Shown here: positions 1-64,000 of the stretch, one piece after another
Layout: each line of letters starts with the position of its first letter
How positions within the stretch are numbered: position 1 is the first letter of the stretch
IMG/VR virus record: IMGVR_UViG_3300027914_000334
Span: 32,001 to 96,000 of that record
From: a virus
Taxonomy: Duplodnaviria > Caudoviricetes
Direction: 5' to 3' (one strand)
Length of the DNA: 64,000 nt
Notes under the pieces: model-generated
Database searches by the model: none
What the model was told of the DNA's origin: nothing
Seen by the model: the letters and a program-made list of their open reading frames with translations, nothing else
Program-made: the position numbers and the translations under genes

Positions 1-109
1 GTTTTCATAATATACGTCTGAGAACTCACTTGGCTTTGTATTGAGTTGGATAGCGGCTATAATAGCTTCAAGCCGTTTTAAGATTATTTCCTTTTTCGAG
101 TCTGCCATA

Positions 110-736
110 TTAGTTACCTTTCATTCTTTTTCTAATTTCATCTCTAATTTCATTGATATAATCAGCTATAGATTTAACTCCAGCTTCCAACATCAATGTT
201 CCATTACTATATATCTTACTCTTTTTACGCATTACATGTATTCGTCGTCTTTTACTCTTCCAATCCCACTTGACTTGACCTTTTGGACGTTTACCATAAT
301 ACCATACTAATGGTGAGCTTGCGGTTAAGTTAGAAGTAGATGGGATTACATAGTTTTCTCGACCATAATTCAACAATTTAATAATTGTTGAACCTTTTAC
401 TTTGTGTTGATTATTGGAAGAATTATATACAAATGTATGGTCTGCTCCTTCAAAATAATCATGAGTAAATTTATACAATTGGTTATCTCTATTTTTTGAT
501 GTATTATATACTTTAAATCCTCTTAATATTTTTGGTAGTCGTTTTCCAAATCTAACATTATAGCTAGAAAGCCTATCCATAATTGCATCTACATATATTG
601 TTTTTAACTCTTTTTGATTTACTCGTTTTAATTGTTCAGTAACACCAGAATATATTTTATTATAATTGCGTATCATTTTAACAAGATCGTTAGTTTTGCC
701 TTGTTTGAATTCAAATTTGAAATATCTTGTAGCCAT
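110..736 (-). CDS. hypothetical virion morphogenesis protein (neck/tail-completion position)
   Basis: 208 aa basic ORF, overlapping the stop of 736..1419, in the structural operon; function inferred from position only. Confidence 0.4.
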   Translation of the reverse strand: MATRYFKFEFKQGKTNDLVKMIRNYNKIYSGVTEQLKRVNQKELKTIYVDAIMDRLSSYNVRFGKRLPKILRGFKVYNTSKNRDNQLYKFTHDYFEGADHTFVYNSSNNQHKVKGSTIIKLLNYGRENYVIPSTSNLTASSPLVWYYGKRPKGQVKWDWKSKRRRIHVMRKKSKIYSNGTLMLEAGVKSIADYINEIRDEIRKRMKGN

Positions 737-1419
737 TATAATTTCATCACTTTCAGTTTAATACTTTTAATGATTTCATTATAAGCAGAATTTCTATTTT
801 TAACACCATCGACGGTTTCTTTGTCTACGCTTATGTTTCCGCGTCTATCGAAGTTGTATTTATTTCCACCTTGCAAATAAGCAGATTCTTTGAATGTCTT
901 GTCTCCAAGTTTATAGAACACAAGATTTATAAGATCATCTTCGAACATATCTGGGATTTCCGTAATTGTCCTATATTTCTCATATTCATAATAAACAGTC
1001 ACTACAGACGTTGGAGTTGGGATAAGATCGAATTTATCTGCGGCAACTATTTCTGCATCTTTTGGATTTAACTTCCTTATGATATCAAGACGCTGAATCA
1101 ATTCAACAGTCTGTGATGGATAGAAAGTACTTAAACTTGAAGATATATCTAAATTGGTTTTAATTTCTGGATCGTTAAATAAAGAAGTAGATTCTTGTGT
1201 GTAATAAACTTGTTTGAGTTTAATCAGATTAGAATCTGTTACGGTATATCTAGTCTGACCAGCAACTGTGTGAATGTGTCCTATTTCAACTAATGGATAA
1301 TATTCGGAAATTGTCTTTACAGCTTTATTAATCATTCTAGTAAGCATAGCATTATCGTATGTTGTTGCTGAAAGACCATAATCTGTTCTAAGTATATCTA
1401 AAATGGTTTCTAATAACAT
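736..1419 (-). CDS. putative head-tail adaptor/connector protein
   Basis: 227 aa; N-terminal helical segment 'ILDILRTDYG...LTRMINKAVK' and 'TVAGQTRY' are reminiscent of adaptors; lies downstream of the capsid gene. Confidence 0.45.
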   Translation of the reverse strand: MLLETILDILRTDYGLSATTYDNAMLTRMINKAVKTISEYYPLVEIGHIHTVAGQTRYTVTDSNLIKLKQVYYTQESTSLFNDPEIKTNLDISSSLSTFYPSQTVELIQRLDIIRKLNPKDAEIVAADKFDLIPTPTSVVTVYYEYEKYRTITEIPDMFEDDLINLVFYKLGDKTFKESAYLQGGNKYNFDRRGNISVDKETVDGVKNRNSAYNEIIKSIKLKVMKL

Positions 1420-1422
1420 AAA

Positions 1423-2127
1423 TTATCCTTTCTTACACACCTTATACAATAGGAACTTCCAGTTGTATTTCTTCATGAATTCCCAACCGGGAATATACAG
1501 GTTGAACATCTTCTGATAGTATGACTTTACACCACATTTCATACCAAACTTAGAAGCAATCTCGTCAAATTGGGCTTTTGTGAAGATTGTTTCGTTTTCA
1601 GAAACTTTCTTTTCTTCATTATCCATGTTTAGGATGCAGAACACAATAGCTCCATCCTTACATACTTTATTAATCTGATCCATTACAATATACAACTTGT
1701 TACGTGGAATATAATTCATCATAAACATCGAATGAACAAAGTCTATAGAGTTGGGTTCTATCATCTCCAAATCCCAAGCAGGAGAACATACAGTTTTAAT
1801 ATTTTTAAATGGAGACTTAGAAATAGCATAATTAGAAATATCAACACCAATGCTATTTGCTCCATAATCTGCAAATGCCGATGTAATAGCTCCCATAGCA
1901 GAACCAAGATCGAGCACATTCTTTCCTTTGATACCAAAAATCTTATCTATAAAATAGGCATACATCATCTGCCAAGCACCCTTGGATGATACGTCAATAC
2001 CATGCATTTTTAATCCATCAAAATACTCTTGTTCAAACGATATAGGTGTTTCAAGCGACTGTTCTGTTTGTTGTATAGTTTCATCTTTAATTTCTTCAGT
2101 TACTACATTCTTACTTCTCTTAGTCAT
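1423..2127 (-). CDS. class I SAM-dependent methyltransferase
   Basis: motif I VLDLGSAMG, then GVDIS and SIDFVHS. Confidence 0.85.
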   Translation of the reverse strand: MTKRSKNVVTEEIKDETIQQTEQSLETPISFEQEYFDGLKMHGIDVSSKGAWQMMYAYFIDKIFGIKGKNVLDLGSAMGAITSAFADYGANSIGVDISNYAISKSPFKNIKTVCSPAWDLEMIEPNSIDFVHSMFMMNYIPRNKLYIVMDQINKVCKDGAIVFCILNMDNEEKKVSENETIFTKAQFDEIASKFGMKCGVKSYYQKMFNLYIPGWEFMKKYNWKFLLYKVCKKG

Positions 2128-2128
2128 A

Positions 2129-3166
2129 TTATTCTCCTACTATTGATTCGATCTTGGTTTGTATTTTTGATATTAATTCATCTTCATTGAAACTTCGCAT
2201 ACAATTTATCTTTCTTTCGCAAAACTTTTGCGTTTCAAAGCAAGGTTTACAACCGATCATTTCCGCTATAGAAATAGACTTAGCCTTTTCTGGATATTGT
2301 GGATGTAAAGAAACTCGTTCTTCTTCTCTAGTAGGCCCAAGTATTACGAGTACAGGACAATTTGCTGAATGAGCCATCCACAACATTCCAGAATCCATTG
2401 TTATACAACAATCCAATTGCATAAGAGTTGCTATAACCTGATATGTGTCTAATTTACCACATGTGTTAATGATGTTCGTACCTTCAAAACCCTTAGAAGC
2501 ATCAGCATCGAGTAAAACAACTGTATACTTTTCTGCTAGTTTATGGCTTATTCTCTTAACTAGTTCATAGTTAAGAGTTTTTAGCATACCAGAACCACGA
2601 ATTTGGATGCCTATTTTCTTTCTTTTTGTATCCATATAGCTAACAACATCCTTGCTTAGATGTGTAGGGTTCCAGTCAAGGTCTTCTTTATTTATGCCAT
2701 GAATTCCTAATATATTCAAATAGATTTCTACTCTATGTAACTGATTCTCATCATTACTAAGACTATGATCCTTCTCAAGACACCCATTTAGATTGAAACA
2801 AATATCGTTGTTAGTGAAAGTTACAGCAGAAGATTCGGTATTAAATCTGATATCTCTGTATATATTTCTAAGTTTCATACAATATTCATCGGTTGTTGTT
2901 ATCCATACATTTTTAATATTATAATACTTTTTAAAATATCTAGCTACTGCTATTAGTTGTATTAAGTCACCAAGCGCATAATTTCTCAATAAGTATACAT
3001 TATTTAAATTTTTAAACATATCGGTATTAAATTTTACAAAAGCATATTCTGGCAAATACTTAAATGCTGTAGATTCAACAACCATACCGGGAGCAACAGC
3101 AACTGGAAATATTGATGTCGGAACATCAAGTACTTGTGTTAGTTTGCTTCTATTAACCATTAACAT
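2129..3166 (-). CDS. glycosyltransferase family 9 (heptosyltransferase-like, GT-B fold)
   Basis: N-domain ALGDLI; C-domain ITMDSGMLWMAHSANCPVLVILGPT (GT9 DSG..H.A...P....FGPT pattern) and CKPC. Confidence 0.85.
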   Translation of the reverse strand: MLMVNRSKLTQVLDVPTSIFPVAVAPGMVVESTAFKYLPEYAFVKFNTDMFKNLNNVYLLRNYALGDLIQLIAVARYFKKYYNIKNVWITTTDEYCMKLRNIYRDIRFNTESSAVTFTNNDICFNLNGCLEKDHSLSNDENQLHRVEIYLNILGIHGINKEDLDWNPTHLSKDVVSYMDTKRKKIGIQIRGSGMLKTLNYELVKRISHKLAEKYTVVLLDADASKGFEGTNIINTCGKLDTYQVIATLMQLDCCITMDSGMLWMAHSANCPVLVILGPTREEERVSLHPQYPEKAKSISIAEMIGCKPCFETQKFCERKINCMRSFNEDELISKIQTKIESIVGE

Positions 3167-3776
3167 TTAATATGTTCTCCGCATAAGAAATCTCATCTTG
3201 GGTTATAGGTATTGAAAAATCATAATTATCAACGTTTATTCCAAAAAATCTTTCGTATAGTTTAGTTCTGTGTATGAGTCTTTCGCTATTCGTTAAACTA
3301 TGATCTTGTTCAAGAACACCATCTAAGCAAACTGTTTTATCATAGTTTGACTTTTTATACAAATTAAGATTTATCACATCATCAAATGCATCTACAACCC
3401 TCTTCATTGGCCCAACAAATCTTTCTTGTGTTATTAAAGATATCCTAAAGTTATATATCTTTTTAAGATGTCTAGCTACTGGCAATAACATAATTAAATC
3501 ACCAAGAGCACCAAATCTAATGATACCAAGTTTAAATCTGATATCCTTATTTTCCTTTGATGTTTGATCTATTACTTTTGTTTCTTGTGGTATTGACTCT
3601 AAAGGTTTATTGAATTTCAAATCATCTTCTGATAAAAAATATTCCTCTTTCAATAATATTTCTGCTATCTTGTCTGGAACATCAGTCCAATTATTTCTAA
3701 CAAACTGTTTGAAATAAGAATATTGCATTAGACATATCTGTATTTTCTCATATAATCCAGTGTATTTTATTTTCAT
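3153..3776 (-). CDS. GT9 N-terminal half-domain protein with extra N-terminal domain
   Basis: IIRFGALGDLIMLLPVARHLK; shares LDGVLEQDHSL..HR with the neighbouring GT9 and lacks the DSG C-domain. Confidence 0.7.
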   Translation of the reverse strand: MKIKYTGLYEKIQICLMQYSYFKQFVRNNWTDVPDKIAEILLKEEYFLSEDDLKFNKPLESIPQETKVIDQTSKENKDIRFKLGIIRFGALGDLIMLLPVARHLKKIYNFRISLITQERFVGPMKRVVDAFDDVINLNLYKKSNYDKTVCLDGVLEQDHSLTNSERLIHRTKLYERFFGINVDNYDFSIPITQDEISYAENILNVNG

Positions 3777-3817
3777 ATAATACTCCTATATTATGATATA
3801 CAGCTACATATAGAAAT

Positions 3818-3847
3818 AAACAAGGGGTGGATTTCTCCACCCCTTGT
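3818..3847 (-). terminator. intrinsic terminator after the major capsid gene
   Basis: ACAAGGGGTGGA-GAAA-TCCACCCCTTGT followed by a T-rich tail on the minus strand. Confidence 0.75.
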
Positions 3848-3893
3848 AGTTGTCATAAGCGTTTAATGATCTTAAACGCTTATTTTATGCATT

Positions 3894-5039
3894 TCACGAA
3901 CCGGTAATTGTTAATACTCCTAACAAATCCCCTCTGACGCACTTCATACCGGCGCGGCTAAGGATAGCGCGTGTGGTAACGAAGGTATCAGGATTGGTGA
4001 AAGGATCGGAGAAGTAGGACAGGATGTAAGGTGCCCACACGTAGCAGGTATCCATCCAGTTAGAGGCGTTGTTGTAACCCATGAGAACCTTGTTGGCGGG
4101 GAAGAATGGGTCAACATAGATGCGCCAGCGGCTATTCAGGGTACCCATGAAGTAACGGCCACCGGTAGAAATGATCTTCTGTTCAACGGTAGCGGCATCA
4201 TCGGCGCGGAAACCAGCCATCTTCTCCATGAAACCAGCTACTTCGGCAGGAACCACGATCCAGTTGGTCTTGCGATAGGTCTTCTTGAAGATTTGCGTAT
4301 CGATATCGATAAGCTTCTCGTAGAAGGTTTCCATCCAAACCTTGCGGTCGGTATAGGTGATACCAGCAGGAACGCTCTGGTCGAAGGTAGCGGCACCACC
4401 GGTAGCTCCATCAAGCATGTCTTGAAGAACCATGCGATCCCACTCACGAACGATTTCAGCACCGAGAGCGAAGTTAAGATCGGAAGCAACGTTGATACCA
4501 TGATAAGCCATGATATCTTGATAGCTTTCGATTGTATTCGACGCCTTAAGCTTCTTCTCTACAGCGGTGAGTGAGCTATCGGTGATCTTCAGTACGATTT
4601 CTTTGATAGCCTTGGGAGAATTTGGGTTGTATTCCTCGTTATCAGCATAGGTGCGGCGGTTGTGGATGTCGGCACTTACGGAAGTGGCATCGTCGCGCTG
4701 AATGTCATAGTAGAAAATCTTGGTGGTAGGCTGACTCATCGGCTGAACGCTAACGAGTTCCTGCGAAATCATCGAAGGGAATACCTTGCGAATGAGAGGA
4801 AGTTGGGTCTTGACGAAGGTAGCCGCAGAAGCGTTGGTAGTCATAGCTTCCTTGATAGCTTCGTAAGAAGGCAGACCGGTCTTCAGACCGAAATCCTTGA
4901 TGGCGTTGTCGATGAGGACAGCCATCTTGTTTTGCTGAACTTTGGCGAGGTCTTCATTTTTGGTGTAGTGAGTAACACCTTCCATGAGATGACCAAAGGT
5001 CTTGAAAATCTGCTCATTGCGTTCGGTAAAGGTTTGCAT
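3894..5039 (-). CDS. major capsid protein (T4 gp23-like)
   Basis: LPLIRKVFP..ISQELVSVQPM.QPT, EI.RE.DR, YVWAPY, P.TF...RAI.SR; strong codon bias typical of highly expressed genes. Confidence 0.93.
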   Translation of the reverse strand: MQTFTERNEQIFKTFGHLMEGVTHYTKNEDLAKVQQNKMAVLIDNAIKDFGLKTGLPSYEAIKEAMTTNASAATFVKTQLPLIRKVFPSMISQELVSVQPMSQPTTKIFYYDIQRDDATSVSADIHNRRTYADNEEYNPNSPKAIKEIVLKITDSSLTAVEKKLKASNTIESYQDIMAYHGINVASDLNFALGAEIVREWDRMVLQDMLDGATGGAATFDQSVPAGITYTDRKVWMETFYEKLIDIDTQIFKKTYRKTNWIVVPAEVAGFMEKMAGFRADDAATVEQKIISTGGRYFMGTLNSRWRIYVDPFFPANKVLMGYNNASNWMDTCYVWAPYILSYFSDPFTNPDTFVTTRAILSRAGMKCVRGDLLGVLTITGS

Positions 5040-5069
5040 ACTAGATTTCTCCTTTTAAATTTTTCTTAA

Positions 5070-6275
5070 TTACAGAATTTTCTTGTAATCTTCAACTGAC
5101 AGAATCGCAAGACCTGCGCTCTTACGTTGATCGTTCATGAGTTTGAGATCGGCAAGTAACTTAGCATCCGTAACAACCTGAGCTTCGTTTTCGGTCTTAG
5201 GCTTCGCGGCGGCTTCGTCTGTAACCTTTTTGAACTCATCAAGGAATGTCTTATTTGCATCATATACCTTGCGAACTTCTTCGGCATTGATACAAGCTTC
5301 GAACTTAGCCATCAGAGAGTCGAATTTGGCAAACTCTGGATCGTTAGCTTTGATGGTTTCGATTTCCTTGTCCTTCGAAATCTTGACCTTCTCAGCTTCG
5401 ATAGCTGTGAGTTGTTCATTAGCAGATTCAAGAGCCTTCTTAGCTACATTAAGCTCATCAGTAAGCTTCTTAATTTCGGCATCCTTAGCGGAAATAATTT
5501 CCGACTCAGGAAGGGATACAAACATTTCGGGCTTAATAGCTTTGATGCTTTCAACAAGCTTCTCAAAGTTGGCAGAGATAGCTTCCGCTTTCTGCTTGAA
5601 AGATTCCACCATAACATTCGACTCGTTAAGCTTCGTTGTAAACGATGCTTCATACTCATCGAAAATCGAAGGGAATTCTTTCTTAAGTTCATCAAGAGAC
5701 TTAGGCATAGATTCTTCGCTCCTTTTACTTTCTAAAGTCATACCATTCTCGGTTTCGGAAACAGCGGGTGTATCTACAAAATCGATATTTTCAAGGACAT
5801 ATCCCTTTTGTATTACATCATGCTTCCCATCAACTCCGGGATATTCCTGATCGCATACTGAAGGGCCATAGCCACGGGTTGAAACGCCCACCATTGCACC
5901 GGCATCCAGTATTGCTTTCAAGTCTTTCCCGTAGGTTGTGTCAATAATTTGAGCCTTATAATAAGCAAAACCATCGTCCTGAATATCACTAACATCAAGC
6001 AGAACCGCACAAGTCTTTGATAAAGTACCACCATCTAACATACCGGGATGATCCATAGCCATCTTAATCTGGCGTTTCTGAACCTTCTCACGGAACTTAG
6101 AAATGGCTTCATTCATAACTTCCTTGGGATAAATACGGTTGTTGAGATTTGGGCGATCTGCCATAGTGAATGGGCCAGAAATAACATATTTCTTACCATT
6201 ACCAGATTCATCTACCATTTCTTCTAACTTTGTACTTCCAAAGTAGGTTTCGAGAATTCTGTTCTTCTTAGCCAT
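5070..6275 (-). CDS. prohead protease (gp21-like) fused to a coiled-coil scaffold
   Basis: N.NNRIYP, MDHP, GVSTRGYG, DFVDTPA; C-terminal acidic coiled coil. Confidence 0.9.
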   Translation of the reverse strand: MAKKNRILETYFGSTKLEEMVDESGNGKKYVISGPFTMADRPNLNNRIYPKEVMNEAISKFREKVQKRQIKMAMDHPGMLDGGTLSKTCAVLLDVSDIQDDGFAYYKAQIIDTTYGKDLKAILDAGAMVGVSTRGYGPSVCDQEYPGVDGKHDVIQKGYVLENIDFVDTPAVSETENGMTLESKRSEESMPKSLDELKKEFPSIFDEYEASFTTKLNESNVMVESFKQKAEAISANFEKLVESIKAIKPEMFVSLPESEIISAKDAEIKKLTDELNVAKKALESANEQLTAIEAEKVKISKDKEIETIKANDPEFAKFDSLMAKFEACINAEEVRKVYDANKTFLDEFKKVTDEAAAKPKTENEAQVVTDAKLLADLKLMNDQRKSAGLAILSVEDYKKIL

Positions 6276-6330
6276 GTTATTTATTCCTTCGTTAAATTCA
6301 CTTTTATCTTATCTTCGGACTTAAGTAAAG

Positions 6331-6477
6331 TCAAACTGTTAGACGAGCAATCGCGTAATATAGTGGATAAGGTAATCCATTAGAAACAGCATGATTATAA
6401 AATTCAATTACTTTCGCAATTTCCACTTCTGAAAACTTATACATCCGTAATGCGTTTTTAATTTCTTTCTCGCTCAT
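6331..6477 (-). CDS. small hypothetical protein (48 aa, not in the ORF track)
   Basis: MSEKEIKNALRMYKF...; the ATG overlaps the stop of the upstream ORF. Confidence 0.5.
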   Translation of the reverse strand: MSEKEIKNALRMYKFSEVEIAKVIEFYNHAVSNGLPYPLYYAIARLTV

Positions 6478-6950
6478 CTGTATCTTAATATACCTCGCTT
6501 TTTGGCTCTGCCTAATTTAACAGCGGCACCAAGTTGTCCACGCTTTGATCGATATGAATATATACCATGAGCTTTTAAGTTAACCTTAAATTGAAGAATA
6601 CTACCGTCTTTCCTGTTTACATCTACGATTGCAGTATGCCATGTCTTAGGTTTAACATGGATAGATGTTCCTTCATATGCAACTTTGAATGAGTTTAAAA
6701 AAGTCTTAGACTTCTTCAAGAACCTAGCATAAGATGCTCTAATTTTTTTAGAGAACCTTTGAATTCTCTTGGATGGGTAAATATATACATATTGTCCGGG
6801 AGTTCCGAATCTCTGAATGTATTTGGTTCCAGCACCCATAGTACCTAAACGGTACTCATACAAATCACCCTCTATTTGTTCCTTGCTTATTATCGTATCG
6901 AATGAAACATTTGGCATGAAATCATTAACAACTTCCATTAATTGTTCCAT
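6474..6950 (-). CDS. hypothetical head-associated protein
   Basis: basic ORF with KYIQRFGTPGQYVYIY; start reassigned to MEQLM just after the upstream stop. Confidence 0.5.
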   Translation of the reverse strand: MEQLMEVVNDFMPNVSFDTIISKEQIEGDLYEYRLGTMGAGTKYIQRFGTPGQYVYIYPSKRIQRFSKKIRASYARFLKKSKTFLNSFKVAYEGTSIHVKPKTWHTAIVDVNRKDGSILQFKVNLKAHGIYSYRSKRGQLGAAVKLGRAKKRGILRYR

Positions 6951-6951
6951 T

Positions 6952-8055
6952 TTATTTCTCCCTAAAAAGGATAGCACTTTTTGGGTCAATCATAAGCTCA
7001 CTCTTATCCATAAGTCGTATCCTTATGAACTTATCATATCTTCCGACTACTTTGCCATAAATTTGTTTATCGCCAGCAAAGAATGAAATCATATCATTGG
7101 CATTGACATCAGTTGATAGTGTTACAAGAGAGAACTTTGCATTTGTATTGAATTCTTTTATATCACCAAGAAATCGCCTAACTGGAAATGCATCACTGAT
7201 ATAGAGATTGTATCGTGTCTTGTATTCTGAGAATCTTCTCTTAATGCTATTGCAGTTATCTTGGTATTCTTTCATGCCAGTTATAGCATACATACCTTTA
7301 TTATAATAGAACTCATTACGCAATGTCATTAAGTCAAAATATTGTTCTTCTGAAGGTAAATCACCTTTTTGATTAAAATTCTTAACAATAAACGTATCAT
7401 AATCTCCAGAATTCATAGTATTTGTATATAAATACAATAAAGAACATTTACAATTCGATAGACATCTACTAGCACCAGATTTAGGATAACCGGGTAGTGA
7501 TTTTTTTGTATATGGATTCTTAGCATTGAATACTATACAATCAAGACAATGTTTATCCGTTTCTCCAAGATTCCATAAAATCTTAGCTTCTTCTGGCATG
7601 TATACAAGTCTACCAAATCCAAACATAGCATCTAGGCTGTCAGAATACATTCCCATACGCCTTACATATGGCATCTTACCAGAACCAGTTATGATATCGT
7701 CGGCAAATTTAGACATATAATCCATTTCACGCTTTACTTGATAACCTACGAATCTTCGTTCTGTTTCATCAAGACCATTATAATGGCCTTGTCCGAATAC
7801 TTTACCATTAGCATAAGCTTCTGTGAATGCTAGCTTCATAGATTCTTTTTGCATCTTTAGATAGTCTGCTTTTGTTATCCTACCAGCAATCAATAATTGC
7901 ATATTACCAATAAGCTTATCATGGTAATCTTTTTTAATCTTGATATAGTCACCTATGACCTTTTTCTTCATACGTGGAGAAAGGTTAATAGGCAAAGATA
8001 CACCACGATTCTTCTTTAGAAGGTTCTTAGAGAATTTTTCGCATTTTTCGCACAT
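6952..8055 (-). CDS. head morphogenesis (Mu gpF/SPP1 gp7-like) protein
   Basis: directly downstream of portal; W.LG...HC.DC ... PG.P..G...CLSNCKC pattern. Confidence 0.65.
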   Translation of the reverse strand: MCEKCEKFSKNLLKKNRGVSLPINLSPRMKKKVIGDYIKIKKDYHDKLIGNMQLLIAGRITKADYLKMQKESMKLAFTEAYANGKVFGQGHYNGLDETERRFVGYQVKREMDYMSKFADDIITGSGKMPYVRRMGMYSDSLDAMFGFGRLVYMPEEAKILWNLGETDKHCLDCIVFNAKNPYTKKSLPGYPKSGASRCLSNCKCSLLYLYTNTMNSGDYDTFIVKNFNQKGDLPSEEQYFDLMTLRNEFYYNKGMYAITGMKEYQDNCNSIKRRFSEYKTRYNLYISDAFPVRRFLGDIKEFNTNAKFSLVTLSTDVNANDMISFFAGDKQIYGKVVGRYDKFIRIRLMDKSELMIDPKSAILFREK

Positions 8056-9767
8056 TAAAATTCACCAATTCTTGTATTTGTGAGATGTATAAATTGGTAT
8101 AACAAATTCCTAAGTTCTTTGTTTTGTTCAACAAGATTGCTCATTTTTTCGAATTGATTGTATTGTCGCTTTGTCATCCTAGACTTAGCCATTTCCATAT
8201 ATTTGTCTTTGGTCATGGCTTCCATTTCGTCATCTTCCTCGTCATCTTCATCCTCTTCATCAGTTGACTTGGTAGACTTCTTTGGCTTGTTTGGATTGAC
8301 CTTTGCCGCTTGAGCATCTGGGTCTTCATCGTCCATCGACATATATTCAGACTCAGCATCGGGATCGCCAGTATCATTCTTAGCCAGTGCCAACTGAGCA
8401 TTGAATTCTTCTTCGGCGGCATCTTCAGCGGCTTCCATGCGTTCTTTCACTTCGGCTATAGTGGCATCATCCCAACCAAGTATATTCTCGTAGATATATT
8501 GGTCATCGATGATGGACATATCTTGACTCATCATAGCGGCTACTTGGCACTTAATCTGTTCGATCTTCCACTTGCGTTCTTCGTCAATAGTACCACAAAC
8601 AGGCCAATCGACATATAACGTATCATCTTGTATCTTTTCAGCTTCAAGTGCGTTCTTAAAGAAGCGAATAATTTCTGATTCAAGTACAGTCTGGATCATG
8701 CGTATCATACGAAGGAAACAAATAAATTGCATATCAGAAGTCGATTTAGAATTTACATCTTCTTCCTTACCTATCAAAAGTTTAGGAACACCTACAGCAT
8801 AAATCATTTTATTCTGAAAGTAATTTACATCTTCGATGTTCTTTCCAGTTCCTTCGCCCTTGTTAAGAGCAACAACATTTCCACCAGAACCTTGGCGGGT
8901 AGGTACGTAAATATCTTCCATTGTAGAAAGAGGATTGTACTTGTAAGACATTTGACCTGTAGCTGGATCGATATACTTTCGGCGAATAATTCTTTGTTGG
9001 TATTTCTTCAGATAATCAAGAGCATCATCACCATCAAGATCACCTACGTCTACAATAATGGCATAATTCTGATTCGACCTAGAAAGGCGAGAGATCATAA
9101 GACCCTCTTCCATAAGGCGAACTTGACGATAAATTAACCTAGCTTTCTCTATCCTAGATACGCCTTTGCCAGTGATACCATAACGCCTTCTGTCTGTCTT
9201 TAAAGAGAAGTGAAGACATTCTTTATCTGGCAGTTCAGCTACAACTTTACGATCACTGTTAATCTGTTGGATCATAGGGCTAACGCCCTTGATACCATTC
9301 TCCATTTTAACAATAACTGTTTCAACCGGTATCGATTTGAAGCCAACTACGCGACGAGTCTTTTCACCGAAAAGAATTTCTTCAAAATCATCTCCATACT
9401 TACATACATCACGAACTATGCTGTGAAATTCTGTTTGAAATTTAGTTCGCTTCTCTATCTCATCGATAATTTTTTGATTTTCTTTATTCTTACTCTTAAC
9501 CTTGAAAACACGACTTTTGTTGACGTTATCTGGATACACAACGAAATCAGCTATAACATCCAGTGCTGTTGAAATCTCTGGAATCTCAGCATCCATAAGT
9601 TCATAATCTGTATATTTGGCTCGATCTTCTGAGTTCCTTCCCAACTGAGCATCTAAGTACGAAGACCAATTAGACTGTTCTGCGTAATCAGGATCGGCTT
9701 GTGTCTTTGCCTTCTTAGGCGCTTCTTCACCCTTGAATATTCGTTTAAGAGCTTCTATGATACTCAT
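8055..9767 (-). CDS. portal protein (T4 gp20-like)
   Basis: YELMD...PEISTALD, LMEEGLMISRLSR, VDVGDL, MEDIYVP.R, EDVNYFQNK...A.GVP. Confidence 0.92.
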   Translation of the reverse strand: MSIIEALKRIFKGEEAPKKAKTQADPDYAEQSNWSSYLDAQLGRNSEDRAKYTDYELMDAEIPEISTALDVIADFVVYPDNVNKSRVFKVKSKNKENQKIIDEIEKRTKFQTEFHSIVRDVCKYGDDFEEILFGEKTRRVVGFKSIPVETVIVKMENGIKGVSPMIQQINSDRKVVAELPDKECLHFSLKTDRRRYGITGKGVSRIEKARLIYRQVRLMEEGLMISRLSRSNQNYAIIVDVGDLDGDDALDYLKKYQQRIIRRKYIDPATGQMSYKYNPLSTMEDIYVPTRQGSGGNVVALNKGEGTGKNIEDVNYFQNKMIYAVGVPKLLIGKEEDVNSKSTSDMQFICFLRMIRMIQTVLESEIIRFFKNALEAEKIQDDTLYVDWPVCGTIDEERKWKIEQIKCQVAAMMSQDMSIIDDQYIYENILGWDDATIAEVKERMEAAEDAAEEEFNAQLALAKNDTGDPDAESEYMSMDDEDPDAQAAKVNPNKPKKSTKSTDEEDEDDEEDDEMEAMTKDKYMEMAKSRMTKRQYNQFEKMSNLVEQNKELRNLLYQFIHLTNTRIGEF

Positions 9768-9783
9768 TTGGATTACTCCTTAA

Positions 9784-10818
9784 TTATTTCGAAAAAAAAT
9801 TTCTATAAAACATAACAGATTCATTAATAGTATCAGCTATGTTCTTATTTGAAAATCTGTTATTTTTAACGATTTCGATTATACTAGAACTTTTAAAATT
9901 ACTCAATGGTATTACAGGAATTCCTAATTCTTCAGCAGCAATACCTCTAGTATCTACTCTAATTAATACAGTTCTGCCACCAATACCGTGAATTGGTAAT
10001 GCAGTGTGTAGTCTAGTCGAAATACATATATCAACATGACTATAAAATTCAATCATTTCTTTGGAATTATTAAATCGCACACATTCACCAAATGTATTAT
10101 TAGTAAATTCATAGTCGATTATATTTACCTGTGCGAAAAATTTACATGGCTTACCAGTATAATTTTCTATGAATTGTTTGGTTTCTTTTATTTCCGTTAT
10201 TAATTCTTCTTTATCTTCTCTGTTTTTAATATAATCGGCTGTGATATTAATTGCATTATATTGTTTATCTGTATTAAAGATTCCATGTTTCAAACAAGCA
10301 AATGTTCCAGTACATGGAAGTAGCGTTGAATTAACATTATTTGTTTCTAAGTATCTTTGAGCCATCTTGTCTCTAGTTGTAATTAATTTTGTGTTATTAC
10401 AGGCTTTATCCAAAATTATTTCATTGAGAAGTGATTTGTTAAGATGTGCAGCAAATTCATCTGGAGTTATAGACTCAGATGGATAACCACCACCACCGGC
10501 CAATCTTAGAATAGGAACACCTGTATAGTTTAAATAATCCCATATTTCATTATCGTAGAAAAATCTCCACTCTTCAAAATTGTTATATTGTGGCATACCA
10601 CCATAAATTATAAAATCACACGTTCTCATAATCTCCATCTGTTCTCTAGTGAAAGGTTCCCATCTACTTATAAGCACCCATTCAATAGGTATTGGTTTAA
10701 GTGCTTCTTCAATAATATATTGAAGACCATGACCAATGAAACAATCACCCACATTTGAATTGTTATAGCTTTCTTGATTTGTCTCATCAATAATCCTTGT
10801 CAGCAATGCTATTTTCAT
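9784..10818 (-). CDS. polysaccharide pyruvyl transferase family protein
   Basis: N.NVGD, IIYGG, TRD and ISTRLH motifs. Confidence 0.8.
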   Translation of the reverse strand: MKIALLTRIIDETNQESYNNSNVGDCFIGHGLQYIIEEALKPIPIEWVLISRWEPFTREQMEIMRTCDFIIYGGMPQYNNFEEWRFFYDNEIWDYLNYTGVPILRLAGGGGYPSESITPDEFAAHLNKSLLNEIILDKACNNTKLITTRDKMAQRYLETNNVNSTLLPCTGTFACLKHGIFNTDKQYNAINITADYIKNREDKEELITEIKETKQFIENYTGKPCKFFAQVNIIDYEFTNNTFGECVRFNNSKEMIEFYSHVDICISTRLHTALPIHGIGGRTVLIRVDTRGIAAEELGIPVIPLSNFKSSSIIEIVKNNRFSNKNIADTINESVMFYRNFFSK

Positions 10819-11105
10819 TTTTTTATTCCCTTCACATAATCGTCAAAGTCTTTCAGTATGCTCTCTAGTGTCTCTTCATTGCTTGGCTCATTATTGGTAA
10901 GAGTTGTTGGTAATAATGAATCGTCTTGAAATTTCATATTCACATGACAATTATATACTAACTGTCCTACGGCGTCAGCTAAGTCCTTACTATTATGAAC
11001 ATATGGACCATCACTTAATTTAAAATTATTAAATTTTTCAACTTCTATATCATAAACAGGTACAGCTATTTTTAATTGAATCCTAGTTGTTTTCTTTATT
11101 TTCAT
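10815..11105 (-). CDS. terminase large subunit C-terminal fragment with split-intein C-half (IntC 10992..11105)
   Basis: VYDIEV..NNF.L..G.YVHN followed by Ser+1 and KDLADAV. Confidence 0.9.
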   Translation of the reverse strand: MKIKKTTRIQLKIAVPVYDIEVEKFNNFKLSDGPYVHNSKDLADAVGQLVYNCHVNMKFQDDSLLPTTLTNNEPSNEETLESILKDFDDYVKGIKK

Positions 11106-11799
11106 TTGATTTCATCCATTCTTCTAAAAAATTTATAGCGTCCTGTTCTGTTAAAAACCATCCTAAATGTTTTTTATATTTTACAACTCTCCACTTTTCT
11201 TTTGCTTTACGGCAATGAGAGTATGATACTCCTGTAACTTTTGAAGTTCTATTGCATTTATTATGTGGTTGGCTTTTAATAACTCCAGAATAATCTATAA
11301 CATCTGGATAATTTAATATGGCAAATTCTCCACGCTTTTCTCTAGCTTCCTTATCATATGCTAGGGCTGCAATATTTGCTGTCTTATAATATCCAATCGA
11401 TTTACCATCTATGGACGCTTTATAACAATTTTGACTTTCCTTTGTAACACCAATAAACCCACATTCGTTTGGAGTTCTAATGGAATTCCACGCATTACCT
11501 TTGTAATCTGTCAATCTTAAATTTTCTTTTCGATTATCAAGGCGATTATGATTCTTATGGTCTATAACTACACCATCTCCAATTTCCAAATTAAACACAT
11601 ATCTATGAGCAATTATATTTTTTTGAACAATATTATTTTTTGAATGGCTTCCAGATATATGTTTTACAGTAATGGCATAGCCATCATGATAGTACCACTT
11701 ATGTTGTATAAATTTCTCATAATCCTCATCATCTACTAACATTACTTTTCCACAGCCACTATTACCGTTAAGTTTAATTTCTTTCATATTTCCCTCCAT
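11083..11799 (-). CDS. free-standing HNH-AP2 homing endonuclease
   Basis: LVDDED, IDHKNHNRLDNRKENLR, AP2 motif GYY.T...AALAYD..A....GEFA.LN, second AP2-like repeat. Confidence 0.9.
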   Translation of the reverse strand: MEGNMKEIKLNGNSGCGKVMLVDDEDYEKFIQHKWYYHDGYAITVKHISGSHSKNNIVQKNIIAHRYVFNLEIGDGVVIDHKNHNRLDNRKENLRLTDYKGNAWNSIRTPNECGFIGVTKESQNCYKASIDGKSIGYYKTANIAALAYDKEAREKRGEFAILNYPDVIDYSGVIKSQPHNKCNRTSKVTGVSYSHCRKAKEKWRVVKYKKHLGWFLTEQDAINFLEEWMKSNENKENN

Positions 11800-11825
11800 A
11801 TGATCTTTAGTATATAACAGTATGG

Positions 11826-13889
11826 TCAGTCTTGTAAATCATCATTATCGTTAAGTTCATCAGCTCGTTTATAAATACCACTTTTTAATAAAAATCTATG
11901 ATCTGGAGTGCATCTTATCTTTTTACCATTTTCAAATTCCAATTCTATTAATTCATCAACATATTTTGTCAATTTCCAATCTTTAACTTGAGATATGGTT
12001 TCGTTTTTATTATTAATATCATAACATTTGCACATTTTACCCACCAATTTGTCTTTATCGTCTATTCGGACTAATGATCCATCTGCCAATTCTATTTCAG
12101 TATCTCCAATGAAACAACCCTTCACCGGATGGTCTATCTTATCATTAACATAATTTCTTTCTAGTCTATTAAGCTCATCTTCCAATACTGGATGATATAT
12201 GCATTTAACTCTATTTTCATACAATGCTGTTCTAAATGTCTCATATGGTTCTGTTGTTTTATCCATAGATATATAATCGAAATTAACTCCGTTTCTTCGC
12301 AAAATTTGTTGCATATCTGCCGACTGGAATCCGTCAGCAGAACCATACTTGATCTTATATCCAAGCTTTTTGAGCTTGAATATCAAGAAACGTAGCCTAG
12401 ACAATTCTACTTCTCCAAACTCTGCCTCTGGATAAACCTGTAATAACATTTCAACTTTTACTATAGGTAATCTTGCTTTTACCACTTGCATTTGCTGTAT
12501 TTCATCATTAAAAAATTCTCGCTCAATAGATACCAAGTCTTCGATATATCCCATAGCAAAACCAAGCTTATCTTTTTTAAGACCAATATCCATGGCGATA
12601 TATCGAATCTTATCTCTATTATCTGGCTTGAATTTAACGATCTTCTCTATACATTCATACTGTGGTTTTGGAGACAGGGTAGCCTTATCAACTGAGAATA
12701 CTCGTTCGATAGATTCATCGAACATCTCTTGAATCTTTTCTTTCTGACCAACAAAAGGCTGGACAGAGTAAACGGCAACACCGGCTATATCTCTAAGAGC
12801 ATTGTCTATGTCCTTCTTGAACTTGTCATAAAAGTCAACAGGAATAGAGATAACATCACCAACAACATCGGTTTCGTTACCATCGAGAATTCGACTTTTT
12901 CTGTTAAGACCACCGACCTCAACCTTGAACTCTTCCTTAGAATACCTATCTCTATTAACTTTCCAAAGGTTATAATCTAAGACATAGGTTGTCTTATCTT
13001 CGGCTTCCTTTGCTAACTTAATGCGTTGTTCTGTGAAGTCATTTGGATACACACGAGAAGAACCGACATATAGAATACCGGGCTTTCTTCCTGCTTTTAA
13101 GAAGCGTGATTCCTGTCTTCTAAGTAGCGAGTTGTAGAGAACAAGAGCCTCATCATACATACCATCTGGGTTGTTTCCGCGTTTTGAATTCTCTACTACC
13201 TTGAAGAAGTTGGCTTCGTCCAGTGCGGCTGAGAATATATTCAAACCAATAGCTGATGACTGTGAAGATGATCCATTGAAGAATTCTATATTGCTTGGAA
13301 ATTGCAAAGATTCGCTTGCTCTTTTATCATCGAAGTAAAAATTCTCTTTAAAGTAGTCGATAGCCTTAACCATTTCCTTAACAGCACCGAAGATATTTTT
13401 CTTCGATTGTTTCTCTGTAATAGATATTACCATGATACCTATCTTGGATACTTGCGACAATCCGAAGTATCTTTGTGGGTTCTTGAAACATGACAGTAAA
13501 TACAGATGCCATAACAATCCAAGTTCCATGAAGAATGATTTTCCAAATCCAATACCACCAGTAGCAACAACTTCTCTATATACTGCGTTTATATCATGTA
13601 CCTTACAGAACTCATCTTTAAGAACCGGATACATGGTTTCAGCAACACCAGTTCCTGTTTTGGGGTTTCTTCCACAATAATAGCCATCTTCTAGGAATAC
13701 TCTAGGAGTGACAGGTTCATGTTTAAAAGGATACATATCTTCTATAACGTCTGAAAACAAATCCTCAATCACCAAATTTAATATTTCTGTATTATTTTGA
13801 TGTTTCTCGACAATATGACGGGTTTCTGGCTTTGCCATTAACATTTTATTGATAGCAGATTTTATCTGGTCTTTATTAAAAAATTGCAT
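11826..13889 (-). CDS. terL: terminase large subunit N-terminal fragment with split-intein N-half (IntN 11829..12116)
   Basis: Walker A GGIGFGKS, Walker B AALDEANF, nuclease MDIG..KD and DGFQS; ends CFIGDTEI...IRCTPDHRF...stop. Confidence 0.92.
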   Translation of the reverse strand: MQFFNKDQIKSAINKMLMAKPETRHIVEKHQNNTEILNLVIEDLFSDVIEDMYPFKHEPVTPRVFLEDGYYCGRNPKTGTGVAETMYPVLKDEFCKVHDINAVYREVVATGGIGFGKSFFMELGLLWHLYLLSCFKNPQRYFGLSQVSKIGIMVISITEKQSKKNIFGAVKEMVKAIDYFKENFYFDDKRASESLQFPSNIEFFNGSSSQSSAIGLNIFSAALDEANFFKVVENSKRGNNPDGMYDEALVLYNSLLRRQESRFLKAGRKPGILYVGSSRVYPNDFTEQRIKLAKEAEDKTTYVLDYNLWKVNRDRYSKEEFKVEVGGLNRKSRILDGNETDVVGDVISIPVDFYDKFKKDIDNALRDIAGVAVYSVQPFVGQKEKIQEMFDESIERVFSVDKATLSPKPQYECIEKIVKFKPDNRDKIRYIAMDIGLKKDKLGFAMGYIEDLVSIEREFFNDEIQQMQVVKARLPIVKVEMLLQVYPEAEFGEVELSRLRFLIFKLKKLGYKIKYGSADGFQSADMQQILRRNGVNFDYISMDKTTEPYETFRTALYENRVKCIYHPVLEDELNRLERNYVNDKIDHPVKGCFIGDTEIELADGSLVRIDDKDKLVGKMCKCYDINNKNETISQVKDWKLTKYVDELIELEFENGKKIRCTPDHRFLLKSGIYKRADELNDNDDLQD

Positions 13890-13953
13890 TTTTTACCCCT
13901 TGACTTTTGCCAAAATACGTTGTACAAACACATTATCATTAATGGAGGTTTGT

Positions 13954-14778
13954 ATGGCTGATAATTTAGTTATTTTAATTCATGGTAAAGCGTTTGCAGG
14001 TAAAGATAGTGTTTACAACACTCTAAGAATAATGACCTCAAAATACTTCCAGAACATAACATACAATGATTATCAGAGTTTTGTAAACAACGTATATACC
14101 GAAACAGTTCCAGAATTTCTAATGCAACATGTAGAACACTGTATTCGCGTTCCATTTGCTGATGAAGTGAAGAAAGAATTATGTAGGATAAATCCAAAAG
14201 TAGATTACCAGAGGCTTATGTCCGATCCAGTATATAAGTCTTCATTCAGGAAAGAACTCGTAGAAATAGGAGATGGATATAGGCAGGATGATCCGGCTAT
14301 CTGGGTTAAGAAACATAGAGAAACATTCTTCCCACTCCTGAAGAAAATATCCAAGAAAGTTGTATTTATTACTGATGTAAGGTACGTCAATGAATATAAC
14401 TATGGGGAAGAGATCGAAAAAGAGACAAACAATATAGTGTTAAGAATCAAGATAGATGCCCCACTTCCAGATAGGCTTACTAGAATGTCGTATGATGCTG
14501 TTAAGAAGTATGTGAAATACAGCAAATATAACGCTGGTGAAAATATGGAAGAGATTTCTGAAAGGGCTGGCTGTAAGCTGAAATGGGATTTGGTAATAGA
14601 TAATCCAAATTTCACACCAAGTAATAGCTTCAATGCGATACCATATATCCCATTTCTTCCTGTCATAACAAATACAATAGCATATAACGGTTATTATACA
14701 GATTTATTTAAAATGCTGTCTCCACAATTACAAACAATAGCAAAATTATATGAAAATATGAGGGAAGCTAGAATATGA
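13954..14778 (+). CDS. P-loop dNMP kinase / phosphomevalonate-kinase-like protein
   Basis: GKAFAGKD, FAD.VK, R..LV..GD..R..DP..WV, ITDVRY.NE; GGAGG RBS before ATG 13954. Confidence 0.75.
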   Translation: MADNLVILIHGKAFAGKDSVYNTLRIMTSKYFQNITYNDYQSFVNNVYTETVPEFLMQHVEHCIRVPFADEVKKELCRINPKVDYQRLMSDPVYKSSFRKELVEIGDGYRQDDPAIWVKKHRETFFPLLKKISKKVVFITDVRYVNEYNYGEEIEKETNNIVLRIKIDAPLPDRLTRMSYDAVKKYVKYSKYNAGENMEEISERAGCKLKWDLVIDNPNFTPSNSFNAIPYIPFLPVITNTIAYNGYYTDLFKMLSPQLQTIAKLYENMREARI

Positions 14779-15416
14779 ACGTTAAACTTTTGCGATATAC
14801 GAAAGACCCGCTCCAAACAATCATAGATGCCTATCGGCGTTGTCATTTATCAGAAGAAAAGTCCGATACACAATGCGAATGTATTGGTGATAGTGATGAA
14901 AAACTGCTCAAGAAGTGTATTAAGTTAGGACACCATTCACCTTTGGAGTTTGTAGATTTTGAATTTGATATCACTCTCTCTAAGGTTGCCGATAGACAAT
15001 TGTGCCGTCATAGAATGGCTTCCTATGCTGGAGAGAGCATGAGATATGTCACAGCTAATGATTATTTTACACCCAAGACTATATTCAATAACGATAAGGC
15101 AATGTCTATCTTTATGGCATCGATGTTGCACTCGTTTTCCAAGTACCAAGAACTTATAGAAAACGGGGTGAATATTGAAGATGCACGATATGTATTACCT
15201 CTGGCAACTACTGGCAAGTTTCTTTATAAGACCAATCTTAGATCACTCAGAAACGCTATTGCCGAAAGAACCTGTAAATACGCACAGACCGAAATAAGAG
15301 AAATCTTCTTACAGATAAAGGAACTTGTAGCGAGTATCCAGCCTATTTTCCTTTATCGAACAGAAAAGATGTATTCCTGTGAAGTTAAGTGTGGACAGTG
15401 TATGGGAGTTATGTAA
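14775..15416 (+). CDS. thyX: flavin-dependent thymidylate synthase
   Basis: GHHSPLE, RQLCRHRMASY..ESMRY, EDARYVLP, AQTEIR. Confidence 0.95.
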   Translation: MNVKLLRYTKDPLQTIIDAYRRCHLSEEKSDTQCECIGDSDEKLLKKCIKLGHHSPLEFVDFEFDITLSKVADRQLCRHRMASYAGESMRYVTANDYFTPKTIFNNDKAMSIFMASMLHSFSKYQELIENGVNIEDARYVLPLATTGKFLYKTNLRSLRNAIAERTCKYAQTEIREIFLQIKELVASIQPIFLYRTEKMYSCEVKCGQCMGVM

Positions 15417-15949
15417 TGAATTATCATTTATTTGATAATATATTGAATAACATAACAAACGAAGCTATCCGCAAGTTTACAATCAACGTTCTTGATGCCT
15501 GTGATCCAATCCTAGAAAAGATTCCAGCGTCTACATCTGGTAAGTATCATCCAGAAGAATGTTGTAGAGAAGGTGGGCTTGTGATTCATATTTTACGAGC
15601 TTGCTTCTTCGGTAATATGTTAATAAATTCTATGAATTTAGATAAGAATGACATAAAAGGAGATATAATTCTTTCTTCATTGCTTCTTCACGATATTGCA
15701 AAGAAGGAAAAATATAAAAACTATCAAGAATACGATTTTCATCCAGTTAATGCGGCTAGACACGTTGAAGTTTTCAAAGGTAATTTAAACGAAACGTATT
15801 TTAAATTGATACAGGAATGTATTAAGCATCATATGGGTCCATTCATGGGAAATACATACAAGAAATCACTATCCAAATATAATATTTTGGAATTGATTGT
15901 TTATCAGTCAGACTACCTAGCTTCAAAGAAGGAAATAGATATTAAATGA
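15416..15949 (+). CDS. HD-domain hydrolase
   Basis: PAS.SGKYHP, GGL..H, LLHDIAK, HMG, DYL.S. Confidence 0.85.
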   Translation: MNYHLFDNILNNITNEAIRKFTINVLDACDPILEKIPASTSGKYHPEECCREGGLVIHILRACFFGNMLINSMNLDKNDIKGDIILSSLLLHDIAKKEKYKNYQEYDFHPVNAARHVEVFKGNLNETYFKLIQECIKHHMGPFMGNTYKKSLSKYNILELIVYQSDYLASKKEIDIK

Positions 15950-16719
15950 AATATATAGATATCCCAAATAAAAATATTAAGAATGTAATATATATGGTAA
16001 CAAATATCATAAATGGGAAGTCATATATAGGTCAAACAATATATTTGCTTAGAAAGAGAATGACTAAACATAAGTCCGGTAATAATACATATCCATTGGG
16101 AATGGCTATTAGGAAGTATGGTTGTGAAAACTTCGAAGTAAGAATCCTACACAAATGTTCATCTTTAGATGAACTAAATAGGTTAGAAGTAGAAGAAATT
16201 AAAAACAGAAATACGTTAATACCAAATGGGTATAATATAGAAATTGGAGGAAATAATAAATGTTCAAACGAGGAAAGTATTAAAAAGATAAAAAATTGGT
16301 ACAAAAATAACAAAAGAAAATTCTCTGATATAATTAATAGTAAAGAAAACCGAGATAAAGTTTCAACAAATACGAAAATTGGGATATATAAAAAAGTTGG
16401 GGAGATTGAACGACGACGTAGTTTAATGTTTGAGAGAAATAAAAATGATTTTGACAAAAATTTACTATTGATGACAAAACTAGTGGAATATATTAGATAC
16501 GAAGATGCGTTTATTTTAAATGAACATATGATTAATGACATAGTAAGATTTATAAAAGCCAAGTATTCAATACCTTCTATATGGAAGTCACTCAAAACGA
16601 AAAGATATCTAAGAAATATCTATGGAGATTGCACAATGTTATCAATAGGTAATATTAGAGGTATTATAAAACGTCATGATCTATTGGCAACTTCCCAAAA
16701 ATGCATTGAAATCAAGTAA
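15946..16719 (+). CDS. GIY-YIG homing endonuclease
   Basis: VIY.VTN.INGKSYIGQT, AIRKYG, E...I, PNGYN. Confidence 0.88.
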   Translation: MKYIDIPNKNIKNVIYMVTNIINGKSYIGQTIYLLRKRMTKHKSGNNTYPLGMAIRKYGCENFEVRILHKCSSLDELNRLEVEEIKNRNTLIPNGYNIEIGGNNKCSNEESIKKIKNWYKNNKRKFSDIINSKENRDKVSTNTKIGIYKKVGEIERRRSLMFERNKNDFDKNLLLMTKLVEYIRYEDAFILNEHMINDIVRFIKAKYSIPSIWKSLKTKRYLRNIYGDCTMLSIGNIRGIIKRHDLLATSQKCIEIK

Positions 16720-16805
16720 GAACTATCGTAGAATCTATACAGTAACGGCGAATGGAGTATTTAAAATTTTACTCCATTCGCCTATTTATACTACCGGAGA
16801 AGGAT

Positions 16806-19739
16806 ATGTTCACAAAACTTTCACAAGAGCAAATTAATTCTAAGAAAGATTTTATTCGTCATTTTATTGGAAGTAAAAATGCGGCAGATGGAAGCACAGT
16901 CGATGCCAATGCTAACGTTACAACCAAGAACATAGCTAATCTACATGGAGAAATCCATAAAGATATCAATATTCAATTAAACAGAGCTATGAATTACGAT
17001 AAGATTAAGGAACTGTTTGGTGAACATTTAGCAAAAGAATACTTACGGCAGATAAATAGCCATGAAATCTACGTTCATGATGAGTCTAATATAAACCTCC
17101 CGTATTGTGTTGCATTATCTTTGCATCCTTTCATTACAAATGGATTAAAACAGCTTGGGGGAGAATCAAAGGCTCCTAAACATATTTCTAGTTTCTGTGG
17201 TGGATTTGTAAACCTTTTGCTTGCTGTAAGTGGACAATTCGCCGGAGCATGTGCAACCACCGAATTTTTTATTTATATGGATTATTTTGCCAGAAAAGAT
17301 TACGGAGAAAATTACCTTGAGACACATAAAGCGGAAATAACTCAGCATTTACAGCATGTAGTATATGTAATCAACCAACCAGCGGTAGCTAGGAATAGTC
17401 AATCTGTATTCTGGAATGTTTCTATCCTCGATAAGTATTTCATGAAAGGTTTATTTGAACATTTCAGATATCCAGATAATTCCGAATTGAATTACGAAAG
17501 CGTTGATAAGTTACAATTCTTCTTCTTAAATTGGTTTAATAAAGAACGAGAGAGAACTGTTCTTACGTTTCCTGTTGTTTCTGTTTCTATGTTAAGTGAT
17601 ACAAAAACAAATACTCCTAAAGATTATGAATTCGCTAATAAGATAGCCGAAGAAATGGAAAGGAAGAATAGCTTCTTTATATATCATAGTAATAGCGTTG
17701 ATTCGTTAAGTTCTTGTTGCTTTACAGGAGATCAAAAGACGCTTACAAAATCTTCTAATGGTGTAAATTATATGTCATTCGAAGAACTTGAAAGGTCTAA
17801 ATATAATGACACAAAACGCAATTTTACTATATTTCATAACGGATCATGGTGCAAAGGAAATATTGTAAAAATTCAATATGGTGGAAAAATTACAGAGGTT
17901 GTTACTGTTAATAACAAAGTAATAAAAGTTACAGAAGATCATATTCATGCTACGTTAGATGGCGACAAAAAAACTTCCGAATTGACAGAAAACGACTATC
18001 TATTATTTTCAAAATTGGAACTCAATACATTCCCAGAAAAAGACCTCAATCTTAAGGAATATCACGGTATGCTTATAGGAGCATATCTTGGTGATGGAAG
18101 CTGTTATGTAAATGAAGCACTTTCAGAAGACGCAGAAACAAAATATGCTGTTAATCTTTCTATTAACGAAGATAAATACAAAAAACTTATTGTTGCTTTA
18201 AGAATGGTATGTAAGTCTATACATGGAAGTTATGACTGCTTAAAATTACATAAGTCATATAATAATGTATATCCTGTTGTTATTTATTCTAAGAAAATAT
18301 ATGACTTTATCAAATATTGGGTTGGTGGCAATTATGCCGTAAGCAAACAGTTAAATCTTGAATGTTTATTACAATCATCTGATTTTAGAAAAGGTATTTA
18401 CAAAGGTTATTATATTACTGATGGTGGTAATTCAAATCGAATATATACCACATCAGAAGCCCTCTGTATGCAAATGGAAGTATTGTTCACAAGTCTTGGT
18501 ATGCCAACCATCATTGATGTTTCTGATAGGACAGACGAACCAGTTATAATCAGAGGTCAACATTTTAACAGGAATCATAAATTATACTGTATTAGATGGT
18601 ATGCTTCTAACAACAAGCGTTCTATGCAAGATGTATATGTTGTTAGAAACAACAATGTTTACTTTAAGATTAAAAGTCTCAAAGAAGTTAAATATGATGA
18701 AATGTTCGTTTATTGTTTCCAAATGGCCGATCAATCTGAACCATACTTTACACTTCCAAATGGAATCATAACGCACAACTGTAGACTTCGCAACGCTATC
18801 CAGTCTAATGAATTCTCCTATACACTTGGGAATATAGGTATTATGACTGGTTCTATTCATGTAATAACTCTAAATATGAATAGGTTGATTCAGAAATATC
18901 ATAGGAAGTGGATGTATGAAGAAAGAGTTGGAAAACATAGTGAAATGACAGACTTCATAGCTAACAACATACGAGAAGAAATACAAACCATTCACAAATA
19001 TCATGTGGCATTTAGACAGATATTAAAAGATTACCAGTCAGCAGGACTATTACCCGTATATGATGCTGGCTTTATCACTCTGGATAAACAATATTCGACT
19101 ATAGGTATTAATGGACTTGTAGAAGGTTGTGAGTATCTTGGTTTTGAAATCTCTAACAACCCAGATTATATTAGATTTGTCTCTTCTCTTCTCAAAGTAA
19201 TAAGTGATGAAAATAAAAAGGCCAAAGAATCCTATAAGTGTATGTTTAATACTGAATTTGTTCCAGCCGAAAATCTCGGTGTTAAAAATGCCAAATGGGA
19301 CAAAGAAGATGACTATAAAGTAACAAGAGATTGTTACAATTCATATTTTTATATTGTTGAAAATGAGTCTGTAAATGTTATAGATAAATTCATACTTCAT
19401 GGAGATCAAATAACAAAATATCTTGATGGTGGGTCTGCTTTGCATCTTAATCTCCAAGAACATCTGACCAAAGAACAATATTTACATCTCATGAACATAG
19501 CAATAAAAACTGGATGTAGTTATTGGACAATTAATGTTCTAGCTACTTGTTGTGAAGAGTGTGAACATATCGACAAGGATACTCTACTTAAATGTTCTAA
19601 GTGTGGGAGTAGTAATATTACATATGCCACCAGAATTATTGGGTATCTTAAAAAGATATCCTCATTCTCGACACCAAGACAAATTGAAACGTCAAAGCGT
19701 TACAGACATGGAGCAATAACCAATGACATTCGAAGATGA
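16806..19739 (+). CDS. nrdD: anaerobic (class III) ribonucleoside-triphosphate reductase, intein-containing
   Basis: PYC, LTFPV, SC|CR, FVPAENL, C-terminal CxxC..CxxC and glycyl-radical motif RIIGYL; start reassigned to the ATG after the GGAGAAGG RBS. Confidence 0.95.
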   Translation: MFTKLSQEQINSKKDFIRHFIGSKNAADGSTVDANANVTTKNIANLHGEIHKDINIQLNRAMNYDKIKELFGEHLAKEYLRQINSHEIYVHDESNINLPYCVALSLHPFITNGLKQLGGESKAPKHISSFCGGFVNLLLAVSGQFAGACATTEFFIYMDYFARKDYGENYLETHKAEITQHLQHVVYVINQPAVARNSQSVFWNVSILDKYFMKGLFEHFRYPDNSELNYESVDKLQFFFLNWFNKERERTVLTFPVVSVSMLSDTKTNTPKDYEFANKIAEEMERKNSFFIYHSNSVDSLSSCCFTGDQKTLTKSSNGVNYMSFEELERSKYNDTKRNFTIFHNGSWCKGNIVKIQYGGKITEVVTVNNKVIKVTEDHIHATLDGDKKTSELTENDYLLFSKLELNTFPEKDLNLKEYHGMLIGAYLGDGSCYVNEALSEDAETKYAVNLSINEDKYKKLIVALRMVCKSIHGSYDCLKLHKSYNNVYPVVIYSKKIYDFIKYWVGGNYAVSKQLNLECLLQSSDFRKGIYKGYYITDGGNSNRIYTTSEALCMQMEVLFTSLGMPTIIDVSDRTDEPVIIRGQHFNRNHKLYCIRWYASNNKRSMQDVYVVRNNNVYFKIKSLKEVKYDEMFVYCFQMADQSEPYFTLPNGIITHNCRLRNAIQSNEFSYTLGNIGIMTGSIHVITLNMNRLIQKYHRKWMYEERVGKHSEMTDFIANNIREEIQTIHKYHVAFRQILKDYQSAGLLPVYDAGFITLDKQYSTIGINGLVEGCEYLGFEISNNPDYIRFVSSLLKVISDENKKAKESYKCMFNTEFVPAENLGVKNAKWDKEDDYKVTRDCYNSYFYIVENESVNVIDKFILHGDQITKYLDGGSALHLNLQEHLTKEQYLHLMNIAIKTGCSYWTINVLATCCEECEHIDKDTLLKCSKCGSSNITYATRIIGYLKKISSFSTPRQIETSKRYRHGAITNDIRR
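17718..18779 (+). mobile_element. 354-aa intein with LAGLIDADG endonuclease in NrdD
   Basis: starts CFTGDQ, block B VTEDH, LIGAYLGDG and GYYITDG, ends ITHN before Cys+1. Confidence 0.92.
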
Positions 19740-20175
19740 TATGAAATACACAGGACATACTATTGTATTTAAAGAACATCCAGAATATGTATCTCTTTTG
19801 ATATCCATCTCAAATTGTCCGGTTAAATGTCCAGATTGCCATACACCGGAATTGCAAAAAGATATCGGAGAAGTATTAACAATCGAAAAATTAAAGGATT
19901 TGATTGTTAAATATTATGGACTTGTCCAGAACGTTATATTCTTTGGTGGAGATCAATATCCTATCCAGATTGTAGAAATGTTAAAGTTATGTCATGATTT
20001 TGGGCTTAAAACTACTATATGGACAGGCAGAGAAGATATAACGCCATGTATAAAGATGTACGTAGACTATTTAAAGACAGGCCCATATATTGAATCTAAA
20101 GGTGGATTAGAATGTCCTAGTACGAATCAAATGTACATCGAAGTTAAAACAGGAAAGGATATTGTTATCAGATGA
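19723..20175 (+). CDS. nrdG: anaerobic RNR activating radical-SAM protein
   Basis: CPVKCPDC, FFGGD, DYLKTGPY, TNQ; adjacent to nrdD. Confidence 0.92.
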   Translation: MTFEDDMKYTGHTIVFKEHPEYVSLLISISNCPVKCPDCHTPELQKDIGEVLTIEKLKDLIVKYYGLVQNVIFFGGDQYPIQIVEMLKLCHDFGLKTTIWTGREDITPCIKMYVDYLKTGPYIESKGGLECPSTNQMYIEVKTGKDIVIR

Positions 20176-20675
20176 GAAAGATAGAGATTGTTAAAGTCAA
20201 GAAACTTACAGAAGATGCTATTCTACCAACCTACGCAAAAGAAGGCGATTGTTGCGCCGATCTTTATGCAAACGCCGATATAAAGTGGACCCCACTTGAA
20301 ATCAATATCAGTGAAGATGATGAAAAGACCGATTATAAAAGAGTAGGATATAAAGCAATTGTTCCTACAGGTATTGCTGTAGCATTACCAATCGGATATG
20401 AGTGGCAAGTTAGACCTCGTTCTGGAAATGCCGCTAAGTATAATATAAGCGTACTTAATACACCCGGTACTTGCGACGAGGAATATCGTGGAGAAGTTAT
20501 GGTAATCCTCGTATGTATCGGAGAACCTATTGGGCCATTTGCAAATGGTATCAAGAAAGGTATGCGAGTAGCGCAAGTAAAACTGTCCGAGGTCACTGTA
20601 GCTAAGTTTGAAGAGGTTGCTACATTACCAACAACTGATCGTGGGGAGGGTGGGTTAGGTAGTACTGGAGTATAA
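20172..20675 (+). CDS. dut: dUTPase
   Basis: DL, VPTG, RPRSG, NTPG.(C)D..YRGE, RVAQ, RGEGGLGSTG. Confidence 0.95.
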   Translation: MRKIEIVKVKKLTEDAILPTYAKEGDCCADLYANADIKWTPLEINISEDDEKTDYKRVGYKAIVPTGIAVALPIGYEWQVRPRSGNAAKYNISVLNTPGTCDEEYRGEVMVILVCIGEPIGPFANGIKKGMRVAQVKLSEVTVAKFEEVATLPTTDRGEGGLGSTGV

Positions 20676-20691
20676 AAGCCCACAACACACT

Positions 20692-20970
20692 ATGGTATTT
20701 AAGTTCAATGACACAGGTAAGACCATAAAACCACTTGCAATAATCGTAGAAACAACAAGCTTTCAGAAGGTTAATTGTCTGTTAATTAAGCAAGTCATTG
20801 GAAATGCTATGTCTCTTGACATGCTTAATTATAAAGACAATAAGACTCTTAATCGTGATATCGAGAACTTATATAATAAGCTCAACGACTATTACAAGTC
20901 AGAAGAAGAAAAGAAAGCTAAGATAGGGTTTGCTCCGTCTGCCGAAGGAGACGATGACGGCCATGAATAA
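20692..20970 (+). CDS. hypothetical protein
   Basis: ORF in operon flow. Confidence 0.55.
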   Translation: MVFKFNDTGKTIKPLAIIVETTSFQKVNCLLIKQVIGNAMSLDMLNYKDNKTLNRDIENLYNKLNDYYKSEEEKKAKIGFAPSAEGDDDGHE

Positions 20971-21166
20971 GAATGTGACGAAGAAGATACTGAATAGCTT
21001 ATGTATAGAAGGCAAATGCACAAAGCTTATACAAGAAGAAAGTAAGTTATCTTGTTCGGAAAAATGCAAAGAATTCTGGGAATATTTGCAGGGTTATACA
21101 GCCAACGAAAAACACACAACATTCAAACCATGCCAGAAATACGATAAAGGTGAAGAATATGCTTAA
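20963..21166 (+). CDS. Cys-containing hypothetical protein
   Basis: overlaps the upstream stop, RBS present. Confidence 0.5.
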   Translation: MNKNVTKKILNSLCIEGKCTKLIQEESKLSCSEKCKEFWEYLQGYTANEKHTTFKPCQKYDKGEEYA

Positions 21167-21374
21167 ACTAGAAACGAAAATTACCGTTGATTTTATAAAG
21201 GGATTTGATTGTCCGATTGTATTCCACAATGAAGATTATACGATCTGGGAAACTAAGCATGGTGATGTTCTTATGAATAAAAAAGGTGATTACTATTTAA
21301 TGACAAAAGGAGAGTCGGCTATCTTTATATCTCAATATGATGCTCAATATCGGGCAAACAAACCAATAGGATAA
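21159..21374 (+). CDS. hypothetical protein
   Basis: ORF in operon flow. Confidence 0.5.
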   Translation: MLKLETKITVDFIKGFDCPIVFHNEDYTIWETKHGDVLMNKKGDYYLMTKGESAIFISQYDAQYRANKPIG

Positions 21375-21390
21375 TTAGCCGAAACAAGAC

Positions 21391-22146
21391 ATGCAACCAA
21401 AAATTTTACTAGATACCAAATTGGATGCTATTGAGCTTCTACCTCTTTTCGATTTACATCTTGGGTCGTATGAATGTGATGAAGGTCTTATCGACAGTGC
21501 CATTAATTACATAAGACATCACAACAAATGTTTCACCTTCCTTGGTGGTGATATCATAGAATGTAACGTATATGGCAAAACCAACAATGTTCATACTCAA
21601 AAAATGCAACTGGATGAACAGGTAGAACGCATTAAAGAGAAGTTATATCCTATAAGGAACAAGATACTTTTCTCAGTTACTGGAAACCATGAGCATAGGA
21701 TTGAAAAAGCTACTGGTCTTAACCTTTCTAAGATCATAGCGGATAGTCTGAATGTTAATTTTTGCGATTGGGAAAGTCATTTTATAATTAAATTTAAGAA
21801 CAAGTTATGTAAGCTATATGCTCATCATGGAACAGGTTCTTCTGTAACAAGCGGTGCTAAACTTAACTCAGCAGAAAAGTTACACTTCCGTTCCCCAATG
21901 GCTAATATAATTATTTGTGGTCATTTGCATTTCCCTATAAATTCAGAAAGGGAGATTCGGTATCTTGATAACAGTGGTAACATTAAGAAATTTACTCAGC
22001 ATTATGTCGTGTGCGGGTCTGCTCATGGTAGTAATGGATATGCGTCGATGAAAGCGTATTCCCCCGTGCCCCGATCTATGACAAAGATCACAGTTGTACC
22101 ACATGCATCGGATTTCAATGTATATATCAATAAACTTAAGGAATAA
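21391..22146 (+). CDS. calcineurin-like metallophosphoesterase
   Basis: DLH, GGD, GNHE, HG and GHLH motifs. Confidence 0.9.
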   Translation: MQPKILLDTKLDAIELLPLFDLHLGSYECDEGLIDSAINYIRHHNKCFTFLGGDIIECNVYGKTNNVHTQKMQLDEQVERIKEKLYPIRNKILFSVTGNHEHRIEKATGLNLSKIIADSLNVNFCDWESHFIIKFKNKLCKLYAHHGTGSSVTSGAKLNSAEKLHFRSPMANIIICGHLHFPINSEREIRYLDNSGNIKKFTQHYVVCGSAHGSNGYASMKAYSPVPRSMTKITVVPHASDFNVYINKLKE

Positions 22147-22362
22147 ATATGAATCACATTACACTTTTGCGAATTATGGCTGTTGTTCAGGCATGGGATG
22201 AAACAACCTTCCCGGTGATACTGTGGGTCTATGCCGCCATCCTCGAAATCGAGTGGTGGGGCATGGTTGCGAGAAATACCTTCCTTGAAAATTATGCGAT
22301 TAAAAACGTGAAACTCGAAAAAGAGAGCAATCAATTATCAGAAAATGAATAATAACAACCCC

Positions 22363-22391
22363 TTGACATGGCGTTAATCTTGGTGTATCAT
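22363..22391 (+). promoter_or_regulatory. sigma70-type promoter
   Basis: TTGACA-N17-TATCAT with TG extension, intergenic. Confidence 0.7.
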
Positions 22392-22462
22392 CCTTCCATG
22401 TGAAGCTCTTTAATAACATTTAAAAATTATATTATACATACGCTTTTATTGGAGGCATTTTC

Positions 22463-22822
22463 ATGGGAGCTGTCAAAAAAGAGCATGGGGTTCGTTTTCT
22501 TAAAAAGTTTCACCAGAAGAAGCTTAAAGAAATCCAGAGGAAAATTACCAGAGAAGAACGCCAAGATTACATTGACAAGTTAGAAACAAAAGATGTCGAA
22601 ATTTCTGGTTGTAAGAAGTTAGAAAGTTCTGCTATACTGCGTATCCTGTCCGAGAAAGAATGTCCTGTATGTGGAACAACGGTATATCCACCGAGGATTT
22701 ATTGTGATGTCTGTAGACCATCAGTTAAAAAACAAGAATCATCGGTGGCTGTTAACGACTCAGTAGATACGTTCGAATGTGAAGATAAAGTAGGTACATC
22801 TGGAATACGAGATCAACTATAA
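22463..22822 (+). CDS. zinc-ribbon protein
   Basis: CPVCG...YCDVC; GGAGG RBS. Confidence 0.65.
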   Translation: MGAVKKEHGVRFLKKFHQKKLKEIQRKITREERQDYIDKLETKDVEISGCKKLESSAILRILSEKECPVCGTTVYPPRIYCDVCRPSVKKQESSVAVNDSVDTFECEDKVGTSGIRDQL

Positions 22823-24078
22823 TGGCGATAAACTTAAGTATCAAGAATCGTGATGTATTGGAAGATTGCAAAACTAAAGAAGATTGTAGTTTTGACATAA
22901 TATTTTCCGATCCACCATACAACTTGAATACTAAGTGGAAAATCGACAAGACTACCGGCAGTTACGAGACAAATAGCGCAGTAGATTTCCTTGGTAAATG
23001 GGAAGGTCTAAATGGTAAGTTCTTAGATTCCATGTTTCGACAATTTTACAGGATCATGAAACATGGAGGTTACTGTGTATTATATTGCGCTTCTAGGCAA
23101 TCTAGTCCGTTTTATTATTATGCTGTTAAACATGGGTTTGAAATTATGGAACCGCTGTATTGGTTTTATACTAAATCATTCCCAAAAGTTACAGACGTAT
23201 CAAAAGCCCTCAAATACAAAGGTATCGAAAATAACGACTTCCAAGGTTATAAGTATTCTCAGACACCACTGAAGCAAGTCTTAGACATGATCCTTGTTTT
23301 TCGTAAACCGGCAAAATTTGGAATCCAAGATGACATACTGGCGGCTTACAAGGATGATAAGATTCATCCATCATGCTTAAACATTGACGATAACAGAGTT
23401 CCGTTCGTATCGGAAGCCGACAAACGAGTATGTTCTAGTGTTCTTGGTGAACGTTCATGTGATACTGGTAGTGTATTTAACAAAGACACATGCCGTTTTC
23501 ACAATCCCGGTTATGTTATAACTGCTCATGATAATGGTAGATTTCCTTCACAATTATTTATAGATGAACATTGTAAAGATGTAATAGATGAACAAAGTGG
23601 TGAACGTAGAAGTGGTTCTCCTGTAAATAACCGACCTTTAAAACACTATAACTTTGAAAGAGATAACAAATACGCAGGTACTGTTAATTTCGAAGGTTAT
23701 GAGGATAAAGGTGGAGCAAGTAAAATATTACATGTATGCTCATACGAACAAGAACATGACCTTGTAATGTTTGCATCTAAAGTTGGTAAGTCTGAACGTA
23801 ATGCTGGTTGTGGGATGAATGTTCATCCATGTGTCAAACCGATTTCACTAAATTACAGAATTTTAAAATTGTTCAAACTCCCAAAGACATTTATGGAAAG
23901 AATTTATATTCCATTCTCTGGTTCTGGTTCTGAAGTAATAGCCGCAGTTAAGAATGGATACAACGAAATTCATGCCGTGGAGATTGACAAAGAACACATC
24001 AAAGTATCTGTTGAACGAATCAAATACTGGTCTAAGACTAAGATTAAAGAAGAAACAACTAAACCTAAATTATATTAA
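22822..24078 (+). CDS. DNA amino-methyltransferase (N6A/N4C, beta class)
   Basis: IIFSDPPY near the N-terminus; HPCVKP and PFSGSGS near the C-terminus. Confidence 0.9.
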   Translation: MAINLSIKNRDVLEDCKTKEDCSFDIIFSDPPYNLNTKWKIDKTTGSYETNSAVDFLGKWEGLNGKFLDSMFRQFYRIMKHGGYCVLYCASRQSSPFYYYAVKHGFEIMEPLYWFYTKSFPKVTDVSKALKYKGIENNDFQGYKYSQTPLKQVLDMILVFRKPAKFGIQDDILAAYKDDKIHPSCLNIDDNRVPFVSEADKRVCSSVLGERSCDTGSVFNKDTCRFHNPGYVITAHDNGRFPSQLFIDEHCKDVIDEQSGERRSGSPVNNRPLKHYNFERDNKYAGTVNFEGYEDKGGASKILHVCSYEQEHDLVMFASKVGKSERNAGCGMNVHPCVKPISLNYRILKLFKLPKTFMERIYIPFSGSGSEVIAAVKNGYNEIHAVEIDKEHIKVSVERIKYWSKTKIKEETTKPKLY

Positions 24079-24089
24079 GGATTAATGTT

Positions 24090-26231
24090 ATGCTAATGAA
24101 TACTGAGACGATTGATATAGTCCGTTCTTCCACCATGCAGGAACAATCCTTCGGGATTGGAAATCTTTCTGTCATTCTTTCCATTCTCAGAAGTAAATTA
24201 TATTCTAATCCTGTTAGGTCGATGATTCAGGAAATCCTTTCTAATGCGCGTGACGCTCACAGGGAAGCCGGGTTTGCCGATAAACCTATCGTCATTCAAT
24301 TCCCATGTGATATCGATCCATATTTCTACATTAAGGATTTCGGTCTTGGAATAACCCCAGATAGGATGAGTAACGTTTTCCTGCAATACGGTGCCAGTAC
24401 TAAACGTGGGGATAACGTTCAAACTGGTGGATTTGGTATTGGTGCCAAATCGCCATTTGCCTATTCCGATTCATTCTCTATCGAGACGATCACGAACGAG
24501 CTTGGATATAACATGCTTCGTTCCTATACGGCATATATCGACGAGACACAAATCGGTAAGATCGCTCTTATGAACGAGGAACGTACCAACGATCCTACTG
24601 GAACAAAGATTACCGTTCCTGTTAAGGAGCAAGATTATACCTATTTTTATCAGATGGCTCAGGATATCTGTAGGTGGTGGAAAGTAACACCTATTTCTAA
24701 TATTTCAATTAATAGAATTGAAATTCAAAAAGAAACAGACGATTATATCATCATGGATAACATCGGTAATAACATCGTACTTATCGACGAGATTCCGTAT
24801 GAACTTAGTAAGTCTTCTATCACAAGCCATCCAAAATACACAACTATAATGAACCAGTGTGATATGTTGCAAGCATCGTTAAAATTACACTTTAATAATT
24901 ATTCTAATTGTGTATTGAAGTTTAAGACTGGTGAACTAAGCATATCTGCCAATCGTGAAAATATTGATTATACCGATGAGAATATGGAAGTGTTTGCCTA
25001 TAAAACTAAGATAGTTATTGAAGATATTATTAAAACAATAACAGATGATTTGGCGTCATCAGAAACATATAAAGATGCTGTTAGTTATATTTATCGACTT
25101 AATCAAATATACCGTGAAATGTTTAAGGAACTAACCGGACAAATTACTTGGAAGGGGTTGCCTATATATGAAACGCTTAGAGATGGCAATCTGGTTAGGT
25201 ATTACTCGTACCTTGGAGAAATTGAAAGAGATACTAAAGATGTTGTTCATTCTTTCAGTGGTAATCATCTATTGTTTTATGATGACACAACTGATTTTTC
25301 TATTGCTCCGCGTATTCGGACTATCCTCCTAGATGATGAAAACGAAAATGTAAGAATCAATGTTATAAGACCGGAATATTGTTGGGATGTAGAACATACC
25401 GTTAAAGACACAATTTCCGGTAATGATATTATAACAAAGACAACATCCTATGCATATAAAGTACCTAAGCACATCAAGAACTATGAGGTATCTCCTAGAT
25501 TTCTTGCTTTTTATGAAAAGGCGATAAATGTATTGTTGGCGGCTGGTATGAAAATGCTGTCAACCGTAGGTTGCACTAAGAAAGAACGAGAATACACGAA
25601 GATATGTGGATATTATCTGAATGACAAATACGAAACTGGCGAAATGCCAGATAAAAACGCTAAATTCATATTCGCTAGTTCGAATAATACCAAGCTTTTC
25701 TTGGATGAAACCCATGGTAAGCATATTAATAAAATTAGCGATTATTATGATGCCTGTCCAGAATTAAAAAACCAAAAGATATACATCCTTACAAATACTG
25801 AATTGAAGCGTTATAAAAATAAAATATCTCTAAAGAATTATCTATTGCGTTATTTCCGAAAAAAGAGCAACGATCCAGTGTATATGGAGAAGTTTGATCT
25901 TGCTTGTAGGAGAAGTGTAATAGAGAACAAATATCCAAGACTTTTATATGATGGGGTTAATATCCCAGAGGTTGTTTCTATAAGGGATAGAATTCTCTCT
26001 ACAGATACATCAGATATGAATAAAGATATTAAAGTATTAAAGGCTCTTGGATTTTATTTTATAGAAGAAGATCGATATAAATCTGAAATAGAACTTGAAT
26101 TGGAGGAATTAGTTAAAAAATATACAATTCTCGATTATTACTTAAAATCAACAAGATGGTTCGCTACTGAAGATATTCGTTTATTTGAAATTATTTATTA
26201 TAAGGAGAAGGCGTATGCAGAAAAAGTATAA
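24090..26231 (+). CDS. rIIA: rIIA-like protein (GHKL ATPase N-terminus)
   Basis: LYSNP...QE..SNARDAH, DFGLG, STK, GGFGIG.KSPFAY; followed by rIIB. Confidence 0.88.
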   Translation: MLMNTETIDIVRSSTMQEQSFGIGNLSVILSILRSKLYSNPVRSMIQEILSNARDAHREAGFADKPIVIQFPCDIDPYFYIKDFGLGITPDRMSNVFLQYGASTKRGDNVQTGGFGIGAKSPFAYSDSFSIETITNELGYNMLRSYTAYIDETQIGKIALMNEERTNDPTGTKITVPVKEQDYTYFYQMAQDICRWWKVTPISNISINRIEIQKETDDYIIMDNIGNNIVLIDEIPYELSKSSITSHPKYTTIMNQCDMLQASLKLHFNNYSNCVLKFKTGELSISANRENIDYTDENMEVFAYKTKIVIEDIIKTITDDLASSETYKDAVSYIYRLNQIYREMFKELTGQITWKGLPIYETLRDGNLVRYYSYLGEIERDTKDVVHSFSGNHLLFYDDTTDFSIAPRIRTILLDDENENVRINVIRPEYCWDVEHTVKDTISGNDIITKTTSYAYKVPKHIKNYEVSPRFLAFYEKAINVLLAAGMKMLSTVGCTKKEREYTKICGYYLNDKYETGEMPDKNAKFIFASSNNTKLFLDETHGKHINKISDYYDACPELKNQKIYILTNTELKRYKNKISLKNYLLRYFRKKSNDPVYMEKFDLACRRSVIENKYPRLLYDGVNIPEVVSIRDRILSTDTSDMNKDIKVLKALGFYFIEEDRYKSEIELELEELVKKYTILDYYLKSTRWFATEDIRLFEIIYYKEKAYAEKV

Positions 26232-27237
26232 GAATTCAATAATCACTCCGAAAACGATTACATTGTGCTTCACTCCTTCGGAAACAGTTATAATCCCGAA
26301 GGACAATCCTAAGTTTGATGAGGTTAAGCGTCTTCTTTTCGAGGAACGTTTCGATGAGATTTATAGCTCCATCTCGATCAAAAACAGCATCCTTACAAAA
26401 TCAAAAGGTAAGATTCAATACGAGAATACGAAATTCAAGATCGGCAAAGACGAGCTTCCAGAATGTATCACCAAGTATCTTGTGGATTTCGATCTTAACA
26501 GAATTCCTCTGAAGTTCATCATCAACTTCTGGAATAGGCTTAAAAACAATCCTTCTGAAGAATCGAAGAAAGACCTGTTTGCTTTCATAAAGGCGGCCAA
26601 AATAGCTATTACTGAGAACGGTTGTTTTGTCGCATACAAGTACGTGCGAAATGATTTCATGGACTGTTATAGCGGCAAGTTCGACAACCATCCCGGCAAA
26701 ACTCCTACTATGAATCGCAAGGATGTTGATCCAGACAGGACTCGCACATGCTCCAATGGACTGCATGTTTGTTCTTGGGATTATTTACATGTGTCATCTA
26801 ACAACAAAATTGTGGAATGTCTTGTTGATCCGGTAGATGTAGTTACCGTTCCTATTGATTATAACGATACCAAGATGCGCGTCTGTAAGTATAAGGTCAT
26901 TCGTGAATGTAAGGAAAAGCTGGAACTTCCTCTTTACGAAGATCACTACAAGGAAGAAGGTCTTAAATTCATAAGGACTTCCAAGGATGGGCGTCTCAAG
27001 ATTGCGGCTTGTCACATCAATAGGCTCAATACCGATTCTCAGGTTTCAGCGTCTATCAATAATGGCAATATCTACGTGAAGTCTGAATATAATGCAACCA
27101 AGAATGGTGTAGTATTTTATGTTAATTCTGACGGCACTGTTAGACTTCCAAAGACATTCATGGAAAAGGCTGGTCTATTAAATAAAGACCTTGTGATAAC
27201 ATACGATTCAAAGTCCAGACATTTGAAAATCTCCTGA
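26215..27237 (+). CDS. rIIB: rIIB-like protein
   Basis: FW.RL..NPS, IT..G.FVAYK, CSNGLHV, V.P.DVV.VP.DY...KMRVC.Y. Confidence 0.9.
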   Translation: MQKKYKNSIITPKTITLCFTPSETVIIPKDNPKFDEVKRLLFEERFDEIYSSISIKNSILTKSKGKIQYENTKFKIGKDELPECITKYLVDFDLNRIPLKFIINFWNRLKNNPSEESKKDLFAFIKAAKIAITENGCFVAYKYVRNDFMDCYSGKFDNHPGKTPTMNRKDVDPDRTRTCSNGLHVCSWDYLHVSSNNKIVECLVDPVDVVTVPIDYNDTKMRVCKYKVIRECKEKLELPLYEDHYKEEGLKFIRTSKDGRLKIAACHINRLNTDSQVSASINNGNIYVKSEYNATKNGVVFYVNSDGTVRLPKTFMEKAGLLNKDLVITYDSKSRHLKIS

Positions 27238-27247
27238 CCTGAGCCAA

Positions 27248-27289
27248 AAGAGACTCCTATTATCGAAAAATAGATAATAGGAGTCTCTT
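27248..27289. terminator. long hairpin after rIIB, overlapping a promoter -35
   Basis: AAGAGACTCCTATTATC ... GATAATAGGAGTCTCTT. Confidence 0.6.
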
Positions 27290-27316
27290 GACAACAGGGT
27301 GGTGTTTTGATATATT
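27288..27316 (+). promoter_or_regulatory. sigma70-type promoter (probably a leaderless mRNA)
   Basis: TTGACA-N17-TATATT; ATG 27323 lies 7 nt after the -10. Confidence 0.65.
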
Positions 27317-27322
27317 CATCTC

Positions 27323-27613
27323 ATGAGAAGAACCACCGCAAGCGATATCCAAATGATCCGATGCCGGGGAAACCGGCTGGCGACCCGTTCTGAAGACCTT
27401 TTCAAACAGTTAAAACCCTTGTTTGAAAAGGGAACCACAGTCAAAGAAATTTCCTACCATATAGACTTTTCCCGAGACTACATCACTCATCTCTTGGAGG
27501 GGATAGAGGATATGGGATTGATCTATAAGAAGAGAATCGGTAGGTATTACCACTGGTTTGTAAATGATGTGGAGGACGATGAATATGAAAACGAGAGAGG
27601 ATATATTGATTGA
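27323..27613 (+). CDS. winged-helix DNA-binding protein
   Basis: TVKEIS..IDFSRDYI...L..IE..GLI..K..GR. Confidence 0.7.
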   Translation: MRRTTASDIQMIRCRGNRLATRSEDLFKQLKPLFEKGTTVKEISYHIDFSRDYITHLLEGIEDMGLIYKKRIGRYYHWFVNDVEDDEYENERGYID

Positions 27614-27782
27614 ACTTAGATTACTTAGAAGGTCACAGATACAGGTACTTAACAAGTTCTGTAAGGAAAATGGCATCTGTGATAGGTGCCACAATCCAAA
27701 CAGGCCGGTAATCGGGGCAAGTAAGTGTCAGTTCTGCCTTGATTATCTAAAGAAGTATGCGAAGGACAGGAGAACACTATGA
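27564..27782 (+). CDS. Cys4 zinc-finger protein (paralog A)
   Basis: CKENGICDRCHNPN...CQFC. Confidence 0.6.
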   Translation: MMWRTMNMKTREDILIELRLLRRSQIQVLNKFCKENGICDRCHNPNRPVIGASKCQFCLDYLKKYAKDRRTL

Positions 27783-27985
27783 ACAAGATCGAACAGAAGG
27801 TCAAAGATTTCTTGGAATTCAAAAAGAAGCACAACAAAGAGTTTACAGATTACTGTCGGGAGAATCAAATTTGTCTTAAATGCCACAATCCAAACAAGCC
27901 TATTAAAGAAGGTAATAGTTCTTGTGATGACTGCCTTCATAAAATGAGAAGTTATTATTACAACAGAAATAAGGATGAAGAATGA
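27779..27985 (+). CDS. Cys4 zinc-finger protein (paralog B)
   Basis: CRENQICLKCHNPN...CDDC; tandem paralog of the upstream ORF. Confidence 0.6.
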   Translation: MNKIEQKVKDFLEFKKKHNKEFTDYCRENQICLKCHNPNKPIKEGNSSCDDCLHKMRSYYYNRNKDEE

Positions 27986-28286
27986 TGAAAGAACTATTGA
28001 TAATAGTAGCGGCAATTATAATATGGTTTCATGGTGTAATTTTTGGATTTGGTAAAGGTGAAGAATATGCATACAAAGAAGCAATTAGCAAAGGTGCTGG
28101 TACATACGTTGTTGATAACAACAAAACCATAAGCTTTAAGTGGAATTGTGAGAAATAGAATGTGTTATACGGGCAAGTGTAAACACGAAGGTTACATGGG
28201 TGATTGTATTGCTATCATGGAAAATGGAAACGATGCGCGTGTGCGAAATGCGGTGTGTATCAAGAGTTATTTTGAGGAGAAATAAT

Positions 28287-28610
28287 ATGGATATTGGATT
28301 AGCTGCGTTGAAAAAGCTTCGGGAGGAGATTTCCAAAATCACATTGGAAGAGTATGAAAATCTCCTGGAAGAGAGTAAATCCTTTAATCCAAAACCTCAC
28401 TATTTTTTGGAAATCAATCGCACACACATCAGTGTTAGTTTAGAGTATTCTAGCGAAGTGCGAAGAAGTCTAATTGGAAAGTCTATTTATCAAATATGCG
28501 CTGAGTCAGACAATTCATTTCAAGTCACACAGAAAAATGAACTCAGCATAAACGTTGAAGGGCAAAATTTGTATCCTGCAAATGAAGTCTCAATAGGGGA
28601 AGCATCGTAA
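28287..28610 (+). CDS. putative TAC antitoxin-like protein
   Basis: GAGGAG RBS; helical N-terminus plus a low-complexity tail; TAATG-coupled to the SecB-like gene. Confidence 0.45.
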   Translation: MDIGLAALKKLREEISKITLEEYENLLEESKSFNPKPHYFLEINRTHISVSLEYSSEVRRSLIGKSIYQICAESDNSFQVTQKNELSINVEGQNLYPANEVSIGEAS

Positions 28611-29010
28611 TGGAGAATCAAGAATTTCGATTCTTGGGATATCGAATTAGCAAGTATTCATTTGAGATAGCAGAAACTTTTGGACAAACAGAAACAAATT
28701 TCTCGCAGGACATTAAGGTCACTAACCGTGTTTTTGAGGAAGAAAGGCGCGTTGTCGAGGTTACTATGGATCATAAAGTTGATACCGACACTAAGACCTT
28801 TTCTTCATTTACGCGAATTGTTGGTGTTTTTGAGGTAAGCAAAAGCATGGATCAAGCATTGTTTGAAAGAGCTAGAGACGATTTATTTAACGCTCACGTT
28901 AGATTTGGCAAGGCAATAAAGGATTTATTTCTAGTTCTACATCACAGGCGGGGATTCCTGCGGTAATTGTTCCAATCGTAAATTTGACAAAGGCTAAACC
29001 AGCAACCTAA
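28610..29010 (+). pseudogene. SecB-like chaperone, frame-disrupted near 28868-28917
   Basis: N-part FRFLGYRI...RIVGVFE; SecB-type C-terminus KGFISSSTSQAGIPAVIVPIVNL lies in another frame ending at 29010. Confidence 0.7.
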
Positions 29011-29114
29011 CTGCTAATCTGATTTGGAACAAGTTTGTGTGCTATCTCACAGGAAAGATGTGGTAGTTGATTATTTAAAACATCACTGTTATACTTTTAG
29101 TCGAGGAATAAGAT

Positions 29115-29300
29115 ATGTGCAAAAGCGGGAAATGTTCTTACGAAGACCATAAAGGTATGTGTTCATTGGATTGCGTAGAAAATCTACCATGCCACCCAGA
29201 GGTTCTGAAAGTCAAGAAATATGAAACTGGACTTCATCTAGTTTCTGTTGTAGCATTGTTTCTTCTGGGAATTCTACTTGGCATAATGACGGCGCATTAA
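29115..29300 (+). CDS. small Cys-rich membrane protein
   Basis: GAGGA RBS; C-terminal hydrophobic helix. Confidence 0.55.
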   Translation: MCKSGKCSYEDHKGMCSLDCVENLPCHPEVLKVKKYETGLHLVSVVALFLLGILLGIMTAH

Positions 29301-29425
29301 TATGAACATAGACTGGATTTTATTTGCTGGATGTTCGCTATTACTTAGCGTAATAGTGGTCTTTGTAATGGAAGAAGCATATTCCGTATTTATATCGCAA
29401 AAATCAAAAGAAAAGGACAATAACC

Positions 29426-29668
29426 ATGTGTAACTGTGATGAAGCCTGTGAAAGCTGTTCCTGTGAATCAAAGGAAACCATGACCGAACTTCTGGCGCGG
29501 CTGATGTTCGATAGTAACATTACCGTAGAGGACTTTTCCAAGAAAGCCCAGATTCCGGTAAAGCATATCGAAGCTATTCTTTCTCAAGATAGTGACAATA
29601 TCGATACTGAATGTCTGTTTAATGCCTTCATGGAAAATTACAGACCGGTATTCGCTAAGATGGTATGA
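29426..29668 (+). CDS. HTH (XRE-like) protein
   Basis: L..LM...NITVEDFSKKAQIP...I..I. Confidence 0.5.
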   Translation: MCNCDEACESCSCESKETMTELLARLMFDSNITVEDFSKKAQIPVKHIEAILSQDSDNIDTECLFNAFMENYRPVFAKMV

Positions 29669-29832
29669 GTTGCGAAAACTGTAAGCTTCGTAAAATCATA
29701 GAGGACTTGTTAAAAGCATTGTCCTGTATTTTTGACGAGACTGAAGAAGAGAAAATCGAAGATATATCGATCCATGCTATAAGACAAGCAGAAAAGGATT
29801 ATAGCGAGTTTAAATAATTTCTGGAGGTTACA

Positions 29833-30210
29833 GTGTTTTATTATCGTTTAGGTAGTTATGGTTATGAATGTAGCGATTTTGTCACCCTTGCAAACGACAA
29901 AGAATTCACAGAATCTGAATTCGAACAATGCGTGATCGATGTAACCCCGTCTGTAATCGCGCAATATATAGAAGATTGTATCAAAGAATGTAACTACTCC
30001 CCAAACGCAGTCAAATTCGACGACATTGATAACATGGTAGTCGAAGCCCTGTGTAACAAGTACGGCTTCCAGAAGGTAACTCCCGTTTCGACAATCGCAA
30101 TATGGAAGTTTCTTGATCTTTGTCGTAAATATTCTGTCAACGAATACATGGATACCAACGTCACCAAAAATATAAGAAAGGCATACATGGAAAAATATGT
30201 TCAGCGATAA
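29833..30210 (+). CDS. hypothetical protein
   Basis: GGAGG RBS, GTG start. Confidence 0.6.
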   Translation: MFYYRLGSYGYECSDFVTLANDKEFTESEFEQCVIDVTPSVIAQYIEDCIKECNYSPNAVKFDDIDNMVVEALCNKYGFQKVTPVSTIAIWKFLDLCRKYSVNEYMDTNVTKNIRKAYMEKYVQR

Positions 30211-30365
30211 AGATGTGATTACGATGCAGTATGAAATGATGAAAATGGAAGAACTTCTACAGAATGTTAAATGCAAATCAAACAGTCAGTATGAGGTTGA
30301 TAGGATAGCCGAGTTTTTAAGTGCTATAAGGGAGTTTCAGGCATACCTTAACCGAGTTTACTAAC

Positions 30366-30638
30366 ATGGTGGTAAACGAATACCGACAAACAGGTGTATG
30401 GAAGAAATGTTCCAAGTGTGGAAATGTAATAAGTGTTGCTAGAGATAGCGACACGACTACAAATTACTCTGGAAATACAGAAAGCTCATATTCCTGTCCA
30501 CAATGTAAGACCACATACATTTCCACTAAGCCATATGATAGATGTATTACACCTAAGTCAAAACCAAAACATTACTGTAAGATTTGCAATAATTCTGGAT
30601 ATGATCGTAAAGGTAAACCTTGTAGAGATTGTAGATAA
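30366..30638 (+). CDS. zinc-finger protein
   Basis: four CxxC motifs. Confidence 0.6.
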   Translation: MVVNEYRQTGVWKKCSKCGNVISVARDSDTTTNYSGNTESSYSCPQCKTTYISTKPYDRCITPKSKPKHYCKICNNSGYDRKGKPCRDCR

Positions 30639-30807
30639 GGAGCTAATAAATGTATCACTTATTGTATAAGTCGAAGATCGGAGGCGTCTTTCTTGCCTCT
30701 TTCGAGCATATAGCAGAATTCGATGCCTTTATCGAAAGAACCGGAGACAATACGATATGGGCAAAGGCTATCGATGACGATGGGAAGGTTCTGAGGATAT
30801 ACAATCA

Positions 30808-31191
30808 ATGAAGCGAGATACATTTGATACGTTTAAAGCTGTAGAACAACGATACCATGAACTGAAAGAAGAGATTTCTACAGATGCGATAATGGTAGCG
30901 AAGAATGTAGCGAAAATTCGCGGGGAACACATCAATGGTTCTTCGTATAACGTGGAGTTTGACGAAGAAAACGTAACAATAACGGCTTTTAACAACGATG
31001 ATTATGATATTATGACCTACCCATTGGAATATCTCTGGAATAAGGACTATCTCGCAATAGAACAGAAGAGGCAAGAACTTCTGAGGATGGAGATGGAACT
31101 ACAACGGAAAGAAAGAGAAAAACTACGGGAGATAGCAGAATACGAACGATATCTTGTGATGAAAAGGAAATACGAACCAGATGAGCAATGA
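30808..31191 (+). CDS. hypothetical protein (paralog of 31420..31665)
   Basis: AK.VAK.R...YPLEYLW shared with the paralog. Confidence 0.6.
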   Translation: MKRDTFDTFKAVEQRYHELKEEISTDAIMVAKNVAKIRGEHINGSSYNVEFDEENVTITAFNNDDYDIMTYPLEYLWNKDYLAIEQKRQELLRMEMELQRKEREKLREIAEYERYLVMKRKYEPDEQ

Positions 31192-31420
31192 AGTAAAAGT
31201 AACTTATAATGGAATTGGATTTTTCGGGCTTCTTACAATCGTATTGATTGCTCTTAAATTAACTGGACAAATCACATTGGGGTGGTTGTGGATTCTTGGA
31301 ATTCCGTTCATTCCTGTGTTAATAGCCAATGGAATTTGGCTGATTATAGGATTCTTTGCCTTAGCTGGAGCAACGGTAGTATGTGTGACTAAGTATATAC
31401 AAGACAGGAAATACCGATAA
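31181..31420 (+). CDS. small membrane protein
   Basis: GIGFFGLLTIVLIALKLTG.I...W.W, a common phage two-TM family. Confidence 0.7.
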   Translation: MSNEVKVTYNGIGFFGLLTIVLIALKLTGQITLGWLWILGIPFIPVLIANGIWLIIGFFALAGATVVCVTKYIQDRKYR

Positions 31421-31665
31421 TGGATAAAGATTTAATAGAACAATATATCCTACTAAAATCACAATTGGATATGATTGAAAGCGATATCAAGGCTCACGCA
31501 TCCAATGTTGCTAAGGAAGTTGCCAAACTTAGAAAAATAGAGACAAGTGAACGGTGCGATATCAATATAAGCGATACTAATATTTGTGCAACATGGAGAA
31601 CAATGTTTGGAGTTTCATGGGTTAATTTCCCACTTAGCTACTTATGGGACGGCATAGATGAGTAA
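31420..31665 (+). CDS. hypothetical protein (paralog of 30808..31191)
   Basis: AKEVAKLR...FPLSYLW. Confidence 0.6.
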   Translation: MDKDLIEQYILLKSQLDMIESDIKAHASNVAKEVAKLRKIETSERCDINISDTNICATWRTMFGVSWVNFPLSYLWDGIDE

Positions 31666-31763
31666 AAAGTTGGAAAATGAAATCTGGTTGATGCTTCTTA
31701 AATTTCTAGGAATTTGTTTATCTGTAGGCACTACATTACTCTATATCATATCTGGAGAATAAA

Positions 31764-32135
31764 ATGAACAAACCAAAAATAGGATATAAGGTTGTAGAGA
31801 TAAGAGATGGCAAATATTTTTCTTCGTCCACCAATTCAAGTGCCAAAAAGCGATACCATATTAATCGTTTTGTAAAAAGACGCCCCTATTTTGGGGCACT
31901 GTGTCTCTTTAAAAATCTAAAAGACGCAAGAAAATATTCTGAAATGTTCGTTCAACAGTTTGTTATATTTCAAGCAGAATATATTCCTAGTGAGGATAAA
32001 GCTCTATGGGATACACGATATTCTGAAAAATTAACCGCTGAATTGCTGGTTAGACGCTATCATTGTATGTCTACTTTTAAAAAGAGCAATATTCTTTTCG
32101 CAGAACAGATTAAACTATTAAAGGAAGTTAAATAA
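31764..32135 (+). CDS. 'KIGYKVV' family protein, copy 1
   Basis: KIGYKVV..SS..Y.IN..V.R...G.LCLFK...I.FAE.IKLL. Confidence 0.7.
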   Translation: MNKPKIGYKVVEIRDGKYFSSSTNSSAKKRYHINRFVKRRPYFGALCLFKNLKDARKYSEMFVQQFVIFQAEYIPSEDKALWDTRYSEKLTAELLVRRYHCMSTFKKSNILFAEQIKLLKEVK

Positions 32136-32203
32136 TGTATCGTTACTATGCATTATATTTCTGGCGTTGATGGCTCTTAGCAATTTACATTAAGGAGATA
32201 AAT

Positions 32204-32494
32204 ATGTCTGAAACTACAATGTCTTTGACGGAAATGACGGCTGATGGGATCGAGAAGTTTTATGCCTCCTATCTGGAAGTGAAGCATATTATTTCGATGC
32301 ATCGCCAATGGAGAAGGGCACGAAGCACGATGAACAGGTATCGCCGCCGCAAGGGAGAGGAACAAAGGCTTGTCGGGGATTTGCCGATGCTGAAGATTCA
32401 CATGCGCTGTAAACGTCTGTATAGCTTTGGCCTGAGAACCTACATCTTTGCAAAACGGACGATGCAAGAGAAAGGCGAGTGGGGCAAATCGTGA
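32204..32494 (+). CDS. basic hypothetical protein (paralog of 34280..34567)
   Basis: AAGGAG RBS; NRYRRR motif. Confidence 0.6.
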   Translation: MSETTMSLTEMTADGIEKFYASYLEVKHIISMHRQWRRARSTMNRYRRRKGEEQRLVGDLPMLKIHMRCKRLYSFGLRTYIFAKRTMQEKGEWGKS

Positions 32495-32880
32495 AACCAA
32501 AAATCGGATTTAAAGTCGTAGATGTTGTAAACGGAAAGCTCGTTTCGTCTTCGGAAACAGGCGTGAAGAGGAAGACCTATTACATAAATAAATACGTGAA
32601 GAGAAACAAGAAATACGGCCCTTTGTGTCTTTTTAAAACGTTATCAGCCGCAAGACAATACTATAAGAACATTAACAATCTAGGTGCAGGGTTGCGCTTT
32701 CGTATATATAAAGCAGAATATAAGGGTAGCAAAGATACAGTATTTATATATACTTCGGGTCGAAAGATAACATTGGAAGTCTTGGTAAACATTAATTCTA
32801 CAGGCTCGTTGCGGAACATTCCTATCGGAGATTTCCTTGTAGCAGAAAGCGTAAAACTTCTAAAGGAATATCCTAAGTGA
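32479..32880 (+). CDS. 'KIGYKVV' family protein, copy 2
   Basis: same motifs; start is probably the GTG at 32491. Confidence 0.7.
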   Translation: MGQIVKPKIGFKVVDVVNGKLVSSSETGVKRKTYYINKYVKRNKKYGPLCLFKTLSAARQYYKNINNLGAGLRFRIYKAEYKGSKDTVFIYTSGRKITLEVLVNINSTGSLRNIPIGDFLVAESVKLLKEYPK

Positions 32881-32901
32881 AGCTAAAATATCTAAAAGAG
32901 A

Positions 32902-33339
32902 ATGCAAAACATGAGCAAACATACAACATATAGAAGCGTTGATGAGACAAGGAGATTAAATTTTAATATGGATATTGGATATAAAGTTGTATGTCGTATA
33001 TCTGATAAATATATTTCATCTTCACAGTTGGGAAAAGCGAGAAAACGATATTTTGTAAATAGATTCGTTGAAAGATGCAAAAACTTCGGGCCGTTGTGTC
33101 TTTTTAAGACAAAAACAGCAGCAATAGCATATATTTCATATCTTGTTGATTCGGATGTATTTTGTGATTTTCGTGTATTCAAATCAGAATATATTCCTAG
33201 TAAGGATAAAGCTCTATGGGATGAATGTAATGTTAGATTAACATATGAAGATTTAACAAAACATTATCCTGTGATTGCTAGAATCAAAAAAGCCGATATT
33301 TTGTTTGCAGAAAAAATAAAACTCTTAAAGATATGTTGA
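32902..33339 (+). CDS. 'KIGYKVV' family protein, copy 3
   Basis: same motifs; shares EYIPS.DKALWD with copy 1. Confidence 0.7.
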   Translation: MQNMSKHTTYRSVDETRRLNFNMDIGYKVVCRISDKYISSSQLGKARKRYFVNRFVERCKNFGPLCLFKTKTAAIAYISYLVDSDVFCDFRVFKSEYIPSKDKALWDECNVRLTYEDLTKHYPVIARIKKADILFAEKIKLLKIC

Positions 33340-33386
33340 AATGTTACATATAATATACGAGAAATTAATGGTAAAAGGATAACTAT

Positions 33387-33620
33387 ATGGAAGTAAGAAT
33401 ACAAGACGCCTTCGATGATAGAATTACGTATTATGATGGTAAGTTACACGAAGCACTGGTTCAGATAGGTGTAAAATTCAAAAAAGTATGGTTTGTTTCG
33501 CAATGGGATCAAGTCATTTCCAGTGATTTTGAAAGTTTGTGTATTTCAAATAATTATAAGTTTGAAAATGTCGCACTCGCTACAAAGGTAGAGTTGTTGG
33601 AAGAAGTAGATCGTCTATAA
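33387..33620 (+). CDS. chimeric hypothetical protein
   Basis: N-terminus VRIQD..YYDGKLH as in 33853..34287; C-terminus resembles the KIGYKVV family. Confidence 0.5.
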   Translation: MEVRIQDAFDDRITYYDGKLHEALVQIGVKFKKVWFVSQWDQVISSDFESLCISNNYKFENVALATKVELLEEVDRL

Positions 33621-33633
33621 AGGATAAAGTAAT

Positions 33634-33849
33634 ATGCAGAAGAAAATACCGGTACGTAATCTTAAATGCGGTATGATAATAGATTACAAGGGAGAAGTAT
33701 ACAAGGTCTTGTATGATGCAAATGAATATATAAATGTAACGAACAAAAAATTTGCAAATATCGCAGTTGTTGTAACATTTCAAGAAGAACCTATTAATAT
33801 GGTGGAATACAAGGACTTCGACCTTGGGATTACTCTTGTAAGGGAATGA
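33634..33849 (+). CDS. hypothetical protein
   Basis: ORF in operon flow with RBS. Confidence 0.55.
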   Translation: MQKKIPVRNLKCGMIIDYKGEVYKVLYDANEYINVTNKKFANIAVVVTFQEEPINMVEYKDFDLGITLVRE

Positions 33850-33852
33850 AAT

Positions 33853-34287
33853 ATGGATGATTTGAAACAAGAATTGTTGAGGAAAGAAGAAGAAATCGCA
33901 ATTCTGCAAGCAGACCTTCGTTCATGGGTAAGGTTGGGTAAAATGTGGAGGAAAAGCATCCCTACAAATTACGCTTTGTGTCCTTCGGACGCAGGTATAG
34001 AAGCTTCGGAATCCCTCGTAGGCCCGGTAAAAGAACCGGAAGAATACGAGATACACGATGTATTGAAGGAGATAAGAATGGAATATGCCGATGTAAGAAT
34101 ACAAGACAAGGAAGCTTCGTGGATTGTGTATTACGAGGGCAAGTTGCACATGTCCTTGCTTTCAACAGGAAAGCTTTTTAAGATAGAAAACAAATATTAT
34201 CGAGTAAAAGACGTAATTGTTGATCTGAGCGAAGATTATAATCCGATTGTATTGCTGGTAGAGCGAATACACAATCCTGTTGAATAA
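33853..34287 (+). CDS. hypothetical protein
   Basis: ORF in operon flow. Confidence 0.55.
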   Translation: MDDLKQELLRKEEEIAILQADLRSWVRLGKMWRKSIPTNYALCPSDAGIEASESLVGPVKEPEEYEIHDVLKEIRMEYADVRIQDKEASWIVYYEGKLHMSLLSTGKLFKIENKYYRVKDVIVDLSEDYNPIVLLVERIHNPVE

Positions 34288-34567
34288 AGGCGGAAATATG
34301 AAGAACCCGTTTGAACGGAAATCCCTGAATATTGCCTTTCGGAAGCTGTATAGGGGAGATAGCCCTAGAATAGAGACGGAATATCGCAGGATATACGTTA
34401 AACACAGACAAATGTTGAAAGCGGCTTCCAAAATCAATAGATATCGTCGCAGAAATGCGAACAAAGCAATTAAAACAAAAAGATCGCAAGTAAGGTTTAA
34501 TAATTATCCTCCTGAATTTCTTTTGACAGAGAGATTGCGCCTTTCCCTGTATACAAGCCGGTCTTAG
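34280..34567 (+). CDS. basic hypothetical protein
   Basis: NRYRRR paralog of 32204..32494. Confidence 0.55.
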   Translation: MNKGGNMKNPFERKSLNIAFRKLYRGDSPRIETEYRRIYVKHRQMLKAASKINRYRRRNANKAIKTKRSQVRFNNYPPEFLLTERLRLSLYTSRS

Positions 34568-34694
34568 AAGATAATTTCGTTTTTAAAAACACAGATTTTC
34601 TATATATAGAAAGGTAAATACGTGGATATCGAGATAACTGTAAAGCACGAAAACAAAAGAGTTGCAATGCAGATGAGCAAGTACGAATACGACT

Positions 34695-34994
34695 TTGCAA
34701 GATACAAAGGAGAAGTCTTGCAGTATATGGTGGATAGATTGCTGGAAACAATGCAAAAGGAAATCGAGAAAGATGCAAATACTTCTGGAAACAAAGTGTA
34801 ATTGCCGTAGAGTTGTAAATATATACGAATCAACTGTCGAATATGGACAGAGATATATTGTTCCTCTTCCTAATCCTATTGAGTTGTTGGAAGCAAAGAA
34901 ATGTCTTGTGGATAGATGGAATACATATAGAAGATTTGTATTCAGAGGTAGATATGATCTTAGCACTGGATTGCCGGTATTCGAGGAGGAATAA
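34695..34994 (+). CDS. hypothetical protein
   Basis: ORF; start uncertain. Confidence 0.4.
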   Translation: MQDTKEKSCSIWWIDCWKQCKRKSRKMQILLETKCNCRRVVNIYESTVEYGQRYIVPLPNPIELLEAKKCLVDRWNTYRRFVFRGRYDLSTGLPVFEEE

Positions 34995-35134
34995 TGAAAT
35001 TCGCATACAAAGTTGTGGATATAGACGAAGAAGGTAAGTTCGTATCCTCTTCGGAAACAGGAAACAGGCAGAAACGGTATTACAGAAATCCCCTTTTTAT
35101 AAACGTAGATTTTCTATATATAGAAATTAATTAG
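34994..35134 (+). pseudogene. truncated 'KIGYKVV' family copy
   Basis: MKFAYKVVDIDEEGKFVSSSETG..KRYY, then runs into the TTTCTATATATAGAAA palindrome and stops. Confidence 0.6.
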
Positions 35135-35162
35135 TAGAAATTAAACACCGAAAGGAACAAAT

Positions 35163-35372
35163 ATGCGAGATAAATATACATACGGTAGAATCCGTTACTT
35201 TTTCAAGAGGCAATATAGGTATCTGGATAGCCCTTACAGAAGGGAAGAAATGCGTTCTGCATATAGAAGGTTGAATGTAAGGAAAGCAGGAGAAAGGAAG
35301 ATCGTAAAATCTCTGAACAAATATTGGAATCGTAAAGGAACAAGATATATAGATATTTGGTGTAAGATGTAA
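35163..35372 (+). CDS. basic hypothetical protein
   Basis: AAGGA RBS; last gene before the terminator. Confidence 0.55.
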   Translation: MRDKYTYGRIRYFFKRQYRYLDSPYRREEMRSAYRRLNVRKAGERKIVKSLNKYWNRKGTRYIDIWCKM

Positions 35373-35383
35373 ATACTAAGCAC

Positions 35384-35422
35384 AAAAAAGAGGCTAGGTT
35401 TATTTCCCTAGCCTCTTTTTTT
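35384..35422. terminator. bidirectional intrinsic terminator
   Basis: AAAAAAGAGGCTAGG-loop-CCTAGCCTCTTTTTTT. Confidence 0.85.
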
Positions 35423-36812
35423 GTATATATTATATGCGAGTTTAAAAACATACCGGGGGGTCTTCAAGAATTTGGAAAACAAAGATGTTTTCTGTATATA
35501 TGCAATCGAGTAGATGCAATAGAGTAGATGCAATAAGGGAATAAATTGGGATAGATTAGCGTAACAACACGGGATATGCCTTTTGTTTTAAATATCTAAA
35601 GGGTAAATAATTGGGATAAGGTAATACTTGCTTTTGTTTTTGGTAAATATTTAATAAGGGAATAATCTGTAGGATAGGGATGGATAATATATTTTGGCTG
35701 ACGTATAAGAAGTGAGTTGTAGTGAGGCCCGGTGGCTTGCCGATTTTTGGAAATGCTAACATTTTTCTGTACCCTCAAATCCGCATGAACACTAGCTTTC
35801 CCGGCATTTCCCGGCATGAAAACGTATACCTTGAAATAATCTACCCTTACAGAACGCCGTAGTAATGCGGCTTTGAGGGAGTACGCCGTTGTGTAACAGA
35901 TATAATATCGGATAAAAAAGTTAGTACGGTACTAACAGATATACTACCATATAAGAAAGTTAGTACGGTACTAACACGGGAAATTGACTTAGTAAAATAT
36001 TTCCCTTGATTATCAGAATAACGATAATATATCCACAGATATCTACCTTGTTCACTTGGTTATCAGATAATTGATAATATATACACAAGTATACTTCCCT
36101 GTCTGGCCCTGTCTGGATCGGCGCATTCATCGCATACGGGAAAACATGCCCGTACGGCCCCGGAAACGGCCCGCCATTGCGTCGAAACTGGCATGGTCAA
36201 GATAATATTCAAACGCCCACCTAAATCGTCCTACGGGCACGCCAGACGGCTTAGAATGGAGAATGTTGTACTGAAGCCCTAAAGCACCGCACAAAAAAGG
36301 GTAAAAATAGAGAATTCTTTATAAATCCCGTTTTGATTTTATCGCGTGCGTGAATCGCACACAACATGCCTCAAAGCCGCATTACTACAAGGTTTCAATG
36401 GATCGTAAAATAGCATAGTATGCTATATTCTATTGATAGAAAGCTAGTGTTCATGCGGGTTTGAAGCTTGTGCATTTATCGCACGCGATGAGAAAAACGT
36501 GCGCTTTTCACACAACATAAAGAATTCTTTATCCGGTTTCTCATGCCTCAAAGCCGCACCAGTAAAGGATTCTAGCGATAGTTTGTGAAAAATTGAAAAT
36601 CTGGAAAAGCGGGAATGGCCTTGAACACCGCACCAGTAAAGGATTCCAGCGGGATAGTATATCGGTCGATATTTGGCCGATAGGCTAGAATACAGGGGTT
36701 TCCGGCCTTACCTAAAACGTGAACCCGCTGACATAGGCTTCAATACAAGCGTTAGCGGGGCATGAAAAATATTTTGCCTCTAGGAACCGCACCAGAAGCG
36801 GTGTTTCAAGAG
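35423..36812. repeat. ~1.4 kb non-coding region with direct, inverted and palindromic repeats (origin/terminus/enhancer candidate)
   Basis: exact 20-bp IR 35859-35878/36369-36388; ~26-bp IR 35775-35800/36439-36464; duplicated GTTAGTACGGTACTAAC; CCGCACCAGTAAAGGATTC x2. Confidence 0.8.
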
Positions 36813-36829
36813 TTGGCACGGCGATTGCA
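36813..36829 (+). promoter_or_regulatory. sigma-54 (-24/-12) promoter
   Basis: TTGGCACGGCGATTGCA matches YTGGCACG-N4-TTGCW; hairpins start at the expected +1 (~36840), followed by an RBS and ATG 36918. Confidence 0.75.
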
Positions 36830-36917
36830 AGTATAAGCTCGTCCGGTTTGGGATCGACCCCCAAACCGGACGACCCGCCGGTTTTACGGCGGGAAATCGA
36901 ACCTAAGAGGTGTCATC

Positions 36918-37115
36918 ATGATTGACTTGAACCGCTTGTCTCAGCTTCAAGAAATGGCGCGAGTTGTCCAGAACTCGCCCGAATACCAGCTCACGCGGAC
37001 GTTGAACCGTATGATCCGCATCGGTAAGGCGTCGACGGCCGACCATGTCGTTTTGGCTGACAAGGCCGAGACCGCCATGATGCCCGTGTACGAAAAGAAC
37101 GTCTCGAAAAACTAA
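36918..37115 (+). CDS. first gene of the putative early region, hypothetical
   Basis: AAGAGGTG RBS; GC-richer codon usage. Confidence 0.65.
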   Translation: MIDLNRLSQLQEMARVVQNSPEYQLTRTLNRMIRIGKASTADHVVLADKAETAMMPVYEKNVSKN

Positions 37116-37282
37116 CATCTTTGTCAAGGCCGTACTATGCCGCGAAAACCGGCATAGTACGGTACGGCCTTGACATCTTTACCTAGCATGTTTTCCGCCT
37201 TCGGGCCGATACATGCAGGAAGAGTACGCATGTTTTCTATTGAGCGAGTGAAACCTTGCTTATATAGGAATACTGCGTACGA

Positions 37283-37705
37283 TTGAGAGGTAGTATGGAT
37301 AGGAAAACTTGGTTACTCAAGACATCACGTCAAGGGTATCTTGACGGCCGTGCCATGATTAACGAAGTCAAGTCAATTCGGAAAGAATTGAGACTTGACG
37401 AAAGAACGGCCGTAATTGTCGATACCTTACTTGACACGGCACGCCGGGAAAGAATTATCGGCATACCATACAATTTTAACGCTTATCTTTTACAATGTAA
37501 GCGTCAAAAGATAGAATATGCTATCTCTGACCATATCAAGGGGGGTTTGTATCTCGACTTGCGTTCATGTTCTGATAAACAACGAAACTATTTCCTGCAC
37601 GGCCTAAAATCGGCAAGCTTGCAGGAAACCGTCGGCACCGACACCGACGTAAAATACGGCGCAACTGCCAGATTGAGCCCGACCGTGCAGAAAATGCGGA
37701 AATAA
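37283..37705 (+). CDS. hypothetical protein
   Basis: ORF followed by the first repeat element. Confidence 0.6.
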   Translation: MRGSMDRKTWLLKTSRQGYLDGRAMINEVKSIRKELRLDERTAVIVDTLLDTARRERIIGIPYNFNAYLLQCKRQKIEYAISDHIKGGLYLDLRSCSDKQRNYFLHGLKSASLQETVGTDTDVKYGATARLSPTVQKMRK

Positions 37706-37812
37706 AAAAAAAGGATTTTACCCTGCATAGAAATATGCAGGGGTATTCTTGTTTGAGGACGTTTTGACACGTTCCTCGAAATAAACCATTTCTATATAAA
37801 GAGGGATATATT

Positions 37813-37893
37813 ATGTCAATTATTATACCGATATCTTTATTTTGTGCTGGTTTCCTGTCAAGGGAACTATTGTTGCTTATCGACTACAAGTAA
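37813..37893 (+). CDS. 26-aa hydrophobic micro-ORF
   Basis: GAGG RBS; sits alone between two repeat elements. Confidence 0.45.
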   Translation: MSIIIPISLFCAGFLSRELLLLIDYK

Positions 37894-37991
37894 GTCAATG
37901 CCTTGCATTTACCTTTACAGGTAGTATGCAAGGCATTTCCTTGTTTGAGGGAAGCTAAATTCCCTTCAATATATTTCAAAGGAGAACTAAT

Positions 37992-38210
37992 ATGTTGAAT
38001 GAAAATCAGCTACGTAACATGGAAGGATTGAAGTTACAAGAAATCAAGTCTCCCCTTTCACGTCTCTCTCAGGGCAATCTTCCCGATCTCGTTCGGCTCA
38101 ACGGACGAGATTATGAGATGTTGTATCGCTCAGGCGATATAACAGTGTGGAATCTTCTGGGGAAGTTCAATTCCATCCCCACCAAGACCTTGCTCTTGAA
38201 AGTAGAGTAA
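37992..38210 (+). CDS. hypothetical protein
   Basis: AAAGGAG RBS after a repeat element. Confidence 0.65.
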   Translation: MLNENQLRNMEGLKLQEIKSPLSRLSQGNLPDLVRLNGRDYEMLYRSGDITVWNLLGKFNSIPTKTLLLKVE

Positions 38211-38458
38211 GGAAAGGATATGGAAATTGCAATCGTTTTGTTTATTCTATTCGGCATGAGATAAGATAACTCGATCCCCTGCATACTTGGAATATGCAGG
38301 GGATTTCCTTGTTTGAGGGAATTATTTTCTATATATAGAAAATCTAGGTTTTTGTTTACCTAGAAATTCTATGTATCCCTCATCCCAAGCCGATTTTCAT
38401 TTTCGGCTTGTCAAAAGAAATTCTAATTTGCCTATAATATATCAAAGGAGTTATATAT

Positions 38459-38617
38459 ATGGATGAAGTAAATGAAATTATCGAAAGATTGAAAAATTCG
38501 AATGAGGAGGAAGCTAAAGACTTCCTCCTTATCGACCTTTACGAGCGGTACGGCAAGGATAAATTCACGCCGTACCTCCTTCTGACCTCCGTGATAAGGA
38601 GGTTATTGAACAAATAA
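38459..38617 (+). CDS. 52-aa hypothetical protein (not in the ORF track)
   Basis: AAAGGAG RBS; MDEVNEIIERLK...; followed by a repeat element. Confidence 0.6.
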   Translation: MDEVNEIIERLKNSNEEEAKDFLLIDLYERYGKDKFTPYLLLTSVIRRLLNK

Positions 38618-38706
38618 AACTCTATCCCCTGCATAGAAATATGCAGGGGATTTCCTTGTTTGAGGGAAGTTAAATTCCATTCAATATATTTCAAAGGAGA
38701 TATATT

Positions 38707-38976
38707 ATGCATCCAAGTAATATTAAAACGATTGGCGCGGCAAGATGGATTTCGGATAATCTTGCCGAGTTCAAGGCCAAAAACGTCAACGATACAAAAA
38801 CGTTGACCGATGAAGAACAAGCCGCGTACGCAGAATTGGGCTGGCAACGTTCGAACGTTGTTGTCCTTGCCGACCATATCGAACGCCTCTACAAAGAGGC
38901 GCATATCATGGAAATGAAAATCCTGAAGTTACAAGCCATTATTGACCATCTCTCAGATAAGGAGATGGAAGCGTAA
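38707..38976 (+). CDS. hypothetical protein
   Basis: AAAGGAG RBS after a repeat element. Confidence 0.65.
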   Translation: MHPSNIKTIGAARWISDNLAEFKAKNVNDTKTLTDEEQAAYAELGWQRSNVVVLADHIERLYKEAHIMEMKILKLQAIIDHLSDKEMEA

Positions 38977-38984
38977 AATAATGC

Positions 38985-39013
38985 TTGACATGTCGTAGGG
39001 TGGTTATTATATT
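38985..39013 (+). promoter_or_regulatory. sigma70-type promoter
   Basis: TTGACA-N17-TATATT; shares AGGGTGGT and TATATTCATC with the 27288 promoter. Confidence 0.7.
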
Positions 39014-39135
39014 CATCCTATGACATGGGAAACAAAGAATAGCAAATCCCGGTCAGAAATGGCCGGGATTTTCTAGGTTGTAGGCAGTCAATTCGCTTGA
39101 ACAGCCTACAAAATATACCACTACAGGAGTCTTTT

Positions 39136-39702
39136 ATGAACACCAATTCGAATCAGGGAACCCTCGACCTCAACAACACGACCGAAACCCAGAACAACGT
39201 GACCGTCCTTCCTCCGGTTCTGGAACCGAAGAAGCGGGTACGGAAGCCTCTTTCCGAAGAGGAAAAAGCAGAGCGTGCAGCGGCTGAAAAGGCGAAGCGC
39301 AAGGAAATCAGACAGGAAGTCGTTAAGGAACTTCTGGCTTCCATGAACGAAGCCGAGCGTGCCGCCGCTACCGACGGATTCTCTGATGAATTCTTTTCGA
39401 TGCAGGAAAAGGTTGCGGAACTTGTCGATATTCGCTACAAGGCGTTCAAGAAATCCACCAAGGGAACGAAGAAACCGCGCAAGGCGTTCGACGTTCTCGA
39501 CTATCTGAAGCGCAAGATGTCCGAAATCGCCTTCGACCTCATGCATACGGAATTCAAGTCGAAGAAGACCGGCGAAGTTCGCAAACTGTCCTTCACCATC
39601 GACCAGTGGAAGGAAGCGGGTGAATTCGGATTCTTAAATCCGAAGCGTCGCGAAACCCGCGTTCGCAAGTCGAAGGCTGATAAAGTCGCAGAAACCAAGT
39701 AA
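39136..39702 (+). CDS. highly codon-biased, basic/charged hypothetical protein
   Basis: CAGGAG RBS; Lys/Arg/Glu-rich, possibly nucleic-acid binding. Confidence 0.7.
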   Translation: MNTNSNQGTLDLNNTTETQNNVTVLPPVLEPKKRVRKPLSEEEKAERAAAEKAKRKEIRQEVVKELLASMNEAERAAATDGFSDEFFSMQEKVAELVDIRYKAFKKSTKGTKKPRKAFDVLDYLKRKMSEIAFDLMHTEFKSKKTGEVRKLSFTIDQWKEAGEFGFLNPKRRETRVRKSKADKVAETK

Positions 39703-39796
39703 TCAGCTTACACAAGGAAATCCCGCCAGAAATGGCGGGATTTCCTTGTTTGAGGCAATATAAATTTTGCCTTAATTAAATCTAAGGAGAATTGTT

Positions 39797-40084
39797 ATGT
39801 TACACAATGACGACAATTATAAGTCCTTCCATATCACCAGTGTTCTGTTAAACAGAATTAACAAACGAGTTAATAGGTGCCGCTTAGATAAGCGGCTCAA
39901 TAACAATTCGTTTTTCAAAACCTACAATAAAGGTGCTGTGTGCTATCATTACCGCTCACAGCATAAACACTACGTTGTTATGCTGTTTAAGGGTGGAATG
40001 AAGCTTTACTCTACCAATGGAGTAAGCTTCTCCGGTACCTCTCTAGCTACACATTCTGTTATAGAGGGAGTCTTCGGAATATGA
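39797..40084 (+). CDS. hypothetical protein
   Basis: AAGGAG RBS after a repeat element. Confidence 0.6.
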   Translation: MLHNDDNYKSFHITSVLLNRINKRVNRCRLDKRLNNNSFFKTYNKGAVCYHYRSQHKHYVVMLFKGGMKLYSTNGVSFSGTSLATHSVIEGVFGI

Positions 40085-40296
40085 GATACTATGTTCAGTT
40101 CTTAGATGAAAACAAGAAAAGTATTTCTTTAGGTAACGACGGTTCATTTATAAAGGATTTCCCGCTCGTAAGAGCAAGGAAAACCATTGATATGTATATG
40201 AAATACAATCCTCTTAGAGATGAGATACACTACGCGGCTATTCACATATTCTCCTTCTCAGACAGCAAACCAATACTTACATTAAAACTTAAATAA
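40081..40296 (+). CDS. hypothetical protein
   Basis: ATGA overlap with the upstream ORF. Confidence 0.6.
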   Translation: MRYYVQFLDENKKSISLGNDGSFIKDFPLVRARKTIDMYMKYNPLRDEIHYAAIHIFSFSDSKPILTLKLK

Positions 40297-40382
40297 ACTC
40301 CACTACCCTGCATAGAAATATGCAGGGATTTCCTTGTTTGAGGGAAGTTAATTTCTCTCTACTTTAATCAAGGAGAAATACA

Positions 40383-40826
40383 ATGAAAACACATTTGTTG
40401 GATTTTGACGTACCAACAAGTAAGCCGATGCATAGCCTTTGCGGAAAGCCGTTTGTATGGCTTTCCAACGAAGGCAAGGCATCATGTCCAATCTGTAATC
40501 GTATTCGTGAGATACAGAAACGTTCAGAGCTTATCCAGAATGTTCTCAAGGAAGAGTGTTCTGGTAGCGGGATTGACTGTGAGTGGGAGTTTGAACAGAA
40601 GAAAGGAGTTCTTTACGCTAAGAATTCATTTCACACGATGAACGATGCCGGTTATTACGTTGGGTACGCAGACTTTACGTTGCGTATCGACGTTACAATA
40701 CCAGAAGAGTTTGTATTGACCTTTAACGGTCAGCGTTCTCATGTGTTAAATCGTCGTTATATGCTTAGGGAATATCTGGAAGATACCTTTGCATATGCTC
40801 TTACGAAACCGGCATTCAATATCTAA
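40383..40826 (+). CDS. conserved-looking phage hypothetical protein (SGSGID...SFH.M...GYY.G motif)
   Basis: AAGGAG RBS; motif recalled from phage hypotheticals. Confidence 0.65.
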   Translation: MKTHLLDFDVPTSKPMHSLCGKPFVWLSNEGKASCPICNRIREIQKRSELIQNVLKEECSGSGIDCEWEFEQKKGVLYAKNSFHTMNDAGYYVGYADFTLRIDVTIPEEFVLTFNGQRSHVLNRRYMLREYLEDTFAYALTKPAFNI

Positions 40827-40915
40827 CAACATATCCCTGCATAGAAATATGCAGGGATTTCCTTGTTTGTAGGCAATTATATTTGCCTACACAAACTACC
40901 AAGGAGGCTTACCAT

Positions 40916-41839
40916 ATGGTAAAGCGCAAGAACATTTTCACGGCTGTTGATGCTGAAGGTAATCCGATTGACCTAATCGGTTACACGATTGCGTGGACGG
41001 GAATGAAACGCGAATATAACATGATGGATGTCATTTCCGCGTTCAAAAACAACAATCTCCCTGTTAAGCATCTCGAAAAGGGGAAGGAACGAATTTCCTT
41101 CGTTCTTCGTGCTTTGAACAAGGCAAAGCAGGATATGCTTCTTCGTGAAGTGGAAAAGGGAGATACCACAATCCGCTACCAGTTCACAAAAGAGTACGTG
41201 GACACAATGCCCGATGGAACGCTTTACAAAGCTTTCCGTCCTGAAGAGTTCGTTGTGTATGACAAGGTGAATGACAGGTTACTTGCCGAAACTCCTGAAA
41301 AGGAAAAGTTTCTGCACGAACTTCTTCGGCATTGCTCCGAAACGTTCACGAATTCCGATGTAACTCGTTACATACAGGCGTTGTTTAACGAAGCGTCGAT
41401 GATCCCTCTTCGTGGAAGAGGATCGATGTACTTCGTTCCTGCTAAATACACTACGTTAGTCCATTCTGTAAAGTCGATGTTCGAAACCATCGATCCAGAT
41501 GGATGGTTCACCCTTATTGAAATGCCTGACCTCAAGTTCACGAAGGAAAGTGTTAAATCTTCCTTCGAAAACGATATGGCAAGCAAGCTTGCCGATCTCA
41601 AGGTGGAGATGGAAAAGCTTCAGGAGAAGGACGGTATTACTCCGAGAGTCTATCGTGCCAGAATGGAAGAGATTGGCAGGTGGGCTAAGGACTTGGAGAT
41701 GTATACTGAACTGACACAGTATACCTTGGAAGATGCGAAAGACGTTATCAAGGAAGCTTCCACACTTCTAACGACCTTCATGGAGAATGGTGAGCTTCCC
41801 GGTGATGCTCCTGCCGAAACTCCGACCGAAGAAGCCTAA
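40916..41839 (+). CDS. DUF3150/DUF6744-like protein
   Basis: IPLR.RG..YFVP followed by a coiled coil; precedes the AAA/VWA pair. Confidence 0.55.
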   Translation: MVKRKNIFTAVDAEGNPIDLIGYTIAWTGMKREYNMMDVISAFKNNNLPVKHLEKGKERISFVLRALNKAKQDMLLREVEKGDTTIRYQFTKEYVDTMPDGTLYKAFRPEEFVVYDKVNDRLLAETPEKEKFLHELLRHCSETFTNSDVTRYIQALFNEASMIPLRGRGSMYFVPAKYTTLVHSVKSMFETIDPDGWFTLIEMPDLKFTKESVKSSFENDMASKLADLKVEMEKLQEKDGITPRVYRARMEEIGRWAKDLEMYTELTQYTLEDAKDVIKEASTLLTTFMENGELPGDAPAETPTEEA

Positions 41840-41930
41840 TCGTTACATATCCCGGCGTAGAAATACGCCGGGATTTCCTTGTTTGAGGGAAGTTAATTTC
41901 TCTCATAAATTATCTAGGAGGTTTCCAATT

Positions 41931-43067
41931 ATGGAAATCAGAGAAAAGTTGTTGGCTCAAAACACATTGCTCGAAAAGTATATCTTCGAACGTGAAACAG
42001 AGATTGCCCTTATGAACCACATTCTTCTCACGAAGAATCACTCCTTCTATATCGGAGATCCAGGGTGCGCTAAGTCTCTGCTTGTTGATCTCAAGCAGAA
42101 GCTTATCACTGGAATCAAATATTTCTACAATAACTGCCATTCTTACATTAAGACTGGCGAAATCGTTGGGCCTGAAGATATCATGAAACTTAAGCAAGGT
42201 GTTATGGAATTCATTCTTGATAATCACCTTGTAATGTCTCATGTTGCGTTCTTGGATGAAGTTTTCAAGGCACATAAACAGTTGTCTTGCTTATTGCCTG
42301 TTATCAATGAGCGCATATTCTCTCAGAACGGCAACATAGTAAAGTCTCCACTCATGTCTTGCTTCATGGCAAGTAATGAGCTTCCCGGTGATAAGGAACT
42401 ATCTGCTTTTTACAATAGAATCCTGTTTAAGTTCTTCGTTGGTAGCGTAAGTGAATTTGAGACTCAGATTAACCTTCTGTATCTCGATGAGTTGCCTGAG
42501 TTTCCTACCAATCCTTCTTGTGCTATCACAATCGATGAATTGAAACAGGCACAGGCCGATGTTGCTAAGGTAACGATTCCGCGTGAAACAGCGGAAATGA
42601 TCGTTATGCTTGCTAATATCGCAAGAAATGAATTTGTTAAGGTTAGTGATAGACAGATTCGTTGGCTTGCGAAGCCTGTTAAGGCAGAAGCATGGCTTAA
42701 CGGTCGTACTGAGGCAATGCCAGAGGATTGCGAAGTCCTTAAACATTGTCTCTGGAATGATCCGCACAAGGAGCGTGATATCGTATTCTCTCAGGTGAAT
42801 AAAATGTGTAACCAACAGCTTGACGATATCCTTACGAAGCTCGATACCGTTATCGGGCCGAAAGGTATCCTTGCTGATTGGCGTGCGGCTGGACCACAAG
42901 CTAACCATAAGGAAACAGCGGAACAGATTCGTTTAATTAAGAACGAACTGGAAAGCATGAAGCCGTCCGAAAAGAACAAGTCGGAGTACAATCGCGTGTA
43001 TAAGCGCATTTGCGCTGAACATAAGGCTATTCTCCCGTTTGCGGTTAAGCAGATTCAGAACCGCTAA
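41931..43067 (+). CDS. MoxR/RavA-family AAA+ ATPase
   Basis: FERE, GDPGCAKS, FLDEVFKA, INER, ASNELP, VSDR, CLW. Confidence 0.9.
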   Translation: MEIREKLLAQNTLLEKYIFERETEIALMNHILLTKNHSFYIGDPGCAKSLLVDLKQKLITGIKYFYNNCHSYIKTGEIVGPEDIMKLKQGVMEFILDNHLVMSHVAFLDEVFKAHKQLSCLLPVINERIFSQNGNIVKSPLMSCFMASNELPGDKELSAFYNRILFKFFVGSVSEFETQINLLYLDELPEFPTNPSCAITIDELKQAQADVAKVTIPRETAEMIVMLANIARNEFVKVSDRQIRWLAKPVKAEAWLNGRTEAMPEDCEVLKHCLWNDPHKERDIVFSQVNKMCNQQLDDILTKLDTVIGPKGILADWRAAGPQANHKETAEQIRLIKNELESMKPSEKNKSEYNRVYKRICAEHKAILPFAVKQIQNR

Positions 43068-43158
43068 CATACAATCCCCTGCATAGAAATATGCAGGGGA
43101 TTTCCTTGTTTGAGGGAAGTTTATTTCTCTCTAGTAAATTCATAAAGGAGATTGTTAT

Positions 43159-44487
43159 ATGCGTAGTTTTCTAATCAATCGGTTTAGTGATTACATGTAT
43201 AGCAAGAATTCAAAGGCTGATAAAGATTTGAATAACTTGTTATATCAAAATCACTGGAACAGTAACTTCGAAGATAACATGAAAGACCTGTTTTCGGCTT
43301 ATTACAAGAAGGATATGAAGTATAGTGATAAGCCAGATCCTCTATTCAAGGGATTCTTCGATGCCGTTAAGGAAACAAGAGAGTTTGTTGATATGACGGC
43401 TAAAACGAAGGGTAATCCTGTTCTCTCCTACTATGCTACAAAGCGCATGTCGGAAGAGATGAGTAAAGCGATAGCAGGGATGTTCTCAGAACTGAAAGAG
43501 AAATCCAAAGATTTCAACGATCATCCAGATAAGGTCAAAGAGGATGCGTTGAAAGACGCTATCGAAAAGCAAAAGGATTCCATTCGTGCCGCTATGCGCC
43601 ATGCTACGAAGGAAGTAGCAGAGGACGTAGAAAAGGTAGAAGATATAATCTCTACCTGTGGTATCGGAGACGAGAATGGACAGCCTCGTTCTATTGATGA
43701 TTTGCAAAGCATCATCGAACTTGCTAACGATATTCTCAAGAATCCATTATTTAAAGAGATTATCGATATGGCTGGTAGAATCCAGCGTAAAGCCAACTCT
43801 GTTCTTCTAAGTCTATGCAAAGGACAGGGTGAACCCGTTGGCATTGAATTTGGTAAGGAGATTGATAAACTCCTTGCCAGTGAATATGCTATGATGGGTG
43901 ATCCTGATCTTGATACGTTGTTCTGGAAGAATTACGTATCGGAGAACCTTTACCAGTGGGAAGAACGTGGAGAAGAACCACAAGATAAAGGCCCGGTTAT
44001 CGTAGCAATCGATCAATCTGGGTCTATGGATGGATACAAGCGTAAGTATTCTTGTTCCTTCCTGTTTGGTATCTATATGGTATGTAAGAAGTCAAATCGT
44101 CCTCTCTACGTTATCGCCTTCGACGTAAGAACAAAGACTTACAAAATCGAAAGCGAAACGGAAATCTTCAAGGTAATGAAGGAGTTTCTTGGTGGTGGTA
44201 CGTCGTTTGACGCTCCCCTACTGGAAACCATCAATATCTTGAAGAATGAGAAGGAAATGGAGAAAGCCGATCTAATCTTCATCACCGATGGGGAAGCTTA
44301 TATCAAGCAGGAAGTTCTTGATGAGCTTATGGCATACAAGAAGGAAATATCCTTCAATATCATCGGTGCTATGATAGGCTATTCTTACATGGATGTTCTT
44401 GGTAAGTTTGCAGACAAGACATTCAAGATCGATAGCCTTACAGGAACGGAAAGCGTTAAGTTCCTAGAGGAAGCGTTTAGCATCTAA
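43159..44487 (+). CDS. ViaA-like VWA-domain protein
   Basis: KGP.IVAIDQSGSM (MIDAS), GGTSF, ADLIFITDG. Confidence 0.9.
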   Translation: MRSFLINRFSDYMYSKNSKADKDLNNLLYQNHWNSNFEDNMKDLFSAYYKKDMKYSDKPDPLFKGFFDAVKETREFVDMTAKTKGNPVLSYYATKRMSEEMSKAIAGMFSELKEKSKDFNDHPDKVKEDALKDAIEKQKDSIRAAMRHATKEVAEDVEKVEDIISTCGIGDENGQPRSIDDLQSIIELANDILKNPLFKEIIDMAGRIQRKANSVLLSLCKGQGEPVGIEFGKEIDKLLASEYAMMGDPDLDTLFWKNYVSENLYQWEERGEEPQDKGPVIVAIDQSGSMDGYKRKYSCSFLFGIYMVCKKSNRPLYVIAFDVRTKTYKIESETEIFKVMKEFLGGGTSFDAPLLETINILKNEKEMEKADLIFITDGEAYIKQEVLDELMAYKKEISFNIIGAMIGYSYMDVLGKFADKTFKIDSLTGTESVKFLEEAFSI

Positions 44488-44603
44488 TACACGATCCCGG
44501 TGTAGAAATACTCCGGGATTTCCTAGTTTGAGGAAGCTTTAATTCCTTGCTGTAACAGAACTGGTTTACAGTTCTGAAATGAATTAAAGGAGATTTAAAC
44601 TCT

Positions 44604-44942
44604 ATGGAAACCTATTCCGAACAGGATTACAGAGATGTAATCCTAGCACAGCAACAAACGATTGATATGATGTCAAAAAAGCTTGAATTACTTAACAAGG
44701 TAGACAATCGTAAGATCAATCACAATGCCAATTCGATCTCTGAAGCCCTTAACATTACAAAAGAAGGGATTGAAGAACTAGAGGTTATGATTAGACTCTG
44801 GTTCTATAAACAACTTTCTCAATCTGAAATGATCGAAAAGATTGAGAAATCCCCTCTCCCATTACGTGAAAAGCTTCTGGCTTGTCACTTGATCGGACAA
44901 GCATTTGCGGAGTTCATCCTTACAACCGGAGGCAAGAAATAA
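44604..44942 (+). CDS. hypothetical protein
   Basis: RBS after a repeat element. Confidence 0.6.
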   Translation: METYSEQDYRDVILAQQQTIDMMSKKLELLNKVDNRKINHNANSISEALNITKEGIEELEVMIRLWFYKQLSQSEMIEKIEKSPLPLREKLLACHLIGQAFAEFILTTGGKK

Positions 44943-45514
44943 TGTATTCAAATATTGCTAACCTTAAAATTAGTATTCGTAACATTAACGTGGAATATCT
45001 CAACGGGAGCAAGTTCGAATTTATTGCAGATGAAGACCTTAAGTTCCCGAAGGAGAAAGAGTACAGTGTTACAGGTACTCTTAACGGAGTCGCGGGGCAA
45101 TTGGAAATTAAGCATTGTAATCTTGTCCTTACTGCTATGCCAAGGTACGCGGCTTCGTTCTACTTTCCATCTGAAGTAATCTATAACGTTAACAAGTTCA
45201 TTAAGAGGGGCAAGGAGTTCGATTTAAACTACTGTAAGCATCTTCGTAATACATTCTCAAAGTTACACTTTGTAGAAGTGTGCCTAAATAACAAGACGTT
45301 CGACGATGAAACAGTAAATATGAAAATAGAAAAGCTTCGAAATCTTACTATGATGTATTCAACTGGCGTATATACACGTCCAACGCTCGTATATTATGTA
45401 AGGTCTGAAAAGCCAGTGGAAATCCTCTACAGTATTGTTAAAGAAGGCAAGATTGTAGAACATAACGAAATCCAAGGGTATTCTCTTGCGGGGGTGCCTA
45501 TGTATGGATCATAA
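44942..45514 (+). CDS. hypothetical protein
   Basis: TAATG coupling with the upstream ORF. Confidence 0.6.
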   Translation: MYSNIANLKISIRNINVEYLNGSKFEFIADEDLKFPKEKEYSVTGTLNGVAGQLEIKHCNLVLTAMPRYAASFYFPSEVIYNVNKFIKRGKEFDLNYCKHLRNTFSKLHFVEVCLNNKTFDDETVNMKIEKLRNLTMMYSTGVYTRPTLVYYVRSEKPVEILYSIVKEGKIVEHNEIQGYSLAGVPMYGS

Positions 45515-45689
45515 TATCGTCGTAGGTCTTGCTAATGCAATAATCCAGATAGTTATGGTTCTGTTGTATGGTGCGTTATGTATTGGATTCCTAGCAGCTA
45601 CTATCCAGATATTATGTGCAATAGCTCCGATGATATTCCTTGGAGCGTTTGTAACTGGAATCGTTACTGCTATCATAAGAGGTAGCTGA
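45486..45689 (+). CDS. small membrane protein
   Basis: almost entirely hydrophobic. Confidence 0.6.
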   Translation: MRGCLCMDHNIVVGLANAIIQIVMVLLYGALCIGFLAATIQILCAIAPMIFLGAFVTGIVTAIIRGS

Positions 45690-45725
45690 TTACAAATCCC
45701 GGTGTAGAAATACACCGGGATTTCC

Positions 45726-45953
45726 TTGTTTGAGGGAAGTTTTATTTCCAATCTAATTCAATTTGGAGGTTATATGATCTATATAACGATCAAGCCACAC
45801 AAGAACAATCACTACATGCCTAGTACAAAAGAAGATTTTATAAAGCTTGATGAGTTAGGTTTATTTCCGTTTATCAATAAGGAATCGGTACCGTATATCG
45901 AAAATCTCAAAGGTATCAAATTCATAATCGAAGGAGAAAATAACAATGGCTGA
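45726..45953 (+). CDS. hypothetical protein
   Basis: true start is probably the ATG after GGAGG (~45774). Confidence 0.55.
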   Translation: MFEGSFISNLIQFGGYMIYITIKPHKNNHYMPSTKEDFIKLDELGLFPFINKESVPYIENLKGIKFIIEGENNNG

Positions 45954-46353
45954 TATTACTATTTGCGCTAATAACAAATGTCCTATCAAGGAACGATGCT
46001 ACAGATACACGGCAAAATGCTCGCCCTATCAATCATATAGCTATTTCGAATCATATGAGAAAGACGGTCGAGTAGCTTGCGATTACTATATGGGCAAGTA
46101 TGTCAATATTCGGATGCCAGATGGTGCTACTTTAAAAATAACATTTGATGAAAACAATGTTGTAAAGCTTGAAAGCACCTTGAAGGTCGATCCGAAAACC
46201 GATAATGATGGAACGTATCACGAATTCAATGCCGCTATTGATGGTATGGAAGCCCTTATCATTTCAATGATACACAACGGAATTGATATCGAAAAGCGAG
46301 AGATTTTAAACGCAATCATACGCGCTTATTCTGAAATTTCAGTTAGGTTTTAA
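45946..46353 (+). CDS. 'MADIT.C' Cys-rich domain protein
   Basis: DITIC...CP....CYRY; paralog of 47588..47779. Confidence 0.65.
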   Translation: MADITICANNKCPIKERCYRYTAKCSPYQSYSYFESYEKDGRVACDYYMGKYVNIRMPDGATLKITFDENNVVKLESTLKVDPKTDNDGTYHEFNAAIDGMEALIISMIHNGIDIEKREILNAIIRAYSEISVRF

Positions 46354-46363
46354 GGAGGATAAT

Positions 46364-46564
46364 ATGAAAAGGCTCATTCTTCGTAACTCATTCCATAACA
46401 CGAAAATCACAATTCTTGCGGAAGAAGGAATCAGTCCTTATGCCGCATATCAGGACATTGCTTGTCTTGCATATTCCGGAGACAAGGCTGCAAAAAGGAA
46501 ACTCCAAAAAATCAATAGGGTGCTTTGCGGAATGTCTGACTGTAAGTGTGGAATCATAAGATAA
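46364..46564 (+). CDS. hypothetical protein
   Basis: AAGGAGG RBS; LCG..DC.CG at the C-terminus. Confidence 0.6.
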   Translation: MKRLILRNSFHNTKITILAEEGISPYAAYQDIACLAYSGDKAAKRKLQKINRVLCGMSDCKCGIIR

Positions 46565-46651
46565 ATATAAATCCCACGTAGAAATACGTGGGATTTTCCT
46601 ATTTATGAAGGAAGTTAAATTCCTATCTAAATAATCCAAAGGAGAACGTTT

Positions 46652-47029
46652 ATGTTTCTTAAATGTATGTCTGGATATGATCGTTCTGGAAATGCTTGGT
46701 CAAGAGGAAAGTTTCTCATAATGGCTATTCCTGAAAATGGAGCTATGAAGCCCATTAGGTGTTTTGTTCGACATGTCAGCATGAAACAATTCGGACATTG
46801 GATGATGGGGAAAGCCCGTATCCATAACCAATCCATCACCATGTCTGGTTCGTACGGTTGTGACGGGCTTCCTGTTACTGTAAAGAACGAGATTTACAAA
46901 ACAGGACTCGATCTTCCAGAAGAGTTGTATAACGCATGGAAGAACGGTGGTGGTTGGAATTGTGCTGGAAGCGAAGCCAAGGCTATCTGCGATTGGGCAA
47001 GAGCCAATCAGAAAAGACTGGAGAAATAA
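46652..47029 (+). CDS. hypothetical protein
   Basis: AAAGGAG RBS after the last repeat element. Confidence 0.65.
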   Translation: MFLKCMSGYDRSGNAWSRGKFLIMAIPENGAMKPIRCFVRHVSMKQFGHWMMGKARIHNQSITMSGSYGCDGLPVTVKNEIYKTGLDLPEELYNAWKNGGGWNCAGSEAKAICDWARANQKRLEK

Positions 47030-47217
47030 TATGAAACTACTAACAAATAGTCAAATTGCAGATATCGCCAAAAAAGCATATATGTTATATTCTAACGCAA
47101 GAATGATGAATATTCTTTTATCACTGGATGATAATGGAAACCTAATTGAGAAATTACGATTGGAAACTTCTGAATTGATATGTGAAATTATCGCTATCAC
47201 AAAAAGGAAGAAGTAAT

Positions 47218-47586
47218 ATGATTAAAATCGGGTATAAAGTTTTGATGGAAAGAGAACTTGGATTCCTTATGTCGTTTTCACAATCACTCCCATATCATGA
47301 TGGCGCAAGAACGTATCATATTAACAAGAAAACTGTACCATTGAATGGATTTGGGCCATTAACCATATTTACAAATCTAATATCCGCGAAACGTTATAAT
47401 AATTCTATGGGTGGGAATGGAGCAATTTTTGTTTGTCAGTATGAAGAAAGCGAACATGACCATGTATGGGATACACACCATAGAATTAGTAAAAATGAAA
47501 TGGTATATGACTATCTTAGACATTGTAGTGTTTCTATAATTGATGTTGCTCTTGCAAAATGGGTAAAGATTACAACGGAGGTATAA
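47218..47586 (+). CDS. 'KIGYKVV' family protein, divergent copy
   Basis: MIKIGYKVL..YHINK...FGPL.IF. Confidence 0.65.
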   Translation: MIKIGYKVLMERELGFLMSFSQSLPYHDGARTYHINKKTVPLNGFGPLTIFTNLISAKRYNNSMGGNGAIFVCQYEESEHDHVWDTHHRISKNEMVYDYLRHCSVSIIDVALAKWVKITTEV

Positions 47587-47587
47587 T

Positions 47588-47779
47588 ATGCCTGATATTA
47601 CGATGTGTTCTGGATTTAGAATCATTAATGAAAAGAAAACTATGTGCGATAAAAGACATGATTGTTATAGATATAAAGCTACACCTTCTGATATGCAATC
47701 ATGGTTTATGTATTCCCCATTCGAATTGAAAGAAAATAAATGTTATTGTGATTATTATTTACAGATGAGAAAGTCATAA
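47588..47779 (+). CDS. 'MPDITMC' Cys-rich protein
   Basis: GGAGG RBS; paralog of the 45946 N-domain. Confidence 0.65.
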   Translation: MPDITMCSGFRIINEKKTMCDKRHDCYRYKATPSDMQSWFMYSPFELKENKCYCDYYLQMRKS

Positions 47780-47783
47780 CTAT

Positions 47784-47816
47784 AAAAAAGGACTACCGAA
47801 AGGTAGTCCTTTTTTT
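47784..47816. terminator. bidirectional terminator at the convergence point
   Basis: AAAAAAGGACTACC-GAAA-GGTAGTCCTTTTTTT. Confidence 0.9.
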
Positions 47817-47869
47817 GTGTCCGTATAACGTGAATTTTTACTAAGATGAACACCTAATAGGCGGCGGCC

Positions 47870-48472
47870 TTAAACCGTGGGCGTAATAGGTTTATTTGGT
47901 AGGTCATTTAACTCTGGTAAGTCGTTAAGATCGATATCCATCTTTTCAATCTTATCTATCTCGATACCATCTTTGTTTTGTTCGGCTATAATAGCCTCTT
48001 CTGCACCACTCTTTATATTCTTTGTAAGTGCTTCGATTAAAGCTTTCTTAAGGTCGGTAATCTTATCATCATCAATAGGCTTACCTGTAGCCTTTTCCAT
48101 GTTCTCTTCAATATTCTTTGTTGCAAGAGAGGAATCTATATACATTTTGAATATCTTCTCGATATCGTTTGTCTGAGCAAGCAATTTCAGTGATAGATTA
48201 CCTGTAAATTTCAACAGGCTTATCACTTGCTTTACATTCATCTCATTCAGAATATTAGGATCGAATATTCTAGCTTCAAGTAAGCTAATCCAGTTCTGAA
48301 TCTTCTTTAACATATCGACACGTAATTTCGTACCTTCTGTTAAAGAAGAATAGATTTGCTTCTCCCTTAGAATCTGAAGTCTTTGATTAAGACGATCAAT
48401 AGATGTCTTTCTATTCTTGAAAGCATCCAGTTCTGTCTGTGTAAGCTTGATTAATTCGCCTTTATCGCTCAT
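47870..48472 (-). CDS. helical hypothetical protein
   Basis: 200 aa ORF at the end of the minus-strand operon. Confidence 0.6.
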   Translation of the reverse strand: MSDKGELIKLTQTELDAFKNRKTSIDRLNQRLQILREKQIYSSLTEGTKLRVDMLKKIQNWISLLEARIFDPNILNEMNVKQVISLLKFTGNLSLKLLAQTNDIEKIFKMYIDSSLATKNIEENMEKATGKPIDDDKITDLKKALIEALTKNIKSGAEEAIIAEQNKDGIEIDKIEKMDIDLNDLPELNDLPNKPITPTV

Positions 48473-48475
48473 ATA

Positions 48476-48808
48476 TTATCCTTCGTACAGGGAGATAGTC
48501 TTTTCTTCATTCTTAAAATTTCTAATTTCGTCCTTTACCATATAACCACTATTGAAAAATCTATAGAATGTAATCAGACATTTAGCTAGAATTTTATTTC
48601 TGTATGTTCTTAGGATATATTTTATCTTCGTATTGTCTACATTTCTTAATGTAGCCTTTATCTTACTCTTTTTAACTATATTGAAGAACTCATGTAATGC
48701 ATACACTTTATATTTGAAGTTAAACCTATTAGATTTCTTAAAGAATAGTGAGAACATATCACCATCTAGTAATTTATCTATATTGTCTACCTTCTGTCTT
48801 TCACTCAT
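48476..48808 (-). CDS. hypothetical protein
   Basis: overlaps the upstream stop. Confidence 0.55.
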   Translation of the reverse strand: MSERQKVDNIDKLLDGDMFSLFFKKSNRFNFKYKVYALHEFFNIVKKSKIKATLRNVDNTKIKYILRTYRNKILAKCLITFYRFFNSGYMVKDEIRNFKNEEKTISLYEG

Positions 48809-49656
48809 CGAATTTTCTTGTAGTAATGAGAAAGATCGTTATTGGTAAGAATCTCATGAAGCTTCTTTTCGTCTTTCTGTGTATTACTAACCCTTTCTCT
48901 TATTATATTTTTAAGAGTATCATCATTGAAATAAAGTGACAAGTCAACTAGTTGTTTATTGCGCTCATATACTTCACGATTAAGGATAGCTTCTTCCTTC
49001 TTCAATCGTTTAGCCTTCTTGGAGAATTCCTTATACATGTTCTCATAACAACCATATTCATTAAGGAATTTCTTCGTTGTGATTTCACCGAAAAGATCAA
49101 TACCGGGGATGTTATCGGAATCATCGCCACGAATACACTTATAATCCAAGAAAGCTTCTGGGCGTACTTCCATGATGTTAAAGAAGTTATCCAATGTGAT
49201 GTAGATACCCTTAATAGGATCATAAACCCTAATATATTTATCTACAAGTTGAAACAAGTCCCTATCGGTGGATACAATAATAACATCATATCTATTCTTT
49301 AACATTTGACTGATACACGCTATATAATCGTCTGCTTCATATCCATGCCCATCAAGGATACTGTGCCCGTTTAGCCGCGTTATTTCGATGAAAACGTTAA
49401 GCAAACGCTTAAATTCAGCATATTCCTCTTCTGTCATTCGAGACTTTCTATTAGCCTTGTATTCTGGATACAATTTAAGCCGTCTCTCACTCTTTGTCGT
49501 ATCATAAGCAAAAATAAATCTTGCTTCTTTGTTTCTTTCAATCAAATTGCAATACATATCGAGAATGAATTCAGAAATATTCTTATTAGCATATTTAGCA
49601 CTATGATACCCTCTAGTGAAAAAGTTATTGCCATCAACGATCATTACTTGTTTCAT
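48805..49656 (-). CDS. 5'-3' exonuclease / flap endonuclease (PolA N-terminal-like)
   Basis: IVDGNN, YKANR, EADD, STDRDL.QL, GDDSDNIPG. Confidence 0.93.
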   Translation of the reverse strand: MKQVMIVDGNNFFTRGYHSAKYANKNISEFILDMYCNLIERNKEARFIFAYDTTKSERRLKLYPEYKANRKSRMTEEEYAEFKRLLNVFIEITRLNGHSILDGHGYEADDYIACISQMLKNRYDVIIVSTDRDLFQLVDKYIRVYDPIKGIYITLDNFFNIMEVRPEAFLDYKCIRGDDSDNIPGIDLFGEITTKKFLNEYGCYENMYKEFSKKAKRLKKEEAILNREVYERNKQLVDLSLYFNDDTLKNIIRERVSNTQKDEKKLHEILTNNDLSHYYKKIR

Positions 49657-49722
49657 GTATTCATTCCTTTATGTAGATACGGGGGCATAAAGCCCCCGTA
49701 TCTGTTTGTGTGTCATCTGTTA

Positions 49723-49941
49723 TTAAGCAGACTTCTTAGCCCTTCGGCGAACAGGAAGCGCAACCTTCTGAGCCTGAATCTCCTGACGGAGAACCTTGCA
49801 AAGCTTCTGAATATTCAGAAGGGCTTTACGAGCCACGGAAGCCGACTTCTTCTTGCCCTGATTGGTGAAGTTGTAAAGCTCACCCTCGACACTGTTCAGG
49901 TTAGTCTTAATACCAGAAATCATAGGATCAAACTTCGACAT
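49723..49941 (-). CDS. histone H1-like (Hc1-type) DNA-binding protein
   Basis: F..QG.K.(S)A...ARK.L..I.K..K.LR.EI with a basic tail; followed by a hairpin at 49675-49703. Confidence 0.7.
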   Translation of the reverse strand: MSKFDPMISGIKTNLNSVEGELYNFTNQGKKKSASVARKALLNIQKLCKVLRQEIQAQKVALPVRRRAKKSA

Positions 49942-50013
49942 ATTATTAACTCCTTTGTATATATTGCTGTAGAACTATGTTTTATGTTTACAATGACTTA
50001 TATAATATGTCAA

Positions 50014-50427
50014 TTACTTTTCAATAGTTTTTTCAGGAGGGAGGATGATTCCAGAAGCTTTTGCCATGATATCTTCCATCATTTGCTTGACTTCTTTATA
50101 AGCATCACTTCCAACCGGAATAGTATTGATAGCAAGGATTGTTTCGCGTCTAATATATTCGTCACTCTTCAGTTCATACCATACAAGAGTTTCCTTCAAA
50201 TCTCCCTTTCCACCCTTAACATAGTTACCCTTTTCAGTCTCAGTGTGGAACGAGAATGAACCTGTAGGAAGCTTAACCATGAACATATCACGGCTATTAA
50301 GTTCTTCGATCTTCATGAAATCATTCTGAGGAACGATGATAAGGTGCGGTGTGCCTGAGAATACATCCTTGTGAGTGATGCGAAGAAGAGGCATATCTTT
50401 CTGGCGAAGCATATCTAACAGTTGCAT
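50014..50427 (-). CDS. hypothetical protein
   Basis: AAGGAG RBS. Confidence 0.6.
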   Translation of the reverse strand: MQLLDMLRQKDMPLLRITHKDVFSGTPHLIIVPQNDFMKIEELNSRDMFMVKLPTGSFSFHTETEKGNYVKGGKGDLKETLVWYELKSDEYIRRETILAINTIPVGSDAYKEVKQMMEDIMAKASGIILPPEKTIEK

Positions 50428-50441
50428 AATATTATATCTCC

Positions 50442-51659
50442 TTATTTATCAAATCGGATAACTTCAAATACTGGATGTCGTAATGAGTCAGTTTTAGTCT
50501 TTTCCATAAATGAAATTTGCGCCGTCTTACCTATAAGTTTCTCCTTTTCATTCCACAATTTAATTCTTTCTTCGTCTGTGAATCCAGAACCACAACGAAG
50601 TTCTTTTCCATTGTAATTAAGAATCAAAGCACCAAGACATGATTCGTACTTGGTTCCACTTTCACCCGGTTCAAACCCGATAATCTCAAGATCGAGCGAT
50701 TCTTTATTTTTGAACTTCAACCAGTTGTTTGATCTTTTATATTCATACAACGACTTCGGGTGTTTTACAATGATTCCTTCGGCACCTTTTTCAATATAAT
50801 GTCTTGAAAGATCAAAAATAAGCTGATAGTCATTGGCTACCGATATGTATTTAACTGGAATAATATACAAAAGCTTTGGCATCTCATATAAAAATTTGAT
50901 TCTGTCATTTAGAATCCCATCTCCAAACTGGTCGAATACTGCATACTTAGCCGAATTCCTAACCCTGATTGATTCTGTGCTTATATCCTTCCTAGTTACG
51001 ATTGTCATTAACTGTTGGAAGTGTTTGCAATAGATTTCTCCGTCAATCGTCTTTCCCTTGAAGAATTCGTAATTATCTAGGATTTCTTTCCTGAAATTCT
51101 CCGTTAGGAACGCTGTTAGCATCGCTCCATCACGACTGAAAAACTCTACCTTTTTCTCTATATCCGATACTACAGCAACACATCTAATACCATCTATCTT
51201 GATGTTCACATAAACCCAAGGAAGCCCTTCAAACTGCCTAAGATACAATTCCTTGGTTTGCTTTTGAGCAAGCATAAGCTTGAATTCTTTGATGAGGTGT
51301 GGAAATGCCTTGTTTATTGATTTGATATTAAGACCAATTCCAAGGTCTTTATCCAATACATTTAGAAAGTACTTTTGGATGTTTGGATGTTTATCTTGTA
51401 AAATACCTGTTATTAACTTTTGCTTTTCATTACGACCACTTGTGTTTAATATTTCTTCAAACCCATAAAGTGGGAACACTTCGTCAATACCGCTCTTGTA
51501 TTGCTTTGCCTGTGATGATGTAATATCAAATACTGTTCTCTTATCATAGGCATACCATAAAATATTTCTTAGAAAATCAGAATCGTTATCTTTAAGAATC
51601 TGTATCTTTTCATTTATAGACGATGTAGCTTTAATCTTATCAAAAATATCAGTAATCAT
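50442..51659 (-). CDS. ATP-dependent DNA ligase
   Basis: KIDGIR, IDGEI, FD, EGIIVK, KRSNNWLKFK, GSGF, SLRHPVF. Confidence 0.95.
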   Translation of the reverse strand: MITDIFDKIKATSSINEKIQILKDNDSDFLRNILWYAYDKRTVFDITSSQAKQYKSGIDEVFPLYGFEEILNTSGRNEKQKLITGILQDKHPNIQKYFLNVLDKDLGIGLNIKSINKAFPHLIKEFKLMLAQKQTKELYLRQFEGLPWVYVNIKIDGIRCVAVVSDIEKKVEFFSRDGAMLTAFLTENFRKEILDNYEFFKGKTIDGEIYCKHFQQLMTIVTRKDISTESIRVRNSAKYAVFDQFGDGILNDRIKFLYEMPKLLYIIPVKYISVANDYQLIFDLSRHYIEKGAEGIIVKHPKSLYEYKRSNNWLKFKNKESLDLEIIGFEPGESGTKYESCLGALILNYNGKELRCGSGFTDEERIKLWNEKEKLIGKTAQISFMEKTKTDSLRHPVFEVIRFDK

Positions 51660-52165
51660 ATTTCCTTAACTTTAACCTTTCTAAGAATCCAATTATTTAA
51701 TATACATTCAAAATCTTTGGTATCTAGTACGATCTTTTCACCAACAAGTGTTTTGTTATTGTCTATAAGATATTCCATAAACTCCGACTGTTGTTCTGCA
51801 TTTAGATTCTTTCGTTTCATCTCTCGTACGAACCATCTGAAGTTTGAAAGAGTTATCAGTGGTTCGACTTCCTTAGCCGCTTCTACAAATGCCCTCATGG
51901 ACTTTCTTTGCAGTTTCAGTAGCTTCATTACTTGGAAAAATGACGTTACTTTATACTCTGTTATAAGTTCGAAGAATGTCATGATTCCAAAGGATGTAAT
52001 GATGTCGATAAGGAAATGATAGCTTGTTCCGTTCTTATACATAAATAGATATAAGAACTCCATCGACTTCGATACTTCAAGAGGTATCAAAACTGTTGCT
52101 CTACGAAACTTACTAATACCAAGCGTTCGTAAGTAATCAAGCCTTTCTTGCTGAGATAGTTTCAT
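51656..52165 (-). CDS. hypothetical protein
   Basis: coupled ORF in the replication operon. Confidence 0.6.
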   Translation of the reverse strand: MKLSQQERLDYLRTLGISKFRRATVLIPLEVSKSMEFLYLFMYKNGTSYHFLIDIITSFGIMTFFELITEYKVTSFFQVMKLLKLQRKSMRAFVEAAKEVEPLITLSNFRWFVREMKRKNLNAEQQSEFMEYLIDNNKTLVGEKIVLDTKDFECILNNWILRKVKVKEI

Positions 52166-52755
52166 TGTTTTATTACCTTAACTTCGCTTGTTCCGTTTAC
52201 ATTCACAACCTGAAATACTTTATTCGAACCTTCTATCAATTCAGATATATGGCTAACAATTACGAACTGAACTCCAAATTCTTTCGATATGACTTTAAGC
52301 CATTCACATGCTGGATTGATACGTTCACTATCAAGATTCTTAAAAGGTTCGTCTAATATTATTGTCTGTCTTAGCATATTTGAAAACATACGAACAAAGG
52401 CTATGCGGATTGACAGTGTTACGATATCCAAAACTCCCCCACCCTTTGAATCTGTAAGTGGTGTTACGATTCCATCGGTATCAATATATAGTTCATAATT
52501 AACACCACGTTTGGTAATGGCTGGAATTATTTTGAAGTTTAACTTCTTGTCTACGAATACACATTTGAGTGCTGAGTTAACGATATCTTCTATCTTTCCC
52601 TTGATTTGATTGCGCGTGTATTCTACGAATCCGTTAAGAAATGCAAGACATTTCTGAGTTGTTTCGATCTTTTCAACCATGGATTCTATTATATCTGTAT
52701 TCTTGTCGAATTGTTCTTTCAACATTTCATACCGACTAATAATATCAACAGCCAT
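52162..52755 (-). CDS. SbcC/Rad50-like ABC-ATPase C-terminal half
   Basis: signature KGGG, Walker B IILDEPF, D-loop NLD, H-loop IVSH. Confidence 0.85.
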   Translation of the reverse strand: MAVDIISRYEMLKEQFDKNTDIIESMVEKIETTQKCLAFLNGFVEYTRNQIKGKIEDIVNSALKCVFVDKKLNFKIIPAITKRGVNYELYIDTDGIVTPLTDSKGGGVLDIVTLSIRIAFVRMFSNMLRQTIILDEPFKNLDSERINPACEWLKVISKEFGVQFVIVSHISELIEGSNKVFQVVNVNGTSEVKVIKQ

Positions 52756-53017
52756 TTAAAATTGCCTCTAATTTTGAGATATAATCTTTGGCCTTTATAA
52801 GTTTAGCATTAACTTCTTCGGTTTTTGCTTTTGATTCTTTCTTTAAACTTTCTAACTTATCTTCTATCTCATCTGGAGTAATGTTGAACTTCTCTTTAAG
52901 ATCGGCTTCAAGGGTTTCCTTCTTTGCCTGAATCTTAGCTACCTCTAACTCTAATTTTGATTTGCGGTCTGACAAGTTCTTTATTTCTGACTTGAAAGTT
53001 GCTATGTCGTTTGTCAT
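52745..53017 (-). CDS. coiled-coil protein (probable SbcC arm segment)
   Basis: heptad-rich 90 aa ORF overlapping the C-half gene. Confidence 0.6.
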   Translation of the reverse strand: MTNDIATFKSEIKNLSDRKSKLELEVAKIQAKKETLEADLKEKFNITPDEIEDKLESLKKESKAKTEEVNAKLIKAKDYISKLEAILNGC

Positions 53018-53018
53018 G

Positions 53019-53924
53019 TTAAATTCCTTTAAGTCTATCTTTACACATATTAACTATATCTTCGTCTGTTCCTACTGCCTTAGCGTAAACACTCATTAAA
53101 TCTTCTATGTTTAAAAAACTATTCCTATTATCAATTATTTGTTTCATGTTATCGACCTCTTTGTTCAATTCAGAGTACAAAAGGTCGTCCGAAATGTCAA
53201 TGCTTATTTTCTCGCTCCAAACGTCCATTTCGCATGGAATGTCGATTTCCCGCGTTCTGATGCCTTTTGCCCCGTCCACCGTCAAGTACACCGCTTTGGG
53301 CTGGCGGGTCATGTCATGGGAAACCTTCTTTCGCCTCGCCAGTGCGCCGGGTGCGACGAACAGGGTGTCATTCTCCGTCACAATGCCCTGATAGGGGTGG
53401 TAGTGGGCGACGAGGACGGCATCGGCTGGTGTCCAGAAATCTTTCATCAGGATATGATCGAAGATTACAGGCTTTTGTGTAATTGTTAGGTGCGTCATGA
53501 GAATGTTCTTCTTATCGTTACTGATAAGTAATGGAACTTCCATGAAGTCAAACCCATGATTACCGAAGATAACTCTTGTATATTCAAAATCTTTATACTT
53601 GTTTTCGTTAGATATTAAGCCTGTCATTTTAACAAGAGACAAAGGCGATACACTTTCAAACCCATCATGCCCTTCGTTTCCATGAATACAGTGGATTTCA
53701 ACATCAACATATTTACTAAGCATCTCTACAATGGTATTCAACTCAAGGAATTTAATCTTTGGGGTATCGAACAAATCTCCACCAATAAGGACAACACATC
53801 CATTCTTTCTTGCAAGCTTCAGAACCCATTCAAGTTTGTTAAGGATTGATTGGTTATAGTTATCCTTCCTAGCAATAGGTTTAGCACCATAATGTATATC
53901 AGTAATATACAAAAATTTATCCAT
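53019..53924 (-). CDS. SbcD/Mre11-like nuclease
   Basis: TDIH, GGDLFD, GN..HD, H, AHYH, PG. Confidence 0.88.
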   Translation of the reverse strand: MDKFLYITDIHYGAKPIARKDNYNQSILNKLEWVLKLARKNGCVVLIGGDLFDTPKIKFLELNTIVEMLSKYVDVEIHCIHGNEGHDGFESVSPLSLVKMTGLISNENKYKDFEYTRVIFGNHGFDFMEVPLLISNDKKNILMTHLTITQKPVIFDHILMKDFWTPADAVLVAHYHPYQGIVTENDTLFVAPGALARRKKVSHDMTRQPKAVYLTVDGAKGIRTREIDIPCEMDVWSEKISIDISDDLLYSELNKEVDNMKQIIDNRNSFLNIEDLMSVYAKAVGTDEDIVNMCKDRLKGI

Positions 53925-54114
53925 CACATTTCCTTTCAACAGTATCCGTAACTCGTTCTGATTGTTCCTTTGTAAGCATAGAAATAATCTCTGCAAACAA
54001 TTCAGAAAGACAATTAAAGCATAAGTAATAGTGTCTTCCATCATGTAACTGATGGGCTACCAGAATATCATTCCTCTTACAAATAGAACACAGATTCACT
54101 TTAAACGGCACCAT
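53917..54114 (-). CDS. small zinc-finger protein
   Basis: CSIC...LCFNC. Confidence 0.55.
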   Translation of the reverse strand: MVPFKVNLCSICKRNDILVAHQLHDGRHYYLCFNCLSELFAEIISMLTKEQSERVTDTVERKCDG

Positions 54115-54116
54115 AT

Positions 54117-55316
54117 TTATTCCTTGATAATAAGTTTACATTTGTCACAATACCTGTCTTTAATGATTGGGCATATAGCTTCTTTATCTATAAACTCATC
54201 AAACCGCTTTGTCAATGAATTTAGCTCATCATTTGCTTTTATGATAGCATTATTAGTAGATGTTGAATCTATCATTATTTTGTTAATAGAAAATTTAAAC
54301 GATTCAAGTATTCCGATACTAGCGTCTATATTTTCTATTTCGGCTGTTATAGGAAGGTCTATCTCATCAACCTTGATATTGAACCTAGACTTGTTATCAT
54401 CGAAAAACTTCTTAGATTGCTCTATTGCCGTTGTTGTCGATAACAACACGCCAATACTTTCGACATCAGAATTCATACTACTGATATACTTTTTAAGTGG
54501 TTCTAACTTTGTTATGATTGCAAACTTGGAAGCATTTTGTTTAAAGAATTCAGATGCATTTGAAAGCATCTCCATTTGTCCAGCAATCTCAAGTAGGTAA
54601 TTTTCTATTGACTTTATTTCAATCAAAAGAATCTTATATTCTTCGATAAGTGGCGTTGCCTTCTCGATCTTTGGTGCTATTTCTGCGTTATTATTCTGTG
54701 CAATTTCAAATATCTGCTTATCTTTAGAAAGCTCAGAATTCATTGTCTTGATAAGAATGTCAATCTTCTCAGAATCTGGAATTAAAGAAGATAGAATCTT
54801 ATTCCTACGCAATCCAGAATATGACTTCCCCACGAAGAACATATCATCATGTTGATTTGATATATTCAAATCCTCTTCAAAATCAACAAACGATATCGGT
54901 CTAATCTTTGTTTTATCTAGGATGTAGTCTGGAAGATTTATTCCAAACTTTTCATATAATTCATTCTTTTCACCAATATAGAAATCACTCTTTGTCGAAG
55001 GCTCGATATACTGTCCACATTTACATAGGTATGAGCCATCTTCTGTAACATCTGCTTTACACGAAGGACATTTTCGTACCTTACTAGCATCCATTTTACG
55101 GCAGATAGAGTAGTCGCTAAATCCGATTCCGACCTCACCGCTCATTTCTCCTATTTTCAAATAGAAAGGTGCTCTCTGTAGATTAGCCTTAATTGCCCGT
55201 ATAAGACCGGACTTACCAGAATCACTAAGACCTATGATTGTATTAACCATGGGGTCTAATTCTATTTCTGTGTTTGCATGGGATTGGAAGTTCTTAACAT
55301 TTATAGTCTTTATCAT
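54117..55316 (-). CDS. SbcC/Rad50-like ATPase N-terminal half
   Basis: I.VKNFQSH, Walker A GLSDSGKS, Q-loop Q.D, coiled coil, terminal Cys cluster; no Walker B. Confidence 0.85.
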   Translation of the reverse strand: MIKTINVKNFQSHANTEIELDPMVNTIIGLSDSGKSGLIRAIKANLQRAPFYLKIGEMSGEVGIGFSDYSICRKMDASKVRKCPSCKADVTEDGSYLCKCGQYIEPSTKSDFYIGEKNELYEKFGINLPDYILDKTKIRPISFVDFEEDLNISNQHDDMFFVGKSYSGLRRNKILSSLIPDSEKIDILIKTMNSELSKDKQIFEIAQNNNAEIAPKIEKATPLIEEYKILLIEIKSIENYLLEIAGQMEMLSNASEFFKQNASKFAIITKLEPLKKYISSMNSDVESIGVLLSTTTAIEQSKKFFDDNKSRFNIKVDEIDLPITAEIENIDASIGILESFKFSINKIMIDSTSTNNAIIKANDELNSLTKRFDEFIDKEAICPIIKDRYCDKCKLIIKE

Positions 55317-55794
55317 TGATTTCTCCAGCTTTATGTTTATCCATAAAATACTTAGCTAATGCCAATGCTTGCCATGCATCCTTTGAAATACCTTTGGTCT
55401 TAGTCTCACCAAAATATTCAATCATCTTTAAACGAATTCTTGAATCTTTACTCTTCGGGCCTGTTACTACTTCACCTTTTTTCTTTTTATCCAGAATATG
55501 AGCGGCTACTTTACTTCTGACAACTCTATACCAAGGCTTGTTTGTATTGAGCGTTTCTATATTCTGGATAAATCTGCCTATCCAAACACACGTATCAAAT
55601 ACAGTTTTGCCAGCCATTCCATAAGAAGCTATCATTTCGAATACAAAGCAATCTATCTTAGAATGATTCGCTTCTATGAATCTATTTACAAAATAATTAT
55701 CAAATTTACCGTATTTTAATATATTCTCAGTGGACGTATTAAAGACAACGATCCCGGAAAACACGTTTCCGGGATCGATTGCCATTATTATCAC
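55294..55794 (-). CDS. RuvC-like Holliday junction resolvase
   Basis: IMAIDPG, FE, D.WQALALA. Confidence 0.8.
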   Translation of the reverse strand: MIIMAIDPGNVFSGIVVFNTSTENILKYGKFDNYFVNRFIEANHSKIDCFVFEMIASYGMAGKTVFDTCVWIGRFIQNIETLNTNKPWYRVVRSKVAAHILDKKKKGEVVTGPKSKDSRIRLKMIEYFGETKTKGISKDAWQALALAKYFMDKHKAGEINDKDYKC

Positions 55795-56912
55795 AGGTCG
55801 AGGCTTCCTTCTTCTAACGTTTCTTCTTCCGGTTCCTTATCAGGACTTTCATCGTTTGCAACTACATCCTTGAACTTTTCGTTCTTTTCGTAGGAAATAT
55901 CGGAAGGTGGTTCAATCTGGTACAGATTCATACCATACGCTTCCTTAATTTTCTTTGCAATACTAGCCATTTCGCCAGCCCTGAAAGTTCCACTATACAA
56001 AGCCTTGTCCACGAACTCATATCTACCAAGCGTTAATTTCTTAACTTTACCAATCGTTTCGAGGAAATCAAGAAGTGAAAGTTCCCTGATAAATCCCTTC
56101 GAATACAGATAAGTCAGATATGTCATAGCCTTTTCTTTATTCGAAATCTTGTTCTTTGCAGAAGTCAGAGATACTTTATATCCGATCTTTGTATCTCCGT
56201 CTTTAATCACCTTAGAACGCTTCAGTTCGATGCGGAGGTTAGCGGAATACTTCTGTTGCATACCACCGGGAAGAACCGTATCTGGATCGTAAGGAGTTTT
56301 CTTGTTCTGATTCTGAATTTCCTGATTGATGCAAACCAGAGCGGTCTTTGACTGTCTGAGGATGAAGGATGTTCTGCGAAGGAATTCAGTAATCATAACA
56401 GAGCGTCTATTTCTCTGTCCAGACTCACCCATCTCTTTTTCCATAACTTTCTCAGATTCAAGTTTGGCAAGAGAATCAACTACGATAATATCAAACACAT
56501 TTTGTTTGATAGCATCTTCTGCAATGATGAGGGCATCTTCGCTATTGATCGGAGTAATTGTTAATCTATCTGGAAACAGATTCTTATACTGTAAGAACGA
56601 AGTAGTAAGCGCATTTTCTACGTCGAGATACAAAGCAGTAATATTCTCATCCAGTTCCATTGCATAACGAATGGATTCAAGAACGAATGTTGATTTACCG
56701 GTAGATTCCAAGCCATGAATAAGCGTCATTCCACCACGCGGAAATCCACCAATTCCTGAATTAATCCAGTCAAACGTAGGGAAGCCTGTTGGAAACGGTT
56801 CAAAATTACCAACTTTATTTCCATCGAACAAGATATCAGCACCATACTTCTTTTTGAATTTCTTGTTTACTTCTGCAAAGAATTTAGCAGTAGCTTCTTT
56901 AGAATTACTCAT
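55791..56912 (-). CDS. recA: RecA/UvsX recombinase
   Basis: GG.PRG, GLESTGKST, DVE, VVDS, INQ, PGG, KNK. Confidence 0.93.
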   Translation of the reverse strand: MSNSKEATAKFFAEVNKKFKKKYGADILFDGNKVGNFEPFPTGFPTFDWINSGIGGFPRGGMTLIHGLESTGKSTFVLESIRYAMELDENITALYLDVENALTTSFLQYKNLFPDRLTITPINSEDALIIAEDAIKQNVFDIIVVDSLAKLESEKVMEKEMGESGQRNRRSVMITEFLRRTSFILRQSKTALVCINQEIQNQNKKTPYDPDTVLPGGMQQKYSANLRIELKRSKVIKDGDTKIGYKVSLTSAKNKISNKEKAMTYLTYLYSKGFIRELSLLDFLETIGKVKKLTLGRYEFVDKALYSGTFRAGEMASIAKKIKEAYGMNLYQIEPPSDISYEKNEKFKDVVANDESPDKEPEEETLEEGSLDL

Positions 56913-57080
56913 TCAACGACTCCTAATGTGAAATTTAAGGATATCATCATTTGTATCACGTCTTTTGTCAAAAGTATAGCATGAAAATAATAAAAATAAA
57001 TCTTGACAAATTAAAAAGCCACCCGATCCGGCCCAAAGCATCTTCGTCCGAAAAAGACACAAAGGTTTCGGGTGGCTCAA

Positions 57081-57154
57081 CAGGGATGGCAGGATTCGAA
57101 CCTACGAGATGCCAGAGTCAAAGTCTAGTGCCTTACCAACTTGGCTACATCCCT
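57081..57154 (-). tRNA. tRNA-Gln(TTG)
   Basis: cloverleaf; loop CT-TTG-AC; GGTTCGAATCC. Confidence 0.9.
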
Positions 57155-57278
57155 AAGTGGTACAAGGCAGAACGGGTCATGACTCCGTTTTATCTGCCTT
57201 ACTCTGTTATATTGGCTTCCAGACCGAATATAACGGCTTCCGAATTTACTAATTAAATTACAACACTCTATAGAGCAA

Positions 57279-57351
57279 AGCCGATGATAGGAATCGAACC
57301 TACAACCCCCGCATTACAAATGCGGTGCTCTACCTATTGAGCTACATCGGC
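57279..57351 (-). tRNA. tRNA-Thr(TGT)
   Basis: CCGCA-TT TGT AA-TGCGG; canonical arms. Confidence 0.92.
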
Positions 57352-57357
57352 AAACGA

Positions 57358-57624
57358 TTATTCCAATGGTTGAGTTATAGCAAATCCAAGAAAATCATTC
57401 ACAGCTTTTTCTATCATTTTATTTGGTTCATTAATGATATCAGAATACTCATAATACCAACCTTTATAAGTATTGTGAAATCTATCTTGTGGTATCAGTG
57501 TTACTTTATCTAATTTATTATCCGCCACAAAGAACTTAAATACTGGATATAACTGGAAATCCTTTTCTTCTTCTGCTTCAAGTAATTTATTGGTTACTTC
57601 ACTAACAAATTTTTCAAGTGACAT
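57358..57624 (-). CDS. hypothetical protein
   Basis: GGAG RBS. Confidence 0.55.
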   Translation of the reverse strand: MSLEKFVSEVTNKLLEAEEEKDFQLYPVFKFFVADNKLDKVTLIPQDRFHNTYKGWYYEYSDIINEPNKMIEKAVNDFLGFAITQPLE

Positions 57625-57632
57625 AGTTGCTC

Positions 57633-57845
57633 CTATTCATATCTTTCTAGGAACTTTCTTGCATTTTCGATAGATGCTACATACTTAAAAGCTCCAGAAC
57701 TACCAAAGTCTATTGTTGGATTAGAATCTTCAATCGATAGAATGATATCTTTAGCATCTACCAATGCTTTAACTAATCCTTTAACAAGTTCGTTATCTTT
57801 ATGAGTCTTTGCAATTTCTTCTAACGTAAGACCTGTTATTTTCAT
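57633..57845 (-). CDS. hypothetical protein
   Basis: AGGAG RBS. Confidence 0.55.
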   Translation of the reverse strand: MKITGLTLEEIAKTHKDNELVKGLVKALVDAKDIILSIEDSNPTIDFGSSGAFKYVASIENARKFLERYE

Positions 57846-58088
57846 AATTAACTCCTGTCATACCAAGAACATTTAACAAGCGGTTTATTACTTTTATATC
57901 TTGAAGTATAAATATGAATGTTAAAAATGTAATGATGTTTCTGGATATACCATTTATTATCATTCATCATTTCTGCTACAGAACAACCTGTATAATGATA
58001 ACAAAATGATATAAATCTCTTTATTACTTTGAAAATTTCATATCCAAAAGTATTCCAACAAAAAATTAAGGAATGATTTCATATTTTG

Positions 58089-58505
58089 TTATTCGTCTTT
58101 GTTCGGATACATTTTACGAATACATTGAACAATATGCAATGCCAATCTCATGTAGTCGTTAACTTGGGTTTCTGTTGGTGTTTCACCTACGGAATAATTA
58201 TCGCCATATTGAATTCCCTGTAACATATCACAGCAAGGGCAAGAGCCATAGCTTACCATCACATACCAGTAATCGGATGGTTGGTATCCGCTGTCTCCGA
58301 TTACATACAGAAGATTTCCTTGATAATCTCCATGGTCAATTTCAACAATTCTTTCAGCACTTGGAGTATGATATTCTTCACTATCACCAATAATAGAAAC
58401 TACATCTTTAACAATCTCTTTATAACTTTCTGGATGTGATTCTTTGTATTTGTTTTCGAGAACTTTATAATTAGCATTAAACCTATCAATAAACTTCTGA
58501 ATCAT
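58089..58505 (-). CDS. conserved-looking phage hypothetical protein
   Basis: ID.GDYQG...YGSC..CD motif. Confidence 0.65.
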   Translation of the reverse strand: MIQKFIDRFNANYKVLENKYKESHPESYKEIVKDVVSIIGDSEEYHTPSAERIVEIDHGDYQGNLLYVIGDSGYQPSDYWYVMVSYGSCPCCDMLQGIQYGDNYSVGETPTETQVNDYMRLALHIVQCIRKMYPNKDE

Positions 58506-58535
58506 ATAATTCCTTTCATTGCGTTATATTAACAG

Positions 58536-58607
58536 AGGGGAATATAGGATTCGAACCTATGTGTTACAAGTTAACAGCTTGTCGCATAACCACTATGCTA
58601 ATTCCCC
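58536..58607 (-). tRNA. tRNA-Asn(GTT) #1
   Basis: ACAAG-CT GTT AA-CTTGT; acceptor GGGGAAT/ATTCCCC. Confidence 0.85.
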
Positions 58608-58718
58608 GTTTATGGATACTAGGAGACGATATTATAGGTAATCAGCCTATCTATTTCGCTCTTTTCTCCAATGGTAATCTATTACAATTTGATTAGAATT
58701 GCAAGCATTTACCTTAAG

Positions 58719-58802
58719 CGGAAGATACAGGATTTGAACCTGTAAGGGCATAACCCGCCAGTTTTCAAGACCTGCGCTATAATCCATCTCAGCCATCTTT
58801 CC
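58719..58802 (-). tRNA. tRNA-Ser(TGA), imperfect
   Basis: CT TGA AA loop and long variable arm; mismatches in the acceptor and anticodon stems. Confidence 0.7.
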
Positions 58803-58805
58803 ATA

Positions 58806-58891
58806 TGGGAAGAGAAGGATTCGAACCTTCAAGAGCCTTTCGACTAACAGATTTACAGTCTGCCGCGCCCCACCACCTGCGCCGTCTTCCC
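58806..58891 (-). tRNA. tRNA-Tyr(GTA)
   Basis: GCAGA-CT GTA AA-TCTGT; long variable arm. Confidence 0.9.
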
Positions 58892-58899
58892 TTACTGCT

Positions 58900-59259
58900 T
58901 TACTTGCTGAAGAATTGATAATACATCTTCAACTGTTCAAAAAGAGTCGGCATTACCAGATAGAAACCGGAAGATGCCCATAATCCATTATCTTTCTTTT
59001 CGATACATGGGTAATAAACTCTTTTTGGTGTAAGCCAGAATTTCTTATGGTAACATTTCCCATCTTTACATCCATCATATACATCAGATACTTCTCGTAA
59101 AAGTGGAAAATTAACATCATCGAAATCTTCAACAGTGTTACATAACATTCTAACCTTCTTGCGAAGTTTCCTGTTAGACTTCTGTTTAAAGTATCTCTCA
59201 GATTGTCCGTTAGTAAATCCAGAAATCATAGAACGACGATAAGAACGACTCATATACAA
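58900..59259 (-). CDS. hypothetical protein (MSRSYR family)
   Basis: GGAGG RBS; K...NRK.R..VR. Confidence 0.6.
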   Translation of the reverse strand: MYMSRSYRRSMISGFTNGQSERYFKQKSNRKLRKKVRMLCNTVEDFDDVNFPLLREVSDVYDGCKDGKCYHKKFWLTPKRVYYPCIEKKDNGLWASSGFYLVMPTLFEQLKMYYQFFSK

Positions 59260-59337
59260 CCTCCAAATTATGTTAATAATTTAGAGGCTATCAAATTCTT
59301 TCTTCATTAGAATCTTTCCTTTCTATAATATGGACAG

Positions 59338-59478
59338 CGGGTGATGCGAGTCTCGAACTCGCTACCTCGGCAGTTACAGTGCCGTGTTATAGCCCAAGTT
59401 GAAACAACAGACTATTCTGGTTACTCAAGAATCGATATCCTAAGTAATCAACTTAGTTATTTCTATTCTATTTCACCC
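59338..59478 (-). ncRNA. tRNA-like RNA with GTA anticodon and a large structured D-arm insertion
   Basis: intact anticodon arm, T arm and acceptor 3' strand; the matching 5' strand GGGTGA lies ~70 nt further upstream than normal. Confidence 0.55.
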
Positions 59479-59527
59479 ACGTTAGTTGCTCTCACCTGAT
59501 TAGGGCTACCATCACTAACGGTTACGG

Positions 59528-59600
59528 AGGGGAATATAGGATTCGAACCTATAACCTATCGGTTAACAGCCGATTGCACGAACCATTGTGCTAATTCCCC
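59528..59600 (-). tRNA. tRNA-Asn(GTT) #2
   Basis: ATCGG-CT GTT AA-CCGAT; same acceptor and T stems as #1. Confidence 0.85.
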
Positions 59601-59885
59601 ATACGCTGAGACAGGAATATAACCTGTATAACTCCACTACCCAGCGATTAAATAACTATACAACACTTACTTACCAAAGTCAAACCATCCAAGAACGACA
59701 TTTGCACCAGAAAATAATCCAATGGCATAAATTGCTTCTGCTTTGTATGGAGCTTCGAAATCACACGAAGCAAGTCTGTAAATTCCAAGTCCATAACCGA
59801 TAGGTGCGATGATGGAAAACAGAATCATAACCAGACTTATAAGAAGTTATATAATCGTATAACCTTTTCGTTTAATATTACATCC

Positions 59886-60635
59886 TTAAGTTAAGTATTT
59901 TATGTTATATCTTGAAACTCTTTGTTGGGTTATGCCCAATTTTGACGCTATATATTGTTGTGACTTACCATTATCAAGATAATGTTTTATCTTTGGAACT
60001 AATACTAAAACTATAAAACATTCTCGACAATAACCATCCGAATTTAACTCTGTGCTATTTGATTTGCATCCATTTAATACTTTCCTGTTAGATTTACAAC
60101 CTTTACATTTTTGATTGTAGTTTTTAGTTTTTCTATTATGTAAGAAATTACCAGACCATTTTCTAATATCTTTATATTCTTCTTTCATATGACAATTATG
60201 ACACAACGAAATTAAATTATCTATATGATGAGTATATGATATTCTATATGGGATTAGATGATGAACATCTGGTTTGTATGTCGGATCATTTAAAGTTATA
60301 GGAGACATCCCACAAAGTTGACATGTATACTTATCCCGCTCCAAAGCTAACTTCCTTTGTTTTTTCCACGAAAGACCACAATTATCACATCCATATCTAC
60401 CATATTTCCAATAACGAAAACCACCCTTCCAGTTTGGGTTTAATTTTCCTTTTCCAATACATGATCTACATATTGTACTTTTTCCAAACTTTGACCTATG
60501 ATATAATCTGCCACATATTAAGCATCTTATTTCCACTCTTGAATTTTTATAGCGATTTTTACTATAACATTTACTAGAGCAAAAATTTTTATATGACGAT
60601 TTTTCATATTCGCAGTTACATAGTGAACAAATCAT
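59886..60635 (-). CDS. HNH endonuclease with zinc ribbons
   Basis: FCS..C, NPNWKGG, RD.YTCQLCG, DVHH, NLISLC.NCH; C-terminal HTH. Confidence 0.88.
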   Translation of the reverse strand: MICSLCNCEYEKSSYKNFCSSKCYSKNRYKNSRVEIRCLICGRLYHRSKFGKSTICRSCIGKGKLNPNWKGGFRYWKYGRYGCDNCGLSWKKQRKLALERDKYTCQLCGMSPITLNDPTYKPDVHHLIPYRISYTHHIDNLISLCHNCHMKEEYKDIRKWSGNFLHNRKTKNYNQKCKGCKSNRKVLNGCKSNSTELNSDGYCRECFIVLVLVPKIKHYLDNGKSQQYIASKLGITQQRVSRYNIKYLT

Positions 60636-60663
60636 TATAGATTCCAATATATTTGTTTTCAAA

Positions 60664-60736
60664 TTCTTCCGTGGGGAATCGAACCCCAAACCTTTTGTAT
60701 GTAAAACAAATGCTCTGCCAATTGAGCTACGGAAGA
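60664..60736 (-). tRNA. tRNA-Val(TAC)
   Basis: TTTGT-TT TAC AT-ACAAA; acceptor TCTTCCG/CGGAAGA. Confidence 0.85.
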
Positions 60737-60774
60737 GTGTAAAGGTTATGCTCTGCCAACTGAGCTAATCGCCC
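60737..60774 (-). pseudogene. orphan 5' half of a tRNA-Val(TAC)
   Basis: GGGCGATTAGCTCAGTTGGCAGAGCATAACCTTTACAC ends at the anticodon loop, abutting the intact tRNA-Val. Confidence 0.75.
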
Positions 60775-60827
60775 TAGTATGTATTAAACGGTAAGGTTTA
60801 ATACATACGACAAGTGGAACGTGGAGT

Positions 60828-61106
60828 TCAACTAACTTCTAAACATTTTATTTTAACATCACTTGGCTCAAAAGAAAATTCTTTTGAGATGGAATACACA
60901 TTTTGTTTATCTTCACATATCCAATTCCACCATTTTTCTAATCCCATTCTGTTTTTAGCTTCTTCTTTAACTCCAGATACAATTATATTCTCAAAGTGGT
61001 TGCCATCTGTAGCTGGATTTACAGCACCGATAATACCATTTGACTTGTTAATGTAAGAAATTATCTTATCTTGCTTCTCATCATATAATACATATAATTT
61101 AATCAT
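60828..61106 (-). CDS. hypothetical protein
   Basis: GGAGG RBS. Confidence 0.6.
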   Translation of the reverse strand: MIKLYVLYDEKQDKIISYINKSNGIIGAVNPATDGNHFENIIVSGVKEEAKNRMGLEKWWNWICEDKQNVYSISKEFSFEPSDVKIKCLEVS

Positions 61107-61137
61107 ATATCCTCCAAATTATTTTATTGTATACCAT

Positions 61138-61211
61138 TCCGGGCGGGTGGAATCGAACCACCGACCTTGGCGTTATAAGCACCCTGCTCGTAACCACTGA
61201 GCTACGCCCGG
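61138..61211 (-). tRNA. tRNA-Ile(TAT)
   Basis: loop CT TAT AA; canonical D and T arms. Confidence 0.85.
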
Positions 61212-61219
61212 TTAAACAA

Positions 61220-61303
61220 TGCCGAAGGAGGGAATCGAACCCTCACGCCTTGTCAGGCCCAAGATTTTAAGTCTCGTTCGTCTGCCAATTCCGACACTCC
61301 GGC
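61220..61303 (-). tRNA. tRNA-Leu(TAA)
   Basis: CGAGA-CT TAA AA-TCTTG; long variable arm. Confidence 0.9.
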
Positions 61304-61621
61304 ATTTAATTAATTAGTTTTACTTCTGGATTCACTTTTCAAAGACGTTTCAACGCTTCAACGCTTGATTACTCTTTTATAGTAACATGGACGCTACAAA
61401 CTGTCAATTATCTTTGTTTTGATAATACTATCAATTATTTGATAATATTCAGGATCATTAATGTGATTTCCCCTGAACCAGTCCAAGTAAATATAATGGC
61501 CAAAATGCCGTAATTATTATACATTCCTGAACCGAAGTATTCATCCCATGTCTTACAATATACGCCATTGCCGCTATACCTACAAAGAAACCAATACCAA
61601 TATAATAAGCAATAAACTCTT

Positions 61622-62167
61622 TCATTTCATTTCCTTCATAATATACTTGAATAAAGTAATACCTGTTCTTATGAAAGTTCCTACCAGATGTGCAAGTGTT
61701 GCATCTGTTACCATTTCTTCAATTCTAGTAGGTTCTTTCTTTACTTCATTCTTAATTGCAAACCCATCCTTAACGGTAAATCCTGTTGCTTTGACTGTCG
61801 GAGTTACAATACTTGGTTTAATTGTCTTAACATCTGGAAGTGGAGTATTGTTATTAACCGGAGTTGATTTCTTACGATACTTCTTCCCGAAACAATCCTT
61901 GCAGATATACATAAGCTTGTCTGAAGTTGCTACGTTTTTATAGTAATTGTGATATGGCTGTAAAGACTTGCAACAATGACATACCTTTCCTTCTTTTACC
62001 CTTGCAACCTTAACCTTCTTAGCCATGGCTTTTGTACTTGCAATTCTATGACATTCATTACATATAGTCTGATATCCGTCTTTAGTTTTGGCGTGAGTTC
62101 CGAAATGATCTACAGTCTTCATATCTTGGCATCTTTTACATCTTTTACTAAGTGTGGCGTAATTCAC
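61622..62167 (-). CDS. tandem zinc-finger protein
   Basis: two K.C..C...K....F.....DG....C..C repeats. Confidence 0.65.
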   Translation of the reverse strand: MNYATLSKRCKRCQDMKTVDHFGTHAKTKDGYQTICNECHRIASTKAMAKKVKVARVKEGKVCHCCKSLQPYHNYYKNVATSDKLMYICKDCFGKKYRKKSTPVNNNTPLPDVKTIKPSIVTPTVKATGFTVKDGFAIKNEVKKEPTRIEEMVTDATLAHLVGTFIRTGITLFKYIMKEMK

Positions 62168-63468
62168 GCTGCTTCCTCCTGATCGACATATTCCGCATCT
62201 GACTTCTGTTCATCTTCCAGACCAAGGAATGTGAAGGATTTGTACTTCAGAATGTTGCAAATAGGATAACCATCCCAGCGGATACAAACACCTTCTTCCA
62301 CATGTCTTGAATCGAGAACCGAAGGCTTTTCAAGAAGGGCTGTTAGTTTAGCTGTAAGCTTTTCCAAATCTCCATCATATACAAAAGGATCAATCAGGAG
62401 AGGTACTACTTTAAGCCCAAGTTGTTCACAACGCTTGCACATCTGAGGATAGGAAAGATCAACAGCAATCCCATCTTCATTAACAGTAGTAATGCGGTAG
62501 ATATACATGGAACACTCTGATTTTTCGTTACCATAAGAGAATTCCATCGTCTTACCGAAAATCTTCTGTTGTTCCTTATCCTTTACAGGCATAGAACCCA
62601 TGATGGGAGAACCTGAAGTTATATATCCTACGATTTCTCCATAGATAACTTCATTCTTGTTAAGAAGACCTTTAAGCGGATCGGTCATCTTAAACCGGAA
62701 TCCATCGTTACCATAGTAACCATCCGTTCCACCATTCTTTTCAAGAACAACATTACGAGAACCATTAAGGTATTTGTACTCTTTCTTTTCGGTTGCGAAG
62801 AAAGGATAAATCTTGTTAAGTAGGCGTTTAACAAGAGGAAGTTTGATTTCTTCTGTATCCATTACATATCCTGTACGGTGACTGGTCCCGTGGAGCTTGG
62901 CAGTTACATACAGAACTGCTCCGGTAGGAATCGATCTACCTTCTCGTTTGAACTGTCCTGTTTCGAGATGCTTTGCGAAACACTTGTTCTGTTTTACAGG
63001 TTTTGTACTTCTGTTTCCAATAGCTTTAAGGGTTGCAGGAGTGAGATACTTTCTGCAAATCTCGATACCGTTTACGGAAGTAATTTCATCACCTTCTTTG
63101 AACTCAGCGACACATACACCGGTAAATGCAAGACATGTAATTGGCATCCAAAAGCCTTCGGACTTCTCGCCACGGAGTTTCTGACACTTTACTTTTCTGG
63201 AATTGCCGAAGTATCCACCGGCTTTAACCTCGATGGTCTTTGTAGGATCGTTCGGATCGGGCTTTACTTCGGTTCGGCTGATAAGATCATGTTCCTTGAC
63301 AAATGCTTCGGAAAGCTGACCATCTACAGCGAAGAAAACCCCCATTGTCATATCAGGAGTATCCTTTGAAATTACAACCTGATAAGGCCCACACTGTCCA
63401 ATTGCAAGTTTATCTGCGTTTGGATGAGGACGAACTTTGATTCGTGTTACAAGACCGCTATAGCTCAT
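62164..63468 (-). CDS. RNA ligase (Rnl2/DRB0094-like) with N-terminal OB domain
   Basis: HPNADKL, KLRG..SEG, KLHGTS, GSRN, YGEIVG, EGVC.R, K.KS..F. Confidence 0.88.
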   Translation of the reverse strand: MSYSGLVTRIKVRPHPNADKLAIGQCGPYQVVISKDTPDMTMGVFFAVDGQLSEAFVKEHDLISRTEVKPDPNDPTKTIEVKAGGYFGNSRKVKCQKLRGEKSEGFWMPITCLAFTGVCVAEFKEGDEITSVNGIEICRKYLTPATLKAIGNRSTKPVKQNKCFAKHLETGQFKREGRSIPTGAVLYVTAKLHGTSHRTGYVMDTEEIKLPLVKRLLNKIYPFFATEKKEYKYLNGSRNVVLEKNGGTDGYYGNDGFRFKMTDPLKGLLNKNEVIYGEIVGYITSGSPIMGSMPVKDKEQQKIFGKTMEFSYGNEKSECSMYIYRITTVNEDGIAVDLSYPQMCKRCEQLGLKVVPLLIDPFVYDGDLEKLTAKLTALLEKPSVLDSRHVEEGVCIRWDGYPICNILKYKSFTFLGLEDEQKSDAEYVDQEEAA

Positions 63469-63484
63469 AGTATTACTCCTATTA

Positions 63485-63937
63485 TTACGTCCAAAGATTA
63501 AGTCTAATTTTTATAAGTCTATGAAGTTGTTTTTGATCTTTGTTTGTTAAAAATGTTTCCAGTTTATGTAATTTTAATACACCTTTCTTTCCTTCCTTTG
63601 AAATTATTTTATCAAGACTCAGTTTCTTCCTGAAAGGATATTGGATATGAAGCAATCTATTATAATGCTTTTGCGCCGCAGGACGGCCTATCTTCCACCA
63701 ATAATATAATGATCTAAATTCATTTCTTACATGTGCATGTTCTTTGCAATAATCCCAATTAACTACATCTTCTGGTTTCTCTTTCTCTATGAAGTCAACA
63801 AGGATTTGAAAGTTAGCATGTAACAATAATTCAACTGGATCGTGATAATCCTTTGAAAGAGAACGAATCATGAGTCTGTATCGTTCTTTTGAAATAGAAT
63901 ACCTTTTCATCTCATTGTTCTCCTTGCAATAGTACAT
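63485..63937 (-). CDS. hypothetical protein
   Basis: LL.A.F.ILVDFIE.E...LY.WW...LI..R..LWT phage-type ORF. Confidence 0.6.
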   Translation of the reverse strand: MYYCKENNEMKRYSISKERYRLMIRSLSKDYHDPVELLLHANFQILVDFIEKEKPEDVVNWDYCKEHAHVRNEFRSLYYWWKIGRPAAQKHYNRLLHIQYPFRKKLSLDKIISKEGKKGVLKLHKLETFLTNKDQKQLHRLIKIRLNLWT

Positions 63938-64000
63938 AGGATATCAAGAGTTTCCAATATTGCTTTCGTCCTTTTAGCCATTGCCCAAAGACGATACTCT

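Follow-up and report, generated by a model that had tools for sequence, protein, structure and literature searches.

The split inteins gp41-1, NrdJ-1 and IMPDH-1 combine a cysteine at the first intein position (Cys1) with a serine at the first position after the intein (Ser+1). These and other examples are found in the 'fractured genes' described by Dassa, London, Stoddard, Schueler-Furman and Pietrokovski in 2009, and a terminase is already among the genes listed (PMC2677866). In that study, the fracturing of genes by HNH endonucleases was only a prediction, and a hairpin or a late-promoter element sequestering the ribosome-binding site (RBS) of the endonuclease was reported for 15 of 16 loci (PMC2677866). 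Naturally split TerL inteins of phages, namely AceL-TerL, GOS-TerL and Cat-TerL, are also known from metagenomes; these are split at an atypical site, with an N-terminal half (IntN) of 25-37 aa, a C-terminal half (IntC) of 104-115 aa and Cys+1 (PMC11766414). Finally, a putative split intein in a phage DNA polymerase B has a free-standing HNH gene between its halves.

The window analysed here is a stretch of 64,000 nucleotides (positions 32,001 to 96,000 of the IMG/VR record IMGVR_UViG_3300027914_000334) from an uncultured T4-like phage, and its terL is very probably a fractured gene, the product of which is trans-spliced, with an HNH mobility gene between the halves. The locus belongs to the known class of fractured genes (Dassa 2009), and the arrangement as such is already known. 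It shares with those genes the order N-extein-IntN, endonuclease, IntC-C-extein on one strand of phage-like DNA, as well as the canonical split site, an acidic IntN, a basic IntC and the Cys1/Ser+1 pair. However, the host gene in the window is terL, interrupted at DHPxxG/SKDxxD (the slash marks the intein site), and the endonuclease is of the HNH type, whereas those of the 2009 set are GIY-YIG or Vsr-like. By their published descriptions, AceL-, GOS- and Cat-TerL, although they are also naturally split phage TerL inteins from metagenomes, are set apart from the window, where IntN has 96 aa, IntC has 38 aa, the split is canonical and Ser+1 follows. The DNA polymerase B intein resembles the window in its free-standing HNH gene but differs in host gene, which is not a terminase, and in intein lineage. 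The sequence-only reading had suggested that this Cys1/Ser+1 pair may be a new orthogonal split-intein tool; as a kind it is not new, since gp41-1, NrdJ-1 and IMPDH-1 are alike. Its other statement, that the layout of IntN, free-standing endonuclease and IntC is known from phage fractured genes, agrees with the 2009 report, in which a terminase is included (PMC2677866). The features of the locus are as follows.

12117..13889, minus strand: TerL N-extein, residues 1-591, comprising the ATPase domain and the greater part of the RNase H-like nuclease domain; C-terminal end ..DKIDHPVKG
11826..12116, minus strand: IntN, 96 aa (Cys1 .. DDLQD) and TGA stop; Pfam Intein_splicing, 1.8e-9
11083..11799, minus strand: free-standing HNH gene (HNH_3 and a weak AP2-like region); Pfam HNH_3, 2.4e-8, and phrog_99, 8.6e-30
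10992..11105, minus strand: IntC, 38 aa (MKIKKTTR .. VPVYDIEV .. PYVHN); end of Pfam Intein_splicing, profile positions 134-155
10815..10991, minus strand: TerL C-extein, 58 aa, first residues Ser+1-K-D-L-A-D-A-V; gap-free junction to an intein-free homolog

As read from the ORFs, three co-oriented genes occupy the minus strand (13889-11826, 11799-11083 and 11105-10815). The first encodes 687 aa, that is, the 591-aa N-extein and the 96-aa IntN, in which Cys1 is residue 592 (..KIDHPVKG/CFIGDTEI..), block B reads RCTPDHRF, and the C-terminus ..DELNDNDDLQD is followed by TGA. The third encodes 96 aa, of which 38 belong to IntC (..NF.L..GPYVHN) and 58 to the C-extein. The IntN and IntC ORFs lie 723 nt apart in a common reading frame, from which that of the HNH ORF differs, and the first 23 nt of the IntC ORF are shared with the 3' end of the HNH gene. 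The Shine-Dalgarno site of the IntC start is weak in the window (GGAT), whereas the IntC starts of relatives have strong sites. Read-through of the TGA, or genetic code 4, was rejected, as the frame meets additional TGA and TAA codons downstream. All coordinates and sequence details of the sequence-only reading hold, including the 96-aa IntN with blocks A and B on the end of TerL (Cys592, RCTPDHRF, DDLQD-stop) and the 96-aa ORF at 11105..10815 that opens with a 38-aa IntC followed by SKDLADAV, and the IntN/HNH/IntC layout recurs in an independent contig (L007, see below). Its expectation that automated annotation would miss the C-terminal ORF stood only in part, as gene callers do call such ORFs (15 clusters; 79) but leave them unnamed; GenBank PQ819873 is an example from phage annotation.

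The Pfam intein HMM PF14890 matches across both halves with 57.1 bits (E 5e-17; cut-off 35.8), which is far beyond chance. The residues of blocks A, B, F and G and the colinear host protein identify a class 1 intein (HINT splicing domain). Cys592, the block A nucleophile, directly follows ..DHPVKG and is invariant in 24 homologs, as are T and H of the block B TPDH. In IntC, block F (VYDIEV) includes D19 and block G (VHN/S) includes H37, N38 and S39, all of them invariant; V17, Y18, D19, I20, N27, V36, H37 and N38 do not vary in 16 homologs, and S39, K40, D41 and D44 of the C-extein are likewise invariant. Taken over 24 same-site inteins, split and contiguous alike, Cys1, the block B T and H, the block F D, the terminal H-N and S+1 are never replaced. 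The coding sequence is broken after blocks B/N4 and before block F, at the usual insertion point of endonuclease domains, which is the canonical split site. An acidic IntN tail and a basic IntC head had been noted from the letters; the computed net charges are -6 for IntN and +3 for IntC (+5 for the first 15 residues of IntC).

The nearest solved sequence to IntN is the NrdJ-1 split intein (PDB code: 8UBS; E 4.3e-7), and the alignment stops at the common split point. Model residues 590-687 match residues -1..96 of Npu DnaE IntN (Z 12.7, rmsd 2.4). Complex prediction places IntN and IntC together in one HINT fold, with a score of 0.71 (best control: 0.03); at least 91% of the contacts were common to the runs, and the partner pLDDT was at least 71. 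Of 80 solved complexes, 58 reached the mark used for the complex score, as did 2 of 110 mismatched pairs. Since solved split-intein complexes exist, the docking result may only reflect likeness to these and not binding.

On the extein side, the protein spliced in silico (649 aa) aligns with the intein-free TerL of Vibrio phage 29Fa.3 at E 1e-102 and is colinear with it, and the junction is ungapped (GSKDVADAL in the homolog), as the sequence-only reading would lead one to expect. The N-extein is 34-35% identical to TerL of Vibrio siphophages. The AF2 model of the N-terminal piece (mean pLDDT 83.9) resembles the TerL structures of HK97, D6E, Sf6 and T4 (Foldseek E 1.7e-15 to 5.8e-11; VIA-align Z 15-19). 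Residues 56-589 of the model correspond to 107-537 of T4 gp17 (Z 17.4), and residues 376-590 to 256-425 of the G20c nuclease (Z 12.4, rmsd 2.7). Both Walker motifs are present (GFGKS and LDEANF), and E225, D434, D440, D519, D586 and H587 are invariant in the N-extein. The nuclease motif was placed on T4 gp17 by structure, as mapping by sequence had failed: phmmer of TerL against the PDB gave no TerL match, hhalign of an eight-sequence TerL alignment with gp17 aligned Walker B and nothing else, and no terminase family of Pfam matched TerL of the window or those of its relatives.

In this structural register, the N-extein ends at gp17 residue 537, five residues before the catalytic D542; therefore, the small ORF supplies the last acid of the nuclease. 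D41 of the C-extein falls on gp17 D542, within GYHDDLVMSL, and the sequence-only reading, which had assigned the last acidic nuclease motif to this ORF, is borne out by structure. Overall, the fold, Walker A and B, and three nuclease acids, the third of them (D41) on the C-extein ORF, identify the host protein as TerL.

An independent metagenome contig, L007, has an identical three-ORF layout with 92% aa identity. In comparison with this contig (dS 0.3-1.5), purifying selection is seen on each of the five parts: dN/dS was 0.025 in the C-extein, 0.027 in the N-extein, 0.053 in IntC, 0.125 in IntN and 0.126 in HNH. Nucleotide identity to L007 is about 0.80-0.84 in the backbone and 0.88-0.95 in the cassette. 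The tract of raised identity abuts a neighbouring gene that is ~100% identical to that of L007, so the recombination tract is not assignable to HNH homing alone.

In IMG/VR, the TerL site DHPxxG/SKDxxD holds contiguous inteins at ~48 loci and split inteins at seven. Stand-alone IntC ORFs were seen in 79 of the 156 proteins examined, and IntC has exactly 38 aa in 51 of these 79. The contiguous TerL inteins (L009-L065) share with the window an identical insertion point, K[IV]DHPxxG/CFxG[DE]T ... VHN/SKD[LI][AS]D, and their splicing blocks are homologous to its own (identity 35-43% in IntN and 38-56% in IntC). They are, however, single polypeptides of 118-455 aa, either mini-inteins or inteins with a nested endonuclease, whereas the window intein is split; ..D[SR]LMP.. 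and ..NHK[IV].. of the contiguous forms correspond in the split form to DDLQD followed by a stop codon and to MKIK, which opens with the initiating Met. The IntN end D[DA]LQ[DE]-stop is common to the window, L007 and two further split loci, L042 and L012, and the intein halves of L012 and GXN1 are in different frames.

The HNH gene has its own GGAGGG Shine-Dalgarno site, and the second ATG, at 11787 behind this GGAGGG, is likely to be its true start. HNH_3 matches residues 64-96 (..IDHKNHNRLDNRKENL..; Pfam 2.4e-8). The AP2 profile covers positions 2-53 of 54 on a sub-region of the protein with 13.9 bits (E 0.069), below the cut-off of 33.3. Homologs in phages are annotated as HNH or HNH-AP2 homing endonucleases, and those of Bacillus and Ralstonia phages as HNH-AP2 or AP2. 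An RBS hairpin or late-promoter element, reported for 15 of the 16 loci of 2009, is an accessory and non-defining feature; no RBS-sequestering hairpin was found before the HNH start of the window (MFE -4.5 kcal/mol, z +1.09; an equally good or better fold was obtained for 175 of 200 shuffled sequences). The region before the IntC start likewise folds no better as RNA than shuffled sequences, and a scan for promoters and terminators remained at chance level. In L012, an HNH copy with 52% identity lies at the equivalent position and is frameshifted; in L042, the HNH gene at that position is reduced to a 36-aa remnant, and part of the 141 nt from the IntN stop to the IntC start can still be read as an HNH N-terminus. 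The cassette is common to divergent hosts, since the HNH copy or remnant is found in L012 and L042 and the TerL N-exteins of hosts that share it are only 25-30% identical. The cassette has a shared origin and forms a decay series. At other split loci, the nuclease slot is occupied by unrelated TnsA-like or Vsr/DUF559-like nucleases.

Essential phage genes that are split and still work without ligation have been documented, including the fragmented NrdA of phage Aeh1 (PMC3045599; PMC2677866, introduction). With this precedent of unligated split genes (PMC3045599), the TerL pieces might assemble non-covalently, the intein halves being affinity domains without splicing as in Aeh1 NrdA, and the predicted docking of IntN and IntC fits such an assembly equally well. 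However, every splicing residue is invariant in split and contiguous members, which is not expected under selection for binding alone, and the unspliced intein would lie three residues from the catalytic Asp; non-covalent assembly is therefore very unlikely. It is extremely unlikely that terL is decaying after inactivation by an endonuclease insertion, in a phage that is defective or uses another terminase. The record is a metagenome contig and is 86% complete (CheckV), so a second terL may lie elsewhere, but one terL was found in it, purifying selection is strong on all parts at dS 0.3-1.5, and independent samples and many lineages retain the layout.

A self-splicing intron within the intein coding sequence, carrying the HNH gene and leaving a contiguous intein to splice in cis, would accord with the frame shared by IntN and IntC across 723 nt and with the frequent occurrence of HNH genes in phage group I introns. 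Against this, an Rfam scan of 10000-14500 at E<=1 gave no intron or other RNA family, although a divergent intron could be missed by it, and the flanks have no significant fold. Moreover, the positions of the IntN stop codon and of the initiating Met of IntC are fixed across many lineages, the IntC starts of relatives have Shine-Dalgarno sites of their own, the halves are in different frames in L012 and GXN1, and the L042 gap of only 141 nt is partly HNH-coding, unlike an intron core. An intron is thus improbable in the extreme. Kala et al. reportedly found in 2014 that HNH proteins work with the terminase in HK97-like cos phages, and the location of the gene inside the packaging module, together with the purifying selection on it, would suit an HNH protein that is not, or is no longer, a homing endonuclease and serves packaging instead. 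Such a role is highly improbable, as HNH_3 with an AP2-like part is typical of free-standing homing endonucleases, L012 and L042 retain the split terL although the HNH ortholog is frameshifted in the former and nearly deleted in the latter, and unrelated nucleases of the TnsA-like or Vsr/DUF559-like kind fill the slot at other split loci.

The natural split intein proposed from the letters is supported by the colinear splice, the junction register, the intact residues, the purifying selection and the predicted docking. The best-supported scheme for the fractured and very probably trans-spliced terL is as follows. One locus would give rise to three proteins, namely TerL 1-591 with IntN, a free-standing HNH(-AP2-like) endonuclease, and IntC with the last 58 residues of TerL. 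IntN, which is acidic, and IntC, which is basic, would pair at the canonical split site to give a class 1 HINT fold, in which Cys1, the block B Thr and His, the terminal His-Asn and Ser+1 may carry out protein trans-splicing in vivo. Ligation would join ..DHPVKG to SKDLADAV.. and, as the small ORF encodes the third catalytic Asp, would complete the active site of the nuclease. Since the N-terminal piece alone has the ATPase and an incomplete nuclease, headful cutting should depend on splicing, and DNA packaging would then depend on it as well. The HNH protein may act as the mobility module, presumably cutting cassette-free terL alleles, and repair of the cut would copy in the IntN-HNH-IntC cassette.

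At this one site, mini-inteins, nested nucleases, HNH-fractured genes, a frameshifted HNH and a deleted HNH represent stages in the life cycle of a homing endonuclease, and current phage annotation leaves the terL C-terminal ORFs unnamed. The pairs of 38-aa IntC and ~96-aa IntN with Cys1/Ser+1 resemble the fast gp41-1 and NrdJ-1 class and therefore could supply split-intein tools; the split TerL family, if true, would provide numerous fast split inteins that have diverged naturally and are possibly orthogonal. The joint reading, a large family, undescribed as far as was found, of canonical-site Cys1/Ser+1 TerL split inteins that stay split after endonuclease loss (L042) and in which trans-splicing gates the nuclease, is tentative and on balance doubtful. 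Judging from sequence and models, an essential enzyme of virion assembly appears to depend on protein trans-splicing, with ligation alone completing its nuclease site. As the last catalytic Asp is on the small fragment, trans-splicing could gate the nuclease until both late products accumulate; if this is true, a selfish element would have been put to regulatory use.

Three minus-strand ORFs lie at 10815-13889 exactly as the sequence-only reading had described them, and the coordinates given there hold. The features, followed downstream by a T4-type portal gene, are:

13889-11826, minus strand: TerL N-extein + IntN (the N-terminal split-intein half), 687 aa, comprising a 591-aa N-extein and a 96-aa IntN
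11799-11083, minus strand: HNH ORF, 238 aa, in another frame, starting 26 nt past the IntN ORF
11105-10815, minus strand: IntC (the C-terminal half) + C-extein, 96 aa, overlapping the end of the HNH gene by 23 nt
9784-10818, minus strand: polysaccharide pyruvyl-transferase-like gene (PF04230, 1.7e-9), flanked by the terL C-piece and the portal

The intein Cys is residue 592 of the large ORF (..DKIDHPVKG/CFIGDTEI.., the slash marking the splice boundary), and the IntN contains RCTPDHRF and ends in ..DELNDNDDLQD before a TGA stop. The real start of the HNH gene is likely the second ATG, which is preceded by GGAGGG. In the small ORF, the 38-aa IntC, MKIKKTTRIQLKIAVPVYDIEVEKFNNFKLSDGPYVHN, is followed by SKDLADAV and 50 further residues. 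IntN and IntC are in the same frame, yet there are 21 stops in the stretch between them. Translation past the IntN TGA meets TGA and TAA in frame almost immediately; therefore, recoding and a single sequencing error were both ruled out as the cause of the split. The proposed acidic IntN and basic IntC are borne out by net charges of -6 and +3, respectively, with +5 over IntC residues 1-15.

The 687-aa ORF is a divergent TerL with 34-35% identity to TerL of SIO-2-like Vibrio siphophages, and its AlphaFold model (mean pLDDT 83.9) is matched by Foldseek to HK97, D6E, Sf6, and T4 terminases (E 1.7e-15 to 5.8e-11). IntN matches Pfam Intein_splicing (1.8e-9) and IntC matches it weakly in the last block, while the Intein_splicing model spanning both halves scores 57.1 bits (E 5e-17). 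The middle ORF, which had been labelled HNH-AP2, is HNH_3 in Pfam (2.4e-8) and phrog_99 'HNH endonuclease' (8.6e-30); AP2 is a weak Pfam match only (E 0.069), and homologs (Bacillus, Ralstonia, and other phages) carry the labels HNH or HNH-AP2 homing endonuclease.

With IntN and IntC taken out in silico, the spliced protein (649 aa) was compared with an intein-free TerL, as had been suggested as a check. It is colinear with that of Vibrio phage 29Fa.3 (E 1e-102), and the junction is free of gaps: DKIDHPVKG-SKDLADAVGQLVYN against GKVDHPSDGSKDVADALAGVCYG. Searches and alignments by sequence against solved terminases did not place the junction on any of them. By structural alignment, residues 56-589 of the model correspond to 107-537 of T4 gp17, and residues 376-590 to 256-425 of the G20c nuclease domain. 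T4 gp17 there reads E537-G-Y-H-D-D542, of which D542 is the third catalytic acid. This register equates the S-K-D Asp of the small ORF with gp17 D542, and also with G20c D429, a catalytic residue. D434, D519, D586, and H587 of the N-extein are invariant in a 31-sequence alignment, as are S39, K40, D41, and D44 of the C-extein ORF among homologs. The modelled register and the invariant C-extein residues therefore support the earlier proposal that the small ORF encodes the final acidic motif of the terminase nuclease.

The motif VHN/SKD[LI][AS] is present in 58 IMG/VR loci. In about 48 of them the intein is contiguous, 118-455 aa long, and sits precisely at K[IV]DHPxxG/CFxG[DE]T; seven are split (L008, L012, L015, L021, L028, L042, and L043). 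When 1.84 billion representatives were searched with a profile, there were 1,618 matches at E<=1e-3 and 492 at E<=1e-10. Met-initiated stand-alone ORFs bearing IntC account for 79 of the 156 proteins inspected, and in 51 of these 79 the IntC is exactly 38 aa long, with the consensus MKIKSVKRIKL..PVPVYDI.V....NF.L..G..VHN/SKD; the heads of the stand-alone ORFs are basic, averaging a charge of +3.5 across residues 1-12. In place of the ..D[SR]LMP.. and ..NHK[IV].. of contiguous inteins, split ones have D[DA]LQ[DE]-stop and MK[IV]K. In structure superposition, IntN lies over -1..96 of the Npu DnaE IntN (Z 12.7, rmsd 2.4), and the alignment with its nearest solved sequence, the fractured-gene intein NrdJ-1, stops at the same point. 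The break point is at the canonical split and endonuclease-insertion site.

L007, a contig from another metagenome, shares 92% protein identity with the window locus and repeats its three ORFs, boundaries included. Relative to it, dN/dS is 0.027 for the N-extein, 0.125 for IntN, 0.126 for HNH, 0.053 for IntC, and 0.025 for the C-extein, and no part of the window locus is in decay. The same-site inteins show no variation at Cys1, the block-B Thr and His, the block-F Asp, the terminal His-Asn, or Ser+1, and this invariance of splicing residues argues for selection on the splicing chemistry, beyond mere binding. A predicted complex of IntN and IntC, carrying 7 and 12 extein residues, respectively, scored 0.71, while the best control reached 0.03. 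Among solved complexes, 58 of 80 pass this docking mark, as do 2 of 110 mismatched pairs. The runs agree on at least 91% of contacts, and partner pLDDT does not fall below 71. Since split-intein complexes have already been solved, the pass may only reflect likeness to them.

What occupies the slot between the two intein halves varies from one split locus to another:

Window and L007: HNH gene intact
L012, 4320-4990: homologous HNH, 52% identical, with a frameshift near residue 161
L042, 4860-5000: 141 nt, in which 36 aa from the N-terminus of the HNH protein survive (44% identical, E 0.005)
L043, 1380-2660: 426-aa TnsA-like endonuclease (PF08722, 1.2e-16)
Streptococcus phage vB_SagM-GXN1 and L028: DUF559/Vsr-like nuclease, fused in frame to IntN

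To our knowledge, a TnsA-like nuclease has not been reported in fractured genes. The cultured, 176-kb phage vB_SagM-GXN1 (L001, PQ819873.1) has its terL (1387-4348) cut by split inteins at least twice, and these are unannotated in GenBank. Its ORF 1387-3993 begins with an IntC (..VVSHN/CALMDEIEF, near Walker B) and ends with the nuclease-fused IntN at DHP/SKD, while ORF 3974-4348 is IntC + C-extein. In L042, CFTGDT occurs twice in the TerL N-piece (2979-4859), at residues ~351 and ~531, a possible sign of another, contiguous intein ahead of the split one; Pfam reported the C-terminal IntN alone in this piece, with no match to a second intein.

Between the window, L012, and L042, identity is 37-38% for IntN, 50-58% for IntC, and 52% for HNH; for the TerL N-exteins it drops to 25-30%, over partial alignments. 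The three form a decay series of one cassette (IntN, HNH gene, and IntC). Nucleotide identity to L007, ~0.80-0.84 in terL and portal, climbs to 0.88-0.95 over a stretch that opens ~200 nt ahead of the insertion site and runs across the cassette. These patterns fit a mobile cassette that would insert at a conserved motif as it moves among divergent terL genes, after which the endonuclease would decay and the intein remain split. The gene at 9784-10818 is 99-100% identical to L007 in nucleotides, against ~80% for terL and portal, and is a very recent exchange tract with limits exactly at the gene borders. Since a second, more recent exchange thus abuts the cassette, HNH homing cannot be taken as the sole source of the high-identity tract.

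Several selfish elements are present in this phage, since the anaerobic ribonucleotide reductase NrdD (16752-19739, plus strand; PF13597, 1e-94) has a contiguous intein (PF14890, 4.8e-8) bounded by ..SSC/CFTGDQ.. and ..ITHN/CRLRN with a LAGLIDADG-like middle, and a free-standing GIY-YIG/SegE-like endonuclease gene (15946-16719, plus strand) lies directly upstream of it.

An intron within the intein-coding sequence could instead carry the HNH gene, which is considered very improbable: there is no Rfam match at E<=1 in 10000-14500 and no significant fold in the regions before the HNH and IntC starts. Furthermore, the IntN stop and IntC start keep their positions across many lineages, IntC is preceded by Shine-Dalgarno sites of its own in relatives, and IntN and IntC are in different frames at other split loci. 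Non-covalent assembly of the TerL pieces without splicing is conceivable in principle but considered improbable, and it leaves the invariance of all the catalytic residues unexplained. That terL is a dead gene is contradicted by the low dN/dS of every part and by its being the single terL in the source IMG/VR record (106,693 bp, 86% complete). An HK97-style packaging role for the HNH protein is likewise contradicted, as its gene is decayed in L012 and L042 and the same slot holds unrelated nucleases elsewhere.

Fractured genes were defined by Dassa et al. 2009, with phage terminase among the hosts (PMC2677866). In that study, the terminase intein was the sole exception with a non-canonical break point, whereas the break in the window's terL is canonical; the endonucleases were GIY-YIG or Vsr-like and fracturing by HNH was predicted, whereas the window has an HNH. 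AceL-TerL and GOS-TerL are described as atypical split inteins with an IntN of 25-37 aa, an IntC of 104-115 aa, and Cys+1 (PMC11766414), a description that sets them apart from the window's 96-aa IntN, 38-aa IntC, and Ser+1. A 2025 preprint describes actinophage inteins with the endonuclease in a separate frame. A non-exhaustive literature search found no paper on a canonical-site split intein at TerL DHPxxG/SKD. Overall, the colinear splice, the maintained layout, and the invariant splicing residues support the original reading of the window's terL as a natural split intein with a free-standing HNH gene between its halves, for which trans-splicing is predicted. The locus adds to the already known class of fractured genes and belongs to a large, little-annotated family.

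Follow-up and report, generated by a model that had tools for sequence, protein, structure and literature searches.

A putative sigma-54 promoter in an exchangeable regulatory cassette of an uncultured T4-like phage

The 64,000-nt stretch of phage DNA analyzed here, which we call the window, carries an exact sigma-54 -24/-12 element at positions 36814-36829 on the plus strand, at the head of an array of small genes. On the basis of sequence comparisons, this site is probably a working promoter for host RNA polymerase with sigma-54, opened by an activator and located in an exchangeable cassette. According to the model that we propose, the sigma-54 holoenzyme would bind the -24 (TGG.A) and -12 (TTGC) blocks and wait as a closed complex, which a host AAA+ enhancer-binding activator would then open. 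We invoke a host activator because the phage encodes none. Transcription would begin around 36840, at the base of a 14-bp hairpin, which would give the mRNA a protective 5' stem-loop. The transcript is predicted to cover genes 1 and 2 and to extend to roughly gene 5, being attenuated at the hairpin junctions; beyond that point, an ordinary sigma-70 promoter at 38985 would take over. The cassette, comprising an upstream stem-loop, the promoter, the hairpins, a Shine-Dalgarno (SD) sequence and the ATG, would be exchanged by recombination among related phages, some lineages having the sigma-70 version.

The -24/-12 element and its conservation

The window corresponds to bases 32001-96000 of a 106,693-bp IMG/VR virus record (36.6% G+C; estimated 86% complete). 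We assign the uncultured phage to a deep branch of the T4-like myoviruses; the record contains the T4-type markers gp20-like portal, rIIA, rIIB and NrdD. The best identity to any cultured phage was 28-34% in portal, head-protein and rIIA searches, with matches spread over many host groups, and blastn against cultured phages gave no match. The runs with this stretch are labelled as wastewater, biogas-fermenter, sludge and biofilm metagenomes, a habitat that is indicative only because most runs carry small shares of the stretch. A search for RNA runs covering 35400-39400 of the window yielded none. A strong terminator at 35384-35421 ends the upstream plus-strand operon of small genes. It is separated by about 1.4-1.5 kb of repeat-rich non-coding DNA, which may be an origin, from the promoter and the downstream array of small, hairpin-punctuated ORFs.

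An earlier note on this DNA had claimed an exact -24/-12 consensus, and the claim was confirmed. The element reads TGGCACG (36814-36820), GCGA (36821-36824) and TTGCA (36825-36829), preceded by a T at 36813. Its GG (36815-16) and GC (36827-28) are exactly 10 nt apart within TGGCAC-N5-TTGCW, the pattern of a sigma-54 promoter. The site also fits mrNrYTGGCACGrNNNTTGCWNNw, which is reportedly the extended sigma-54 consensus of Barrios et al. from 1999. No other exact match to the consensus exists in the window or elsewhere in the record, for which 0.009 exact matches were expected on both strands (0.0001 on a single strand of the local 1.5 kb). The motif with two or three mismatches was found at 14 sites elsewhere in the genome. 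A second GG-N10-GC site with two mismatches, TGGCATCGATGTTGCA at 15115-15130 of the window, lies inside a plus-strand gene and is within chance expectation. Between the -12 element and the predicted start lies the AT-rich stretch AGTATAAGCT (36830-36839, plus strand), and the region 3' of the -12 element is also A+T-rich in the alignment of seven lineages described below. From the usual distance between -12 and +1, with GC placed at -13/-12, we expect the +1 position at about 36840.

Conservation of the motif in relatives, which the earlier note had named as a check, was examined by comparing DNA contigs. The gene 1 and gene 2 proteins are rare, all of the occurrences found being in short metagenome contigs, and no relatives emerged from IMG/VR when gene 1, the DUF6744-like protein, rIIB and the junction repeat were used as queries. 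A metagenome pattern scan matched 58 loci, the only kin among them being L060, which is the same as L027, and four near-identical contigs (L016-L019) were not informative. A homologous site on the same strand is present in six further diverged lineages, namely L020 (TGGCACGGCGATTGCA), L023 (TGGCACGGCGATTGCG), L021 (TGGTACGGCCATTGCG), L027 (TGGTACGGCGCTTGCA), L029/L030 (TGGTACGGTACTTGCG) and L031 (TGGCATCGACCTTGCG). Both its strand and its distance to the downstream gene are plausible: in the five of these lineages that were measured, as in the window, the -12 C precedes the ATG by 58-92 nt, with an SD sequence in between.

The seven sequences were aligned without gaps and anchored on GG and GC, so that these four columns were fixed by construction. 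Eight of the 12 positions specified by sigma-54 were invariant (T, GG, A and TTGC), and the N4 spacer varied (GCGA, GCCA, GCGC, GTAC and GACC). Among the 104 flank columns, only four were invariant (motif vs flank, Fisher p = 6e-7), and the identity between lineages amounted to 23-64% in the flanks and 62-100% in the motif; these statistics overstate independence because the lineages are related by descent or cassette transfer. L021 and L027, for instance, are 86% identical over 1.6 kb. Against the background of the phage genome, a 50-nt slot would contain, on one strand, a site that keeps GG and GC with a probability of 5e-4 at up to two mismatches and 3e-3 at up to three. Critical bases and spacing that are fixed, next to a spacer that is free, are what selection for sigma-54 binding would predict.

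The identical 17-mer TTGGCACGGCGATTGCA also occurs in unrelated IMG/VR contigs (L009, L011, L012, L013, L014 and L015), where it is intergenic and located 30-110 nt before an SD sequence and an ATG. Altogether, the exact 17-mer was found in 15 IMG/VR contigs whose flanks, on inspection, have no similarity to this phage. In about eight of these 15 contigs, the 17-mer has the appearance of a true sigma-54 promoter ahead of a gene. The literature may underestimate how common promoters of the sigma-54 type are in viral contigs.

Leader architecture and exchange at the promoter slot

Folding predicted a stem-loop directly 5' of the promoter (36783-36808, plus strand; AACCGC, loop ACCAGAA, GCGGTG). 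Its loop is conserved, and its stem differs in sequence in L020 and L023; a related stem-loop stands ahead of a sigma-70 module in L026. The earlier note had described a hairpin at the expected +1, followed by a second hairpin, a ribosome-binding site and the first gene of the array, and every one of these details proved correct. Hairpin 1 (36839-36873, plus strand) has a GC-rich 14-bp stem, in which 36839-36852 pair with 36860-36873, and a 7-nt loop. The predicted +1 falls at its foot, which places the hairpin at the extreme 5' end of the predicted transcript. Hairpins of other sequence were folded at the same place in L020 and L022, and the same layout was recognized by eye in L023, in L029 and in the partial sequence of a contig from run X4. 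Hairpin 2 (36874-36893, plus strand) consists of a 7-bp stem, 36874-36880 paired with 36887-36893, and the loop GUUUUA. It is nearly identical in L022, and the loop GTTTTA recurs in L020, L022, L023 and L026. Together, the two hairpins reach -45.8 kcal/mol (z = -5.9), and none of 200 shuffled sequences folded equally well. Rfam returned nothing credible near the promoter or the hairpins.

The SD sequence AAGAGGTG occupies 36905-36912 on the plus strand; SD-like motifs precede 48 of 72 genes, as compared to 6.5% of random positions. Gene 1 (36918-37115, plus strand, ATG at 36918) encodes 65 amino acids and belongs to a family of 65-80 aa proteins that comes first in most lineages. A long hairpin at 37123-37174 (plus strand) opens a leader of ~180 nt ahead of gene 2, and hairpins of other sequence take this place in L020, L023 and L026. 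A second inverted repeat, GTACGC...GCGTAC, is found in the leader between genes 1 and 2 (window 37116-37294; L020 759-989; L023 714-908). This leader may be a regulatory RNA.

Gene 2 (37295-37705, plus strand; 136 aa) is present wherever a contig extends that far. Its structural model (pLDDT 76) shows a long helix and a small alpha/beta domain. Foldseek found no match to the model at E <= 0.001, and the best VIA hit (Z 5.6) was to a generic alpha/beta domain, not above background. A kinship with the C-terminal domain of MotA was considered and dropped, the weak rows in question having E values of about 0.8, which is not evidence. Most of the invariant residues of the family lie in the C-terminal tail of ~25 residues (residues 112-136; TD.DV.YGATARL.PT.QKMK), which is disordered in the AlphaFold model (pLDDT below 50). 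This tail looks like a conserved binding peptide. For genes 1-5, no credible Pfam or PHROG match was obtained.

Three related lineages, L022, L026 and L028, carry an A-tract and the sigma-70-type promoter TTGYGY-17-TATATT at the place of the -24/-12 element; the upstream stem-loop and the double-hairpin leader on either side are the same. Thus, the slot is a promoter slot, and the dependence on sigma-54 is optional. L022 is a mosaic: it resembles L026 and L028 through the promoter and hairpin 1 and becomes window-like from GGACGACC onward, that is, in hairpin 2, the SD sequence and gene 1. The crossover maps to the 3' end of hairpin 1. The sigma-54 promoter of L020 is separated from gene 1 by an unrelated gene of 71 aa plus a junction element. 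A biogas-fermenter contig from run X2 joins 36591 to 36860 via 52 unrelated bases and lacks the 268 bp with the promoter (36592-36859), and the contig from run X4 has kept the promoter with a different hairpin 1. The promoter swap, the L022 mosaic, the L020 insertion and the X2 and X4 variants therefore identify an exchangeable regulatory cassette. Its promoter is most likely working and swappable.

Activator, upstream sites and alternative readings

The earlier note had stated that the window contains no sigma-54 activator, and this holds for the whole record. Neither the sigma-54 domains PF04552 and PF04963 (Sigma54_DBD, Sigma54_CBD) nor the activator AAA+ domains PF00158 and PF14532 (Sigma54_activat, Sigma54_activ_2) were detected in the 86%-complete record, and no GAFTGA-like motif was found in its six frames. 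The search of the rest of the genome for an enhancer-binding protein or a sigma-54-like gene, which the note had proposed, thus gave neither in this record. A MoxR-like AAA+ ATPase of the array, at 41931-43067, was rejected as an enhancer-binding protein: it matched only bpMoxR, AAA_5 and AAA_lid_8 in Pfam and has neither PF00158 nor GAFTGA.

The suggestion that the repeats upstream of the promoter are binding sites for a host activator was not supported. The motif ATAGGCTnnAATrCAGGG is present in both orientations in sigma-54 and sigma-70 lineages alike and is absent from the sigma-54 lineage L021, so that it was discarded as a sigma-54-specific activator site. Most lineages have it repeatedly in their non-coding region; copies are located at 28 and 152 in L022, at 283, 420, 523, 647 and 731 in L026, and at 36680-36697 and 36733-36750 in the window. 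In this, it resembles an iteron or a protein-binding array more than an enhancer of sigma-54 promoters. Another upstream sequence, CCGCACCAG, is exact only in the window, L020 and L023. No upstream dyad or site common to all sigma-54 lineages was found. Some enhancer-binding proteins have no DNA-binding domain. This leaves two options, activator sites that differ from lineage to lineage or an activator that needs no specific site. The window, L020 and L023 share an A+T-rich tract between -80 and -60, where a bend or an IHF site would sit; a search for the IHF consensus at the sigma-54 promoter was negative.

With regard to the host, an NrdD scan of genome contigs revealed no relative. The junction repeat had no exact match in 185,579 genomes, and so no spacer or prophage turned up. 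The Bacteroidota -7 motif was not enriched, and the use of SD sequences (48/72 genes) together with TTGACA/TATATT promoters argues against a host of the Bacteroidota type. The sigma-70 promoters and SD-led genes point to a host with ordinary sigma-70 promoters and SD-led translation.

The lack of an activator gene and of a common upstream activator site fits a different role of the element. Sigma-54 holoenzyme bound there could separate the repeat region from the array as a roadblock or insulator, or form a poised complex that seldom initiates. Closed complexes of sigma-54 are stable and silent without an activator, and the site borders the 1.4-kb non-coding region that is a possible origin. 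However, three lineages have a sigma-70 module here, which speaks for transcription as the function of the slot; downstream, a 5' hairpin, an SD sequence and a gene follow at a set distance, and a stem-loop is already present upstream. We consider a roadblock or rarely firing complex improbable.

We give a similarly small chance to the idea that a different protein (a replication initiator, for example, or a regulator from phage or host) binds the conserved block, whose likeness to a sigma-54 promoter would then be coincidental. Conservation does extend beyond the known needs of sigma-54, to a G of the spacer (position 8) and to CAAG at -31 to -28, and the site adjoins the repeat-rich region with its iteron-like motifs. 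Yet the consensus is exact at 12 of 12 positions, with 0.009 matches expected per genome, and the variation falls where sigma-54 promoters tolerate change (position 4, N4 and the last W), whereas GG, TTGC and their spacing never vary. The block also has none of the dyad or direct-repeat symmetry that is usual for regulators.

It is very improbable that a sigma-70 promoter was misread, with TTGGCA as -35 and TATAAG as -10. TTGGCA does match TTGACA in 5 of 6 positions, and TATAAG, TATAAA or TATATA follows in the window, L020, L023 and L029. A spacer of 13 nt is too short, however; the real sigma-70 promoters of this phage have 17-nt spacers, and the TATA-like hexamer is absent from L021, L027 and L031, which retain GG and TTGC. 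Two further identities were rejected, the T4 late TATAAATA box, which is not conserved in L021, L027 and L031, and the Mot box, which has the wrong spacing. Least probable of all is a chance match without function: this is a single site and 14 sites with two or three mismatches exist elsewhere, but the expectation is 0.009 per genome and the position is conserved in six further lineages with flanks of near-random identity.

Reach of the sigma-54 unit and comparison with known systems

The common view is that tailed virulent phages begin on host sigma-70 before redirecting the polymerase. The earlier note had proposed that the sigma-54 promoter gates the start of infection. This proposal was not supported, given strong sigma-70 early promoters elsewhere in the window and the sigma-70-type promoter in the slot of three related lineages. 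The early promoters are canonical and of the type CTTGACA-N17-TATATTCATC. They are located at 22363-22391, at 27288-27316 (plus strand), heading the small-ORF block after rIIB, and at 38985-39013 (plus strand; TTGACA-17-TATATT), inside the array. The three are near-identical, CTTGACA-N17-TAT(A/C)(T/A)T followed by CATC. The latter two have counterparts at the same relative positions in the diverged L021, at 412-440 after rIIB and at 11134-11162 inside the array. The gene 2 protein of L021 is only about 41% identical to that of the window.

The promoter at 38985 precedes a double-hairpin junction, so that not every array junction is devoid of a promoter. With sigma-70 promoters at 22363, 27288 and 38985, the sigma-54 promoter would control at most about five genes. 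We infer both the length and the timing of the transcript; the sigma-54 unit probably consists of gene 1, gene 2 and at most three more small genes (36918-38976). Gene 1 might also be transcribed from weak sigma-70-like sites further upstream, at 35971-36078. Pfam models of AsiA and MotA matched nothing in the phage, a result that says little, as the control models gave no match either.

A more far-reaching reading, which we regard as possible though rather unlikely, is that, in this clade of T4-like phages, the exchangeable promoter-plus-hairpin cassette wires a conserved two-gene module to either sigma-54 or sigma-70. The sigma-54 form would be conditional on a host enhancer-binding ATPase and would act as a built-in sensor of the host state, which recombination switches in and out. 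If this were true, the ATPase could be induced by infection stress (Psp- or Rtc-type) or act without a DNA site.

The earlier note had called phage use of sigma-54 rarely reported, a fair description: the one published example that we found is phage YuA of Pseudomonas aeruginosa (PMC5053324, PMC10914365). Virulent phages that use the sigma-54 of their host are described as rare but not unprecedented, and the development of YuA is stated to depend on host sigma-54 (Ceyssens et al. 2008, as cited in PMC5053324). YuA has a sigma-54-like promoter, P015, with a mapped start site (PMC10914365). The two phages are alike in having a promoter of the host sigma-54 type beside sigma-70 promoters, with neither a sigma-54 of their own nor a reported activator. 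They differ in that YuA is a cultured siphovirus with a known host, studied by promoter trap and start-site mapping, whereas the present case is an uncultured T4-like myovirus with comparative evidence. Here, moreover, the promoter is one exchangeable cassette heading a hairpin-punctuated array. To this precedent, the present phage contributes a T4-like lineage, a site that is single and well placed, and a natural sigma-54/sigma-70 swap.

The closest structural counterparts are the promoter-early stem-loop (PeSL) elements of the T4-type phages RB49/phi1, T4/PST and KVP40/nt-1 (PMC2839356, PMC4122927). They have a stem-loop just 5' of the promoter, and nt-1 has Mot-type versions (PMC4122927). 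Shared with PeSL elements are the series of stem-loop, promoter, SD sequence and start codon and the location on the edges of small, variable genes within a hyperplastic region of a T4-type genome. In the window, the stem-loop at 36783-36808 lies 5' of the promoter, and the SD sequence at 36905-36912 and the ATG at 36918 form the 3' end. Exchange at the element is likewise seen (the extra gene of L020, the mosaic of L022), and the promoter type varies within the class. In contrast to PeSL elements, the window has a -24/-12 promoter instead of a sigma-70 or Mot promoter; -35/-10 elements with a 17-nt spacer are present in L022, L026 and L028. Two extra hairpins lie between promoter and SD sequence, and most downstream array junctions carry hairpins with no evident promoter. 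Having -24/-12 in place of the sigma-70 promoter, the window element is thus PeSL-like in its working and not a classical member. As far as we found, a sigma-54 version is new to the class.

Bacterial sigma-54 promoters such as glnAp2, pspA, nifH and Pu have the identical core and spacing, and the A+T-rich tract at -80 to -60 in the window, L020 and L023 is a further likeness. The phage site differs from them in being viral, in lacking an IHF consensus and an activator site common to the lineages, and in that the activator gene is unlinked.

In a T4-like lineage, a sigma-54 promoter has long been kept in a slot that is occupied by a sigma-70 promoter in relatives, which is in effect a swap experiment done by nature. 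From this, phages seem to tune the timing of a small accessory module by exchanging promoter cassettes, and the concept of PeSL elements as mobile regulatory cassettes would gain a third class of promoter. The cassette pair is directly comparable in vitro though the host is uncultured. The G+C content at the array head (window 36000-44000) is 42-45%, as compared to ~35% in the remaining phage, and the richest part comprises the promoter, the hairpins and gene 1. This raised G+C content suggests a separate origin of the promoter/hairpin/gene 1 cassettes.

Follow-up and report, generated by a model that had tools for sequence, protein, structure and literature searches.

The closest described counterparts of the elements reported here are the PeSLs (promoter-early stem-loops), known from the T4-type phages RB49/phi1, T4/PST and KVP40/nt-1 (Arbiol et al. 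2010, PMC2839356; Comeau et al. 2014, PMC4122927). Like PeSLs, the present elements belong to a member of the T4 superfamily, occupy the complete interval between a stop codon and the ATG that follows, share one orientation and separate small genes of unknown function (PMC2839356, PMC4122927). They also begin with a GC-rich stem-loop and close with a Shine-Dalgarno sequence (SD); their copies are grouped in one plastic part of the genome, and they contain the endpoints of insertions, deletions, replacements and displacements, with crossovers at several internal points. The sigma-70 early promoter (−35, N17, −10) that defines a PeSL is, however, missing; a U/C-rich linker of 13-16 nt and a further RNA hairpin, which likewise covaries, take its place. 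PeSLs are also marked by excised mini-circles and by measured terminator and promoter activity.

Phage intergenic gaps hold other short, oriented motifs in many copies beside stop or start codons, such as the start-associated sequences (SAS/ESAS) of cluster K mycobacteriophages and the stoperators of cluster A. The present elements resemble these in being short, oriented, repeated and intergenic, but share with them neither sequence nor host group nor architecture; stoperators serve as DNA sites for a repressor and lack covarying hairpins.

Results

The window analysed comprises 64,000 nucleotides (IMGVR_UViG_3300027914_000334:32001-96000) of a 106,693-bp viral record that is 86% complete. Its source is an uncultured T4-like phage; the record encodes rIIA and NrdD, and a capsid protein with less than 30% identity to T4-superfamily capsids. 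A covariance model trained on eight copies and run over the whole record returned 13 copies of the double-hairpin element, the number given in a first-pass annotation of this DNA, all on the plus strand and all within some 9 kb of the window (37719-46628), with no further plus-strand copies in the record outside this interval. Weak minus-strand matches of the model correspond to the palindromic hairpin 1 alone. The linker 14-mer GATTTCCTTGTTTG occurs eight times exactly and twice with one mismatch (plus strand, 37934-45732), and at up to two mismatches it has 15 matches in the window against a shuffle mean of 0.85, 15 being reached in none of 100 shuffles; the earlier description of the linker as near-invariant does not hold for E01, E05 and E13, in which it has diverged, and the "early" label given to the genes is an assumption of that annotation. 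In the Rfam search that the annotation had proposed, run over the whole record, tRNAs alone reached the gathering score, and the sub-threshold matches in the array are scattered and unrelated. This strongly covarying RNA motif, about 58 nt long and present in 13 copies, is absent from Rfam.

Each element takes up all of the intergenic space between a stop codon and the following ATG, and the small genes that the copies separate lie in a plastic part of the genome. Hairpin 1 (H1) begins 5-19 nt after the stop codon (median 8-9), E05 being the exception, which agrees with the earlier statement that copies nearly always lie just past a stop; its stem is 9-13 bp long in most copies and about 17 bp in E02 and E06, has a near-invariant CCC/GGG clamp and is 98.9% paired. 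A recount of the H1 loops again gave GAAA in 11 of the 13 copies, the others being the long nested loop of E02 and CUUGGAA in E03. There follows the U/C-rich linker of 13-16 nt, which always starts G-AUUU, and then hairpin 2 (H2), with a stem of 5-9 bp; in the predicted folds of all copies the linker is unpaired or weakly paired between two stable helices. Within one genome the linker is more uniform than the H1 stem, and H2 is present after it every time. An AAGGAG-type SD lies 5-9 nt 5′ of the ATG in nearly all copies, SD and start codon closing the 3′ end of the element.

Covariation was assessed in an alignment that joined copies of this phage with those of three relatives, 21 distinct ones in total. 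Paired cells amount to 92.6%, and 13 of the 16 pairs of the two helices change on both sides, values that were reached in none of 500 shuffles; when partner columns were slid, 29-60% of cells were paired, against 92.6% in the true register. The proposed covariation of H1 is accordingly borne out, and that of H2 holds insofar as both helices covary beyond the controls, although E03 has a degenerate H2 and E12 a weak one. G-U and U-G cells number 26 as against five A-C and C-A cells, an excess which, as had been argued from the use of G-U pairs, indicates that the element acts as coding-strand RNA.

The individual copies, all on the plus strand, vary around this plan. E01 (37719-37776), with the H1 CCCUGCAUA-GAAA-UAUGCAGGG, the diverged linker GUAUUCUUGUUUG and the H2 GAGGACG/CGUUCCUC, is matched by the model at 47.5 bits and folds; it lies 5′ of a gene for a 26-aa membrane peptide. 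In E02 (37898-37968) a long H1 (GCCUUGCAU...AUGCAAGGC) contains a nested hairpin and is followed by a linker with one mismatch and the H2 GGGAA/UUCCC, and E03 (38275-38335) combines a 7-nt H1 loop and an exact linker with a degenerate H2, after which comes the palindrome TTTTCTATATATAGAAAA. E04 (38625-38683) is canonical, with a 10-bp H1, a GAAA loop, an exact linker and one bulge in H2. E05 (39046-39109), which lies in a 5′ leader 3′ of a promoter (38985-39013), has the linker AUUUUCUAGGUUG and a long H2 (GUAGGCAG...CAGCCUAC). The H1 of E06 (39720-39775), CCCGCC/GGCGGG, is extended to 17 bp by a 5′ flank that complements the linker, and its H2 is GAGGCAA/UUGCCUU. E07 (40304-40361; model match 83 bits) is canonical, with one G-U pair in its H2 GAGGGAA/UUCUCUC; the same H2 recurs in E09 (41849-41906; 85 bits) behind the H1 CCCGGCGUA/UACGCCGGG and an exact linker, and between these two E08 (40833-40891), also matched by the model, joins a canonical H1 and linker to the H2 GUAGGCAA/UUGCCUAC. 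E10 (43075-43133), canonical and matched by the model, lies 3′ of a MoxR-type ATPase gene. A U-U mismatch in H1, one mismatch in the linker, the H2 AGGAA/UUCCU and an additional third hairpin 5′ of the SD characterise E11 (44494-44551); E12 (45696-45753) has the H1 CCCGGUGUA/UACACCGGG, an exact linker and a weak H2; and E13 (46570-46628) has the H1 CCCACGUA/UACGUGGG and the linker AUUUUCCUAUUUAUG, the dominant linker type of the relative L004.

The comparison set consisted of short metagenomic contigs, including L004, L127 and L129, and the same element, with variant linkers, is found in four metagenomic relatives. Orthologous copies there preserve pairing via compensatory changes: a stem-base pair of E02 is swapped from G-C to C-G (L004 5324), GGC/GCC of E08 has become GAC/GUC (L004 8909), and the ortholog of E05 (L004 5879) keeps promoter and structure with a changed H2 sequence. 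It is precisely at the elements that related phages differ through gene exchange, loss and reordering. Insertions, deletions, replacements and reorderings of cassettes between this phage and its relatives end inside them, similarity breaking off past H1, in the stretch from H2 to the SD, or at the SD itself; this upholds the earlier suggestion of blocks of homology by which genes are shuffled as cassettes, and gives the element-bounded gene gain and loss for which a comparison of relatives had been advised. Cassettes of 52, 89 and 147 aa of this phage were not found on the L004 contig, and a 73+75-aa cassette of L004 and L127 is missing from this phage; the order DUF6744, ATPase, VWA seen here contrasts with ATPase, DUF6744 in a relative, and the ATPase gene has four differing neighbour pairs across four phages. 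E10, L004 8909 and L129 1454 have the ATPase 3′ end and H1 in common and diverge from the linker on, E07 is near-identical to L127 229-287 as far as the SD, and E13 and L004 7068-7141 share 84% identity over 77 nt, although the gene behind the L004 copy is a different one.

The left border of the array is a canonical plus-strand terminator (A-tract, 15-bp stem, U7; 35384-35421) that ends the preceding operon, and at its right end stands a canonical two-way terminator (A6, GAAA-loop stem, U7; 47784-47817). At the array head a plus-strand sigma-54-type −24/−12 motif, TGGCAC-N5-TTGCA (36813-36829), was read from the sequence, and a similar motif is present at L004 4265-4280. The sole strong consensus promoter within the array is the sigma-70-type TTGACA-17-TATATT just 5′ of E05 (38985-39013, plus strand); E05 lies about 26 nt 3′ of its predicted start, consistent with the earlier placing of a copy at 39044 behind a sigma70 promoter, and L004 keeps TTGACA at the same spacing upstream of its E05 ortholog. 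The upstream promoters of the array number two or three in all. A sigma-70 promoter scan found none within any of the elements, just as the annotation had said in setting them apart from PeSLs, and a hand check of each copy gave no pair of hexamers spaced by 16-19 nt from which a transcript would still include the SD. The T4 late motif shows no enrichment; the 86% complete record holds no gene for MotA, AsiA, RegA or RegB and none for a tyrosine or serine recombinase.

H1 resembles intrinsic terminators and intercistronic stabilising hairpins in that it is GC-clamped, has a stable tetraloop, lies a few nt past the stop codon and has a U-rich tract behind it. Its free energy ranges from −11.5 to −21.6 kcal/mol, and H1 plus tail of ten copies pass a simple terminator-like scan. 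On an unrelated metagenome contig the identical H1 sequence, with U6 after it, stands behind a gene in the manner of an ordinary terminator, and a second unrelated contig has the same H1 sequence with a shorter U-rich tail. Unlike intrinsic terminators, however, the elements have a U-rich tail broken by CC (5 U in 8), conserve the tail sequence and add a second hairpin every time, and whereas the array-bounding terminators have uninterrupted U7 tails, those of H1 are weaker, with 4-5 U in the first eight bases. Since the two C in the tail AUUUCCUU would strengthen the RNA-DNA hybrid, H1 may not terminate at all. The placement of E05 argues for a weak H1, as a strong terminator there would render the promoter in front of it futile. 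Linker uniformity and the constant, covarying H2 are unexplained by a plain terminator, and a further RNA-level role of linker and H2 is likely.

Discussion

On balance we lean, if only somewhat, towards regarding the 13 elements as promoter-less, PeSL-like cassette junctions that work as coding-strand RNA. Each element would be co-transcribed with its flanking genes and would comprise three parts: H1, about 8 nt past the stop codon and with its CC-interrupted U tract, would have the shape of a weak intrinsic terminator or of a hairpin protecting a 3′ end; the U/C-rich linker would be a single-stranded spacer separating the hairpins; and H2, with an AU-rich spacer and the strong AAGGAG SD, would form the leader of the next gene. 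Because the elements hold no promoter and two or three lie upstream, expression of the cassettes would have to come by read-through; the missing PeSL-type promoter likewise suggests that the cassettes are not self-expressed and that the stem-loop is not a strong terminator. Termination, stabilisation and read-through at the elements are what the sequence leads us to expect, H1 acting as a leaky attenuator or stabiliser that would punctuate and insulate a long transcript rather than bring it to a full stop. The common blocks, i.e. the H1 clamp with the linker start, and the SD, would serve as short homology patches for the exchange, loss and reordering of cassettes.

The first-pass annotation had also entertained processing or stabilising sites, by analogy with the T7 early region, and leaky terminators or SD-sequestering switches under one phage factor. 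Like the T7 RNase III sites, the elements are repeated structured intergenic sites along one long phage transcript, but an RNase III site requires about two helical turns of double-stranded RNA, and here the stems are mostly short (H1 9-13 bp, ~17 only in E02 and E06; H2 5-9 bp) and the conserved part is single-stranded; the T7-type site thus fails on length and an RNase III role is unlikely, whilst processing or stabilisation as such is possible. In one version, which we rate as a credible minority reading, a host single-strand RNase of the RNase E/G or RNase Y type would cut the U-rich linker, H1 being the 3′ barrier of the upstream mRNA and H2 lying near the downstream 5′ end, so that separately stable messages arise with no termination at H1. 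RNase E is reported to prefer AU-rich single-stranded RNA, a preference that the linker start G-AUUU suits, and by the predicted folds the linker of every copy is free, or only weakly paired, between its two stable stems. The C-broken H1 tail is poorly suited to termination, the position of E05 within a 5′ leader suits processing or stability better than a terminator, and there is a T4 precedent in that host RNase E processes messages upstream of genes (PMC3014915); the linker sequence nevertheless drifts between orthologs (E05 versus L004 5879). RNA processing and leaky termination can coexist. More doubtful is a switch in which UUUCCUU of the linker pairs with the downstream AAGGAGA around H2 and keeps the cassettes silent until a shared factor, cleavage or a temperature shift intervenes. 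The pairing noticed in the first pass is indeed predicted: in many copies the minimum-energy fold includes a helix of linker and SD that encloses H2, the pairing probability is above 0.75 in 11 of 20, where it beats at least 92% of shuffled linkers, and in E01 linker and SD flank have both changed with pairing still possible. It is almost nil in six of the 20, however, SD occlusion in the array is not significantly higher than at 97 other genes of the genome (Mann-Whitney p = 0.064), and pyrimidine-rich tracts pair with any purine-rich SD, so that complementarity by itself argues little; nor does the record hold a RegA- or RegB-like factor. The annotation's second reading, a leaky terminator or an SD-masking switch, stays plausible: H1 plus tail pass the terminator scan, if with a tail weaker than those of the bounding U7 terminators, and a phage factor to control it was not found. 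A more ambitious proposal, to which we give no more than a modest chance, is a novel type of cis-acting regulatory RNA for operon "punctuation", the anti-SD-like linker being terminator tail, nuclease target and RBS mask at once, termination or cleavage being coupled to unmasking of the next cassette, and all 13 copies answering one host or phage factor.

It is improbable that the elements are PmSL-like middle promoters acting at the DNA level for a phage-modified polymerase, with the linker as activator box near −30 and the AT-rich loop of H2 as −10. By hand, a TAnnnT hexamer can be read in 13 of 22 copies, 10-13 nt past a box with the sequence TTTCCTTGT or TTTCCTATT, but such hexamers are frequent by chance in AT-rich loops, and the two L004 copies that carry a perfect TTTGCTTTA, the T4 MotA-box consensus, both lack a −10 element at the correct spacing. 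Mot-box PmSLs in phage nt-1 provide a precedent (PMC4122927), although the record is without MotA and AsiA, E05 is already preceded by its own sigma-70 promoter, and a start 7 nt past that −10 would fall in or just after H2 and leave the H2 covariation and G-U excess unexplained; a T4 middle promoter or PmSL was rejected on these grounds. Still less probable is a nut-like antitermination site, the GAAA hairpin corresponding roughly to boxB and the linker to boxA, that would load an N-like phage protein and host Nus factors onto the polymerase and so carry it through the array. One site per transcript suffices for processive antitermination, as against thirteen here, and the unrelated loops of E02, E03 and three L004 copies imply that the loop is not read sequence-specifically; the succession of a GNRA-loop hairpin and a conserved linear sequence, the place of E05 shortly after a promoter, in nut-site fashion, and a very basic 188-aa protein encoded behind E05 would fit, although that protein has no recognisable family or fold. 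An integron-like system, whose hairpins would be attC-like sites for a dedicated recombinase, we regard as the most far-fetched, even though promoter-less cassettes in a single orientation, separated by hairpin repeats and with promoters upstream at the head, recall one. The 86% complete record has no tyrosine or serine recombinase, the hairpins are perfect and show neither extrahelical bases nor a GTTRRRY core, and the breakpoints fall at several differing places in the element, as expected for homologous exchange; an attC array was accordingly rejected.

At some 58 nt, the motif with its 13 copies is of a size that permits direct tests of how a phage sets expression levels relative to one another within one long transcript. 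Its practical value is modest: it marks where cassettes begin and end in the genomes of uncultured phages, and it is a candidate for use as a natural insulator. Among T4-type phages, PeSLs are the textbook case of a regulatory motif that is a recombination linker as well, and a promoter is part of their definition; that modular shuffling of the same kind takes place at promoter-less, structured-RNA junctions indicates that such genome plasticity does not require transcriptional autonomy of each cassette.

The double-hairpin element and its RNA structure

A covariance model trained on eight copies and run over the whole record recovered 13 copies (E01-E13) of the double-hairpin element between gene cassettes, all on the + strand and none outside window positions 37719-46628, in agreement with the 13 copies in approximately 9 kb proposed by the first-pass annotation. 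The element lies just after a stop codon, as had also been noted, at a distance of 5-19 nt (median 8-9), and comprises, in order, hairpin 1 (H1; 9-13 bp, its CCC/GGG clamp invariant and its loop GAAA in the claimed 11 of 13 copies), the U/C-rich linker AUUUCCUUGUUUG, hairpin 2 (H2; 5-9 bp, loop of 5-8 nt, AU-rich), an AU-rich spacer of 8-20 nt, and a Shine-Dalgarno site (SD) of AAGGAG type followed by ATG. The 14-mer linker is exact in eight copies and carries one mismatch in two, and matches to it with two or fewer mismatches number 15 in the window versus a shuffle mean of 0.85; its description as near-invariant holds for these copies but does not extend to E13, which carries a linker of the type found in the related metagenomic contig L004. 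E11 has a third hairpin, CAGAACUG...CAGUUCUG, between H2 and SD (window 44530-44603) that is absent from the other copies.

Both hairpins had been said to covary and to use G-U pairs, and both points are borne out. An alignment fitted to the covariance model, and hence biased toward pairing, was made from 21 distinct copies belonging to this phage and to three relatives; in it, paired cells amount to 92.6%, with changes on both sides at 13 of 16 pairs; the observed covariation values were reached by none of 500 shuffles, and slid controls were 29-60% paired. The stems are also evident in single-sequence folds, which are independent of the alignment (z-scores -4.7 to -8.1). G-U and U-G cells number 26, versus five A-C and C-A cells, an excess that argues for coding-strand RNA and against a DNA cruciform or antisense RNA. 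Neither the window nor the remainder of the record, run against Rfam with gathering thresholds and again with loose ones, yielded anything but tRNAs, and no family matches the element.

Genomic setting of the array

The source record, of which the window covers bases 32001-96000, is an IMG/VR viral sequence of 106,693 bp with an estimated completeness of 86%. The phage belongs, as a distant relation, to the T4 superfamily. It encodes rIIA, NrdD, DNA ligase, RNA ligase and tRNAs, and its major capsid protein, best matched by that of a Flavobacterium phage, is less than 30% identical to T4-like capsids; DNA-level comparison found no similar cultured phage, and the ATPase of the array is less than 33% identical to any cultured-phage protein. 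The array occupies 37.7-46.6 kb on the + strand, with cassettes of one to four genes, mostly of unknown function, and one element copy per inter-cassette gap. Its recognisable products are a DUF6744 protein, a MoxR-type AAA ATPase and a VWA protein, the genes of which co-travel (window 40916-44487), as they do in the more distant contigs L007 (1986-6642) and L008 (286-4359), where the ATPase is 46% identical and the gene order is DUF6744-ATPase-...-VWA. In both contigs the ATPase gene is preceded by a lone GC hairpin that lacks a U-tract, and the double element is absent; because the three genes stay together even in such distant element-free relatives, they look like a conserved MoxR-VWA system. 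Two hydrophobic mini-ORFs of 26 and 14 aa (window 37813-37893 and 38220-38264) recur in L004 (5237-5320 and 5771-5815) and, being kept in both phages, are probably real membrane-peptide genes. Upstream, in a small-gene array without elements, lies a family of paralogs of approximately 125 aa with 39-45% mutual identity (window 31776-33330; L004 1648-2025). The basic 188-aa protein encoded behind E05, a candidate RNA-binding factor, gave neither a family nor a fold match.

Only two consensus promoters are found nearby, one of sigma-54 type at 36813 and one of sigma-70 type at 38985, both kept in L004, and a promoter scan of the elements agrees with the earlier claim that none has a built-in sigma-70 promoter. 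The former is a -24/-12 motif, TGGCAC-N5-TTGCA (window 36813-36829), at the array head; it precedes the gene at 36918 by approximately 90 nt. L004 has a similar motif, TGGTAC-N5-TTGCG (4265-4280), approximately 60 nt upstream of its first array gene. E05 starts within approximately 26 nt downstream of the sigma-70-type promoter, the -10 region of which is spanned by an 11-bp inverted repeat (window 38989-39027) that recurs in L004 (approximately 5818-5852) with altered yet pairing arms, i.e. with covariation. In both phages an ATG lies 6-7 nt past this -10 (window 39020), and a leaderless mini-ORF from it would run through H1 here and end 10 nt before H1 in L004. The palindrome TTCTATATATAGAA occurs exactly three times between genes near the array start (window 34598-34611, 35112-35125 and 38327-38340), versus 1.08 expected with two or fewer mismatches, and also in L004 intergenic regions (2409-2610 and 5155-5583), each time within a longer conserved stretch, AGATTTTCTATATATAGAAA; possible roles are those of an operator or an atypical promoter.

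Cassette exchange among related phages

The same element is present in four related phages. Relatives were reached through ATPase homologs in metagenomic contigs, the ATPase being 79% identical to that of this phage in L004 (with L005), 80% in L129 (with L128 and L130) and 63% in L127. Their linkers differ (AUUUUCCUAUUUAUG, AUUUUCUUGGUUG, UUUUUGCUUUAUAUG), and their H2 is quite unlike in sequence (e.g. GUAAGC/GCUUAC, GUAGAC/GUCUAC). Among viral contigs, an exact 18-mer search gave two chance matches, within genes, and a degenerate pattern, which was too loose, gave 118 single chance matches. A metagenome scan with the H1 21-mer hit one relative that was already known and, in addition, two terminator-like sites that are unrelated; the latter, exact 21-nt matches on the minus strand of unrelated contigs (L134 3880-3900, followed by U6; L135 2461-2481, followed by UUUAUUCUU), probably represent a convergent palindromic GAAA hairpin rather than homology.

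The earlier suggestion that the elements are homology blocks for cassette shuffling, to be checked by gene gain or loss bounded by elements in related genomes, is supported by just such differences in gene content and order, with breaks that fall inside elements. With slashes marking elements, the order is 188 aa / 95+71 aa / 147 aa / DUF6744 / ATPase / VWA in this phage, 180 aa / 73+75 aa / 95+81 aa / ATPase / DUF6744 in L004, 72 aa / 72+75 aa / ATPase in L127 and 81 aa / ATPase / novel gene in L129. Two further cassettes of this phage, of 52 aa and 89 aa between E03 and E05, were not found on the L004 contig, where H1 has been lost from the E01 position; the left flanks of these two phages have 91% DNA identity and their common array genes 70-83%. 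Junction alignments place one break directly after H1, where E10, L004 8909 and L129 1454 have the ATPase 3' end and H1 in common and diverge in linker, H2 and downstream gene, and another between the H2 spacer and SD (E07 versus L127 229); a further break lies at the SD, the 17-nt spacer and SD of E09 reappearing in L004 before another gene. Tyrosine and serine recombinase genes are absent from the record (86% complete), which, together with the several crossover points, points to homologous exchange that uses short conserved patches. Such exchange has been shown for promoter-early stem-loops (PeSLs; PMC2839356), the cassette junctions of T4-type phages and the closest known system. The element has five PeSL features, and in genome evolution it acts as a PeSL does; however, the defining promoter of PeSLs was tested for and is absent, as anticipated in the first-pass annotation, so it is not strictly a PeSL.

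Possible function of the element

Whilst the structure of the element and the shuffling of cassettes are well established, how it works is inferred. The array borders (35384 and 47784) carry canonical terminators with U7 tails, unlike the AUUUCCUU that follows H1; H1 and this tail nevertheless have the shape of a terminator, and in an unrelated contig the same H1 sequence, followed by U6, looks like an ordinary terminator. As there are only two promoters nearby, nine to 13 cassettes would depend on read-through, and H1 is accordingly taken to be a leaky attenuator that also protects 3' ends. A plain terminator model falls short, however, because the linker is more uniform than H1 within one genome and differs between genomes, a pattern pointing to frequent conversion among the copies or else to a partner that recognises a specific sequence. 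The main rival reading, that a single-strand-specific RNase cuts the exposed linker, may coexist with leaky termination; RNase III-type processing, as in the T7 early region, is improbable given the short stems. Masking of the SD by linker-SD pairing around H2 is unproven: the predicted pairing probability exceeds 0.75 in 11 of 20 copies, where it beats most shuffled linkers, but pairing is absent in six copies, and SD occlusion in the array is not significantly higher than elsewhere in the genome (p = 0.064).

A Mot-type middle promoter was also considered, the linker and H2 loop being loosely similar to one and two L004 copies containing TTTGCTTTA, and was rejected because MotA and AsiA (like RegB and RegA) are absent from the record, the two TTTGCTTTA copies have no -10 element, and transcription starting there would offer no explanation for the covariation of H2. 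The T4 late promoter TATAAATA is not enriched. No hammerhead is present, and a scan for duplexes, covering the record in full on both strands, found no trans RNA or ribozyme that could pair with the linker; it matched only the antisense of the elements themselves and, inside coding regions, a few stretches of 10-11 nt.

Leaky attenuation with 3'-end protection by H1 is, as far as can be judged from sequence, most likely combined with a role of H2 and the SD as a leader for the gene that follows. As a whole, the element would then form an insulating junction, and cassettes that have no promoter themselves could be moved.
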